In this document: piece after piece, positions 1 to 64,000 of the stretch
Layout of the letters: each line of letters opens with the position of its first letter
How positions within the stretch are numbered: the stretch's first letter is position 1
NCBI GenBank assembly: GCA_964016885.1
Contig: OZ024741.1
Coordinates: forward strand, 368,032,001-368,096,000
Length of the DNA stretch: 64,000 nt
Origin: Eledone cirrhosa
Lineage: Eukaryota
Direction: 5' to 3'
Notes under the pieces: generated by a model
Databases searched by the model: none
What the model was told of the DNA's origin: nothing
The model's input: only the letters and a program-made list of their open reading frames with translations
Translations under genes and position numbers: made by a program

Positions 1-1339
1 TGAACAAAAGTCAACTATATCCAACAATTACAGGTTACAGATCAGTAGACGGAAATATATTGGGCAAGTCACCCAAATATATGTATATTATATCCTCTAG
101 CCTCCATCATTACTACTATTTTAATAGCTATTGCCCTGTGCTTCCTCAGATGGATAAATCTTCTCCAACACTGCTTGTTGCCAATCATTGTCATCCTTTG
201 CCATCTGTTACATAAAGTCAATTTTCATTACTTTGTCCTTTATTTTCATAAATCTCCTTCCAAAGCTTCCATCCACTTTAATTGCTGTGCACTTCTTTAT
301 ACTGCTGTCAATTAATAAATTATATTATGCTATTTGAATTATTTTATAACTTCCAAGCCCCAATTCCTTGAATGTGATAAATACATGCTCTCCTCTTTAT
401 TATTTCATTTGGTTAGCATATTGCGGCCTTTGCTTCCAACCAGTAAATTGTAAATTATGTTATGCTATGTTTTATTCTATAAGTTATGCAAACATTTCAG
501 AGTTGTACTTGCATGATACGTGACATGATTTGAGTTTGGGTGCAGAATCTAAAGCAATTACATCACAGGAGAGTAATTTTAATGAAGGTGTGTGGCCTAG
601 TTGTTAGAGTGTTGGACATACAATCATAATGGTGTGGGTTTGATTCATAGATTGGATTGTGCATTGTGTTCTTGTTCAAATACACACATGTACTTCCCTG
701 ACATTTGTGTATTATTCTATGTACTATACGTACACCTTTGACGAGTTGTAGTGCACCTGAGCACTTTACACAATAATTTCATTATTATTATTATTATAAA
801 ACACTAAAGTACCAGTAATGCACTGGGTAATTGCTGGCCTTGTGCCTAAAGTAGAAACAATTATTATAAAACACTTCATTTCATGCTGCTCCAGTATACT
901 CAGCTGAAAACGAGTACCAGCAGTAGGTTTAACCTTGTGACAGACTGGCGTCCTGTCTAGTGGGAATTCCTGTACTCTCAATCAGTTAATGCCAAAGAAA
1001 CTGGCTTAATGAGCTTCCAGGCTTGAGACAGACTTTAGACGTTTTTTTAGAGTAATTTCAGCCATTCAGATACACACAAAAACTATTAAATTTACTTTAC
1101 ATTTACCATTTCTTGGTGTGAAAACTTTTGTTGTCCTGTTTGTGATTTGGCACCTGGCCACTGATGCTGTTTCACACAGAGTAATGAAAATTTTGTTACT
1201 AAGAAATAAATGATAAATTTAAAGCAAATCTAAGAGTTTTTGTATGTGTTTTGAATGGTTAAAATAATTCTTCCATGATATATATAAACATGTTTTCCTG
1301 TTAATTGTTCATTATCTATAATATTCTTTTAATTTTCAG

Positions 1340-1433
1340 ATTTTTCATCCTCAAAGATGGTTACTTATTATATTATCCAGAGAATGAAAAGAAAGAGATT
1401 GATAAGCGACAACACCTAAACATACATCCAAAG
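1340..1433 (+). CDS. PLEKHD1: PLEKHD1-like gene, first coding exon in window (PH domain; upstream exon(s) outside window)
   Basis: ttttcag acceptor, AAG|gtaaac donor; encodes (R)FFILKDGYLLYYPENEKKEIDKRQHLNIHPK, matching the recalled PLEKHD1 PH-domain segment FFIIKESFLLYY...NIHPK. Confidence 0.92.
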
Positions 1434-1804
1434 GTAAACTATTCATTCTGAGATAGTCTCAATAACCTTCTGCATAAAGATAAGCTAGTTTTGTTAGTTA
1501 CTATTATTGATACTAATCAACATTAATTACATAATCATTGTTAAACACTTTTCTTCTAGTTTCTATTTAAGTGTAACCTCACACTAATGGTTCTTTAACC
1601 CCCCACCCCCACCCACACACACACACACACAGAGTGGTTGACACTAGAAAGAGCATCCTCCACCTACTTAAGTAACATGTAGCCTGATGTTTGTTCTATC
1701 AGCTTATTCTTGTCCTTGCATCCTCAGCTGGGCTAAGAACACACCAAGCGTTCGAATGCGTTTGCACTGGTAACATGATAAAACACATTCAATACACTCT
1801 TTAA

Positions 1805-2022
1805 CCCTTTAGCATTTACATTACTCTATATTTACTATTGTATTTTCATGGTAAAGACTTTACCTCACATACTTATCCCACATATCGAATCTACGAGATT
1901 TTGATATTATTTATTTTTAGAACAATATCATAACATAAGTATGAGCAGCCGGTTACAGCTGATTTGAAAAGAAAGAGGTGAGAAAATTCTGGCTGGATAT
2001 GGCCGGTTTAAATGCTAAAGGG
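1805..2022. mobile_element. piggyBac-like MITE family 1
   Basis: TTAA on both sides, TIR CCCTTTAGCATTT / AAATGCTAAAGGG; other copies ~19387-19911 and ~39520-39866. Confidence 0.8.
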
Positions 2023-3442
2023 TTAAAGTGATAGTGCTGATGGTACGACAACATCACCAGTCAATTCTGTAAGGTGGTAGTACTAGTGCCAAAACAAAAA
2101 GTACCCTGTAAGGTGGTCATACTGGTGCCACAACAAAAAGTACCGGTTTATCTTGAATGGTGGTCATACTGGTCTTATAACAAAACCACCCAGTCCACCC
2201 TGTATGGTGGCAGTGTTGGTACTATGAAAAAAATCTTTCTGTATATGCTGTAAAGTGTTTGGCATTAGGAATGGAATTCAGCCATATAAAACCAAGCCCA
2301 AAACAGAGCATATGAGAAAGATGTGGTCACCTGATCTGTCTAGTCTCATAACATGACAGCCTGTCTAACCCATGCAAGCACGGGAAATGGATGATAAACA
2401 GTAAGTATTATAATATATATAATACAATAATACATGTTTAAATAACAACAACACAAGCCTTTGTGGAAACCTCTATATGGTTACTCAGGTTGCTATAAAA
2501 AGCTCATAAATTCCTTTAAATTACACTGTATCATTTTGAATAATGGAAGGATAAATTGTGTAATAAAAATTATTTGTGATAATTGTGTAAATATGCAAAA
2601 AATGTGATGATCACAACTGGGACTCCTTTGATAAGTTTATTCTGTCAGACCTGGGACTAATCAACACTATTTATATATACCAACAACACAGGCTAAGTAA
2701 GGAGCTTGTATATGTTCACTTAACTTGCTATGAATAGCAGGAAAATCTCTGAAACCACACCCTACTCTCTTAAAACCAGCTGTATTGGATAACGTAGTCT
2801 GGGTTACAACTATATATGAAATATAAGATGGGAAGGTCATGACTGGAACGCTTTTTGAGCACAGGTTTGCTAGATGAAGTCTGACTTGAGGCTAAACAAC
2901 AATAACAGCATATAACAAACAATACAGTAATTGTAACATAAGGCTATATTCAATATGCACTCATTCACATACTGTTACAGAATCGGAACAAATATTTGAC
3001 CTAGTAAAATAAAAGCAAAGTTTCCTATAAATATGTGGTCAATATTTGTATGTTGTACTGGTTACTATTATAATCAGAAAGTAATTGTGTTGTTATGCAC
3101 CTTATAAACTATCAACTCTTGATTCCAACTTGCCTGAGACCAACCCAAATTCTATGATATAAAACTGTCTATTTTAAAACATTTTATTTAAATTTATATT
3201 AGCTTTCAAAATTTTACATAAAACCCTTCTGTTCCGTTATATTCCAAACACCAACTTTATAATGGAGAAATTAGCTATTTCACAAAATCTCTCCAAATTC
3301 GTGATTATTATAAAAATGGATATAACTTTAGTCTTTGTCTATTTTAAAGTATCATTTTGCCAAAATACATTGTGAGGTTCCGAGGAATAATAAATTGTGT
3401 TTATTTATTTATTTTAAGAAAATTTGCTTTATTTATTGATTT

Positions 3443-3962
3443 GTGAGTTTTATATTGAATAATAATAATATTCGATTCATTTGCAAGCACACAGCCTCAT
3501 TATGCTATGTTTTTTAGATGACTATCGCCATTCTTTTGTTCTAGCAGTGGTATCTCTTGCCTTAAATTAAAAACTAAATTAGCTTTTGCTCCAACATAGT
3601 GGATATGTAAATGCACTCGTGAGTTTTATATCGGATAAGCCAGCAGTAAAATTGCTTGGTATGCAAATTAGGCTAATCAGCCAATGTATACTTTAGAGAA
3701 TACTATATATTCTCAAGAGTTCTAGTGTGTAACAGAGAAGAGAGATAAACAATCTTGACAAAGAGCAATAACCCAGAAACAATATTATTGTTGATTGTTG
3801 CTCTCTGCCACTGCTAGAACAAAAGGATGACAATAGTCATCTAAAACACATAGCATCATGAGGCTGTTTGCTTGCAAGTGAATCAAATATTATTATTATT
3901 ATTCAATATAAAACTCACAAATGCATTTACGTATCCGCTATTTTAGAGCAAAAACTAATTCT
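3443..3962. repeat. fold-back element with long imperfect inverted arms
   Basis: 3444-3550 is the reverse complement of ~3808-3922; 3572-3628 pairs with ~3908-3962. Confidence 0.75.
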
Positions 3963-4668
3963 GCTTTATTTACAATTGTATAAATAACATTACAAATGGA
4001 GAAGGGGTAAAGAAGGTCAAATCTGGCTATGTGAGAAAGTAGAGAAAAGGCCTATAAAAGCCATAAATGAGAGGAAAAAAGGGGGGAAACAAGGACTTTA
4101 GGACCACAGAAGAAACGCAGCAAGAGAGATTTTTGAATCGCCGCAGAATTTTTCCCTCGGGGCGGAAGTTGAGATACATTCTCCTACGCTGATAGCGATT
4201 GGCTGAACTGAGCCAAACAACGTACAGAGAATGTATCCATGAGCCCTCGGAATGTAAGTCACTACAGGGGTATGGGATCTGGGCCTTGGACGCGGCAGTG
4301 TTAAAAATTAATTGAAACATGTGGATAGTGTATTTTGTTAGAAAATATGGTCATGAAAGTTAAAGTATTTCTATTATATTTTGTTTTTTAAATAACTACC
4401 ATATAAAGCCACACCCTCTCATTCCATACATTTACAATGTACCATATATTTTGTATTGAGATTTTATAGTCACAGTAGATAAGTCACATACTGAGTTATC
4501 AAGTCATACTTCTGTAGGAAAAGGTATGACTTATACACAAGTATATGCAGTTTACATTAGATTATAATCTAATATCATAATGACCATTTCTTACATATGT
4601 GTGTGTATGTGCATGTCATAATGACCATATATTATATGGGTTTGATGTATTTATCTTTCTACTTGCAG

Positions 4669-4758
4669 GGTATTGTCCCCTTAGGTGACTGTCAGGTGAA
4701 TGCCACTCAAGATCCATCTCATCAATTTGCTTTCATTGTCAGCAGTGCACAAATAAAT
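4669..4758 (+). CDS. PLEKHD1: PLEKHD1-like exon 2 (PH domain)
   Basis: ttgcag / gtaagt; phase 0-0; GIVPLGDCQVNATQDPSHQFAFIVSSAQIN (cf. GVIPLGGC). Confidence 0.92.
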
Positions 4759-5249
4759 GTAAGTTTAATTGTTGTTGTTGGCAAAATCAGTAGTGCACAG
4801 TTTGGAGTTGTTCTAGTTGTAAAGACAGCAAATTGACAGTCATTAGAGCATCGGATTAAATACCTTTGGCATTTGTTCCAGCTTTCTGTGCTCTGAGTTC
4901 AAATCTCACTGAAGTCAACTTTTCCTCTCATCCTTTCAATGCCAATAAATAAAATACCAATCCATGGGCAGTGGATTGGCAGAATTACTAAAGAATTGGA
5001 CATAAAGCTCTACAATATCTGTTCTGGCTTTCTGCATTCTCAGTTCAAATCCAGTCTCCCTTCACCAGAAAGGTGACGATACTTAACAGAAGTTGTGATC
5101 GGCAGATATTATCTGCAATGAAAATAGTTTACTTGATCCAATCTGAAGAGCAGCTCCTTTCCTTTTTTGTTTATTTGTTGCTGTTGACAATCAATAGTGT
5201 CATTGTCAGCAGTGTTGTAATTATCAACAGTATACAAATGTACACAAAA

Positions 5250-5543
5250 GGTGGAGGCACATGGCCTAGTGGTAAGGGTGTTGGACTTACGATCATAATA
5301 TTGTGGGTTCGATTCCTGGGCTGGGTTGTGTGTTGTGTACTTGAGCAAAACACTTCATTTCACGTTGCTCCAGTATACTCAGCTGAAAATGAGTACCAGC
5401 AATAGCTGGAGATTTAACTCTGCAATGGACTGACGTCCTGTCCAGAGGAAGTCTTGTATTCTCAGTCGCTTCATGCTATGAAACCAGGATAAGCACTGGC
5501 CTAACGAGCCTTCTGGCTTAAGACAGACTTTAGAGTTTTAGAG
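5250..5543 (+). mobile_element. tRNA-derived SINE family B (representative copy)
   Basis: A box TGGCCTAGTGG, B box GGTTCGATTCC, 3' (agacttt)-type repeat; probable TSD acaaatgta. Related copies ~586-1040, 11130-11437 (different 3' half), 57461-57725. Confidence 0.85.
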
Positions 5544-5622
5544 ACAAATGTAAGTTTCATTTGGTGTTGTTGTTAGTAAAGTCGGTAATTTACAGTGACA
5601 TTTATCTCTTTCTCCTCTGCAG

Positions 5623-5699
5623 GGTCGTATTATTTTGGCAGCCGAGAATGAATTTGAACGAAACCGATGGGTCGAAATGCTTAGGAAGTCAAGCCAAGT
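5623..5699 (+). CDS. PLEKHD1: PLEKHD1-like exon 3 (PH C-terminal helix)
   Basis: ctctgcag / gtaagt; GRIILAAENEFERNRWVEMLRKSSQ(V) with the conserved PH Trp. Confidence 0.92.
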
Positions 5700-5724
5700 G
5701 TAAGTATTATTATTTCACTGGGAC

Positions 5725-5904
5725 GGTGGATTGGCAGTATCGGTAGAGGGTCGGATGCCATGCTTTCCAGCATAGTTACGTCCCTTTACGATCTGAGTTC
5801 AAGTCCTGCCAAGGTTGACTTTGCCTTTCATCCTTACGGGGTCGATAAAATAAAGTACCAGTAATGCACTGGGTAATTGCTGGCCTGTACCTAAAGTAGA
5901 AACA
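5725..5904 (+). mobile_element. tRNA-derived SINE family A (representative copy)
   Basis: A box TGGCAGTATCGG, B box GAGTTCAAGTCC, core ctttgcctttcatccttacggggtcgataaaataaagtaccag; 19-bp TSD attattatttcactgggac. Other copies ~10203-10390, 22143-22363, 22385-22600, 28209-28400, 37650-37805, 47143-47260(-), 48776-48992, 49196-49390, 56041-56225, 60640-60785. Confidence 0.9.
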
Positions 5905-6339
5905 ATTATTATTTCACTGGGACACATTGTTGGGGAGAGGGGGAAGGAGAGGTAGGTGAGGTGAGAGAGATACATTATTGGAGAAAGATAGAGAGAGAGA
6001 GACGTCTTGTTGGAGAGAGAAATAGGTGAGGTGAGAAAGAGATTATTGAAGAGAGAGATAGAGAGAAGGTCACATTGTTGGTGAGAGAGATGAGTTGGCA
6101 TATGAGTGTAGCAGACAGTCAAAATATCTTTATTGTATGAAAGGAAAAGGTATTTAAAAAAAAAGATCCAGTGTTCTAATTACTCTGCCAATTTGCCACT
6201 GTATAGTTAAAATGGTAGAAAAAATTTCTCATGGCAGATGTGTTTGTAGTGTAGTTGGTAAGTTGCTAAACCAGTAAGTCATAAATACTGCAATCTAGTC
6301 CTGTCAGTGGACATATTTGTAAGAAGGTTACTTAGTAAG

Positions 6340-6715
6340 TGATAGATACACGGATCTAGTGGCGTTTGTTCTCTTGTATGGATCAGAAGCATGGGGTATA
6401 ACTAGAAAAGATAACTGACAGCTCCTATATAAAAATGTCAGGCATTGCACTTAATGTTTCATGGAAATGGAAATTCAACCACAAATAATTGTATCAGCAG
6501 CTTCCATCAGTAATGAAAAAGATAAAACAGAGGAGAATGAAACTTGCAGGTTATTGTGTTTGTCACCATGAGGAGATAGCATCAGATGGACATACAAACA
6601 GGGGTAGAAAGAAAAAAATCCATTGATAGCCTGCAGGAAGAACTGAAGTTCGGAATATTGATGATGGATAGATAGCTTTGGAGGTCATGTGTAAAGAGAG
6701 TTCAGTAGCCTGGCA
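6340..6715 (+). mobile_element. old degraded RTE-like LINE fragment
   Basis: Remnant VLLYGSEAW...KIKQRRMKLAGYC. Confidence 0.55.
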
Positions 6716-7277
6716 GTCAGTATAGAAAAGATAAGTCTTGTTAGCAGTGATGTCTTAAGGCATGAACACACTGGGCAGTTGCTTGGGAAGCTCACAGGAC
6801 CTAGCGCCCCAATGCTAATTTATGTATGCTATGGATGTGTCTGTAGGCCTCCAGTGCATTCATTGCTTTGTCTGGAGGAGCCTATAATGCTGTGACAGAT
6901 ATAGGATTTGAATCCTCTCAGTGAACCTGTTGGTCTTTTCCATCTCAAATTGTTGCTTATATCTTTTGTCTGCTTCCTTTAAACTATTTGTTAGTTTATT
7001 TAACTATTTTGTTACCGTATTTTTGCCTAAAATTTTCAATAATTTTAAAAATAATAAAAAAATTTAGAGGGATTTAGAAGTATAACAAACTGATATTTAT
7101 TAAGCTGATGTTTCAAACATAACTTAACAAAGATCCTTGCATAAAATTATGATAGAAAGGTTTTTGATAAATATAAACACTTTAAAATAAATGGTTTTGT
7201 ATCATAAAGCAAGCAGTTGTTTCTGGCTGTTTGGTATCAAAAGGGTTCATTCTGTCTGTGTCTTTACCTCTTTCCAG

Positions 7278-7369
7278 GACTTGGAAGTGTTTACAGTTGG
7301 GGAACCTAATGATTAAACAATTAGAAACACAAGGACAACAGATGGCTCATGATAAACAGACCTATTATG
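7278..7369 (+). CDS. PLEKHD1: PLEKHD1-like exon 4
   Basis: tttccag / gtaagt; TWKCLQLGNLMIKQLETQGQQMAHDKQTYY (cf. TWKNAQLGEAMIKSLEAQG). Confidence 0.92.
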
Positions 7370-7479
7370 GTAAGTGAGCTCTATATGTCATTAAATCACA
7401 TATATTAGTTTAGATCAGTGAAGAAATGTTTATATCTCTGGCTTCTACAGTCGCTCCTTCATACACTGGTCAAATATAT

Positions 7480-7812
7480 ACTCTGATTATAAACTGGTCA
7501 CATTAATAACATATGACATCTACCCTGATCATAAACTGGTCACATTGATAACATGATATCTACCCTGATCATAAACTGATCACATTGATAACATGATATC
7601 TACCCTGATTATAAACTAGTCACATTAATAACATGATATCTACCCTGATCATAAACTAGTCACATTAATAACATGATATCTACCCTGATTATAAACTAGT
7701 GACATTGATAACTTATTATATCTACCCTGATCATACACTGGTGACATTGATACAAATATCTATGCTGATCATAAACTGGTGATATTGATAACAGATGATA
7801 TCTACTCTGATC
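7480..7812. repeat. minisatellite, ~40-bp unit, ~8 copies
   Basis: ctaccctgatcataaactggtcacattgataacatgatat. Confidence 0.9.
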
Positions 7813-8225
7813 ATCTGCAGGTTATTTTCCATAGTCTCAGGTCAACCTAAGCCTTTCAATGGAAACTATGGAATCACTTTGAGTGGGGTGTACCTGTAAT
7901 TCAAAGGCCCAACCTTGTCACATGCTGTGTGAGGTTGAATTTCTCTGACAATTACACTAAGGTTACACATGTTTGTGGAATACACTGACACTTGTATGTG
8001 AATTTCTTGTGTATTCAGTTTCATTGATCAAATAACAGGAACACTCATCATCAAAGCCGACGAAGGTTTATTTATTATTAGCTTACCTTAGGATCAATGT
8101 GAAGACTATATGGTGAAAGTTATTAAGCAGTTTTGAAAATACTAACAACTGCAATAATGCAATATTTATTTGACATGTCAGGTTATGTAATATCTAACTT
8201 ACATGTAATGTAAATTCTCTTGCAG

Positions 8226-8278
8226 ATCGGCTACAAAATGAAGTTATTGCTTTGTCTGATACTAAACAAAGAGCAGAT
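8226..8278 (+). CDS. PLEKHD1: PLEKHD1-like exon 5 (coiled coil)
   Basis: ctcttgcag / gtgagt; phase 1-0; DRLQNEVIALSDTKQRAD. Confidence 0.88.
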
Positions 8279-9093
8279 GTGAGTATTTACATTTCAGTGA
8301 TACTTTGTAGGCAAGGCTGACACAGACATACATAAACACAGGCATACACACAACACACATAGACATAGGCACATACACACTGACACAATCACACACACAC
8401 ACACACGGACAACAGTTGATCTGTCTGTGTTTCCTATCTCTCTATCAATGATACTGTGTCCAGTTGTTTGTTTAATACAAAAATCACATTCCTCTTTTGC
8501 AATATTTATATATTCTGGCAAATCATAAGAATTCATTCACATCTCTCCCCACAAACTGTTGAAGGTTACCCATTAAAATGTAAGTACCTAATCACAAACT
8601 CATTTGTACAACAGTACAAGATTGATGTTTGAACAGTAATTACTAGAATAACCAATACTGTAATGGATCTAATTTCTCAGCAAAAAGATATACTGTATAA
8701 AAGCCACACTAATAAAGTTGCACCCCCCTTTTACATACTACATTTATAATGTACCATCTATTTTGAATTGAGTAAAGTTACAATGTTGTTTTTCATATAT
8801 TTTCATGGAAAAATGTACAACTTACACAAGTATATACAGTATGCTTTTTTTTTCTTTTTTCTTTTTAATATATGAAAATATTACTTTTGAAATAACCTTT
8901 GCAGGTTGTTGGGGAGGTTGTGTTTAAGTGTGTGTTTTGTGGTTGTTTTATATTATGAAATATAATTAAAATTTGTTTATTTATTAATAAGTTTCACCGA
9001 AGGGCTGGTAATAACTGCAATTTGTGATAGTTTGGAAGATCTAAAATAGCATTTGGTTGTTTTGTTTTTAAAATAGCATTGTTATATTTACAG

Positions 9094-9188
9094 GAGTTGG
9101 AACAGTTGAATGAAGAACTTGCTAAAGAAAAGAGTCGGATGGAGCAACTATTAAAAGACATGGAGGATGACTACCAATGTGTAAAAGA
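9094..9188 (+). CDS. PLEKHD1: PLEKHD1-like exon 6 (coiled coil)
   Basis: tttacag / gtaagg; ELEQLNEELAKEKSRMEQLLKDMEDDYQCVK(E). Confidence 0.9.
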
Positions 9189-10583
9189 GTAAGGAGTGTT
9201 TATTCCTCCCTTGTTACCAGTTTTTCACCACCAACTTTAATACGGTAGTTAGTTAATGGTAGTTAGAGTAAATAAATGTTTGTTATACTTTAGGATGGTC
9301 ACACTGGTGACAACATAGCATGGCCAAATTATTTAGAGGTTCACTTCACAATCATTAGGTCTGTGTTTTGATCTCATTGTGTGGCACCTTGGGCAAGTGT
9401 CATTTACCATTGCCTCAGCTCGGCCGATACCTCGTTAGTGAAATTGAGGAGGCGAAAATAATTTGGAAGTCTGTGAGATGGACTGTAGCTGTAATTTAAT
9501 GGACCAGCCTTGTCACACACTGTCATGCTGAATCTGAGAGCTAAAATAAAGGAGAAAGGAATGAATATTGAGGAAAATATGTGGAATGCTCAGCCACTTG
9601 CATGTTAAATTCTCAAGCAGGCTGTTCTGTTGTTTAAACAATTGGAATACTTATTGAAACTGATATAGGCCCATCAGTCATACTGCCAATCAAAAACACA
9701 TGTATGTGCCAATTGTTTTTCACTTGTTTTATTAATCAATCAGATTATTTATCGATCAATCAGCTAATTAATTAATTAATTAATTAATTTTCCAAAGTTT
9801 TTTCTTCACAACCTGTGACTCTATTTGATGACTATTGTCCTGCGTGCCTCCTCTTCATTTATGCTTTCTCCATGTTTTCTGTTAAACAATAAAATGCACC
9901 CAGTACACTCTGCGAAGTGGTAGTACTGGTGACATGATAAAATACATCCAGCACACACTGTAAAGTGGTTGTTATGAAGAAGGGCATCCAGCCATAGAAA
10001 CCATGCCAAAATGAAACATATGAGCAAGATGTGTTCAACTGACCTGTCAAGTCTCAGAACGTCACCACACATTTGGTCCATTTCAACATGGAAAAGGATG
10101 TAAACGGTGATGCTGATGAAGAAGTGCAAAATACAATTTCACATCTAGAATTTTGCAAAACAAATATATAAACATGTTTATTATTTTATAGATATTATCT
10201 TAGTGGATTGGCAGTGTCGGTAGAGGGTCGGACACCATGCTTTGCAGCAAAGACTTACGGCCCTTTATGTTCAGAGTTCAAATCCCGCCGAGGTTAACTT
10301 TGCCTTTCATCCTTACGGGGTCGGTAAAATAAAGTACCAGTAATACACTGGGATAATTACTGGCCTTGTGCCAAAAGTAGAAACAATTATCTTAGAGCTG
10401 TTTGTCATAATTTGTGAACAATAGCATCATTGCTTACAGGTTTTCATCGGGACAGTCACTGATTTGTTGCATTTCTGACAGTCAGTTTGGTAAAGGCGTG
10501 TCTATAACTATTATTAATAGAAATATTATAAAGGACTTTATTTGAAGAACACTTTTATTTTTGCTATTTTCATAACAATACTC

Positions 10584-10772
10584 TACCTACCTATCTATCT
10601 ACTTATTTATCTTCCTACCTATCTACTTACCTATCTGTTCACCTACTTATATATCTACCTACCTATCTACCTACCTATCTATCTTGTCTTCCTACTTATC
10701 TATCTACCTATCTATTCACCTACTTATATATCTATCTACCTACCTAAGTATCAGTCTGTCTGTCTGTCTATC
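10584..10772. repeat. (TACC/TATC)n compound microsatellite upstream of exon 7
   Basis: Direct reading. Confidence 0.85.
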
Positions 10773-10841
10773 TTTCATCCTTCCTCCCTTCAAGCCACCA
10801 CTTTATGTATTCAACTTCTCTTTTCTTCCTTCCATCAATAG

Positions 10842-10935
10842 AGAATTAATGGAAACCTCGACAGCCATGAATGAACTAGAGATGAATAGTTCTGATTTGT
10901 TAAAACATCTGGAACAGCAAAAATCAGAATTACAG
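10842..10935 (+). CDS. PLEKHD1: PLEKHD1-like exon 7 (coiled coil)
   Basis: pyrimidine tract ...caatag / CAG|gtaatt; ELMETSTAMNELEMNSSDLLKHLEQQKSELQ. Confidence 0.88.
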
Positions 10936-12349
10936 GTAATTCTCTTGTTAATTTCAATGACATGTCTCTCTTCATAGTTCCATCTATCATGATATATGTA
11001 TACATACACACACACATATATTTTCCTATTGTATGTATACTAGTTTTTAGAATAAGTATCTATTTGTGTTATTAGAGTATCTCTGCATGTGAAACCTTGT
11101 GTATGTATATCTGTGTGTATACTCAGCATCGCTAGTGGTTAGAGCATTGGGCTTGCAATCAAGAGGTTGTGAGTTTGATTCTCAGACCGAGTGATGCGCT
11201 TGAGCAAGACACTTTATTTCACACTGCTCCAATTTACTCAGAGTTGCGACGTCACAGGTGCCAAGCTGTATTGGCTATTGCCTATCCCTTGGACAACATT
11301 GGTGGCGTGGAGAGGGGAGACAGGTATGCATGGGCAACTGCTGGTCTTCCACGAACAACCTTGCCCAGACTTATACCTCAGAGGGGAACTTTCTAGGTGC
11401 AAATCCCATGGTCATTTGTGACCGAAGGGGGTCTTTACTTTACTCCAGCTGCAGAAATCATATCAAAAAGAGTAGAACAAACTCTTCCGTGACATCAAGG
11501 ACATGACAACCTCTCTGTTGCTGGTGCTGCGATAAAAAAAAAAGACACCCAGTACAGTTTGTAAAGTTGTTGGAATTAGGAAGTGCATCCAGTCATAGAT
11601 ACTGTGCCCCAAATGGAACATATGAGTGAGAAGTGGTCCTCTGACCCATCTAGTAGGGATGTAACTCTGAACAAGAACTGACACAGGCTACAACAATCCA
11701 TTCAACTCATGTCAGCTTGAAATAATGAGGATGATAATATTGTATATGTGGATCGAGTGAAATCTGTTAGCTATTTCTAGCACACTGAACCACCACATTC
11801 AGACTGCATTGTTAGCTCAATGTTGTAATCATTGTAAAACATATTAAATGAAGCATGATTCCTAAACTCTTTAGGAGGACAGTAGCTCCAAGTAAGTACT
11901 GACTTAGTCTATAATGACCTGTCCAACCTCTGCCAGCATGGAAAAAAGAACAATGTAAAATTATAATGATTCATTCACTTACATATGTGCATGTGCTCTC
12001 TCTCTCTCTCTCTCAATCATATGACGATGATGATGATAGACCCCCACACAAATATCTCACTTAAACAGCTTCATTAATGTTCACAGACAAATTTCTGCTT
12101 TGGCTTCTTTCCCAGATATTAACAGTGTGAATAACAATTGAAAGTGAAACAATAAAAGTTTCACTCAGACCTACCAACATTATAAACCAGCTTATGTCAA
12201 TATAAAAAATTATTATAGTTAGCATATCAACTACTGCACCTTAGTACAGCATGCTCCATACAATAATAACAGCCCAAGCTTATGAGGTTACTGACCTGCT
12301 AAAGAGAGCAGCAAAATCTTTCTCAAATCACATCCTACATCATCATCGT

Positions 12350-13148
12350 CCACATACTCCCTCCACAACACTAATATCAAGAAGTCTTGTGAACGTGACC
12401 TGGGCATTACGGTCAGCAGCGATTTGCGTTGGACGAAGCACGTCCCTAAAATTGTCAAGAAGGCCGAAGGTGTCTTAGCATCACCCAGCAAGACCTTTGT
12501 CAGCCGCTCTCCAGCTATCTATTTAAAGCTGTATATAGCTATGGTGCGGCCACACTTAGAATTTGCATCACCAGTCTGGAACCCCTATCTTGATCAGAAC
12601 ATTGACCGCCTGGAAACTGTTCAGAGACGTGCAACCAAGCGAATACCCTCCATCAGGCATCTACCATACTCTGAATGCCTTGCTTCCCTGGGCATGGATA
12701 CATTGAAGCTCCGACGTCTGGCAACTGACTTGGTAAACAACCAAAAAATTATTAGCCATCTAACAACAACCCTGAGTACCTTTTTGATTTCCATGTGTCT
12801 AACACACGTGGGCATGCCCACAAAGTCAGAAAACAGCACAGCTCCCATGACTTTCGGAAACATTTTTTCACGCTCAGAGTTGCTGAAGCATGGAACAAAC
12901 TACCTGCATCGGTTGTTAGCTGTTGAAACACTGCATCCTTTAAAACCTCCATGTTTCCCGAGATTCGCCAACACTACACCTAATATTCCCCCTCCATACA
13001 CATACATACATGTATATCATGACTCATACACTATTCACTTCCCTGACATTTGTATATTATTCTATCTACTATACATGCACCTTTGACGAGTTGTAGTGCA
13101 CCTGAGCACTTTACACAATAATTTCATTATTATTATTATTATTATTAT
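12350..13148 (+). mobile_element. CR1-clade LINE 3' fragment
   Basis: ERDLGI...LYIAMVRPHLEFASPVWNPY...LETVQRRATKRIP; 3' motif GTAGTGCACCTGAGCACT and (ATT)n tail. Confidence 0.9.
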
Positions 13149-14084
13149 CACCATTATCATCATCATTTAATATCCATTTTTTCATGCTGGCATAGATTGG
13201 ACTGGTTGTCACAAACCAAATCAGTACTTAATTTAAGCTGCTACCCATCTAGACAGGCCAGAGGTCATATCTTGCTTACATATGTTCTTGTTTGGTATTA
13301 GCTTCTATAACTGGATACCCTTCTAAATACCAGCCACCTCACAGAGTACACTGGGTGCATTTTATTGTGGCGCCTGCACTAGAACAGTTGTAATGTCCTT
13401 GACATAACTGAAGAGTCGTCTCAACTATCTTGAAATTTGAAGGATGTGTGGGATAATGTAGTCCCAGCTATACAAACAATGGAGTGGGTGCTGCTAGAAT
13501 GTCTATGATCATTGATCCAGATTGACTTGGGGATAACAACAACAGCAAGTAACAACATTACCTAAAACAAAAGAACTACATTTTATTATATCACTGGTAA
13601 AAGAAAAACCAGACATACCCCACCATGATAAAAAGCACTCGGTCCACCCTGTAAGGTGGTAGTGCTTGTGCCATGGTAAAATGGATAGTATGAGCAAGAT
13701 TTAGTTACCTGACCAGTCTAGCTCTGAAAAATGACAATATGTCTAACCCATGCAAGCATGGAAAGTAGACATTTAACAATGATGATGATGATGATGTGCT
13801 CTCTCTCCCACTCACATCATTGATTTACTTTCCCTGTCCAACCAATGCCTTCATGAAAAGTTGGGCACTCCACATAATATACTGCCAACACACCACTTTC
13901 TTTAAGGCCTCCTCCATGAACTGATGTTTATTCTCCCTTGGCAAGCTTGCTTATCCATAGGATGCTGACTCTGTGTCTTAGCAAGCATTATGTAACTCCT
14001 CCCTCCTCTCATATTACACTTCCATTCACATCACTGCCTCCCCAGCCTGGCCAACAACACAATGAGCATCTTATTGTTATAATG

Positions 14085-14380
14085 AGGTAGTACTGGCGCC
14101 ACAACAAAATAAACCTTGCCACAATAAAATGTTCCCAGTCCATCCTGTAAGGTAATAGTGTTTGTGCCACAACAAAAAAGTAGCCAGTCAACCCTGTAAA
14201 GTATTAGTGCTGATGCCACAATAAAATGTTTCCAGGACCACATTGTAAAGTGGTTGGCATTAGGAAAGGCATCCAGCCATAGAAACCAAACTAAAAATGG
14301 AACCTGAGCAAGATGTGGTCACTTGACTGGTCTAGCCTCAGAGCTACAGTGACAACCTGTCTAACCCATGATGATGATGT
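14085..14380 (+). mobile_element. non-autonomous RTE-tail element (representative copy)
   Basis: Tandem ~45-bp units (aaaa..cccagtc.accctgtaaggtggt..gctggtgccac), then ctgtaaagtggttggcattaggaa.ggcatccagcc and a (GAT)n tail; relatives ~2030-2400, 9890-10120, 11520-11735, 13150-13400(-), 13630-13796, 17860-18130(-), 27925-28163, 37320-37530(-). Confidence 0.75.
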
Positions 14381-16264
14381 CCTTTATAATACATCAGATA
14401 GATGTAGGATAATTTGATATGAACATTTGTTATGTCTGCAATATCAGATAACTAGAAAGTTAGTTTCCTAAATTCCTCCAAATTCTTAAATATTTTCAAC
14501 CTTTTTTGAAAATCCCAGGCAGTATCTTTTACTAGAACTATGGCAATAAAAAGGTTAAGGAGTAAGGAATGATATCTACATTGTAATCTGTGTGTGTATG
14601 TTGTATGAGATGGCAGCAAGTAGACTGTTAATGTAGGAAAGTGGGAGACAGAAGCAAACCTTGGTGTACGCTAGAATTGATATGGACTGGAGAGAGCTCC
14701 CACCAACACACACATACACAAACTATATTCACCCACAAACACACACACCTGCATAAACTGTCTGACTTACATTTTCCCTCTGTTCCTTTTGCTTTTTAAT
14801 TTTTTCCTTTTTTTTTACCCCATATTACATTAAAATACAATATTTATTCTCTTGTGACCTCTACCTATATATAATTATGTGTGTGTACACACACATACAG
14901 TTAAAGCTGTAAATTCTGCAATTTTCACTTTGTTCTCTCTCTCTCTCTCCCTCTCACTCTCTCCTCCTCTCACTCTCTCCTCCTCTCACTCTCCTCTCAC
15001 TCCCACCTCTCTCTCCCTCGCCATGTTAGCTACCATTTACAACCTGACTTACAACAGCCATGAGAGAAGTACTTTTGTCACACTTAACAAACTTACTTTG
15101 AGTTGAGGTGATGATGTGGGACTAGAATTTGAGGAACCAGTAATAGTTTGGGGAGGAGCAGGGATCAACCAGGACTTGCTGCTGCTGACAGGAGATCAGT
15201 AAAATAATCTGAATATGATGTGGAGGGGGTGTGGTAGATGAGTTCTTATTTTTATGAATTATTTATACTTATTTCAAGATTCATGCATTTAAATTTCACA
15301 ACTATTCTGTAGACAGTGTTGTTGTTGTTCTTGTTCTGCCAGGTTAGCCCTGATTGAACAGAACTATAATTAAGAACATTCTAACTGTGACCATCTTGTA
15401 TTTGTTTATGCATTGCAGGGCTGGTGCTAATCATTAGACTAGCTAGTTAGCTATCTAAAGTGCCGACATCAGAGAGGTGAATTACTGAATCTTAAAAGAT
15501 AACAGTTTTATTCAAATTTGTGTAATTAAAATATAAATATAACAATACCCTATGATCAATAGACATCTATGCCACATCTCAACATTGTAGAAATAACATG
15601 ATTGGCATAGGTGAGTGTAGTCTGTCTAGTGAAAAATGCTGGCTTAGTAATTTTCTTAGTGTGGTCAGAGCAAGAGGTATTTAGAAAAATGGGGCACATA
15701 ACTGGAAGAAGGGAACTCACATTGTAGAGCTAGACTGAGCACTAAATACCCAGGTGCCAGTTCTGTTGCCAGGGGGAACTCGTCCAATTTGTCCTTTTTT
15801 TTTTCAAAGAAAGTGCTGTGACTTTTGAGGGAGATTTAGCTACTATTTCTAATAAGTTGCTTAACCATGTAGATCAGAGGTGGGAAAACTTGTGTACCCT
15901 TAGGAGCAATATACAAGTACATAAGACCTGGTAAGGATGTGATATCTGTGCTGAGAAAATAATGAATCATTAATTATATAAACTCATATGTAATTTATAT
16001 TAAATAAAAGGAGGGGCTAATAGTTGAGAAAATATGTCATGGGTCACAATAATTAAAATACAACTGTTTATATTCTGTGTGCGCGATCTGTTAAAGGCTT
16101 TCATGGGTAAACTGTGTTCCGCAAGTTGCAAGTGAACCATTTGGCTTTCTGAATGGCACACCTAATTTCAAAATTGCCTTGAATTTTTTAGTACTGTGGC
16201 CTATCCTATATGGCCTACTGTTTGAAAAAGGTTACTTATGTCTGGTTTAAGGGTTAGTCCAGCT

Positions 16265-16625
16265 CATGGGCAGCATGGAGAAGATATTGCTCTAGACAAT
16301 GGCAAAGGAGATGCACTGGAACAGCCACTCCACCTTGTGGGGCTCACACTTGCAGGTAACCAACTCTGCCCCAATAGCAGAGAATAGGGACTTGGTCTAG
16401 GGGCAGGGCCTATGAGAGGAGGGGCTACAGCCAGTACTTTGTTCCGAGGCCCAAGAGCTAAGAAGGCTCCACAGCAACCATGCAATATCCATTTTGAGAA
16501 AAATCTTTGCCTGCTTTGGGCCCGAAAGGGGTCTTGTACCACCTTGCAAAATTTCTCTTAGAGGCCCTGTCCAGAGGCCAAGAATGCCAGAAGTTTCCAC
16601 TGTCACAGGCTCAGCCACAAACCTA
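16265..16625 (-). mobile_element. second CRE-like RLE fragment, split by a MITE
   Basis: PVTVETSGILGLW on one side of the MITE and EWLFQCISFAIV*SN on the other, matching the 21442 element. Confidence 0.6.
16404..16569. mobile_element. hAT-like MITE
   Basis: TIRs CAGGGCCTaTGAGAG / CTCTTAGAGGCCCTG; imperfect 8-bp TSD tctagggg / tccagagg. Confidence 0.55.
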
Positions 16626-19473
16626 TCAGAGAGCAGTAAATCAATTACTTATATTAATTATATTAATTACTTGTATGAAACAACAGTTTTGGTCATAAGA
16701 AGGATTAAACTTTGTTGTTCTGGTTTTTCTTCTCTTTTATATGAAATTTTAGACATTTTGTCAGTGGGTAGTTCCAAATTCAAGCTTGATGAATTGACAT
16801 AGTCTTTAGAACATCCCTTAGAATGCTTCACAGTATTCGTTTTAACTCCCTGCATGCTGGGTTCATATCCCTCCAAGGTCAACTTTACTTTTCATCCTTT
16901 TGAAGTACCAGTCCAGTACTAGAGTTAATCCTCCTTCCCCAACTCCTCTTTCTCTGGAAGTATTCAGCTGTGCTTAGATGGGCTCTGCCAAGTTTAAAGT
17001 GCTAAAGAGACACTGTGTAAAATTTGCCTCATTTATTTGCAAACATCTCTAAAGACAACAAGCAGGTCATCTTGTGTGACTTCACTGTGGTTGTAAGTAC
17101 AGAAAATGTGTTAGGTAAGAATGGTACAGGCATTAAAGCCCCTTCCTCAAAGCCTTTAGAATATATGACTTCTCGATCATGAATACTATATTTCATCTTC
17201 CAGACTTTAACATGACAATATAAATGCTTCATAGATAGATGGTAGACAGGTAGGGAGGTAGGTATGTAGGCAGGCTGGTAGGTATGTTAGTGTGTGTGTG
17301 TGCATGCATGCCTGCCTGTGTATTCAACAAATTATCATCTGGGTAAACAAAAAACATGTAGCTGCATAAAACTTAAACTATGGATTGTATATCCTAGTTA
17401 CAACATACATATATGCATTCATGCATACATAGATACATATATATGAAAAGGAAAAAAATCAACTCTTGCTCTCCGCTGCTCCACACACTCTTATTCTATC
17501 TGTTGTATTGAATCAATCAACATTCATAGTCTAAGGAGGAGATTGAAACATCTCTCTCCCCAGTCCTCAGCCAACCACATATTTTCAGATATTTTCCTCC
17601 CTGTTTGCAACAATAAACATCTCTCTCCCCATTTTTCCCAGACCTCAGTCAACCACATATTTTCAGTTATCTTCCTCCCTGATCATCACTTTACCTCCTT
17701 GTGCACTCCCTACACCTCTTTTACCAGATGTTTGTTCATCCATGACTATATCCACCAGAAGAAGTAGTGTTGTAGCATGGTTTCACCTTACCACTACATG
17801 TTCTACCATTTTAAATGGTATTTCTTTAATCAATTGCAAAATCATCAACATCATTGTCATTTAATTCCTGTTTTTCTGGATGGGTTGTCACAGACCATGG
17901 CAGTAGTGAATTGGCACCACTGACCTCTCAGATGGGCTAGGGGCAGCATCTTGCTTCCATATGTAGTTGCACCCTGCAGAATGTGCTGAGTGCATTTTAT
18001 CATGGCACCAGCACCAGGGAGGCTGTCATGTTTTGGACACAACTGAAGAGTCCCCTCAACTCTTTGTTAGGCAAGTTTTCTATAGCTGGATAACCATCTT
18101 AACACCAACTGCTTCACAGAGTGTACTGGGTGAAGTATATACATTTGTAATATCAAAATGAAAAAAAGGGAAAAAATAAAAAAGGGGAAATGAGGAGAGT
18201 AACCCCAAATATTTGGTTGGGCAGTCTCTCAGCTGTGCCCCGCAGACAAGATGGTGAGAGCAGAGAACCATTTAACAATTGGTCGGAAAGCTTCCCAGTG
18301 GTTCATAATCTTCCTATAAAGGTGTGAAAAGCCACACCTGGCACTCATATTTGTATTATTATATTTTTACTTTAAGATTTTCTGTTTTTCTATTTTTCTT
18401 TCTTCTCACACCCACCTTCTCTCACAATCCATCCACATTAGTTGCACACAGACAGACACATATTAGCACCCCACTACACACACACACACACCTGTTAAAG
18501 GCAGACAATTTGTGCTACTTTATTTCATCTAGTTCTCATTGTAGATAGAAAGCAACAGCAGAGTGAGAGGATGAGAGAAGGAGAGCAACAGAGCAGGAGA
18601 GAGAAATAGGGACGGAGAGACAGATAAGAGGGAAAAGATAGAGAGGGGGTAAAAACTTCAGATAGAGGGGAAAGAATGAGAGAAACAGATGGGTGGAGAG
18701 AGAGAGAGAGATGAGGAGAGGGATGGGCAGAGAAGGGGGAGAGAGTGAGTCAAATAAGTGGAAGAGATTGAGAGTGGAATAGAAACAAAGAGGGAGAGAC
18801 AGAAATAGACAGAGACGATGTGGGATATTTGATAGAAATAAAACATGTCAGTTTATGCCAAACATTGATTTTTAGATATTTTGTTTTATTTATTTATATC
18901 TTGTTTTTTTTATGTTCCTGGTTTAGAATAGGGATTTGCTTTGCTTTGGGTGGAAAAGATGGGAAGATGTTATGTGGATGGATGACAGGAAATAAGGGAG
19001 ATGCCCTGGTTATATATGGAAGATATCTGGCGTACACACAATATTTAAACCCTACTTTGATATTGAGTATTTATTCTCACATACATATATAACATATGTG
19101 TGTGTATATATGTGTGCATGTATATGTGTGTGTGTGTGTGTGTGGATTTCTATGTTGGCCTGTGTGAACAGGAAAGGTGAGTCATAGATGTGAGTGTGGA
19201 TGGGGAAGGACTCAGGGATGGGTGGGGAAGATTAATAAAAGAAGGTCCATCCTAGCTTTCCATGCTGACATTGGTTAGATGAGAGAAGGTATGTCAACTG
19301 GGCCAATTGGGGTGGGGTAGCCAGGGAAATTGGGAGTATATTGGCAGTCAGAGACTTAAATGTTCCACCTGTCTGCTTCTTTGGCTTTAACCCTTTAGTA
19401 TTTACATTACTTTATATATATATACTATTGTATTTTCGCAGTAAAGGCTTTATCTTACATAATATCTCACATC

Positions 19474-19768
19474 CATGACTTTCGGAACCATTTTTTCATG
19501 CTCAGAGTTGCTGAAGCATGGAACAAACTCCCGGCATCAGTTGTTAGCTGTCGAGACACTGCATCCTTTAAAACCTCCATGCTTTCTGAAATTCGCCAAA
19601 ACTACACCTGATATCCCCCCTCTGTACACATGCACACATGTATATCATGACTCATACACTATTCACTTCCCTGACATTTGTACATTATTCTACGTACTAT
19701 ACATGCACTTTTGATGAGTTGTAGTGCACCTGAGCACTGTACACAATAATTTCATTATTATTATTATA
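19474..19768 (+). mobile_element. CR1-clade LINE 3' fragment nested in a piggyBac-like MITE
   Basis: Same 3' end as 12845-13148; splits the MITE at ~19387-19911. Confidence 0.85.
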
Positions 19769-20179
19769 ATATCAAATTTATGAGATTTTGATTATTTATT
19801 TTAAGAACAATACCTTAACATAAGTATGAATGGCCAGTTACAGCCAGTTTAGACTGAAAGAGGTGAGAGAATTCTGGCCAGATACAGCCAGTTTAAATGT
19901 TAAAGGATTAAGGTAGACAAGAGGGGTGTTGGGACCATATTGTCAGATGATGACCATCTCCATGCAGTCTAGCATGTCACCAGGTATCTTGATCCTGGGT
20001 CATCTTCATCTGCATGAGGTCGGCCTTCACTACATCATCCCAAGTTTTCCTAGGTTTTCCTCTTCCAAATGTTCTTCAAGATTTCTTTATGCAGCTGTCA
20101 TTATGATGATTGTGATGAGATATATATATAACAGGTTTATTTGCAATTTATTGAACTCTAACCTTCTTTGAACTTTCAG

Positions 20180-20361
20180 TTATTGGCATCTGAAAGAGAG
20201 AAGATACTAACAGCTTTAAAAGAGAAAGAAGGAGAGACTGAGACATTATCAAAGAAAAATGAGACATTGGCCCAGACCACAGCAAACCTTCGGCATACAC
20301 TGGGAACTATAGAATTGAAAACTAAAGAACTACTATATGAAAAGGCAGAGGCAGAGAAACA
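20180..20361 (+). CDS. PLEKHD1: PLEKHD1-like exon 8 (coiled coil)
   Basis: ctttcag / gtaagt; LLASEREKILTALKEKEGETETL...ELLYEKAEAEK(Q). Confidence 0.9.
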
Positions 20362-20759
20362 GTAAGTTAAACAATTTATATATTTTGTGGGGAAGGAAGA
20401 TTTTTTTTTTTTTTCATGTGTGGTTGATTGGCAGAGTTGTTAATGCATCAGATTAAATGCTTCAATATTTGTTCCAGCTCACTGCTCTCACCGCACCCTG
20501 AGTTCAAACCTTGCCAAAGTCCAGTTTGCTTTTCATCCTTTTGAGGTTGATAAATAATGTACTAGTCCAGAAGTCTAGAATTGGTGGATTGACAGAATTA
20601 TTAAGGAGTCAGATGAGATGTTTTGTGGTGTCTGATCCAGCTCAGTGTTCTGTGTTCAAATCCTGCCTCCTGCCAAGACTTGTCACCAGCAGATAGTATC
20701 AGCAATAGAAACAGTTTCCTTGGTCAGATCTGACAATCAGCTCCTTTATTTTCAATGCT

Positions 20760-20985
20760 ATATGTTGTAGATAAGTTCTGTGATATGTTGTATATAAATT
20801 TTGCTACATGTTGTACATAAATTATACTACATGCTGTACATAGGTTTTGCTACATGTTGTATATAAGTTTTGCTACATGTTGTACATAAATTAGGCTACG
20901 CGCTGTATATAGGTTTTGCTATATCTTGAACATAGGTTTTGTTACATGTTGTTCATGGGTTTTGTTAACATGTTGTACATAGGAT
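20760..20985. repeat. minisatellite, ~22-bp unit
   Basis: acatgttgtacataggttttgct. Confidence 0.8.
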
Positions 20986-21441
20986 ATGCAAGATGAGGTC
21001 GTCTGACCAGTCTAGGAGGGTAATAATCCCAAATAAGAATTCAGATTATAATGATCTAATCAAAACATATCAGCTTGAAATAAGGATAATGATACTGGGC
21101 GTGGCTTGAGGAAGATTTGACTGTGATTTCTAGTAGTTCAATTGACTACATGACTCAATGTTGTAGTTGTGTTATTGTTGATGTTGTTGATATTCGTATT
21201 GTTGACGTTGTTCATGTTATTGTTGAGGTTGTTTTGTTGTTGTAGGTGTTATTGTTGACATTATATTGTTGTTGACATTGCTGATGTTATTAATGACGTT
21301 ATTGTTAACTTAACAGCCTGTACCACATGAAACTGCATTAGCTAGACATTTTTGCAAAGTATAACACAGCACTCTAACTACATCACATTAAAAATTAAAG
21401 TTTTTTCTATAGTTTACTGCAAATTTTTACAACAATTTGTC

Positions 21442-22025
21442 AATGGAATCACCCTCTTTCCATTCGAAGGAGGTAGATCTCTCATCTGGGACGCCACCTG
21501 CTGCGACATGTTCTCCACCTCCAACTTAGTCGCTTTGGCCACAAACCCGGCATCACAGCCAACCTCGCAGAAGAACATAAAATAAACAACTACTGGGGTT
21601 TATCCGGCCATTTCCTTTTGCACCACTCACCATCAAGACCTCAGGCATACTTGGACCTCGTACTGCTGAGTTCCTCCGCAAGATCAGAGCATTGGCAGCC
21701 CGTCTGAAGAGGGAGCCCTGCAAGATTGGGTGGTTGTTGCAGCGGGTGTCACTGGCCATTGTCCAGGGAATGCTTTCGCCGTCTTGTCAGCAGGCCACAG
21801 CACTTCTGCCCTCTTGCCCTAGGCCGAAAGCCCAATCACCCTCCCCCTTCACTATTCTTCCCTCTTCTGCGAAACCAGAGCTCTTGCCATCCCCTCCCCT
21901 TCTTTTTCTTCTCCTTTTCTCTCTTTCTCCTTTTTTTTCTGTATTTTTTGTTCTATATTAATCAATTCTTTCTTTCTTTTTGTTTCCCCTTCTTTTTTAT
22001 TATTTGTATATTGAAAATAAACATG
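21442..22025 (+). mobile_element. CRE-clade non-LTR retrotransposon 3' fragment (restriction-like endonuclease domain)
   Basis: Decayed NGITLFPFEGGRSLIWDATCCD...KTSGILGPRTAEFL...WLLQRVSLAIVQG, followed by a pyrimidine-rich 3'UTR. Confidence 0.75.
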
Positions 22026-22630
22026 TATATATTTGTCTATTAGAAAAGATACTATAAACATTTGAATTAACAACCTCGTTTTTAGATATTTTCTACTCAA
22101 TCATTATACAATGTTAAGAGTTAATGTTATTGTAGTTATAAGGGCGGTGTATTGGCAGTATAGGTACAGCATCGGACACTATACTTCGTGACACAGTCAC
22201 GGCCCTTTACGTTCTTCTGTATTCAAATCCCGCCAAAGTTAGCTTTGCCTTTCATCCTTACAGGGTCGATAAAATAAAGTACCAGAAATACACTGGGGTC
22301 AATTTAATCGACTTTCCCCTCCCCCAAAATTGCTGACATTCTACCTATAGTAGAAACAATTATTAATTTTGTTATATAAGTCTGGTAGATTGACAGAATT
22401 GGTAGAGCATCAGATAAAATGCCATTGCAGTATTTGTTCTGGTTCTTTACATTTTGTGTTCAAATCCCACCAGTGTCACCATTACCTTTCATCTTTCTGA
22501 GGTTAACAAAATAAAGTACCAGTCAAGTACTGGGGTTGATTTAATTGATTTTCCCCCTTGTCACAAATTGTTGGCTTTGTACCTATATTAGAAAACATTA
22601 CTAATGTTGTTATTGCTATTGTGATTTCAG

Positions 22631-22721
22631 ATTGTCAGAAAATGATGAAAGAACTTGTCAGTTAAAGTCTGAGAAGGAATATTTTAGTGACCAAGCTCAC
22701 ACAATGCAAGCTACAATTTTG
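22631..22721 (+). CDS. PLEKHD1: PLEKHD1-like exon 9
   Basis: atttcag / gtaatg; LSENDERTCQLKSEKEYFSDQAHTMQATIL (cf. [21 protein letters not shown]). Confidence 0.9.
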
Positions 22722-23008
22722 GTAATGTCTTAAATTCCCATTCAGAATGTGTGTGTGTGTTTTAAGTATTTCAGAAAACCAGCTCAATGCAGTAGAAATA
22801 TATATAAAGGGCAAAAGGTGACAAATAAAACAAAAACAAAGTAATGTTCTTCTTACCCAGTATATTTCAACATAATGTTTCATGGTTAATACCCTCTTTT
22901 CAAATGCAAAAACATTTTTTACATATCTCACAATGCTTTATATTAACTATACTACTATACATACATACATACATATATATATATATAGAGAGAGAGAGAG
23001 ATACATAC

Positions 23009-23041
<33 letters not shown>

Positions 23042-23204
23042 TACATACATACATATCTCTATATATATATATAGAGAGAGAGAGTCATCTGAATCTTTCT
23101 AACTGAAACTCTCTCTCTCTCTATGTTAGTTTCAGAAGATCCCGTTAAGGGTGAAAGCAGCAATTCTTTGCTTAAACTTTAATCTGTTATTTTAATAAAT
23201 ATAT

Positions 23205-26200
23205 CATCATCATCATCATCATCAACGTTTAACGTCCGTGTTCCACGCTTGCATGGGTTTGGACGGGGGTAGTCCCACTTGAGGCAAGAGTGATTTTCTT
23301 GCTCGCATAGGACTGTCTGGCAGGTTTTCTACAGTTGGATGCCCTTCCTAACACCAACCACATTTACAGTGTGGGTCTGGGAGGTTTTTACCGTGTTGCC
23401 TACACGGCCACATTACAGCGTGGACTGTGTGTTTTTTTGTCGTGACACCTACACGATCTCATTTGTTTCGGCCTGGATGGCGCGGCACCAACATAACTTT
23501 ACATAGAACGGGGCGGTGTGGATGGGGTGGCGGTTGTGGTGGTGGGACGGGGTGTATTTTGTTAGAGATGCCTACTGGCAAGGCGGGTCTTCTCTATTAC
23601 TGAGTACCGCCAAAGGTCTCGGTCCAGTGACATTGTCTTGGTGAGGTGTAAGTGTGTGAGGTCGGTGTTTATCAGCTCGTCCCAGGTTTTTCTGGGTCTG
23701 CCTATTCCGTGGCTACCGTCTATCTTTATTGCCCTGCACTTTGTTATACAGCTATCATCCTTCATGCGCATCACGTGACCATACCAACGTAGCCTTCTCT
23801 CTAGTAAACAACATCTGATCCCTCTTATTTCTAATTTTTTCCTTAGTTCGTTTATGCTTTGTCGTTCACGTATATTACTATTACACATCCAGCAGAGCAT
23901 GCAAGCTTCGTTTCTCTCTAGTCTGCGTATATCCTCTGCATACAATGCCCAGGTCTCACTGCCATGCAACATTGCTGTTCGTATGCAGGCATCGTACAGC
24001 CTGCCTTTCATTTTTAGGGAGAACCCTTTAGCGGCTAATAGTGGTATAAGCTCTCTGAACTTTTTCCACCCAGTTCTGACTCTAGCTACTGTACTTTCAG
24101 AGCACCCTCCCCCACTGCTGATTTTGTCACCCAGGTAACGGAAGCTGTCCACTATTTCTATAGAACCCTCTGCGCAGTTGAAAGAGCTAGTATTTTGTGG
24201 GCACTTGCTGCTACTTATATCCCCAGAACACCGGCCACATGTAAAATCTATGTTCTTAGTTAGCTTACCTGTGATCCCACTACATCTTTTATGCACCCAA
24301 ACTTTGCATTTGAGACACAAAATGGAATTTCTACCTACGCCTTTCCTACACTCTGCGCATGGCCACTTCCCGGAGGGGACCGCCGCCTTATTTTCTTTCT
24401 TACAAACTAGAACTTTAGTCTTAGCTAGGTTAATTTTAAGGCCTTTTGATTCTAGGCCGTGCTTCCATGTTTGGAATTTCTTCTCTAGCTCGGCCATTGA
24501 TTCAGCTATGAGCGTTAGATCATCTGCGTATAGGAGTTCCCATGGGCAGCCGGTCTTGAACTCCACTGTTATAGCCTGGAGGGCAATAATAAATAGTAGG
24601 AGGCTAAGAACAGAGCCCTGATGAACACCAACTTTTACACTAAACTCTTCACTATATTCGTTGTTAATTCTAACCTTGCTAACTGTTTCTTTATACATGG
24701 CTTGTATAGCTCTCACAAGCCATTCATCAACACCTAGTTTTCTAAGAGCCCACCAGATAATGGAATGGGGGACTCTGTCGAAGGCCTTCTCCAAGTCGAC
24801 GAAAGCTAAGTATAGGGGTTTACTTTTAGCTAGGTACTTCTCCTGTAGTTGTCGTACAATGAAAAGAGCGTCTGTGGTACTTTTTCCTGACACAAACCCG
24901 AACTGCATTTCATCTAGATCAATTCTCTCTCTGATTAGTTGCGCTATAACTTTTTCCGTGACCTTCATGACCTGGTCGATTAATTTAATGCCTCTATAGT
25001 TACTCCTATCTAGGGCATCTCCTTTTCCCTTATAACAGTTAACGATAATGCTGCTGCGCCAGTCCTTCGGAACAACCCCATTCTGTATGACTTGGTTGAC
25101 TATCCGGGTGACCATGGTGTGTCCCACCGTACCAGATGCCTTCAGCATCTCGGCAACTATTTCCGAAGGCCCAGCCGCCTTGCCTGTCTTCATATCTTTG
25201 ATTGCCTTACTTATTATACTACCCTCGACTAACACTGCTGGTCCCTCTATTGGGTCGATGTGGGGGAGACTGTCTTTCTCCCATTTATTCTCCTCATTTA
25301 GTAGCCTTTCATAGTGACACTTCCAAGCTACCTTCTTATCGGCGTCGGTGATGGCAAGTATGCCGTCATCGTTAAGTACACACTTCTCCCCGACAATATC
25401 ACTGTTTTCCTTGACACATTGCCTAGCAATCCTGAACACCTCACGTTTTTGGTCATCGCGTTGTAGAACATGCTTGAACTTTCTTTCCTCTGCTTCCCTT
25501 CTTGCGAAGTACACTTGTGTCCTAGCTTCCCTCCTGGCCACTTGATAGTCTTCTCTGCTTCTCCCATCCCGCCATACTTTCCAAGCCTGCTTTTTGGCCT
25601 TAATTGACCCCTCCACCTTACTGTTCCACCACCATGTTACTCTCCTCCTGCCTACAGGCCTGCTCCAGCCACAGACTTCGTCTGCCGCCGTCAGCAGGTT
25701 TGCTTTCAGGAATTCCCACTGTTCCTCTACCTTGTACGTCTCTAATTGCTCTTCCTCACTGTCGAAAGCATCAAGTAATATGCTTTGGAATTTACTTTTG
25801 GCTGTGGGGTCCTTTAGCTTCCATATTTTTCTCCTGAGGATAGTCCTCTTCTGTTGTCTAGTACGTCTCGTCCTGACTATTAGGTCGCTAATTATCAGTC
25901 TATGTTGGGAAGTGCATTCTTCATGGGGGAGGGATTTAGTGTTTACGACAGTCACTTTGTCACGTCTTCTGGTAAGGATATAATCTACCTGGCTAGTATG
26001 TTCCCCTGATCTGTAGGTGATCAAGTGATTGTCTCGTTTTTTGAAGTTAGTGTTGCAGATAGTTAGGTTATTTGCGTCGCAGAATTCCAGGATTCTTGAG
26101 CCTTCCTCATTTCTAGTACCAAACCCATAGCCTCCATGGATTTCGTCGTAGCCGTCACAATGTTGTCCAACGTGACCGTTTAGGTCGCCTGCAATAATTA

Positions 26201-27181
26201 TATAGTCACTGTCGGTTATTTGGGAGGTAGTGAGCATCAGTGTCTCATAGAATCTGTCTTTTATGGTGCCGGGCAGTCCGGATTGGGGTGCGTACGCGGA
26301 TATTACTGTCACCGTAGTTCTATTGAGGACAAGTCTTATTTTAATTATTCTGTCGTTCACTCTATTTACGTCTATTATCTTATCTGCCCACTTTTCTGCT
26401 ACCATGATTCCTACTCCACCCAGCCCATTGTCATTTCCCACCCAGAAAAGCTTATAGCATCGTTTTCTACCCACAATGTATCTAGCAGATCCACCCCTCC
26501 ACCTGGTCTCTTGGATACAACAAACATCGACCTCCTTACGTTCAAGCATTTCTACAACCTCGTTAGAGCGACCCTTTAAGGTGCCTACATTCAAGGTACC
26601 AAATCTGAAGTTTTGGATTGCGTTTGGGGGGTTGGAAAGGTGGGGAACGGGGGGAGATGGGGTTATGTTAGCCATCCGCGGCCGAAACAAAGAGGCATGC
26701 TCGCATTTTCGTCCTCGAGGTGTGATTGTCTTTAACTTTGGCATTCTCGCTGAGCGTCCAGATTTTTCTCTCTTCAACTCTCCGGAACTCCGTAGTCCTA
26801 CCATCCTACATATCGAAGGCGACCAGGTAAACGATAGTATAGGCCTCTGGCTTATGATTGGTCCACGTGATAATAATGGTGGTGTGTGGGGGCGGGAGGG
26901 AGGGGTGTTGAGTTGTGAGCGAGAAGATAGGTTTTAAGTGAGAACCCCGTATTAACGAACAAAAATACAAGGTTTGTTTAGTAAATATACGACAAAAACT
27001 CCGTATTTTTACAATCAAGACAGAAATACAAGAGATTTGTTTTGGAAAATACATGGGGAATGGAAAGAGGATAGAAAAAAATGCTGTTTGAAGGGCTGAC
27101 TACGGAGTTAGGCGTATGTTAGAAGAGGTGGAAAAATGAGTACATTACATTTTAACCATGAATGGATGAAGTTACAGCCAC
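23205..27181 (-). mobile_element. apparently full-length RTE-clade LINE
   Basis: About 380-nt 5'UTR, single 1080-aa ORF, about 340-nt 3'UTR ending in (GAT)n; atatatcatcatc occurs at both ends as probable TSD. Confidence 0.9.
23562..26804 (-). CDS. LINE ORF: AP endonuclease + reverse transcriptase + PHD-type zinc finger
   Basis: APE motifs TLNVGTL, CIQETRW, SAYAPQ, AGDLNGHVG, DYIL; RT motifs NYRGIKL, QFGF, FVDLEKAFD, VHQGSVLS, YADD, FRYLG; RTE C-terminus RRLRWYGHVMRM...GRPRKTW; no stops or frameshifts. Confidence 0.93.
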   Translation of the reverse strand: MVGLRSSGELKREKSGRSARMPKLKTITPRGRKCEHASLFRPRMANITPSPPVPHLSNPPNAIQNFRFGTLNVGTLKGRSNEVVEMLERKEVDVCCIQETRWRGGSARYIVGRKRCYKLFWVGNDNGLGGVGIMVAEKWADKIIDVNRVNDRIIKIRLVLNRTTVTVISAYAPQSGLPGTIKDRFYETLMLTTSQITDSDYIIIAGDLNGHVGQHCDGYDEIHGGYGFGTRNEEGSRILEFCDANNLTICNTNFKKRDNHLITYRSGEHTSQVDYILTRRRDKVTVVNTKSLPHEECTSQHRLIISDLIVRTRRTRQQKRTILRRKIWKLKDPTAKSKFQSILLDAFDSEEEQLETYKVEEQWEFLKANLLTAADEVCGWSRPVGRRRVTWWWNSKVEGSIKAKKQAWKVWRDGRSREDYQVARREARTQVYFARREAEERKFKHVLQRDDQKREVFRIARQCVKENSDIVGEKCVLNDDGILAITDADKKVAWKCHYERLLNEENKWEKDSLPHIDPIEGPAVLVEGSIISKAIKDMKTGKAAGPSEIVAEMLKASGTVGHTMVTRIVNQVIQNGVVPKDWRSSIIVNCYKGKGDALDRSNYRGIKLIDQVMKVTEKVIAQLIRERIDLDEMQFGFVSGKSTTDALFIVRQLQEKYLAKSKPLYLAFVDLEKAFDRVPHSIIWWALRKLGVDEWLVRAIQAMYKETVSKVRINNEYSEEFSVKVGVHQGSVLSLLLFIIALQAITVEFKTGCPWELLYADDLTLIAESMAELEKKFQTWKHGLESKGLKINLAKTKVLVCKKENKAAVPSGKWPCAECRKGVGRNSILCLKCKVWVHKRCSGITGKLTKNIDFTCGRCSGDISSSKCPQNTSSFNCAEGSIEIVDSFRYLGDKISSGGGCSESTVARVRTGWKKFRELIPLLAAKGFSLKMKGRLYDACIRTAMLHGSETWALYAEDIRRLERNEACMLCWMCNSNIRERQSINELRKKLEIRGIRCCLLERRLRWYGHVMRMKDDSCITKCRAIKIDGSHGIGRPRKTWDELINTDLTHLHLTKTMSLDRDLWRYSVIEKTRLASRHL

Positions 27182-27189
27182 ATATATAT

Positions 27190-27191
27190 AT

Positions 27192-27227
<36 letters not shown>

Positions 27228-27310
27228 TTCGTTTAACGTCTATCTTCCACGCTAGCATGGGTTAGACGGGAGATCTCCCACTTGGGGCAAGGTTGGTCGG
27301 GTGACCGTGT
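27190..27310 (-). mobile_element. short 3' end of an older RTE-family copy
   Basis: (ATC)n followed by gtttaacgtctatcttccacgctagcatgggttagacggg, similar to 23213-23270. Confidence 0.7.
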
Positions 27311-27493
27311 TTCACTCATTATATGTGTGTGTGTCTGTTACAGAATTAATTATCAATTTGTATCTTATGTATGTGTTCTTTATATGTTTAGCCATTACAA
27401 GCCTGCGTATCTAGCCACTTATCTCCTTCCCTACACAAAATAAATCAACATTTATCTGTTTTTTTAGTTGATTGACAGTAGTGGCAAAATTAA

Positions 27494-27727
27494 CCCTTTT
27501 GTTACCAAATCACATGAAACAGCTTTGATTCTATGATATAAAATTGTTTATTTTAAATTGTTAATATTTATCTAAAATCTTTCCATCAGATCCTTTGTTA
27601 AGTTATGTTTCAAACACTAAATTAATAATGAGAAAGTTATTATTAAATCTCTCCAAATTTTCGATTATTTTCAAAAGGATTTTAAAATCATAGGCAGTTT
27701 TTCATTAGAAATATGGTAACAAAAGGG
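27494..27727. mobile_element. piggyBac-like MITE family 2
   Basis: TTAA TSD, TIR CCCTTTTGTTACCA / TGGTAACAAAAGGG; relatives ~7000-7247, 41640-42001, 42105-42360, 45658-45895, 53494-53670, 53939-54182. Confidence 0.8.
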
Positions 27728-27798
27728 TTAATAAATGTTCTCTCCCACAGAGATATGTGACATATATTAATTCTGTAAATATCTGTTGTCTTTACCAG

Positions 27799-27840
27799 GA
27801 TTTAAATGCACAGAAAGAACTCACAGAATCTGAACTTAGG
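27799..27840 (+). CDS. PLEKHD1: PLEKHD1-like exon 10 (42 nt)
   Basis: tttaccag / AGG|gtaagt; DLNAQKELTESELR (cf. ELTAEKQQAERELK). Confidence 0.88.
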
Positions 27841-28610
27841 GTAAGTCACTATATTTTATGAAAAAAGTTCTGTCCCCTGTATCTCCATACATTTCCAAGC
27901 AAAGAGTAGATCATATGATGCCTGGGGACATGAAAAAGCACCCAGTCAACTCTGTAAGGTGGTCGTGCTGGTGACATGATGAAAAAGCACCTACTCCTCC
28001 TTGTAAGGTGGTCATGCTGGTGACACAACAAAAAGCACTCAGTTCACCCTATAAGGTGGTTTCCCTGGAGACAACAAAAAACCACCCAGTCCACCCTGTT
28101 AGATGGTCGTTTTGGTGCTACAATAAAAAGTACCGAGTTCACACTGTAACATGGTTGGCATTAGTAGCCCTGCTTGTGTGTGTGTATAACATTATTTTTA
28201 TGTTTAAGGGCGGTGGATTGGCAATATCAGTAGAGGGTCAGGCACCATGCTTTGACGCATAGAGTTACGGCCCTTTCCATTCTGAGTTCAAATCTCGCCG
28301 AGGTCAACTTGGCCTTTCATCCTTACGGGGTCAATAAAATAAAGTACCAGTAATGTACTGGGTAATTGCTGGCCTTGTGCCAAAAGTAGAAACAATTATT
28401 TTTATGTCTACTTTTCTATGCTGTCATAGGTTGCATGGGACATTTTAGGAGCATTTGTTTTTTTACAACCAGATGCCCTTCCTGAGTCCAACCCTTTTAG
28501 TCACCTCATACAGCATGCAGGGATACAGAGTACCTTTTCTAAGAACCAGGATACATAGGGAACATATGTACTTGTGTGCATTTGTATATTTGTGATTTTA
28601 TTTTTTACAG

Positions 28611-28761
28611 GAAGAAATTTTGGCTCGGATTGATGCCGAGAGGCGACTAAAGAAGGCTGAACAGTCATTAGAATACCTTGATCAAGCTGTTACTGCTGAA
28701 ACTATAAATATTGAAGAAGGAGTTCGAGAAGGAATGATAGTCAATGTTGGAATGTTAAAAA
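28611..28761 (+). CDS. PLEKHD1: PLEKHD1-like exon 11
   Basis: ttttacag / gtagag (weak donor); EEILARIDAERRLKKAEQSLEYLDQAV...MIVNVGMLK. Confidence 0.88.
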
Positions 28762-28854
28762 GTAGAGTTTTCTTTGTTTTATTTACTTATTTTTACTTTG
28801 AAATTAAAAACAATTTAGAAGGAATTTGTAGTTTACTTGAAGCATTGTATATGG

Positions 28855-29150
28855 TATAAAGAATTCGAAGTTTGAAAGCCACAACAGTAATTAAATTATA
28901 AGAAACAGGGCATGCTTTGTTACCTTAATTTATTCATATATCCTGATATTTCGAGATTAATATCTCTTCTCAGGAAAATAAAGTAACTATTCCAGTATCC
29001 GATGTGGCTTGCTAGACCATGCCTGCCAGCATCGAAATATCAGGACATATGAATAAATTAAGGTAAAAAAACAAACCCTGTTTCTTACAATTTAATTATT
29101 CTCTGTCGAAATCTGCATTGTCGTGACTTTCAAACTTTGAATTCTTTATA
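28855..29150. repeat. fold-back/MITE, ~100-bp inverted arms
   Basis: 28855-28953 pairs with 29032-29150. Confidence 0.8.
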
Positions 29151-29469
29151 AAAAAAAATTGTCATTTCTATTTATTGGAAATTTTAAAAAATAATTTGTT
29201 TATTCTTTGTGCAATAATTGCTTCAGATTGCAGCATTAGAAAAATATACTGTAAAATATTAATGTATAATTTGTATAATTTGTAGTGGTAAATAACTTAC
29301 AGCTCCATTTTACATAACATTTACAATCTACAGTAATATTTTAAATTATGGTCTTGTAGATCCAGTAGATAAGTTACATACTAGTTTTTCATGTAATTTT
29401 GTGGACAAAGATGTGGCTTATACACAAGTGTGTATATATATATATATTTGGTCTTAATTGGCAGCATCT

Positions 29470-29825
29470 CTGAGACATGAGTCCTCCTGCACTGGGTGGC
29501 ACATTGGGCAACAAACCTCTTTCAGTGCACATGATCCACTGCTTCTCTTTTGCATCCATTCCAATTGATATGACGGCCTTTAGATAATCTTGAAATATCT
29601 GCCACCAAGTGATCTTCAGTCTGCCCCTTTTCTATTCGCCTCCAGGAAGAGTCCAAGTCATTGCTGTTTTCAAGTGCCATTGATTGGATAGATGGAGAAT
29701 GTGGCCAGCCAGGTGGAACCGTCTCTCCGTAATTATTTCCTCTAGCAATCATGGGATCTCTTCATTTGCAATTCAGCCTTGCCAGATAACCTTCATGATC
29801 TTTGATGGAATGCATTCAGATTGGC
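29470..29825 (-). mobile_element. old degraded RTE-like LINE 3' fragment
   Basis: Decayed C-terminal RTE-like coding remnant; weak similarity only. Confidence 0.4.
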
Positions 29826-29947
29826 AGCATAACAATCCCCCCCCCCCTCCCCCCCTCAAAAATGAATACACTATTTACCGTGATATTTATAGATCCCCTA
29901 CCAACCAGCTGAATCTGAACTAATCATCTGTAAATTTTCTTTTGCAG

Positions 29948-30085
29948 GTTTCTTTGAGGATCTTGCAGCAGAATCCAGGATCGATGCCAACAAACCAGTT
30001 GTGATAAAAAATATGGTCCATGCTCGAAAAACACTCACAAGGAAAGCAAACACACTAAAATTTGAAAAGAGAAGAAGATCATGTA
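29948..30085 (+). CDS. PLEKHD1: PLEKHD1-like exon 12
   Basis: ttttgcag / gtaagt; (S)FFEDLAAESRIDANKPVVIKNMVHARKTLTRKANTLKFEKRRRSC (cf. [24 protein letters not shown]); ends in phase 1. Confidence 0.9.
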
Positions 30086-30387
30086 GTAAGTTATATTATC
30101 AACATTATCAATATATGTACATTATCATATATATATATATTATCCTTAACAGTATGTATATTGCCATATATATATTATCAAAATTTTCAGTATATGTATA
30201 TTATCATGTATATATTATTGACATAGTCAATATAATGGGTTAGACAGGATATTTTGGGGCAATGTCTTACAGACTGATGTCCTTCATGACACCAAACCTT
30301 TTAGTCACCTCTTGCGACACACAGGGATATGGTGTACCTATTTTAAAAACTGGGATACACACAGGAAGGGATATGGGAATACTCTAT

Positions 30388-30419
<32 letters not shown>

Positions 30420-30467
30420 TTATAAAAATAGACAAAGAAGCCTTCAATACATCAAAAGTCTTCATTA

Positions 30468-30508
30468 GCCTACAATGTTTCGTCCCATTAATCAGGACTC
30501 ATCAGGGC
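30468..30508 (-). ncRNA. type I minimal hammerhead ribozyme
   Basis: Minus strand: GCC CTGATGA GTCCT gattaat GGGAC GAAAC att GTA GGC; intact core, stems I and II, GUA triplet. Confidence 0.8.
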
Positions 30509-32141
30509 AAGTAAACAGATAAGAAGCATTAACGGCCAGAACTAAACAAAACTCAGAAGAATAGGGAATTCATATCCATGAAAGCTTATGAGAGATATGA
30601 AGGAAAAGCATGCTAAAGCAAAAAGTGTGCAGTTACAAATATAGACTATAGGGCAATAAAGCGATTAAAATGTCAAACCAACGTTGAAATTACAGTATAA
30701 GACAAATACATTAAATACAACATGTAATACAATGTGAGAATTACAATATAATGGGTAATAAGAAATATAAAGCTTAATATATGTATTTATATGTATATCC
30801 ATATATATACACATTTACACAAACACATATATTATACTCTCTATAATATAAAAATCACCCTGACGGTGCGCATAAACTATACAAAAAATAAACTATACAA
30901 AATAATAAGCTATACAAAAAAATAATAGAATTATATACTGACATCAAAAAATATATACAAAACTACATCATATATATCACTTAATGTCAACAAATTATAT
31001 ATAAAGTTTTTCACAGGGTAAAAATATCATAAAACTGAAGTATATTGAAAAAAGTATCATAAAACTGAAGTATATTGAAAAAGTACATATATATATAAAT
31101 ACATAGAGTAATGATAATAAATATACAGAGGTATATGGAGTTTACATTCATAAAATATTACAAAATATTACAAACCAGTACCTTAAATATCTGACATATA
31201 TTAATACGTATAATACAATTACATAGAAATAATATGATATATAAATGTTAATATTATAATAATATAATAATATAAAAGTATATAATTGCAGACAGACAGA
31301 GTCAATGGAAAATGTTTGAGAGATATTTACGTGATTAATATATTAATGTAGGGAGGCATGTTATGATGCAAAGCATATTATAGGAAGACAAACAGCAAGT
31401 GGTGGTAAAGAAATAATGATGATGATATGAGGACAGACAGCATGTGGTAGTAAAAAACAAAATAAAACGAAATACAAAAACAAAAACAAGCACAGTTAAG
31501 TAGGTATAACGATTTATTATGTAAATATAGATGTTATTATTCTAAACTAAAGAATTGAATAGAAAACCTTATTAAATTAATTAATATTAAAATTGCTTAA
31601 AAAATATTATTGGTCGCTTCATATGGAATAAAGTTTAAGTCATCAAAGTCGTATAAAATTAGGATATTTCAATAAAAGCTATAATATAATATATATTACG
31701 ATCCGTTCGGACGAATTACGTTATCAAAGAAAAAACTCTAAATATAACTATGGTAGACCAATGGGAACAGAAAGAAGTGAAACTATGGAGGATAGGAAGG
31801 ATCATAAAAGTAAAAATTAATATATATTATAATATAATAAAAAGGAGTATGAAAGTAGAATTTATATATAATATAATAAAAAGGGGCGAATATTAAGTGT
31901 GGAAAGGAGGAGGTTCGTTAGTTTTAGATGTAGGAGACTCAAAACTAAACTATTCAATAAGATACAAACTTACAAGGCGATAATATTGAGTAAAAATGTA
32001 ATAATGTTTAAGATGATAGGTATGGTAAGGTAGCTAATAAGACTATGAAAACTAAAATTCGAAAATCGAAACAACTGAAGAAAATTAATAATAAAGGTAA
32101 TAATAATGAACTAAATCCAAAGAGAAAGGGAAATATAGTAG

Positions 32142-33254
32142 CTAATGGATACGGTTTAAACTACCAGAACTTTTAGGTCTATAATAGAAGAAAGAATTAG
32201 AAATGGCATGCGGACAGGAAGAAAATATCTCAGATTTTCTATTAAGCAATATGCTCCTAGAGAAAATTATAGAATGGGTCTCTAGGATACAAAGATTACA
32301 GAATTTAGTGTGTGTTGCTAGGTGATTAGAGTGTGCTACTATTCGCCAATTTAGGCTATATGGTATACCAGCCCCTTTTAAATCCCAGATGTGGTGTGCC
32401 AAAGAAGTAGAGTTCTTAAACTTGATATGCTTAAAATTAGAAATATGTGAATTAAACCTAGTTTTAAAAGTATTAGATGTGGAGCCTATATAAGTGCTAC
32501 AAGAAGAATTAGTTTTAACTTCACATGCATAAACAATGTTCCTAGAGAGGCAGTGACCATTTAAAGGGCAGTTATTATTTACTCTACAGTTACACTTCCA
32601 GGTACTAGTGGTTAGCTGATTACGCGATGCATTATTTCTAGGGTTATTATAAGATAAGATCTGCTCGGGCGGTAAGTTATCAATAGAGCTATCTAGATTA
32701 ACAGTACGCAAAGAGGAGTAGCTATCCCTAATTTTCCTATTGTTAGTGCTAGCTAGATGAGAATTAATGTTAGGGGTGGTAGAGAAGGAGAGTTTAATTA
32801 CGTTTTTATTAAATATACCATGATATTTATTAATAGGAGGGAAATTTTTCTCTAAAATAGAAAAGAAAGACCTAGGGATATTAGTTAATACTTCATGATC
32901 AAAAGGCGGGTTAAAGTAAGTATTGAGTCTCCTCCTATTCTTAGCTTTACTATCTCTACCGTGATCTGGTATCCTATTAATAGGATCAGGGTTAATACGA
33001 GGACCAGTTGAATTAACACTATTAGAAGCAGTTAAAACATTACCACTGGGTGAACGTTCAGAGCATCTATCCTGCTCCCTAGAACTGATCTCGAAATGTG
33101 TACCATTAGACTCACTAATCCGACTACTATTTCGGTAGCTAAACTTGGGGTTCGGTTTGGATATATCTATAATATTTCTATGATTCCTATGTTTTCTACT
33201 CCCATTCAAGGCCATATTATGGGATATTACGTTATTATGGGTAGTCGGAGTCAT
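32142..33254 (-). CDS. PLE linker + GIY-YIG endonuclease (RT lost by 5' truncation)
   Basis: YFNPPF...IFNKNVIKLSFS; CNC..CPLNGHCL..NIVY..YIGST..FKTRFNSH..TSLAHHIW..CNLCILE..LLNRKSE..CPH. Confidence 0.8.
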   Translation of the reverse strand: MTPTTHNNVISHNMALNGSRKHRNHRNIIDISKPNPKFSYRNSSRISESNGTHFEISSREQDRCSERSPSGNVLTASNSVNSTGPRINPDPINRIPDHGRDSKAKNRRRLNTYFNPPFDHEVLTNIPRSFFSILEKNFPPINKYHGIFNKNVIKLSFSTTPNINSHLASTNNRKIRDSYSSLRTVNLDSSIDNLPPEQILSYNNPRNNASRNQLTTSTWKCNCRVNNNCPLNGHCLSRNIVYACEVKTNSSCSTYIGSTSNTFKTRFNSHISNFKHIKFKNSTSLAHHIWDLKGAGIPYSLNWRIVAHSNHLATHTKFCNLCILETHSIIFSRSILLNRKSEIFSSCPHAISNSFFYYRPKSSGSLNRIH

Positions 33255-33639
33255 TCCAAGGTTGTCCTCCTTATAATGTATTTTACCAGAGTAACCAGAG
33301 TCAGCTAGGGCGTTATTATAATACTCTGCATGTGAATTAAAGATTCCTATATCCTAGCATTTTTCGGCTCTGTTGTATTACATTGAGCTATACCCTATAC
33401 TGTCATCTCTATAATACGATGAGTGTGTTTTACTCCAACGCACTCTAGTATTTTAATTCTTATATATATATATATATATATAAAATGTAGAATTCTAATA
33501 TCAATTCTCAAAGGAGAGTAGAGAAATAGACTTATAGAGTGTACTTGCCAGCTTTACAGAGAAGGGATAGCTCTATGCTTATATCATACATATAAGAGTT
33601 AAAAGAAGATAGAGGTTTAAGCGTGGAAAAAATTAGTGC

Positions 33640-34620
33640 TACATTTAGGAATAAGCAGTGTATGCACATTCAAAAGTATTAAAGGAAAATCAATCTCCTT
33701 TCATAACTACATCAGAGCAACATTGACTAGTTTTAAGAATAGATGGTACAATCATCGCCACTCCTTTAATCGGATGGATAAAAGACGAGCACGGCACTAT
33801 CCGAACTCATATGGATGCTAAAACAGAACCATGTACAATATTGACTGTCTTGGCGCACACTCGCAAAAGCATTTCCATATGTAAGTGAATCTCTTTCATA
33901 CAGCTGCAATCTTTGCACAACTGAAACTCTACACATTATTACTAGGGCATATCAGGTTATTAACAAATACTCTGACCTATTTAATACTTCCATAAAATAT
34001 CTAAAACTTTCCAGATATTATATAGTTAGCATATTCCGCAGACATTAACCTCCACCTACACTTTAACATAACCACTAAACCTAAAAATTCAGTGTATCTT
34101 GAATCTCCTTTTCTAATAACGCATAGTCCAGAAATACAAATACATAGTCTTAAGATTAAACAAATAAATAAGCATATTATTGGAACCAATTATTTAACAT
34201 TTAATACCTTAACCTTTTTATCATACCAAGAATTTCAGCAAGAATAGCATCTCCTGCATTCTATCTGCCTACTATGATAGCCAGCCAAATCATATGACTA
34301 CTGGAGAGAACTGCTACCATAATGCTAATAACTCTAGTATCATATCAAAAACAAATTACCACAACTTTGCATCTGCCTGAAGAGAACACGTCAAAGGGTT
34401 ATTATGCAATCACTTTAATGTCTTTGAAATGTGTATTACAGAATTATATCATAAACAGGGGATGTACATTTAAAACTGTCTCTCTTTTTTATAATATTGA
34501 CACTCCGGTTGATACCTTATTGATAACACTTTAAGGAATACAAGTCATAGAGTGCTTTACGTCTGTTTATGACCAAAGTTGGTGAATTATTTGATCAACC
34601 AACTTTCCTAAATTGAATAA
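33640..34620 (+). mobile_element. degenerate Penelope-like GIY-YIG fragment and 3' region
   Basis: Frameshifted YIRATLTSFKNRWYNHRHSF / TALSELIWMLK..LSWR..AKAFPY..CNLCTTE; possible decayed hammerhead core CTGAAGA...GAAA at 34377-34429. Confidence 0.7.
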
Positions 34621-34734
34621 TATATATATATTTATATTAAAGCATAATTTTGGTTAAAAATATAATTAGATATTCATTGTCTCAGCTATTCTAGGATGTT
34701 TTAAGATAATATTTGGTTGGTATATTTCATTCAA

Positions 34735-34837
<103 letters not shown>

Positions 34838-34890
34838 TTGCATTATTACAAGGTATGTCACTAATTATTTATAAAGCAGCTTATGTATTG

Positions 34891-34956
34891 TATTTTGTCT
34901 GAGGAAGGCATAACATATTTTTAATATGATATCCCAGAAATATATATAACGAAATA
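34891..34956 (+). ncRNA. type I hammerhead-like motif, partly degenerate
   Basis: TATTTTGT CTGAGGA [aggcataacatatt...aatatgatatccca] GAAA tatat ATA ACGAAATA; 8-bp stem I, mismatched base of stem II. Confidence 0.55.
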
Positions 34957-34993
34957 AATATGGTTTTATAAATATAGTTTCCATTTGTTTAAT

Positions 34994-35043
<50 letters not shown>

Positions 35044-35049
35044 AGTATG

Positions 35050-35640
35050 TAAAAGGTAAACAGAAATAACAACACAATCGGTACAGTATATGGAAGGGAT
35101 ATTTTAGGTTAACGCTTGATATAGCAGGAAGGAGGTCTTAACGTTTCGGACGCTAGTCTTTCGTCAGAAGAAAGAATGAGAAATAAGATAGATTGAGGGG
35201 ACGGGCGGGATGGAATTGGAAAAAATGTCTTTAGATTCATGTTGACATACATCTCTTGCAAAACTGTCGTGTTTTGGTGAAGATGAGGTTGGAGAGATGC
35301 AGGAAGGATTGGATGAATATAGGGGGGAGAGGTTGGAGGAAGCGCTTGAGAGTAGAATGGAGCTGGCGGAGAAAAGATTTGAGATTGGGCATATTGAAGG
35401 TACTAATGTGGGATTGAAAAATAGACGGGTGAGAAGAAGGTGGTGTAAGAAGATTGTAGTAGAGGAAAAGTGGTAGAGAGTCGTGGAATATTTAAATGCA
35501 AAAAGCAAAGGAAATTTCAAAGATACGAAAGATTTCCTGGTGGAAGTTCAGGTGTACTCCGGGTTGGTATCCAGTTTTGAGGTGAAAATCCAATCAGAAA
35601 ATCCAACGAATTTTGAGAGGTCCACGTAAGCGTTGATATA
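35050..35640 (-). mobile_element. non-coding PLE pseudo-LTR-like fragment in (TA)n
   Basis: Carries the hammerhead at 35136-35171; terminus aaaaggtaaacagaaataacaacacaatcggta recurs at ~35657 and ~47395, each beside (TA)n. Confidence 0.55.
35136..35171 (-). ncRNA. type I minimal hammerhead ribozyme
   Basis: Minus strand: TCTT CTGACGA aagac tagc gtcc GAAAC GTT AAGA; palindromic AACGTT stem III. Confidence 0.65.
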
Positions 35641-35754
35641 TATATATATATGTATATAAAAGGTAAACAAAAATAACAACACAATCGGTAAACTAAAATC
35701 CAAAGAGGGCTCAATAAAGATAAATATATATCAAATATATAAGAACCCTAGAGC

Positions 35755-36335
35755 AAATATTTATTAAAATAACAGATTAAAGTTTAAGCAAAGAATCGCT
35801 GCTTTCACCCTTAACGGGATCTTCTGAAACTAAAAGAAATCAATCTGTGAATGCAGAAGTAAATATTTCGAAAAAAGTTGCAACCAAAAGAAAACAGGAA
35901 GACGATACTTTGGTTCGTGAAGACGTTCCCTGGCAAGGCAAAACCTCCTTTGTGGTATAAATGGAGTCATTAGACTAATATTCTATTTAGGAAACCGAAT
36001 GATTCTTGGCTTCGGAGTTAAGAATAATGTAAATAAATTAATTGAACGAAAATGACAGAGGTTATTATAGTCTAATGACTCCATTTATACCATAAATGTG
36101 GTTTTGTCTTTGTGCGTAATTGTTTTCATCGCTCCACATAACGACATATTATCTTTGCTTTTTTCCGTTCATTGCCAGGGAACGTCTTCACGAACCAAAG
36201 TATCGTCTTCCTGTTTTCCTTCGGTTGCAACGTTTTTCGAAATATTTACTTCTGCGTTCACAGATTGATTTTTTAGTTTCACAAGATCCTGTTAAGGGTG
36301 AAAGCAACGATTCTTTGTTTAAACTTTAATCTGTT
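35755..36335. repeat. fold-back element, ~200-bp inverted arms
   Basis: 35775-35980 pairs with 36063-36335; one arm end also at 23126-23204. Confidence 0.85.
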
Positions 36336-36378
36336 GCAAGCAGGGAAGAGCAGATGTAAAATGATGATGATGATGATG

Positions 36379-36410
<32 letters not shown>

Positions 36411-36415
<5 letters not shown>

Positions 36416-36539
36416 AACCAGTAAGACCCCGACGGCTGAGCTCAAGCCGTTTCGACGGCTAATTCTGGACTAAAATTTAGTCCAGAATTAGCCGTTGAAA
36501 CGGCTTGAGCTCAGCCGTCGGGGTCTTACTGGTTCCTAT
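36411..36539. repeat. near-perfect palindrome, 64-bp arms, 1-nt spacer
   Basis: 36411-36474 vs 36476-36539 with a single mismatch. Confidence 0.95.
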
Positions 36540-36615
36540 TACCCACTCTACTACCCCAAGTATTGAGTACTTTGGTGCGTTATGGTCCACCTGGTTCCTT
36601 ACCACATTTCCTTCG

Positions 36616-36655
<40 letters not shown>

Positions 36656-38519
36656 GTGCTAATATGAAATTTATTGAAATAGTTTGTTGTTGTTTATTTG
36701 TCATTTTAATTTTCAAGGGAGATAACTATCTTTACTGCAGAGTTCTTTAACTTGAAAATTTTCTGAGAAATATAAAAATTATAGAACTGACTTAATGAAT
36801 CTAGCAATTCCTATGGTTCAAATCGTTTTGAACAGAGGGCGATTCTGTTAGCAGCATTCAAACATCAAATTTAAATTTCGTTGACCACACAAGAAGTATT
36901 TTGTTGATATAGTTCTGTTCCTTTCTTATATTATTTGGCTGGCTTTTAACTCTTCTGGACATTCTTCAAGAGACTATGAGGTACAGATGGTGGTACTTGT
37001 GGTATTAGGCATAAGCACAAATCATTATTCTTGAAAAATATGTCATTGCTAAAGAAATAAAATAAAGGAACACACAATCACATATATTCATTTGAAATGT
37101 GTACATCACAATGCAAAATGGCTATATTGATATTCAAACACTATAAATATTAGTTGAGAAATTCAGGTGCAGTAACCCTGGATAGAAAGGTACTTTACCT
37201 GATTTTCTTAATTGTTATTTATAAATATTGACTATTATTAGGGTCATTTTTTTTAATGCTTCCTAAGGCAACCGTTTTGATAATGTATATATGTGTGTGT
37301 ATGTGAGCGTGTGCGTGTATCATCATCATCATCATCATCACCATTTAACATCTATATTCTATGCTTTCATGGGTTAAATGAGCTGTCACCTATTGAGGCC
37401 AGACTGGTTAGATGACTACATCTTGCTCATACACTTTTGGGCTTCGTTTCTATGGCTGGATGCCCTTCCTAATTACAACTACATTACGTGTACAGGGACC
37501 ATTTTATTGTGACTCCAAAATTACCACATTATAGTGTATTTGCTCTTTGTGGATTCTCTTGCTGCTACCTGTTTTGTTTTTTTTTAAGTTGGCAGCATCA
37601 GATGATTCTTTCTTGCTGTCCTCTTTAGATGTGGATATATATATATAAAGTGAATTGGCAGAGTCGTTAAGACATCGGATAGAATGCTTTATGGTATTTG
37701 TCCCACCTCATTGTGCGCTCTGAGTTCAAATCCCACCCTGGTCAACTTTGCCTTTCATCCTTTCGAGGTCGATAAAAAAAATTACCAGTCCAGCACTGGG
37801 GTTGATTCTTCCTCTATAGTTCAGACCTGGAGAGGGTTGAGCCCTGCCAGGCTTAAGAGTGCCCTAGACATACCGTGTGATGGTACCTCTACAACTCCAC
37901 AAAGAGTTATGGGATCTTTATTCTATATATCTATTAGAATGGGTGTTTAAAGCACCATTGTACTTAAAATATTCAAACATTAAATGAATAAGCACTCAAT
38001 ACATGTAAGTAGGGTGTCAATTTTGTTTTCTGAAGAGAAAAGTGCCAGTCACGTCGAAGTTTCAGCTTGGTAGCTTCATCTGCATTTGTGTGAGTGTGTG
38101 TGTGTGTTAATCTCTCATCAATTTTTGTTATTAAAATGATTTACATTTTATGGCAATTCTTCCCAAATTTTTACTGTTCTTAATTCTGACAAATTGAAGG
38201 ATTTTTACTTCATCTCTAGACTAAAAGAAATGTATGGGTTTAGTTTTTCCTTGTGTGTTTGTGAATGTATCTGTATGTGTGTGACTGTATGTATGTGTGA
38301 ATGTGTTTAATTGGGAATGTCTAGGGGTTTGTATTTGTGTATGTCTGAATGTTTATGTATTTGTGTATGTATGAATGTTAGTATGTATGGATGTTTGTAT
38401 GTGTGAATGAGTGATGTAAAATTTTACTGATGGTATGAAATTTTTCCTGTTTGTATGAATGTGTCTGTGTGTCTGTGAGTAAGTGATGTTTTGCTTACAT
38501 TTGTGACTATCTCTTGTAG

Positions 38520-38635
38520 CTACAACTCAGCTAACGACATCTTCTTCTGAAGAATCTCAAGCATTGTTACATCAGCACCCTTCTCTGGATATTCCACACA
38601 AAGTGCTGTATCGTTCAGTAACTATGGACCAGTAA
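38520..38635 (+). CDS. candidate alternative terminal coding exon of PLEKHD1-like gene
   Basis: ctatctcttgtag acceptor; phase-1 compatible; open 38 codons (T)TTQLTTSSSEESQALLHQHPSLDIPHKVLYRSVTMDQ* in non-repetitive sequence. Confidence 0.45.
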
Positions 38636-39269
38636 AAATGTTTCAGGTACATAGTCAAGTACCGAATCATGCTTCTTCTTTACACATAGTTTCAGTTGTC
38701 TTTCTTACACTCATCTTATCCAGTTAGAAAGAATTTCACAAAAATAGTATTGGTATGAATCAACATGCACTTCCATGTTATGTGCACAGTCTAATATATA
38801 TATATACATTTTTGATCACTGACAAAATTTAACTAATTGCAGCTACTTTAGAGTTAAATTAATTCTTTTCTACTACATCCTGCATGAAATTACTTAGATT
38901 AATCAATTAGTTAAATTTTCCCTTAATTATTATTAGTTTTGTAGGTTTGTTTGTTTATTTGTTTTATGTTAGTTTTTATTTTATTTTTTTGGTTTTGTTG
39001 TCCCATCCCATTCTTTAGTCCAGTGTCTTTAGTATGGATGATAGAAACTTGAGGATATCTCTATAATGTGTTTAGTATGGATGATAGATATTTTGAAAGA
39101 TCTTCACAATGTGTCTATTATGTATGGTAGATACATGGAGAGGTTTTCTTTCCAATGTCTTTAGAGTAGCTGCACAATTTGTTATGCTTTGCACATCAGT
39201 TATATGTCTAGATGTTACCTACATATTTAAAATAGCATTAAGTACTCTTTCTCCTGTTTGTACATCCAA

Positions 39270-39352
<83 letters not shown>

Positions 39353-42300
39353 AAGAGCTTTTCCCTTCAAATTCATTATTATCAACCTCATAATCATCAT
39401 CAATCTCATCATCGTCAACTTAAATTTGATCATTATTGTAGGATAGAACAAATACTTTATATTATGAAGCGAGATGCATTAGCATCAGTGATCACTTGTC
39501 ATTGAATTGTAAGAGAAACTTAATCCTTTAGCATTTAAACTGGCTGTATCCAGCCAGAATTCTCTCACCTCTTTCTGTTGAAACCGGCCGTAATCGGCTG
39601 CTCATACTTATGTTAATGTATTGTTCTTAAAATAAATAATATCAAAATCTTGTAAATTTGATATTATGTGGGATAATTATATGAGATAAAGTGTTTACCA
39701 TGAAAATACAATAGTAAATATAGAGTAATCATCATCATCATCATCGTTTAACGTCTATCTTCCACTCTAGCATTGGTTTAGACGGATAATGTAAATGTTA
39801 AAGGGTTAGCCTTTACCACAAAAATACAATAGTAAATATAGAGTAATGTAAATGCTAAAGGGTTAATGTACATATTCCTAAAAGATTATGCACAATTATA
39901 TTCAGTAAATAAAATCAGCCCAGTAAAAATGAAATTTAAGTTGACGATGATGAAATTAAAGTTTAACAAGATTGAGATTTCCGATTACAAGACTGAGTTT
40001 GATGTTGTTGTGGTTAAGATGGATAATAATGAATTTGAGAAGGAAACTGTGTGTGTGCATATACATACATACATATACACACACATGCACATATGGTAAA
40101 ATAATTTTAAACAATAGAGAAATCAATACAAAGATATAGTAGAGACTAACAATTTTGTTCAAAATATCTAGATAAACCATATATATATGTGTGTGTGTAT
40201 ATGTGAGTGTGTATTACATCTACATATTACATATATATGTGTGTGTGTATTACATCTGTATATTACATATATATATGTGTGTGTATTACATCTACATATT
40301 AGTCCCACCCTTGCAAGCAGGGAAAAGCGGACGTAAAATGATGATGATGATTATATTTATATACATATGTGTGTGTGTGAATTACATTGTATGTTACACA
40401 TACATATATATATATACGTATGTGTGTATTACATTGTATATTATATATGTATGTGTGTGTGTATTACATCTACATACTATATATATATATATATATGTGT
40501 GTATGTATGTATGTATGTATGTATGTATGTATGTATGTGTGTTAAGGATTATCTCTTTAGTTTACCAACCATGAAACTACTATAATTTTTTCATTATTTC
40601 AACAGCTTTACCCTACATTTTGGGTTCATAAATATTTTTCTCCCACTACCTTTGTGAACTTTTCATTCAATTTTCTTTTTTCTCCCCCTTTTTTTTTTGT
40701 TCCTCACTTTTTTTTGTTGTTATCCCAGCATAAATTTTAGCTTTTTATCCTTGTGTTTTTGTTATCCTTGCTTTTTTCATTAATCTTTGATTTTAAAAAA
40801 AAGGAAACATTTTTTATTTATTTATCTTATTTTTCTATAAATGTATCTTGACTGTCCTTTCAGTCATTTCCTGGTCACTCTACTTCATTGGATTTAATCC
40901 CAACATCTTTATTACTTTAACCCTCTTCAGTGTTTGCTATCAAGGTAGAACACCAGCTATAATCTGGGAAGGCAGAATTACTACACCTACATCTATTAGC
41001 CATATTTATGTCAGGAGTTGCTAAATATGAGCAATGCAATAGAAACATAGTTTCTTTGGTCTGATTTGATGATCGGTTTCTTTCTATTTCTATTTATTTT
41101 TTATATTTAAATAGAAACTGTGCAGTGGTCTGTTGTGTGTGTGTGTGTGTTTGATTAATTGATTGATTGATTGATAAAATCAGTACCAGATATGTAAAAA
41201 ATAAGTATTGGGAATGATATGATCGACTGAATCCTTTCAGAGTTGTGCCCCAGTATGGCCATAGTCTAATGACTGAAACAAGTAAAAGAATAAAAGAAAG
41301 TCATGTAATGGGGTCAGATTAATTAATTAACCCTTTCTCTCAAATCCATGACCTTGTGTCTATGTTAGAAACATTATTTCGACACCTTAATTGTCCTAAT
41401 GTATTTAAATTTTCTTTTCTTTTTATGTCTAAATAATATTTCTGTTTTAATCTGCAATATTTCTTGTTTATATATTATTTAATTTTTCTTCTTTGCTCAT
41501 ATACATATCACATGTTTGTATGCTTTAAATATAATTGTTTCTACTTTAAATATAATGAAATATATTTTCATGTATAAAATTTATTAATTTTCTAAAATGG
41601 TGTCTATATTTATTGAATACCATGTTTTTAATGAAACACACTGCCTATGATTTTCAAATAGTTTTGAAAATAATCAATGAATTTGGAGAAATTTTAGTAA
41701 TATAACTAGCTTTCTCAATACTACATTGGTGTTTTAGCAGTGAATTTGGCAAAGTTGGACAAAGGGTTAACAGTATTTACTTTCTGAGTTGATATAATTG
41801 ACTTTCCATTCCCTCCAAAAATTGCTGGTCTTGTGCCTAAATTAGAAATCATTATGTTGGTGTTTGGAATATAATTTAACAAAACTTCTTACATAAAATT
41901 ATGATGGAAAGTTTTTAGATAAATATAAATACTTTAAAATACACAGCTTTATATCATTAGAACCAGGGCAGCTTCAGGTAAGTTGGCATCAAAAGGGTTA
42001 AATATGATGAAATATTTTTTCATTCTAAATTGGTGTCATCTGTAGTTTCCAAATGCTTTAAATTTTGAATCAATATTGTTTCATAATATTTCTTCCATCT
42101 TATAAAACCCTTTTGATACCAACACATCTGCCTCTAGTTCTATAATACAAAGTCATTTATTTTTAAATGTTAATGATTAAATCTAAACCTTTCATCATAG
42201 CTTCATGTAAGAAATCTTTGTTTTGTTTCAAATACCAACTTAATCATGAAAAAGTTAGTTATTTTACAAAATTACCTTCAAATTCTTCATTAATTTTCAA

Positions 42301-43060
42301 AATTAATAGAAAATCTTATGCAGTGTCTTTCATTGAAAATATGGTAATCGAAAGGTTAAACATTCCTTGAATTAACAACAAAACATTTTCTTCTCTCATC
42401 CTAAAATATTATTGTTATTGTTGTCACCATGTTTTACACCAGTCTCATCTTAGAACCACAAAGGGTTCTATAAATTTAAAGGTTTGGGGGAAGCATATTC
42501 ACTTGTCTGTTAACTCTTAACATCCTGAAATGGTTTAGTAGATAATATCTAAAAACAGGTTTGTTCATTTAAATGTTTATGGTGTCTTTATTAGTGGAAA
42601 GATCATTGAAAATTTGCTGTGTTAAAGACTTTAATTTTTAATCTGATGTAATCATTGTACTATTTCATACTTCTCAAGAATGTCTTACTACTGGTATTGG
42701 GCTTTGAGTTAATGTCACTGTTATGATAGGCGGAGACTTAGGGAATATTACAAATTAAACTGTAATATTTATTTATAACAAGGCTGTGAAATAGTACCAT
42801 TTCTAGATAACATACAGATGAAATATACTTGAGATTTTAATTAAAACATATATTTGGCTACATATGATGAATCCTGAACATCCAGCTCGTAAGTTGATGT
42901 GTAAATAGTTGAGTATTTCACAGATACATGTTGCCAAGCTAAATCAGCATTACACAATATATGACAAGGCTGGACCTTTGGAGTACAATCCATCTAATGA
43001 GCATCCTACCTTCATGTAATAGGGCTGCAAAATGTTACCAAACATATACATTAAATATAA

Positions 43061-43104
<44 letters not shown>

Positions 43105-43318
43105 TAAATTCAGCGAGAATCGCATTTCAGCGGGTAGAAAAAGCGAAACGTAACGCAAATTCAGAGTCATGCTGGCAAGTGCTCCATAGTTTAAAAAACT
43201 AGAGCTATAAACATATGTTATAAACGCTATACAAACTGAGAAGGCAGTCAAGAAGGCATAAACCACCTAAGCCAAAAAAGAAGTCAAGCTAAACAGGTCA
43301 GACAAAATAAATGATAAA

Positions 43319-43386
<68 letters not shown>

Positions 43387-43675
43387 TATATATAACAAAC
43401 CTGGACCCATTGGAATTGATGGTAAAATCCAATGCAGGGTTTCTATGACATCTAAATCAATAATACTGTCTGCTTAAAACTATAAGCTTTTGGTATAATG
43501 ATCGAACAAGGAATATCACTTTATCAACAGGTATTTTGTTCTGTGCCAGTGTTGTGAATGACGTAGTGTTTTGTAAAAGCACATGTGTAACTCACAAGGA
43601 GGAAAACCCCAGATTTTGGCAAATGAATTCAGTATGTGTAAATCATGCAAAAAATTGCATAAATAGCACAAATCG

Positions 43676-43730
<55 letters not shown>

Positions 43731-43732
<2 letters not shown>

Positions 43733-44095
43733 TCCAATGGATGTGCAACGTCAATGTGCGTTAACGACCAAGCATAGACGAGTTGAGAGTGAAACAGTTT
43801 ATAAGAGGGATAAACTGTAGTATTTGGGAGAGAAGATTGCATTGGTATGGACATGTGATGCGCATGGAGGATGACCACTGGGTAAAGAAGTGCCAAGAAA
43901 TTCCAGTGGAAGGAAGACGCTGTAGAGGAAGACCATGAAAATCATGGGTGAGAGCTGACCTCAGATCACTGAAGCTCACAGAGGAGATGACGAAGGACTG
44001 TGACAAATGGAGAGATGCTGCGCTAAAAAGGACCCGTCCCACCCTTGCAAGCAAGGAAATGCGGGCGTAAAATGATGATGATTATGATGATGATT
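43731..44095 (+). mobile_element. 5'-truncated RTE LINE, second subfamily
   Basis: Decayed LQWMCNV...ERRLHWYGHVMRMEDDHWVKKC...RGRP; short 3'UTR with (GAT)n tail; tail-only pieces at ~36336-36380 and ~40302-40350. Confidence 0.85.
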
Positions 44096-44617
44096 ATATA
44101 TATATTATAAAATCTTTGTGTACTTTGTAAAATAGGCTGTTAAATCTTTTGCAGATAAAAGTGTATTAGTTTGCAATACAATGGCTACTGAGATTTAGTT
44201 GGTAGGTAAATATCCAGACAATACAAATACCTTAATATCATATTGGGGTTTTACTTTTGAATAACTTTAAACGATATATATGGTGGAGGGTTTACTGATA
44301 TGGCTTTCATTATAGCTTTTTTGTTGTTGTTTATTATTGTTCTTCTCTTTCCAGTCTTTTTCTGGTAATTATCATTAAAATAATAAGTTTAATCACTAAC
44401 TTTGAAAATCTTGTAATGCTTCAGCTGAAATATCTAAAAACAGATTTGTTAATTCAAATGTTTACAGTATATTTACTACTGGCCAAATCTTTGTGAACAT
44501 TTCAGTATTAGAGCAAAGACATTCATTTTGAATGTGAAGTTGTCATAATGCTGGTACTTCTCAAAATTGTTTTGCTAAAGGATGTTAAGAATTTAACCAA
44601 TATTTTTCAAAGAATAC

Positions 44618-44657
<40 letters not shown>

Positions 44658-44684
44658 GTTAATTATATATTTTTCAAAGAATAC

Positions 44685-44726
<42 letters not shown>

Positions 44727-45004
44727 GTTAATTATCATTAAGGTAATATAGGTTTGATCGCTGATATTCTGGCAACCTTATGACCAGGCCATTGCTTTAT
44801 TACAAACTAGAGAAAACAAACCTAAATTTATGAAGTAAATATCTAATCAAAATATACATATGCATTACACACGATGATTCGTGATTGTAGGTGTATAAAT
44901 GACAACAAACCTTTACTGGTGTGGTGACTCCATATTTGTGGTAGAGTCATATTTGTTATATGTCAGTTGACTGGTACTTGACAACAACAGCCAACATAAT
45001 TAGC

Positions 45005-45517
45005 CAGGGTCGGACCTATACTTTCCAGCATAGTTACGTCCTTTTACGGTCTGAGTTCAAATCCTGTTGAGGTTAACTTTGCCTTTCATCCTTACGGGGT
45101 CGATAAAATAAAGTACCAGTAATGTACTGAGTAATTGCTGGCCTTGTGCCAAAAGTAGAAACAATTATTTTGAAATGTTAAATGGCGGTGGATTGGCAGT
45201 ATCAGTAGAGCGTCAGACACCATGCTTTGCAACATAGAGTTGCGGTCCTTTATGTTCTGAATTCAACCCCATCGAGGTTAACTTTGCTTTCATCCTTACA
45301 GGGTTGATAAAATATAATATAATATAATATTGTGGATTGGCAGTATCGGTAGTGGGTCGGACGCCATGCTTTCCAGCATAGTTACGTCCCTTTACGGTCT
45401 GAGTTCAAATCCCGCCGAGGTTGACTTTGCCTTTCATCCTTACGGGGTCGATAAAATAAAGCACCAGTAATGCACTGGGATAATTGCTGGCTTTATGCCA
45501 AATGTAAAAATAATTAT
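45005..45517 (+). mobile_element. three head-to-tail copies of SINE family A
   Basis: Copies at ~45005-45168, 45183-45312, 45332-45517. Confidence 0.85.
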
Positions 45518-45944
45518 TTTCAAATGTTATATGTATTTAGAGGGCCTCTTTTTCTTTTCTTTTCTCTTAAGCACCCTGTTTCAGATTATAAGACTGGAAC
45601 CTGAGAAGGGCCAAAAATTTAATTTTATTTATTATTAGACATAAAATGTTTTGCATAAACCCTTTCATTACCATATTTCTAATGAAAGACTGCCTCACTG
45701 TTTCAAATATTTTTTTTAAATAATCAAGTTTTTGGAGGGATTTAGTAATATAACTAACTTCCTCCTTATTAAGCCAATGTTTAGAGCATAACTTAACAAA
45801 ACTTCTTCTATAGAAGGGTTTTAGATAAATATAAACATTTTAAAACAAATAGTTTTGTATCATAGAACCAGAGGCAGTATCTGGTGGTTGGTATTGTTAA
45901 TAGATAAAACATATCTTATGGTTTTTGTATCCTATCCTGGTTTA

Positions 45945-46755
45945 TAATAATAATGAAATTATTGTGTACAGTGCTCAGGTGCACTACAACTCATCAAAGG
46001 TGCATGTATAGTACATAGAATAATGTACAAATGTCAGGAAAATAAACAGTGTATGAGTCATGATATAATAACAATAACAATAATGAAATATTGTGCACAG
46101 TGCCCAGGTGCACCACAACCCATCAAAAAAGTGCATGTACAGTACATAGGGCAATGCACAAACATCAGTAAAATGAACAGTGCACACATGTGTGCATGTG
46201 TATGGAAGGGGCACATCAGGTGTAGTTTTGGCGTATTTCGGGAAGCATGAGTGTCTTAAAGGATGCAGTGTCTCGGCAGCTAACAATTGACGCAGGCAGT
46301 TCCATGCTTCAGCAACTCTGAGCGTGAAAAAATGTCTGCGAAAGTCATGGGAGCTGTGCTGTTTTCTTATCTTGTAGGCATGTCCACGTGTGTTAGACAC
46401 ATGGAGATCAAAGAGGCGCTCAGGGTTGCAGTTGGCGAGATGGTTAAAAACTTTGTGGGTATTCACCAAGTCCATTGCCAGACGTCGGAGCTTCAATGAA
46501 TCCATGCCCAGGGAAGCAAGGCGTTCAGAGTATGGTAGGTGTCTGATGGAGGGTATGCGCTTGGTTGCACGTCTCTGAACAGTTTCCAGGAGGTCAATGT
46601 TCCAAGCAAGATAGGGGTTCCAGACTGATGATGCGAATTCCAAGTGTGGTCGCACCATAGCTGTATACAGTTTTAAATAGATGGCTGGAGAGCGGCTAAC
46701 AAAGGTCTTGCTGAGTGATGCCAAGACACCCTCGGCCTTCTTGACAATCTTAGAT
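45945..46755 (-). mobile_element. CR1-clade LINE 3' fragment with duplicated 3'UTR
   Basis: ORF 45984-46724 (LYTAMVRPHLEFASSVWNPY...); two tandem 3'UTR/(ATT)n ends. Confidence 0.9.
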
Positions 46756-47072
46756 CAGTTTGATGATATACTGGACAATATTACACCATAATTCTACTGG
46801 GCATTGCAGGATGAATTTAATTGAAACAAGAAAAGTTCTCATTTTTAAGTAAGATATTGTATATCTACCAACTATTCCAACTTTAATGCAAAACATTTAA
46901 AGTCAAATAATAAAAATTAACTTTTACTTTAATCAGTTTCCATTCTTATTTATATTATATATATATACACATATGCATGTATGTATATATGTAGACACAC
47001 ACACGCGCATATATATATATGTATATAGTAATAATAAATACAAAGACCAAAAACCGAAGCGGACTTGATATT

Positions 47073-47337
47073 TAGGTGTTACTTCTGCATGGTGATTTTA
47101 TGTCCAAAGAATGCTCTACCGAAGGACCGAAATAGTAGTAATAATTGTTTCTAATTTAGGCACTAGGCCAGCAATTTTGGAGGAGGGGAAAATCAATTAA
47201 ATCAACCCCAGTGCATTACTGGTGCTTTACTTTATTGACCCTGTAAGGATGAAAGGCAAAAAACACAACTATTACTACTATTTGACTCTTTCAATAGAGC
47301 ATTATTCGGACATAAAAATCACCATGTAGAAACAACG

Positions 47338-47341
<4 letters not shown>
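47073..47341. repeat. fold-back element with SINE A piece at centre
   Basis: ~70-bp inverted arms around 47143-47260. Confidence 0.75.
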
Positions 47342-47394
<53 letters not shown>

Positions 47395-47459
47395 AAAAGG
47401 TAAACAGAAATAACAACACAATCGGTACAGTATATGGAAGGAATATATTAGGTTAACGC

Positions 47460-47509
<50 letters not shown>

Positions 47510-48176
47510 TATTATAATATTATTATTTATTATATATATAATAAGAATGGTAAGTACAATTTCATGGCTGTAAATTCCCTTTGTAATTGGTTCCATGATC
47601 TAGTTCCAATAATTATTTGACACTGAATCCTTTATTTTACTAATGCTCTATAGGAAAGGCATGAATATGTCACTATACCTCTTTTCTGTTCTTTTATAGC
47701 TTAACAAGCTCCTACTTATAAAATCCTTATTTCAGAGATTGCCAGCATTCTCAATTTTGTGATTGTTGTTGTTGCCATTGTTGTCATTCCTGTGGTTGTC
47801 GCTGTTGTTGTCATTTTTGTTGATGTTGTTGCTATTGTTGTTGCTGTTGTGGTTGTTGTAGTGTTGTCATTGATGTTGATGTCGTTATTGCTGTTATTAC
47901 TGCATTTTTAAAAAGCTTTCCTTTTGGTTTTTGCTACAATTTTATTTTATTTTATGGTTGGTTAAAATTCTCCTCCCCACTTCACCTATTGTTTTCTTGT
48001 TCCACACCTCTCACCACCACCACCTCTTTATCTCTCAGCTTTTGTTAGCTCATGCACCTTTCAATAAAGCCTCCTCCACCTGGCCCACACACACCTTATC
48101 TTCTGGAAACGCTGTCTCCAACAATGCCAACACTGTAATCCAACTGTTTTCAGGTTCGAGGCTGTAAAATTTACAG

Positions 48177-48221
48177 GAAAATCTTCTCCTTTCAACCATA
48201 GAATCCTTGGAAATTTTCTTG
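48177..48221 (+). CDS. candidate 45-nt symmetric (phase 1-1) cassette exon
   Basis: aatttacag acceptor, TTG|gtaagt consensus donor; open frame (R)KSSPFNHRILGNFL(E). Confidence 0.35.
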
Positions 48222-48304
48222 GTAAGTCTCCATGCCATTGATGTTGTTGTTGTTATTGTTGTCATCATCTCACAGCAGCCACCATCCCTAGCATCCCTAC
48301 TATC

Positions 48305-48582
48305 AATACCAATATTGTTATGATGATGATCACCAGTATTATCAATATCATCACTATCATCACCATTATCATCACTATCGTCACAATCATCCTTATCATC
48401 ACCGTCATTATCATCATCATCATCACCACCACTATCATTGTCATTATCATTATTGCCTTTACTGCCATCATCATTACCATCACAACCATCATCATCACCA
48501 TTATCACCACTACCATCATCACCACCATCATCACATCACTATCATCATCACTACCATCATCACATCACCATCATCATCACCA
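48305..48582. repeat. degenerate (ATC/ACC)n trinucleotide tract
   Basis: Direct reading. Confidence 0.85.
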
Positions 48583-49659
48583 AAAAGCAGTGGGGTAACA
48601 AAAACAATAGATTCCTCAGATTACATTAGTTCATTCCATTCTTTTGTGCTGTGAATTCAATTCCACCTACTAGCTGATTTCATCTTTGACACCATCATGA
48701 GGTCAGTATAATAAAGTGTTTTCTTCCCCAAAATTTCTATCATCATTGTCATTATTATTGGGATGCTGAAGTGTGATGGATTGGCGGAATCGGTAGAACG
48801 TCGGACACCATGCTTTGCAGCATAGAGTTACGACCCTTTACGTTCTGAGTTCAAATCCCGCCAAAGTTAGCTTTGCCTTCCATCCTTACAGGGTCGATAA
48901 AATAAAGTACCAGTCACACACTGGAGTCAATTTAATTGACTTTCCCCTCCCTTAAAATTGTTGGCCTTGTGCCTAAATCAGAAACAATTATTGTTGGGGT
49001 GCTGGATTGGCAGTTGTTACAGCCCTCTACATTCTGCTTTTAAATCCCATCAAAGTCAACTTTTTTCCATTCTTTTGGAATCAATAAAATGAAGTACCTG
49101 TTAAATACTGACATTGATGGCCTGCAATTTCCCCTCAAATTGCAGGCCATGTGCCTAAATTAGAAGTCATTATTATTATCATTTACCTGACACGGTGGGC
49201 GATGGGTTGGCAGTATCGGTAGAGGGTTGGATGCCATGCTTTGTAGCATAGAGTTATGGCCCTTTGCGGTCAGTTCAAATTATGCCGAGGTTAACTTTGC
49301 CTTTCATCCTTATGGGGTCAATAAAATAAAGTACCAGTAAAACACTGGGATAATTGCTAGCCTTGTGCCAAAAGTAGAAACAATTATTATTTACCCGACA
49401 CAGTTCCCTGGTTTAGCTAGGTCTGCAAACATGTCATATTTCTTCTTTGTTCAGCTCTTCATTGTCCAATTGCTATATTGCGAGTTGCCAGTTTTTACCT
49501 TCTTTGGATCACATCTGCTCCATTTTCTCATCTCCATCATTATCACCACAACATTTATCATATGGCAACCACTACCACATACCATAACCACTACACCACG
49601 AAAAGTAAACCACTACATCATACACCCACCTCCACCACACAATTGCCATCACCTTCACC

Positions 49660-49895
49660 ATTGGCCTCCACCTCCACGACATGGCCTCCACCTTCACCAC
49701 ATGGCCTCCACCTTCACCACATGGCCTCCACCTTCACCACATGGCCTCCACTTTCACCACATGGCCTCCACCTCCACCATCTGGCCTCCGCCTCCACCTT
49801 CACCACATGGCTTCTACGACATGGCCATCACCTCTACTACATGATCTCCACCTCCACCATATGGCCATCACCTCCACTGCATGGCCTCCACTTCA
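49660..49895. repeat. minisatellite, ~20-bp unit
   Basis: atggcctccaccttcaccac. Confidence 0.85.
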
Positions 49896-51361
49896 TGCCC
49901 ACCACCATCATGTATCTCATGATCCCTATCACAGGATCCATCACCATATATGTCCCCCATCCTTATGACATATCCATCTTCGCCATGTCTTCACTCTATC
50001 AATATCTACTGGAGTCTCAGGTTTGGTCTTAGGAATGAAAACCAAAGAACTTAAGTAAATAAGTGACTTACTGATAAAATATCAAGATATGATACCAACT
50101 TCTTCCTACATTGGTGTTATATTTTCAAATTAAGTAAAAATGTCTTTGTTTTCAGATGTCAAATTAATTAATTGACATGCTGTACAGTGCCTTACATTAT
50201 TTTCATTATTGCTCATTATCTGGAATTCAACAAGTTGTTTAACTATAAACATCCTCTAATTGAGTAGAAAATGTTGAAAGTTTATAGTATCTTTATGCGT
50301 GGACAGATCATTGTTAAAATTTGTAGTATTAGAGTAAAGACCCCGAAATGATTTAGTAGCATATACCTAAAAATAGGTTTGTTAATTCAAATGTTTATAA
50401 TATCTTTACTAGTGGACATATTGTTGTGAAAATTTGCAGTATTTGAGTAGAGACTGTGATGTAGCCACAGTATTTTGTACTTTTCAAGAATTCTTTTGAA
50501 GGTGATTTCATGCAGTACAGGAGTCAAAAATCTTAATTCATATGAAGCATTGGGCTTTAGATATTTTCTATAGGTCTAAAAGTTTGTTATTGACATCTAT
50601 AAATTGATCTTGCTTTATATGTAGGAAGGGAGTAGAAAGAAACATGATGCCACTATTACTCAGAGCAAGCAGGTATGATAGATGTGTAATGGCACATCTG
50701 CATGTGTGGTTGTTAGTTGAAGTTCTAAGAGAGTTAATGATGATGATTATATTTATTGGTTGTAAATAATTGTGGTAGGTAACCAATGTGTTGGAAAGCG
50801 AATGTGTTTTATCTGTGGGGAAAGTGCCAATCACATTGCTAGGTTTATGGAAGAAGAACAAAAATAGCTGTTATTTCTAGTGCCCCTTTCCAACAGGCAC
50901 GGTGGAGAGATGTTGCCTGTGACTTACATGGCTCTGGTTCTCGCTGTATTGAAATGCAGATGGAAGAATGTTGAAGGGCCCTGGTGGAGACAGGGCTGAA
51001 GTGTTTTGCTAAGAGCTACATCTTGCTAGTGGCTTGAGCAGCTCAATCTGATGTGTCTGTTGCAAGGGACCAAGGTAGACTGAGTGAAAGCAAAAACTAT
51101 TTTCTCTCACCTCAAAATGACCTCCACTCCAGACAAACTGATACCAATGGAGATAACAGAGAAAGTGACAGCAAAGTGCCATCCGAGGGTCAGTGAGTAA
51201 ATAGATTTCACTACAGATAAACATTAGTCTTAGTAAGAAGGAAGATACCCCAATAAATGAAGTTTCTGTAGATTGACAAATTATGGAAACATCAGTGTGA
51301 AAAGTAAAACCAATAAACCAGTGTAGGAATTAGAGAGTTTTGTATTTTGCCTGAAGCATTG

Positions 51362-51743
51362 TGTAACATGTAGAAAATAGTGCTTTATTAGAAAGCTACA
51401 GCAATGCAAGTGGGACATTAAATGTTAAAAATATAACAACAAAGATGTTGGGATGTTTGCCTTGGAGTTATTTAGTAGTCCTTATATTTCAAGATAAATT
51501 CCCTTCATACAAAGAATAACTGAGGAAACTAATTCAGAGTAAGATATCTGTTTAGGCAGCATAAGAATACTGCAAGATACCCTGCTCCGAATTAGGATTT
51601 TATCCCAAAATATAAGAATTGTTAAATAACTCCCAGGTAACAGTGCATCATCTTTGTTCTCATTGATATTTTTAATATTTATTATCTCATTTGAATTGCT
51701 GTGGCCTCCTAATAGAGCACTATTTTCTAATAAACCAGTTACA
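51362..51743. repeat. degenerate fold-back element
   Basis: 51362-51447 pairs with 51648-51743. Confidence 0.6.
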
Positions 51744-51897
51744 ATAGAATAGAATATACAGTTACTGTGGTACAGAATATATAGTTACTGTGGTATAGAA
51801 TATATAGTTACTGTGGTATAGAATATATATAGATACTATGACAGAAATATATAGTTACCGTGGCATTTGAGTTCTCTTAATTCTTCTAATTTATGTC

Positions 51898-51929
<32 letters not shown>

Positions 51930-52194
51930 TTGTTAGTTTCTTTTAAATATGTTATATATGTTTTATGTTATTTTATTATTTAATATTTTCCTGATGGCCA
52001 ACTACTCTCCTTTCATTCTCTGTTAATTTTTTTCTTTTTTTTTTAAAGTTATTTTCTTAAATTTTTAAAAATTTCTTTCTCTCTTTCAAATTTTAATTTC
52101 TAAAATTTTATACTTCAGAAAACTATTAACTTATATTTATTTATATAAATAGGGACACAAAGCAGGCTTTGTTTCGAAATGGCTAGCAAATTTG

Positions 52195-53034
52195 AAAATC
52201 AGGTAGTAACATGTGCTTATGTTGTATTTGACTAAATAGAATTAGTCTGTTAATTGGGATTTTAAAAAACCCTCTGAATGGAAAAAAGGATGAGTATTGA
52301 CGTACATGGGACGCAAATCCATGGGCCAATATTCACCATACTCTGAACGCCTTGCTTCCCTGGGCATGGATTCATTGAAGCTCCGACGTCTGGCAATGGA
52401 CTTGGTGAATACCCACAAAGTTTTTAACCATCTCGCCAACTGCAACCCTGAGCGCCTCTTTGATCTCCATGTGTCTAACACACGTGGACATGCCTACAAG
52501 ATAAGAAAACAGCACAGCTCCCATGACTTTCGCAGACATTTTTTCACGCTCAGAGTTGCTGAGGCATGGAACAAACTGCCTGCGTCAATTGTTAGCTGCC
52601 GAGACACTGCATCCTTTAAGACACTCATGCTTCCCGAAATACGCCAAAACTACACCTGATGTGCCCCTTCCATACACATGCACACATGTGTGTATCATAA
52701 CTCGTGCACTGTTCATTTTACTGATGTTTGTGCATTGCCCTATGTACTGTACATGCACTTTTTTGATGGGTTGTGGTGCACCTGGGCACTGTGCACAATA
52801 TTTCATTATTGTTATTATATCATGACTCATACACTGTTTATTTTCCTGACATTTATACATTATTCTATGTACTATACATGCACCTTTGATGAGTTGTAGT
52901 GCACCTGAGCACTGTACACAATAATTTCATTATTATTATTATATTTTTCATTCAGAGGGTTTTTTAAAATTCCAACTAACAGACTAATTCTATTTAGTCA
53001 AATACGACATAAGCACATGTTACTACCTGATTTT
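52195..53034. repeat. fold-back element (~90-bp arms) enclosing a CR1 fragment
   Basis: 52195-52285 pairs with 52944-53034. Confidence 0.85.
52335..52942 (+). mobile_element. CR1-clade LINE 3' fragment with duplicated 3'UTR (inverted near-twin of 45945-46755)
   Basis: Identical translated stretch PYSERLASLG...LRVAEAWN and the same double tail. Confidence 0.9.
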
Positions 53035-54329
53035 ATATTTATTTATTGTAAATTAACTTGAATCCTGAGACCAGCATATTTCTTGAAAATTTTTTTTTTT
53101 CCCCCAATGTTTTGCATTTTTAAATTATTTTTTGTTTTTTATTTTTAAACCATTTTAATATTTTTCAATTTAGTTAATATATTTTATTTCATTTTATTTT
53201 TTAATAGTTTTTTTTGTTGTTTTTTATTTATTTATTTTCTTCTTTTTTTTCATGTTTATTTAGTGTTCCTCCCCAATGTCTAGACTTTGTTAAATATATA
53301 GAAATGTATTCTTTGAGCAATCGTTGCTTAATCCCCCCAAAAAATGAATGGCGTAATTCTGCTCTAATTAATACATTTTTGTTGATTTTTTCTTAAATAT
53401 TTATTTTAATAACATAATAATACAATTCTTACCAGTTACACTTCACATTTGCACATACTTTTCTATGTAAACTTATCAGCTCTATATTTTGTTTAACCCT
53501 TTTGATACCAAACCACCTCTGGTTCTACAATACAAAGTTATCATCATAATTTTGTGTAAGAACCTTTTTCTAAGTTATGTTCCAAACACCAGTTTAATAA
53601 TGTGAGTTATTCTTGATTATTTTCAAAAAGACAGTGTCTTTCATTAAGAATATGGTAATGAAAGGGTTAAACATATATTGTTTTTTACTTCCTTCAACAT
53701 TGAGTTTCATATTAAATTTCAATGAATTTGTATATACATTTATATATTACAATTGTTGTTAATTATTACATTTTAATAAATGTAAATTATTATTTTCAAA
53801 TATATTTTAAAGGTAAAATGTTTTCTTTGAGAAAGTTTAAGCAATTAAACTTAATTATCTGATCTTAGTAATTTTATTGGTTAAGTGAAATATCACCAAC
53901 TGTAATAGATGTAAGACACAAACATTGATAGAATTTTATTAACCCTTTCGATGCTAAACCGCCCACCCATCCAAAACTGCCTCAGGTTCAAAAATACCCA
54001 TTTTAAAAGATTCCTCATTACGTAATCTTCCAATATTATTTTATATCAGAATCATTTGTTATGTTGCAAATGATATCTTAATAATGAAATAATTAATTTT
54101 AGTAAATTCTACCAAATTCTTCATTGATTAATTCAAATACCATGTATTTCATTAAAGAAGATTCTGGTCATGAAAGGGTTAATTTGATTTGATATTTTGT
54201 AAATATTTTCAGAGATATCACCATGTCAGCACCCATATTGGTTTGTAAGAAATGCACATAACCATATATCCTTGGGGTGGGTGAGGGTGAGGTGGGAGGT
54301 TGTATCACTAGGTTTTAAATAAGTTGTAA

Positions 54330-54718
54330 ATCCAGGCCGAAACAAATGAGATCGTGTAGGTGTCACGACAAAAAAAAACACACAGTCCACGCTGTAAATG
54401 TGGCCGTGTAGGCAACACAGTAAAAACCTCCCAGCCCCACACTGTAAATGTGGTTGGTGTTAGGAAGGGCATCCAGCTGTAGAAAACCCGCCAGACAGTC
54501 CACGCTGTAATGTGGCCATGTAGGCAACACGGTAAAAACCTCCCAGCCCCACGCTGTAAATGTGGTTGGTGGTAGGAAGGGCATACAACTGTAGAAAACC
54601 CGCCAGACAGTCCTATGCGAGCAAGACAACCACTCTTGCCTCAAGTGGGAAAACTCCCGTCCAAACCCATGCAAGCGTGGAACATGGACGTTAAACGATG
54701 ATGATGATGATGATGATG
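54330..54718 (+). mobile_element. 5'-truncated copy (3'UTR only) of the RTE LINE with an internal ~115-bp tandem duplication
   Basis: Close reverse-complement match to 23213-23478; (GAT)n tail. Confidence 0.85.
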
Positions 54719-54987
54719 TTTGTTTTTTTTTACAGGAAATACTGGGATCAATTTTATCAAAAATTCATGAAGAAAAAAGTGAAAGAAATTTCAATGAATG
54801 ACTGATTAAATGTTTTTTGTTGTTTCATTTATAAATTTTGTTCTTATTCCATGTGTATATGTGTGCGTGTGCATATTATACATCTAATGTCATATAAATT
54901 CTGTTGTCATTATATACGCATCACGTGTGTGTGTCTGTGTATATATATATATAAATTTGAAAAAAAGTGTCCCATGTGGCTAAAAAC

Positions 54988-55664
54988 ATGAATGGATAGA
55001 AATTATGGGAAAAGATAGGAAAATGAATGAATAAAGACAGTCCCATCCCATCGATCAACCACTAAAGATACGTTGTTTCAGTGCTTTAAGATTGATACAA
55101 CTAGCTCTTGTGTACAAGGGACAGTAACAAATGGACAAAGAACAAGAAGATAGTCTTAATGGCTTTACAAATAAGAGAAAGTTTGCCAATGACCCATGAG
55201 CTGCAACTGAAAGAAGAGATATCGATGATGCCCAAAATATTGATTAACTAAGAAGGATGTTTTACTTTTCACCTCCGCGTTTGTCTGCCTTTCTCCACTG
55301 ACTCTTTCTCTCTCTTCCTCTCTGCTTGTTGTGTCTGTTTAGGACTTAACATCCAAACAAATGGAAAATACTTTTATTAATGTTTATATATTCTCTATCT
55401 CTTCTACCTTCTTTTTTACTTCTCCTTGGCTAATCAATATGTTTGGCTTCATTAATATCTCATTTTTTCAGTTCTGGCAAATTTTCTCTTATTTGTAAAT
55501 AGTCATTAAGACTATCTTTTTGTCCTTTGTCCATTTGTCCATGTGTGTACACTAGAACCAGATGTATTGATCTTAAAGCAATGAAACAACATATCTATAG
55601 CAGTCAACTGATGACATGGGCCTGTCTGTATTCATTTTCCTGTCTTTGCCCGTAATTTTTATTC

Positions 55665-55668
<4 letters not shown>
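54988..55668. repeat. degenerate fold-back element, ~200-bp arms
   Basis: 54988-55188 pairs with 55474-55668. Confidence 0.7.
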
Positions 55669-55703
<35 letters not shown>

Positions 55704-56333
55704 TGTGTGTGTAATGTCAGGAATTATGTTATCATTGTTTAATTACTGGAACTGCTATTTATGGTATTTAAAAGCAATGTGGAATTTCCTTGTGACTTTC
55801 TTTCCCTTCACAATTTACTTGTTTATAAATCACAGTAATATATAAGTCAAACTTCTATTTTACATACAACATTTACGAATTGAGGTTTTGTAGGTCAGCA
55901 AATATGTTGTATGCTGGTTTTCCATGTCATATTTTTATATAAAACAGTGTGACTTATACACAAGTATATACAGTAATAATCTATTCTGATCCTCCAGAAT
56001 TTGTGGGTATGTTACCTTTCTTATAAATCATTAAAAGAGCAGTGAATTGGCAGAATTGTTAGAGTATTGGACAAAATGCCTCAAGGTATGTGTTCGGGCT
56101 TTTTATGTTCTGTGTTGAAATGCTGCTGAAGTCAACTTTACCTTTCAAATACTGGTGTCGATTTAATCGACTTTCCCTTCCTTCCCAAACTGCTAAACAT
56201 GTGCCTAAATTACAAACCATTATGTGTTTGACATATCATTTCATGTCTGATTTCCATCTTTATTGATTTATTTCTAAGTATTTTTCCTTTCAGTTTATTT
56301 ATATATTTATTCGTGTCTAATGTTTATTTGCAG

Positions 56334-56518
56334 AAAACCGTCCTAGTTCTTTAGTACTTGATGATGAAGAGAGCAAAACCCGAAGCCCAATCCGTCGAGC
56401 CCAAACTTCAGTTATGCAGCAACCTTCAAAATACTTAGCTAAAGACACCAGCAATTCTTCTGATCACCTTCTACAGCCTTTAATTAATGACAGACATACG
56501 TATTCAGAACGTATGTGA
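56334..56518 (+). CDS. PLEKHD1: PLEKHD1-like terminal coding exon
   Basis: tttatttgcag acceptor; phase 1; (K)NRPSSLVLDDEESKTRSPIRRAQTSVMQQPSKYLAKDTSNSSDHLLQPLINDRHTYSERM*; AATAAA at 57045-57050. No recognisable homology, so called on splice signal and frame. Confidence 0.65.
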
Positions 56519-56559
56519 TTTGCAGAAAGATGTTTCACTATACGACCAACCACAATTCC

Positions 56560-57020
56560 TTCAACATCAACAAATAGATACAGTCTACCAACAACAATTC
56601 TTCCTACATCTACCAGTAGACAATTCCACTCTAGATCTACCAACATCTACAGCCTACCAGCAAAGACATTCTACCAGTAGCTACAGTATACTAGCAAAGA
56701 TATTCTACCAATAGATATATTCTACAAGCAAGGACATTCTTCTGTTATATATATTCTACCAACAAAGACATTCTACCAACAGATATATTCTACCAGCATA
56801 GACATTCTACCAACAGTTACAGTCTACCAGCAAAGACATTCTAACAACAAAAACATTGTACCAACAAATATGTACTAACATACATATTCTACCAGTAGAC
56901 AATTCCTCTTATATTTGCTAGTATTTATATTCTACCAGCAGCAATTCCTACTACATGTTGACGAATGTTTGATGATCTACCAGCTGACATACTCTACTAG
57001 CAATCAAATTCTACCAGCCA
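56560..57020. repeat. degenerate ~19-21-bp minisatellite in putative 3'UTR
   Basis: Recurrent attctaccagc/aac..agac. Confidence 0.7.
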
Positions 57021-57742
57021 ACACATCAGACTTTGGTATTTCTTAATAAATCCACACCAATTACCTCCATGTCCTACTTACATGCATCTAACATATCTAA
57101 CTAAAAAAAAATTAATAATAACAGTAATAATAATAATACCAATACTGTTATATTTATAGGCGCTATCTCGCTTTCTTTATCTATCTATATTTCTTTTTTC
57201 TTAATTTCTTTTGATTGCCTACTGTTTTTTTTACATTGAAATAATTTGTGTAGGGCAGAAGAAAATATTGTTGTTATTATTGTTATTGTACTTTGATTTT
57301 TTTAGTGTCTAGCAAACATAAAAATGATGATGATGATGATAATGTTATATTAAAGTTATATTTTCATAAATCCAGCCAAAAAGAAAAAAAGAAGTAGTTA
57401 AATGAATGTCAGTAGTCCAGCAATTTAAGTTATAAAATGTCTTTATCTAAGGAAGCAAGTGAAGGTGTGTGACCTCGTAGTTAGGGTGTTGAGCTCATGA
57501 TAATAATGCTGTGGGTTTCATTCCTGATCCATGTGACACATTGTGTTCTTGAGCAAAACAAAAAATACTTTTAAATTAGTACCAACATCAGCTGGGGGTT
57601 AAGTCTACAATGGACTGGCATCCTGTCCAGTGAGGAAGTATCATGTAGTTTCAGTTGCTTAATGCCAATAAAACTGGGATAAACTTTGGCTTGATGAATC
57701 TCCAAGTTTGTGACGGATTCTAACCTTTTTTTTTTAAGTATA

Positions 57743-57915
57743 AGTTTTAGAATAGGTACACTATATCCTTGTGTCTGAGTTTTAGAATAGGTACACTGTA
57801 TCCTTGTGTCTGAGTTTTAGAATAGGTACACTGTATCCTTGTGGCTATCCTTGGTTTTATAATAGGTACATTGTATCCCTGTGTGTTATTGTTATATCCT
57901 GAGTTTCAGAATAGA
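57743..57915. repeat. minisatellite, 35-bp unit
   Basis: gagttttagaataggtacactgtatccttgtgtct. Confidence 0.85.
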
Positions 57916-58916
57916 CACACCATATCCCACTATGTGTAGTAAGAGATGAAGGGCATCTGGCTGTAAAACACTGTTTTAAAAAGAGAATCATGATAAGTAT
58001 CAATAAACTGTTAGGGGACCTATCAAGGCTCCCACACACACATACACATACTTTGGAAGGAAAAATAACCTTAAAACATTTGTTGTTGGTGGAACTTGTT
58101 TTAGAGAGTTGATGGGATAGATTTGTACATTATTACACTGAATGATTTACTCTATCTAGTTAGGCAATTCACAGCTTTGGGCTTCAAATCTCACTGATGG
58201 CAATAAGCTAAATAACAATAAAATACTGTAAATCAATTAAATTGTGTATACCCTCCCCTTCCACTTAAAAATATATTGACTTTTTATTCAGCTAAAATAA
58301 ATTCCTATCTTCTCTGGAAGTCATGATTGAATAAGTTTCCAGAGTCTTGGTTGTGGGTTTGTATTCTACTGTAAGCACTGTGCTATATCCTTCAGTAAGC
58401 CGCTCAACTCTACTTCTGTAAAACTTCAGTGAGGTATCAAAATGCCGACAAGTTTCAAGGTGTGCTCTTGATTGTAAATCCCAAGACCTACCTCACCCAG
58501 TGGCTGGAAAGGATTTTGCCAATAACAATCCTGTATTATCTCCCTTACCTCTGCCCTGATAATGGCCCTTGTTCTGTCTTCCTTCCAAATGCTCCATGCA
58601 ATATAAGCCATTCAACAAGAAATCAATAAAATAAGTGCTATATAAGTAGTGGGTTCGACATGATCAACTAAACTCCCTTAAAATGGTGCCCCAGTATGGC
58701 TGTAGTCAAATTACTGAAACCAGAAAAAAAATATAGTATCTAAGGCTACCATACACCAGTGCACAGGACCATTGCAAGAATAACAAAATATTCCATACCT
58801 AATTAAACAATCATCTTGACAATTATTTCTCTGCTAATTTGATGACATTCATTGTAATGTTAGTGTGCTGTATGGTGCTTAGATCTTTGATAGATGGGAT
58901 CATTGTAATTCTCAAA

Positions 58917-59068
58917 CAGATCTGTGAATCAACCAACTACCTGCATGTCCCCGAAAGAGATCTGTGGATCAACCAACTATCTGCATGTCCCTGAAAGAGA
59001 TCTGTGGATCAACCAACTACCTGCATGTCCCTGAAAGAGATCTGTGGATCAACCAACTATCTGCATGC
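58917..59068. repeat. minisatellite, 40-bp unit, ~3.8 copies
   Basis: agatctgtggatcaaccaactacctgcatgtccctgaaag. Confidence 0.9.
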
Positions 59069-59599
59069 TGGATTAAAGCAACTAGGAGCCTTTAGTTGGA
59101 GAACATTTGAGGCACCCAGTGTCTGCTGAAAGGAAACATAATGAAAATTAAAAGTACATGAATGTAGGCCTACATTTACAATAATGCTGAGATTCCAGCA
59201 TCAACCTCTAAAACAGAGGTGTCACTCAAAGAAAAGAAATGTATTTAATAACATATATTTTAACTTTTGACAAAAATCTCTTGTTCATAATTCTATTTTA
59301 GTACATATGATATATACTTAAAACAGGACAACACCTCTTGATCTATGAGACCCTAGGCTACAGCCCACATGGCCCATATGTAAATCCAGTACAGGTGATA
59401 GGTCATCTGGATCAGAGCCAAGTTAGGATTACACAACTCCCTACCCATTTGCCATTGGATTTACTACTTAGTACTAACAAAGACAGCAAACTGGTTGAAT
59501 ACCAACTATATATTGTATAGTATTTAGTACCAACTATATGCTGTATAATATTTAGTGCTACCTATATGCTATATACTTAGTGCCAACTATATGATGTAT

Positions 59600-59668
59600 A
59601 AATAATAATAATAATAATGAAATTATTGTGTACAGTGCTCAGGTGCACAACAACTCATCAAAGGTGCA
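59600..59668 (-). mobile_element. CR1 3' tail only
   Basis: (AAT)n + gaaattattgtgtacagtgctcaggtgcac. Confidence 0.75.
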
Positions 59669-62419
59669 GTATTTAGTTACATCTCTTGTATAGTATTTAG
59701 TGTATAGTATTTAGTTACATCTCTTTGTGTTCAAATCCTAGTAGTGTTGACTTGGCCTGTCAATAAAGTAAATTCCAATTATCTATGCTCCCTCACAACA
59801 AAGTTGTAGCATTGTACCAAGTATTAGAAACCAGCTGCAATTCTATTGAAGTTGGCAGAAACAGTGAAGCACCAAACTAAGTAACATCATTCAATAGACA
59901 TTGCACCTCTAAGTGATCATTTGAGATGTTAGAAATAGCAGTCAAATCTCCCTCAAATTACACTTTACTATATTAAAAAAATGTAGTCTTTGATATGTAA
60001 TAAAAATGGGGTGATTATGGCTGGAATACTTTTTATTGTAGGGCAACATCTTTTATTGGATCTTATTGGAAGCTGACTTTGCCTTTCAACCATTCAGGGA
60101 CCCCAAAAAGGAGTAGTCATCTATTGAACTTGAGAGATTAAGGACAAATCTAGTACTGAGGCTGGTTCAGTAAGGATTAAACTCCTAAGTAACTATACCT
60201 CCTAGCCTTTACAATTTGTGGTTCTGTACCAATGTATGAAGTCGATATAATTACTGGGACACAGTTAGTGTTTTTCTCCTCGGATCCCAGTTTGTTTTAA
60301 AGTATTTTAGATTTCCCAGGAAATGCCTTTTGTCATGAGAATACACATAAACAATTCCATATGCACACATTCAGATACATACCCAGACATACATAACTAC
60401 TTGTAAACACACACATATATAAATATATATGCATACACTCATATACCATACATTGTACATACACACAAATCTTTTAATAAAATTGAAAGCTGTTTGAAGT
60501 TTGTATCAAAACAATTTTACAATACAGGAGTGGGTACATTTTTAAACAACAGGAAATTATAAGCTACATTTTTAAAATATTGACAGTAACTATTACATCT
60601 TGGGATGACAGCCAATTTTTCTCTGACTCCCAGGATAAGCAGAGTCGTCAGAACATTAAATAGAATGTTTTGCAGTATTTGTTCAAGCTCTCTGTGCCCT
60701 AAGTTCAAATTCCGCCATGGTCAACCTTGCTTTTCATCCTTTCAAGGTAAAAAAAAAAAAGTGCCAGTCCAGTACTGAGGTCAATTCTCCCTGTATGTGT
60801 CCTTTCTCCTCGTATCTCTCTTCCTCTGGAAAAAAAAAATCGTCTTAGATCAGAGCTGGAGGTATGTCACAACATCATCCCTATGACTCCATTAGGAATT
60901 ACAGGAGCCTCATATGAGAAACCCTAGATAGAGCACAGCACTGGTCACTAGATTGAAGCCATCGACCCTTCAGTCTGTGAACTGTTGATCGCCCACTCCA
61001 CCCCCACCCCAACCATGTCAGTTCAGTGAGCTGTGATATGAGGGAACCAATTTTAGCGTCAACATACAATAGGGAACATTATGAAATAAGATCTTCTATG
61101 TGATCATTCGACCTTGTAGAAATAGCAGCCAAATTACTTTGAAAAAGAAGGGACACATTATTATGATATTCTCCTAGATACACAATGCCAGAAAATAAAG
61201 CAAGATTGTCACAGTTTGAATACCTTTCATTAGGGTTGACTGGGGACTAAACAACAACTACTAATGCAAAGAAAGCTCTGTGTTTTATTTTTTCTTCTTT
61301 GAAATGTAAATTGACCCTTATTGAGTCATTATTTCATCACAAGATGGTCACTTGAATACTTTCCATTGATCATATGTTTGGAGCAATAACAATAACAATT
61401 ACCCTTTTTGATACCAATCCACCCAAAACTGGCTTTGGTTCATAATTTTATATAAGAACTATATGCTTAGTTAATATCTTAGTAATGAAATAATTAATTG
61501 AAATAGTGCATATCATTAGAAATACAGTCACAAAAGGATTGAAATAATATAAAGAATTTTTTTTTTTTGTCTTTGTAAATTAATCCTGGATTGTTATATC
61601 ATAACAAGAAGGTTACAACAACAAAATAATGTAAAGAAAATTTGTTTTTTATCTTTGAAGTGTAAATTGGCCCTAACAACTGTTTCTGTGACATCAGCTT
61701 GAATACCTTTGATCATAGACTTTCTCATTGAAATATTCTTAAGGAAGGTTTTTCTTTTATTCCAAGGTAGCACACCATGGCATCCAAAGAAGAGAATGTG
61801 GGGAAAAGATCTGCACACTCAATCACACTCCACAACAGGATTTTTTAGGCAAGCCAATATGCAGCATTGCCACAAGTGATAGTGAGGCTAAGACTGGAAT
61901 AACCAAGCACTCTTGCAGGCATTCCTTGATACCCTGGCAAGGTGAGGTATTAGGTCTTTGAAATGTAAATTTACCCAAACAACTGTTACTGAATCATTAT
62001 TTAGTTTCAAAAGACCTTCTGTTAGTTACCTTTTACATGTGCAATTGACTAATAGCATAAAACATAAGTGGAGGGAGATGGAACAACAGAACTATCTAGA
62101 ATAAACGCTGGGTTGTAAAATATTGTATCTTGGATATTTACAATGCTATCACTTTTTCTCTTTTTTTTAATTAGTTGTTTAAATTTTATTAATCCAGAAA
62201 AATAATGTAACTTATACCTATGTCCTTTATAACATTTTATAATATATTTGTTAAAATTTATAAAAGATTATATAACTTTTTTTTTAAATATTAAATTTAA
62301 ATTAAAAGGGTTAACCAAAAAACAGGAAAAACATTTACCTTGGATCTTTCTACAGAAAATTCTGTATCAACCTTTTTTATGTATAAATATACATGTATGT
62401 ATATTATGTGTGTACCCCC

Positions 62420-62464
<45 letters not shown>

Positions 62465-63177
62465 GAAATAAATAGTGATTACACACTGAAATTACATTTA
62501 TGTATGTTTGGTACTTCAGCCGACCATACACACATCCTTAGGTGTATAATCCATGTGCTTCATATAAATTAACATGTATCACACTACACACTTTTAACAT
62601 AAGGTTGTATTGAGCACTTTTATGTTTTTGTAACACAAAATAAACAAAGACTATGTATATATACATATATATATATATATCACAACCAACGTCGACAAAA
62701 CTTGAAACTAAACAGTCACAATTAATAACAATTATTATTTTGATTCTATACAGTGTATATGAGTCCTTATTTTCGTGCATATTTTAGTTTGTTTATCACA
62801 CAAATCCATAAAGCAAGCATATATATATATATATTTATATATATATAGTGTCTATGTATGTGTGTATACACAAATAAATGTACATGTATAAAGAGTTACT
62901 TGTGCATATCCATGTCTATGTTTATGTATATATGATGTGGAAATAACTTTTCAGCAAAGCAATATTCCGATCCAGTTTAAGATCTTTGCTATAACTATTT
63001 CACAGTTTTATGTATGCTGTTAATGCACTCGGAAAGAAAAAAAGAAAAAACATTATAACTTGCCATTTTCTTTCCCTAATAAATCTGTAGCTTCCTGCCT
63101 ATGTAGGAAATATTTGTTTTGTGTTTGTGTTTGTGTGTGATGATTTATGTTCTATCCTCCAGATACAGATTTTACAT

Positions 63178-63326
63178 GTCCAACATACATTGGTTGTGTA
63201 ACCCTCCATATATCCAATACATACTGGTTGTGTAACCCTCCATATATCCAACATATATTGGTTGTGTAACCCTCCATATATCCAGCATATATTGGTTGTG
63301 TAACACTGCTTCACATATCCAACATG
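63178..63326. repeat. minisatellite, ~34-bp unit, ~4 copies
   Basis: tccaacatatattggttgtgtaaccctccatata. Confidence 0.9.
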
Positions 63327-63503
63327 TAATTATTATGTGATTATTCAATTTTACTTTATTCTTAAATGTATTTTATAACAAGCAATATTGAACTTATTAA
63401 CAATCAGGTACATTATTGGTTGTGGTACTACTATATAAATTCATGTACTTCTATGTTGTAATGCCTCTTTATTTATCATGTTTTATCTATATATATATAT
63501 ATA

Positions 63504-63812
63504 TTAAAGTCCCAGACTGACTATCAGACATAACACTTCTAGACCGAAAATCATCAATAATCTATTGTATTCTGATCTTTCGCAGTCACCACCCACTCAT
63601 CAATCTAATGTGAGTTATCTACCCTTTGAGAAGAACTTCTGCGCATGTCTATTCGTGTAATCGTTTACCTTTTCCGTATTATCTCATTTAAACCGAGCTG
63701 ATGATCCGTCTGAGGTGAAACAAATTGTTCTCGGAAATGGTGAATTAACTGTTGTGGAACTACTTCTACCAAACTCGTCCCATGGACTAAGTGCTCTTAC
63801 TACTGCCAATAT
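63504..63812 (+). mobile_element. hammerhead-bearing short element flanked by (TA)n
   Basis: Non-repetitive ~310-bp block between TA runs containing the 63693-63734 motif. Confidence 0.5.
63693..63734 (+). ncRNA. type I hammerhead ribozyme motif
   Basis: CCGAG CTGATGA tcc gtctga ggt GAAAC aaatt GTT CTCGG; 5-bp stem I, T-T mismatch at base of stem II. Confidence 0.65.
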
Positions 63813-63817
63813 ATATA

Positions 63818-63977
63818 CAGGTAAAATTCTGTTACAACGAATACTATTATAACCAGTATAACAAAAAATTTTTTAATCCCCGGCCACAAGCTCACTGTTG
63901 ATCTCGTTATAAAGAATTTTTCGTTACAACGAATTTTTTTTATACCATGTGAATTTCGTTATAACGGAATTTTACTG
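63818..63977. mobile_element. Tc1/mariner (pogo/Tigger-like) MITE
   Basis: TIRs cagGtaaaattctgttacaacgaa / ttcgttataacggaattttactg with TA on both sides. Confidence 0.75.
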
Positions 63978-64000
63978 TATATAGTGTTAAATTGAACAGA

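What the first reader, a model, noticed from the sequence alone, without database searches (positions are those of the whole stretch)
52660..52942. CR1 3'UTR with an A>G hypermutation signature followed by an unedited tail: possible ADAR-edited RNA written back into the genome
Seen: this CR1 copy has two tandem 3'UTRs. The outer one (~52819-52940) matches other CR1 tails in the window (12350-13148, 19474-19768, 59600-59668). By manual alignment the inner one (~52693-52816) differs by about 11 A>G changes on the element sense strand in ~120 nt (e.g. gatgAgttgtAgtgcacctgAgcactgtAcac > gatgGgttgtGgtgcacctgGgcactgtGcac), against about 5-6 other substitutions and only one G>A; most altered As follow a T. 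The same variants occur in the minus-strand copy (~46080-46225). Established: ADAR converts A to I (read as G by reverse transcriptase), prefers a 5' U/A neighbour, and A-to-I editing is very abundant in coleoid cephalopods; CR1/L2 elements need their 3' end for mobilisation. Inference: a hyper-edited transcript was retro-copied, later gained a fresh unedited tail, and the chimera spread again.
Basis: partly seen in the sequence, partly recalled or inferred. Interest (0 to 1): 0.75.

Follow-up and report, generated by a model that had tools for sequence, protein, structure and literature searches.

The report
Jumping gene likely absorbing RNA edits
A young jumping-gene family with about 1,500 copies carries its tail twice, and the inner tail has gained almost only A-to-G changes on the RNA strand, likely because RNA edits were copied back into the DNA over several rounds of jumping.

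Summary
The copy at 52335-52942 belongs to a young CR1-like LINE subfamily with two tandem 3'UTRs (1,493 junctions; 174 of 174 sampled copies have distinct flanks). The inner unit descends from a single-tailed predecessor (about 1,400 copies), which explains most non-A>G differences from the outer unit. Against that predecessor the focal inner unit shows 11 A>G, 1 C>A and 1 private G>A. Seven A>G were fixed while 1,488 nt of ORF2 changed twice; more followed stepwise in sub-lineages; the outer unit fixed none. Private coding changes are strand-symmetric (88 A>G, 86 T>C), so this is not general polymerase error. Changed adenosines mostly follow T, cluster on single copies, and lie largely in a predicted 100-nt hairpin that the outer unit lacks. 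Best reading (0.65): ADAR editing written back through repeated retrotransposition, tolerated once a second tail served the reverse transcriptase. It was not one hyper-edited transcript. No RNA reads were available, so editing itself is unshown; per-insertion rates are low, 5'G is not depleted, and the cephalopod host is inferred.

The parts
52335..52659 (+). 3' end of ORF2 of a 5'-truncated CR1-like LINE, stop codon at 52657-52659
   Evidence: 98% identical to the minus copy (I2); full-length relatives have a 957-aa endonuclease + RT ORF2
52660..52816 (+). Inner 3'UTR with its (ATT)n remnant. A>G against the single-tailed predecessor at 52663, 52704, 52732, 52737, 52749, 52755, 52769, 52775, 52785, 52793, 52811; C>A at 52720; private G>A at 52699
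   Evidence: alignment to the S_late majority; stage analysis
52817..52942 (+). Outer 3'UTR and terminal (ATT)n tail; matches older single-tailed subfamilies; no fixed A>G in the lineage (one fixed C>T at 52839, one private G>A at 52855)
45944..46754 (-). Second, independent double-tailed copy of the same young sub-lineage, with a 14-nt deletion in the inner unit that is shared by many genomic copies
19473..19768 (+). Older single-tailed copy (unedited-type tail), used as query for the old subfamily
12446..13142 (+). Older single-tailed copy (unedited-type tail)
59600..59672 (-). Short unedited-type tail fragment
52195..52285 (.). Left arm of a 91-nt inverted repeat (96%) whose right arm is 52944-53034; the LINE copy lies between the arms; specific to this locus, not part of the family pattern
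   Evidence: (I19)

Best explanation
A CR1-like LINE lineage gained a second, unedited-type 3' tail behind its own, and the now internal tail then fixed almost only A>G changes on the RNA strand, likely because ADAR edited it and the element's reverse transcriptase copied inosine as G into new master copies over several rounds. Shown: the order of subfamilies (old single tail, S single tail, early, mid and young double tail), the spectrum, its confinement to the inner unit, its stepwise gain and its clustering on single copies. Predicted: the S-type unit folds into a roughly 100-nt imperfect hairpin and the outer unit does not. Inferred: the second tail arrived as a short 5'-truncated insertion into the (ATT)n tail or by a template jump; ORF2 protein now uses the outer tail, so edits in the inner one are no longer filtered out; ADAR is the enzyme and acts in germline or early embryo.
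For: S_late to D_early majority: 7 of 37 UTR adenosines became G against 1 of 395 in ORF2 (Fisher p=1.5e-7); only 2 ORF2 changes in 1,488 nt. S_late to youngest sub-lineage: 10 A>G and 1 other in the inner UTR (tail remnant beyond the compared columns not counted), against 8 A>G of 25 changes in ORF2 and 5 of 99 third-position A's; outer unit 0 of 32 A's. Private non-CpG coding changes symmetric, 88 A>G vs 86 T>C, no A>G runs. 10 of 14 changed A's follow T vs 9 of 29 unchanged (p=0.02); all 3 A's before G changed. Inner (ATT)n of 16 early copies: 14 of 85 triplets are GTT, no other variant, 6 patterns; terminal tails 0 of 64 in the same copies and 2 of 364 in S copies. The 15 single-tailed S copies with G45 carry 12 further A>G in 478 A sites vs 12 in 3,790 in 121 copies with A45 (p=3e-6) and lie at several levels of the ORF2 tree among A45 copies. 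Early double-tailed copies show many A/G combinations, with all four gametes for site pairs 12/93 and 83/93. Fold of S-type unit z=-4.2 and -3.0, outer z about 0. ADAR hyper-editing is highest in octopus and heavy in chicken CR1 3' ends (PMC5625713, passages); stringent LINE ORF2 binds its own 3' stem-loop (PMC4176376, abstract).
Against: No RNA evidence of editing was obtained. In single-tailed S copies the UTR shows no overall asymmetry (A>G 3.2 per kb of A, T>C 2.5 per kb of T) and G45 is only 15 of about 1,420 copies (1.1%) against about 0.56% per T>C control site, so write-back per insertion is rare. Singleton A>G in the inner unit of 174 double-tailed copies is not raised (1 in 4,596 A sites). 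Two of 14 changed A's follow G vs 3 of 29 unchanged, so the 5'G depletion reported for ADAR (PMC5625713) is not seen. Four changed sites (113, 116, 119, 125) lie outside the predicted long hairpin, and three early sites are unpaired in it. Back-states such as A57+A63 in mid and young copies (L423, L434, L440) and chimeric units in tandem arrays show that conversion or recombination occurs, which weakens the four-gamete argument. The tree bootstrap had not settled. Host and its ADAR genes were not identified.
Confidence: 0.65

Rival explanations
1. A local, strand-specific copying error rather than editing: the reverse transcriptase or a gap-filling polymerase (polymerase-eta-like WA>WG signature, recalled) misinserts G opposite T when it copies the structured inner unit.
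For: Same A>G polarity and TA preference; needs no RNA modification; could cluster on one molecule.
Against: ORF2 shows no asymmetry or A>G runs; the outer unit, copied in the same reaction, fixed none and shows only a mild private excess (12 vs 4, p=0.009, site 12 left out); both GAG sites changed, which is not a WA motif.
Confidence: 0.13
2. Selection on ordinary DNA mutations: masters whose inner tail is inactivated, more stably folded or poorer in UpA spread better.
For: Low per-insertion A>G rates; the double-tailed form replaced the single-tailed one (131 of 131 copies with mid/young ORF2 states are double); two ORF2 changes do not exclude several quick selected steps.
Against: Observed A>G are no more stabilising than unobserved ones (p=0.25); only 16 of 107 stabilising single changes are A>G; six change predicted A-U pairs in the long hairpin to G-U. 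Disabling a tail or removing UpA would not need A>G alone, yet fixed changes are 14 to 1.
Confidence: 0.11
3. One reading: one hyper-edited transcript was retro-copied, then gained a fresh tail.
For: Seven A>G map to one short branch; single-tailed copies with the G40+G45+G57 triad exist (L419, L471, L472); no double-tailed copy with a fully unedited S_late inner unit and the standard outer unit was found among the and loci examined.
Against: Double-tailed copies with only 3 or 4 early G's (L438, L417) and later, sub-lineage-specific G's at -29, 77, 101, 113, 119, 125.
Confidence: 0.08
4. Ancestral G-rich subfamily, GC-biased conversion, palindrome correction, local duplication or assembly error.
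For: Three A>G and the C>T and T>C differences are inherited from the single-tailed S subfamily.
Against: The G-rich state is derived and nested in S_late (ORF2 tree 98/92); no T>C was fixed; pairs are loosened, not perfected; 174 distinct flanks; contigs of runs X19 and X22 (two studies) carry double-tail sequence.
Confidence: 0.03

Closest known systems
APOBEC-edited LTR retrotransposons in vertebrate genomes (PMC4866542, passages; PMC2873906, passages)
   Same: Host deaminase signature, strand-biased and clustered, fixed in genomic retroelement copies and read against a subfamily ancestor with the complementary change as control.
   Different: There G>A on DNA during reverse transcription of LTR elements, absent from 19 invertebrates; here A>G in a non-LTR element, limited to one 160-nt unit and inherited through a propagating master lineage.
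ADAR hypermutation of RNA virus genomes (PMC5075021, passages)
   Same: Clustered A>G becomes heritable when the edited RNA is copied by the element's own polymerase.
   Different: Viral genomes, not an endogenous LINE; here the result is about 1,500 chromosomal copies.
A-to-I editing of repeat-derived transcripts: chicken CR1 3' ends, octopus and squid repeats (PMC5625713, PMC9068888, passages)
   Same: Same substrate class (abundant LINE 3' ends) and same change.
   Different: Those studies describe RNA only; the passages read do not report fixation in genomic subfamilies.
ADAR1/ADAR2 restriction of human L1 (PMC5224506, PMC8677026, search listings; PMC5974252, passages)
   Same: ADAR acting on a LINE ribonucleoprotein.
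   Different: Reported for ADAR1 as editing-independent; a 2016 review says a role of ADAR editing in Alu subfamily evolution had not been determined (PMC4982230, passage).
Stringent-type LINEs (ZfL2; PMC4176376, abstract)
   Same: 3' tail with stem-loop and microsatellite end that ORF2 protein would need.
   Different: Tail recognition was not tested for this family; tandem tails with a mutating inner unit are not part of that abstract.

Membership tests
CR1-clade LINE | ORF2 with apurinic endonuclease and RT domains | tested here: met
   957-aa ORF in L358: PF03372, PF14529, PF00078 above cut-off
CR1-clade LINE | Separate upstream ORF1 | tested here: met
   450-500 codon frame upstream in about 5.3-kb copies; no Pfam family
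CR1-clade LINE | 3' microsatellite end instead of poly(A), frequent 5' truncation | tested here: met
   (ATT)n ends; 128 copies with 5' junction in view, median 1,052 nt
CR1-clade LINE | RT groups with reference CR1 rather than L2 or other clades | tested here: inconclusive
   Named homologues are stork, turtle, Hydra and fluke RT proteins at 31-37%; that bird and turtle LINEs are CR1 is recalled; no tree with reference clades was built
ADAR A-to-I signature | A>G on the RNA strand, not T>C | tested here: met
   14 A>G, 0 T>C fixed in the inner unit after the S stage, p=3e-6; coding control symmetric
ADAR A-to-I signature | Clustering on single molecules | tested here: met
   12 of 478 vs 12 of 3,790 A sites; shared ancestry or conversion not fully excluded
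ADAR A-to-I signature | 5' U preference | tested here: met
   10 of 14 vs 9 of 29, p=0.02
ADAR A-to-I signature | 5' G depletion | tested here: not met
   2 of 14 changed vs 3 of 29 unchanged follow G; small numbers
ADAR A-to-I signature | Double-stranded RNA substrate | tested here: inconclusive
   Predicted imperfect hairpin, z=-4.2 and -3.0; 4 of 14 sites lie beyond it; no probing
ADAR A-to-I signature | RNA differs from DNA at the same adenosines | not testable with these tools
   No run on record as RNA and no raw reads
ADAR A-to-I signature | ADAR genes present and expressed in germline of this host | not tested

The most novel reading that the evidence does not exclude
ADAR editing of a hairpin 3' tail restricted this LINE, capture of a second non-hairpin tail let it escape, and the freed inner tail has since recorded germline RNA editing in the genome round after round: a transposon subfamily shaped by heritable A-to-I editing, with the double-tailed form replacing its parent.
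Probability: 0.3. Interest if true: 0.88.

Novelty: new variant of a known kind. Interest (0 to 1): 0.7.

Why it matters
Whether ADAR editing is ever written back into genomes through retrotransposition and shapes retroelement subfamilies has been assumed but left undetermined (PMC4982230, passage on Alu). This family offers a dated series with built-in controls (ORF2, outer tail, about 1,400 unedited predecessors) and names the adenosines to test. If true it shows editing in the germline or early embryo of this animal and a route from RNA editing to inherited DNA change; if false it still exposes an unexplained, sharply local, strand-specific mutation process.

Tried and rejected
No RNA holder listed; laying contigs of guessed-RNA runs of other organisms (X1; X2, X3, X4, X7) showed related tails but cannot separate editing from species differences; X1 has G at 52898 in most depth, a lead only. 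G at outer site 12 (11 of 173 copies) first looked like a recurrent hot spot but is polymorphic in the donor-type family (11 of 30 loci) and tracks sub-lineages, so it was dropped. Singleton spectra by region gave no general A>G excess. Target-site duplications were seen in at most 21 of 128 copies, several of them simple repeats; independence rests on flanks instead. The donor of the outer unit was sought with one query: best relatives are 93-94% alike, no young donor found. The last Fisher value printed used placeholder counts and is not used. The protein atlas gave no answer, so host and clade stay without that check. Earlier findings: none. Supplements of papers were not opened.

Full report
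Observation. The window copy spans 52335-52942: the end of ORF2 (stop 52657-52659), an inner 3'UTR (52660-52816) and an outer one (52817-52942) ending in (ATT)n. The minus copy at 45944-46754 has the same G states where it aligns and different flanks.

Extent. The own genome is 3.0 Gb with at least 28 large contigs. The G-rich 35-mer has 297 exact matches; 30 of 30 loci fetched are double-tailed, as are 14 further ones (a fifteenth, L476, gave no row). Junction patterns count 1,493 double tails with G93 in the inner unit and 104 with A93, many of them in tandem arrays. Contigs of run X19 cover the whole stretch and one contig of X22 spans both units, so this is not an assembly error. Three copies share a 5' start at about 5.3 kb; L358 and L354 have an open ORF2 of about 960 codons with endonuclease and RT domains. 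Named homologues are stork, turtle, Hydra and fluke proteins, in line with CR1 (recalled); no reference tree was built.

Data set. Of the first 340 loci, 20 duplicates and 13 array or composite loci were dropped, leaving 307: 174 double-tailed, 95 single-tailed S-type (L251 later removed as an interrupted double), 30 old single-tailed, 8 unassigned. Later loci (L361-L490) were used for targeted questions. DNA searches favour close relatives and target rare states, so haplotype tallies are not frequencies.

History. ORF2 haplotypes and trees give one ladder: old single tail (3.8% from its majority), S_early (2.0%), S_late (1.2%), D_early (1.3%), D_mid (0.7%), young (0.24-0.34%). D_early nests in S_late. 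All 30 best ORF2 matches of the young type are double-tailed and 131 of 131 copies with mid/young ORF2 states are double: in this sample the double form replaced its parent. S has about 1,405 copies with an intact diagnostic motif. The outer unit equals the majority of older single-tailed relatives, so it was captured, not duplicated from the inner one; other short units sit in (ATT)n tails of older copies and of a SINE (L134, L190, L203), which makes insertion into the tail a plausible route (inferred). Its donor was not found.

Spectrum. Old to S_early is balanced in ORF2 (20 A>G, 23 T>C, 23 G>A, 19 C>T) and mixed in the UTR (4 A>G, 4 C>T, 2 T>C, 1 G>A). S_late to D_early: ORF2 2 changes in 1,488 nt; UTR 7 A>G and 1 C>A in 148 nt (p=1.5e-7). 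Later steps add A>G at 101 and 113 in one young branch, at -29, 77 and 101 in the other, and in the (ATT)n remnant. The outer unit fixed one C>T and no A>G. Against S_late the focal copy has 11 A>G, 1 C>A, 1 private G>A. ORF2 over the same period fixed 8 A>G, 5 T>C, 5 G>A, 3 C>T and 4 transversions.

Controls. Private non-CpG coding changes are symmetric for all six pairs (A>G 88, T>C 86) with no A>G run, which argues against general RT or RNA polymerase error. Observed A>G are not more stabilising than unobserved ones (p=0.25) and stabilising changes are mostly T>G or T>A, which argues against selection for folding and against palindrome correction. No T>C was fixed, which argues against GC-biased conversion.

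ADAR-like features. 10 of 14 changed A's follow T against 9 of 29 unchanged; all three A's before G changed; 5'G is not depleted. The S-type unit is predicted to form an imperfect hairpin of about 100 nt (z=-4.2, -3.0); outer and old units are not. In 16 early copies the inner (ATT)n has 14 GTT triplets of 85, in 6 patterns and with no other variant, against 0 of 64 in their terminal tails (terminal tails may be rebuilt at each insertion, which weakens this control). All 36 matches of a G45/A63 pattern were fetched: 15 single-tailed S copies, 1 single-tailed copy of D type, 20 double-tailed. The 15 carry 12 further A>G in 478 A sites against 12 in 3,790 for 121 copies with A45; 9 with enough ORF2 (including L181) lie at several levels of the tree among A45 copies. 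Double-tailed copies with 3 to 7 early G's exist in many combinations.

Results against. G45 is about 1.1% of S copies against about 0.56% per T>C control site; the S UTR has no overall asymmetry; singleton A>G in the inner unit is low (1 of 4,596). Paired back-states in younger copies and chimeric array units show conversion or recombination. Four sites lie beyond the hairpin; pairing with antisense transcripts of the many copies could cover them but would also hit the outer unit, which then needs selection to stay clean. No RNA test was possible.

Mechanism. Most likely (0.65) ADAR edits the structured S-type unit at low frequency and in clusters; while it is the terminal tail, edited RNAs are copied poorly or do not found lineages; after tail capture ORF2 protein uses the outer unit (stringent tail recognition as in PMC4176376, abstract; untested here) and inosines pass into new masters as G. 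The founder may already have carried G40, G45 and G57. Rivals: local polymerase error (0.13), selection on ordinary mutation (0.11), one hyper-edited transcript (0.08), others (0.03).

Known work. Ten full-text searches listed no paper whose title or abstract start reports ADAR-type A>G fixed in a LINE subfamily; the library lacks most subscription papers, so this is not proof of absence. Read as passages: PMC2873906 and PMC4866542 (APOBEC G>A in retroelements; none in 19 invertebrates), PMC5075021 (ADAR hypermutation of viruses), PMC5625713 (octopus hyper-editing, chicken CR1, motif), PMC9068888 (repeat-directed editing outside the nervous system), PMC5974252 and PMC4982230 (ADAR1 restriction editing-independent; role in subfamily evolution undetermined), PMC9115989 (octopus RTE; no CR1 mention). 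PMC4176376: abstract and outline. PMC5224506 and PMC8677026: listings only. No supplements were opened.

Verdict. Real, family-wide and statistically strong pattern; cause inferred. New variant of a known kind (deaminase signature fixed in a retroelement), interest 0.7.

Noticed in passing
window 23562-26933 (-): Open frame of 1,123 codons with endonuclease, RT and a weak PHD-finger match after the RT; looks like a near-intact RTE-type LINE (type recalled), comparable to the octopus RTE of PMC9115989.
   Followed up: partly
window 32142-33353 (-): 403-codon frame without Pfam match; its end resembles a GIY-YIG endonuclease of Penelope-like elements (recalled, untested).
   Followed up: partly
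window 52195-52285 and 52944-53034: 91-nt inverted arms enclose the focal LINE copy; a similar element with a tRNA-like centre appears upstream of the tail array in L144. Possibly a foldback element whose centre was replaced at insertion.
   Followed up: partly
G000 C25:12767514-12769524, C20:10051076-10051903, C27:21919989-21921060: The 115-130 nt tail unit forms tandem arrays of up to about 17 copies, mostly on small contigs; array units are inner/outer chimeras, an incipient satellite.
   Followed up: partly
L134, L190, L203, L365: A second small family with an old-type unit followed by another unit; L190 and L203 share both haplotype and junction. A tRNA-like SINE and these tails insert into each other's (ATT)n ends.
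   Followed up: no
L348 and L342, 5' parts: 5' regions only 89-94% alike to other full-length copies while 3' parts are 96-98%: likely recombinant 5' ends.
   Followed up: no
window 3458-3900 and 35834-36274: Two further elements with 93-103 nt inverted arms around about 250 nt (I16 and I20), MITE-like.
   Followed up: no
window 52898, run X1: Contigs of another organism show G at the outer-unit position equivalent to inner site 83 in about 95% of depth: independent fixation or RNA editing, not separable without its DNA.
   Followed up: partly
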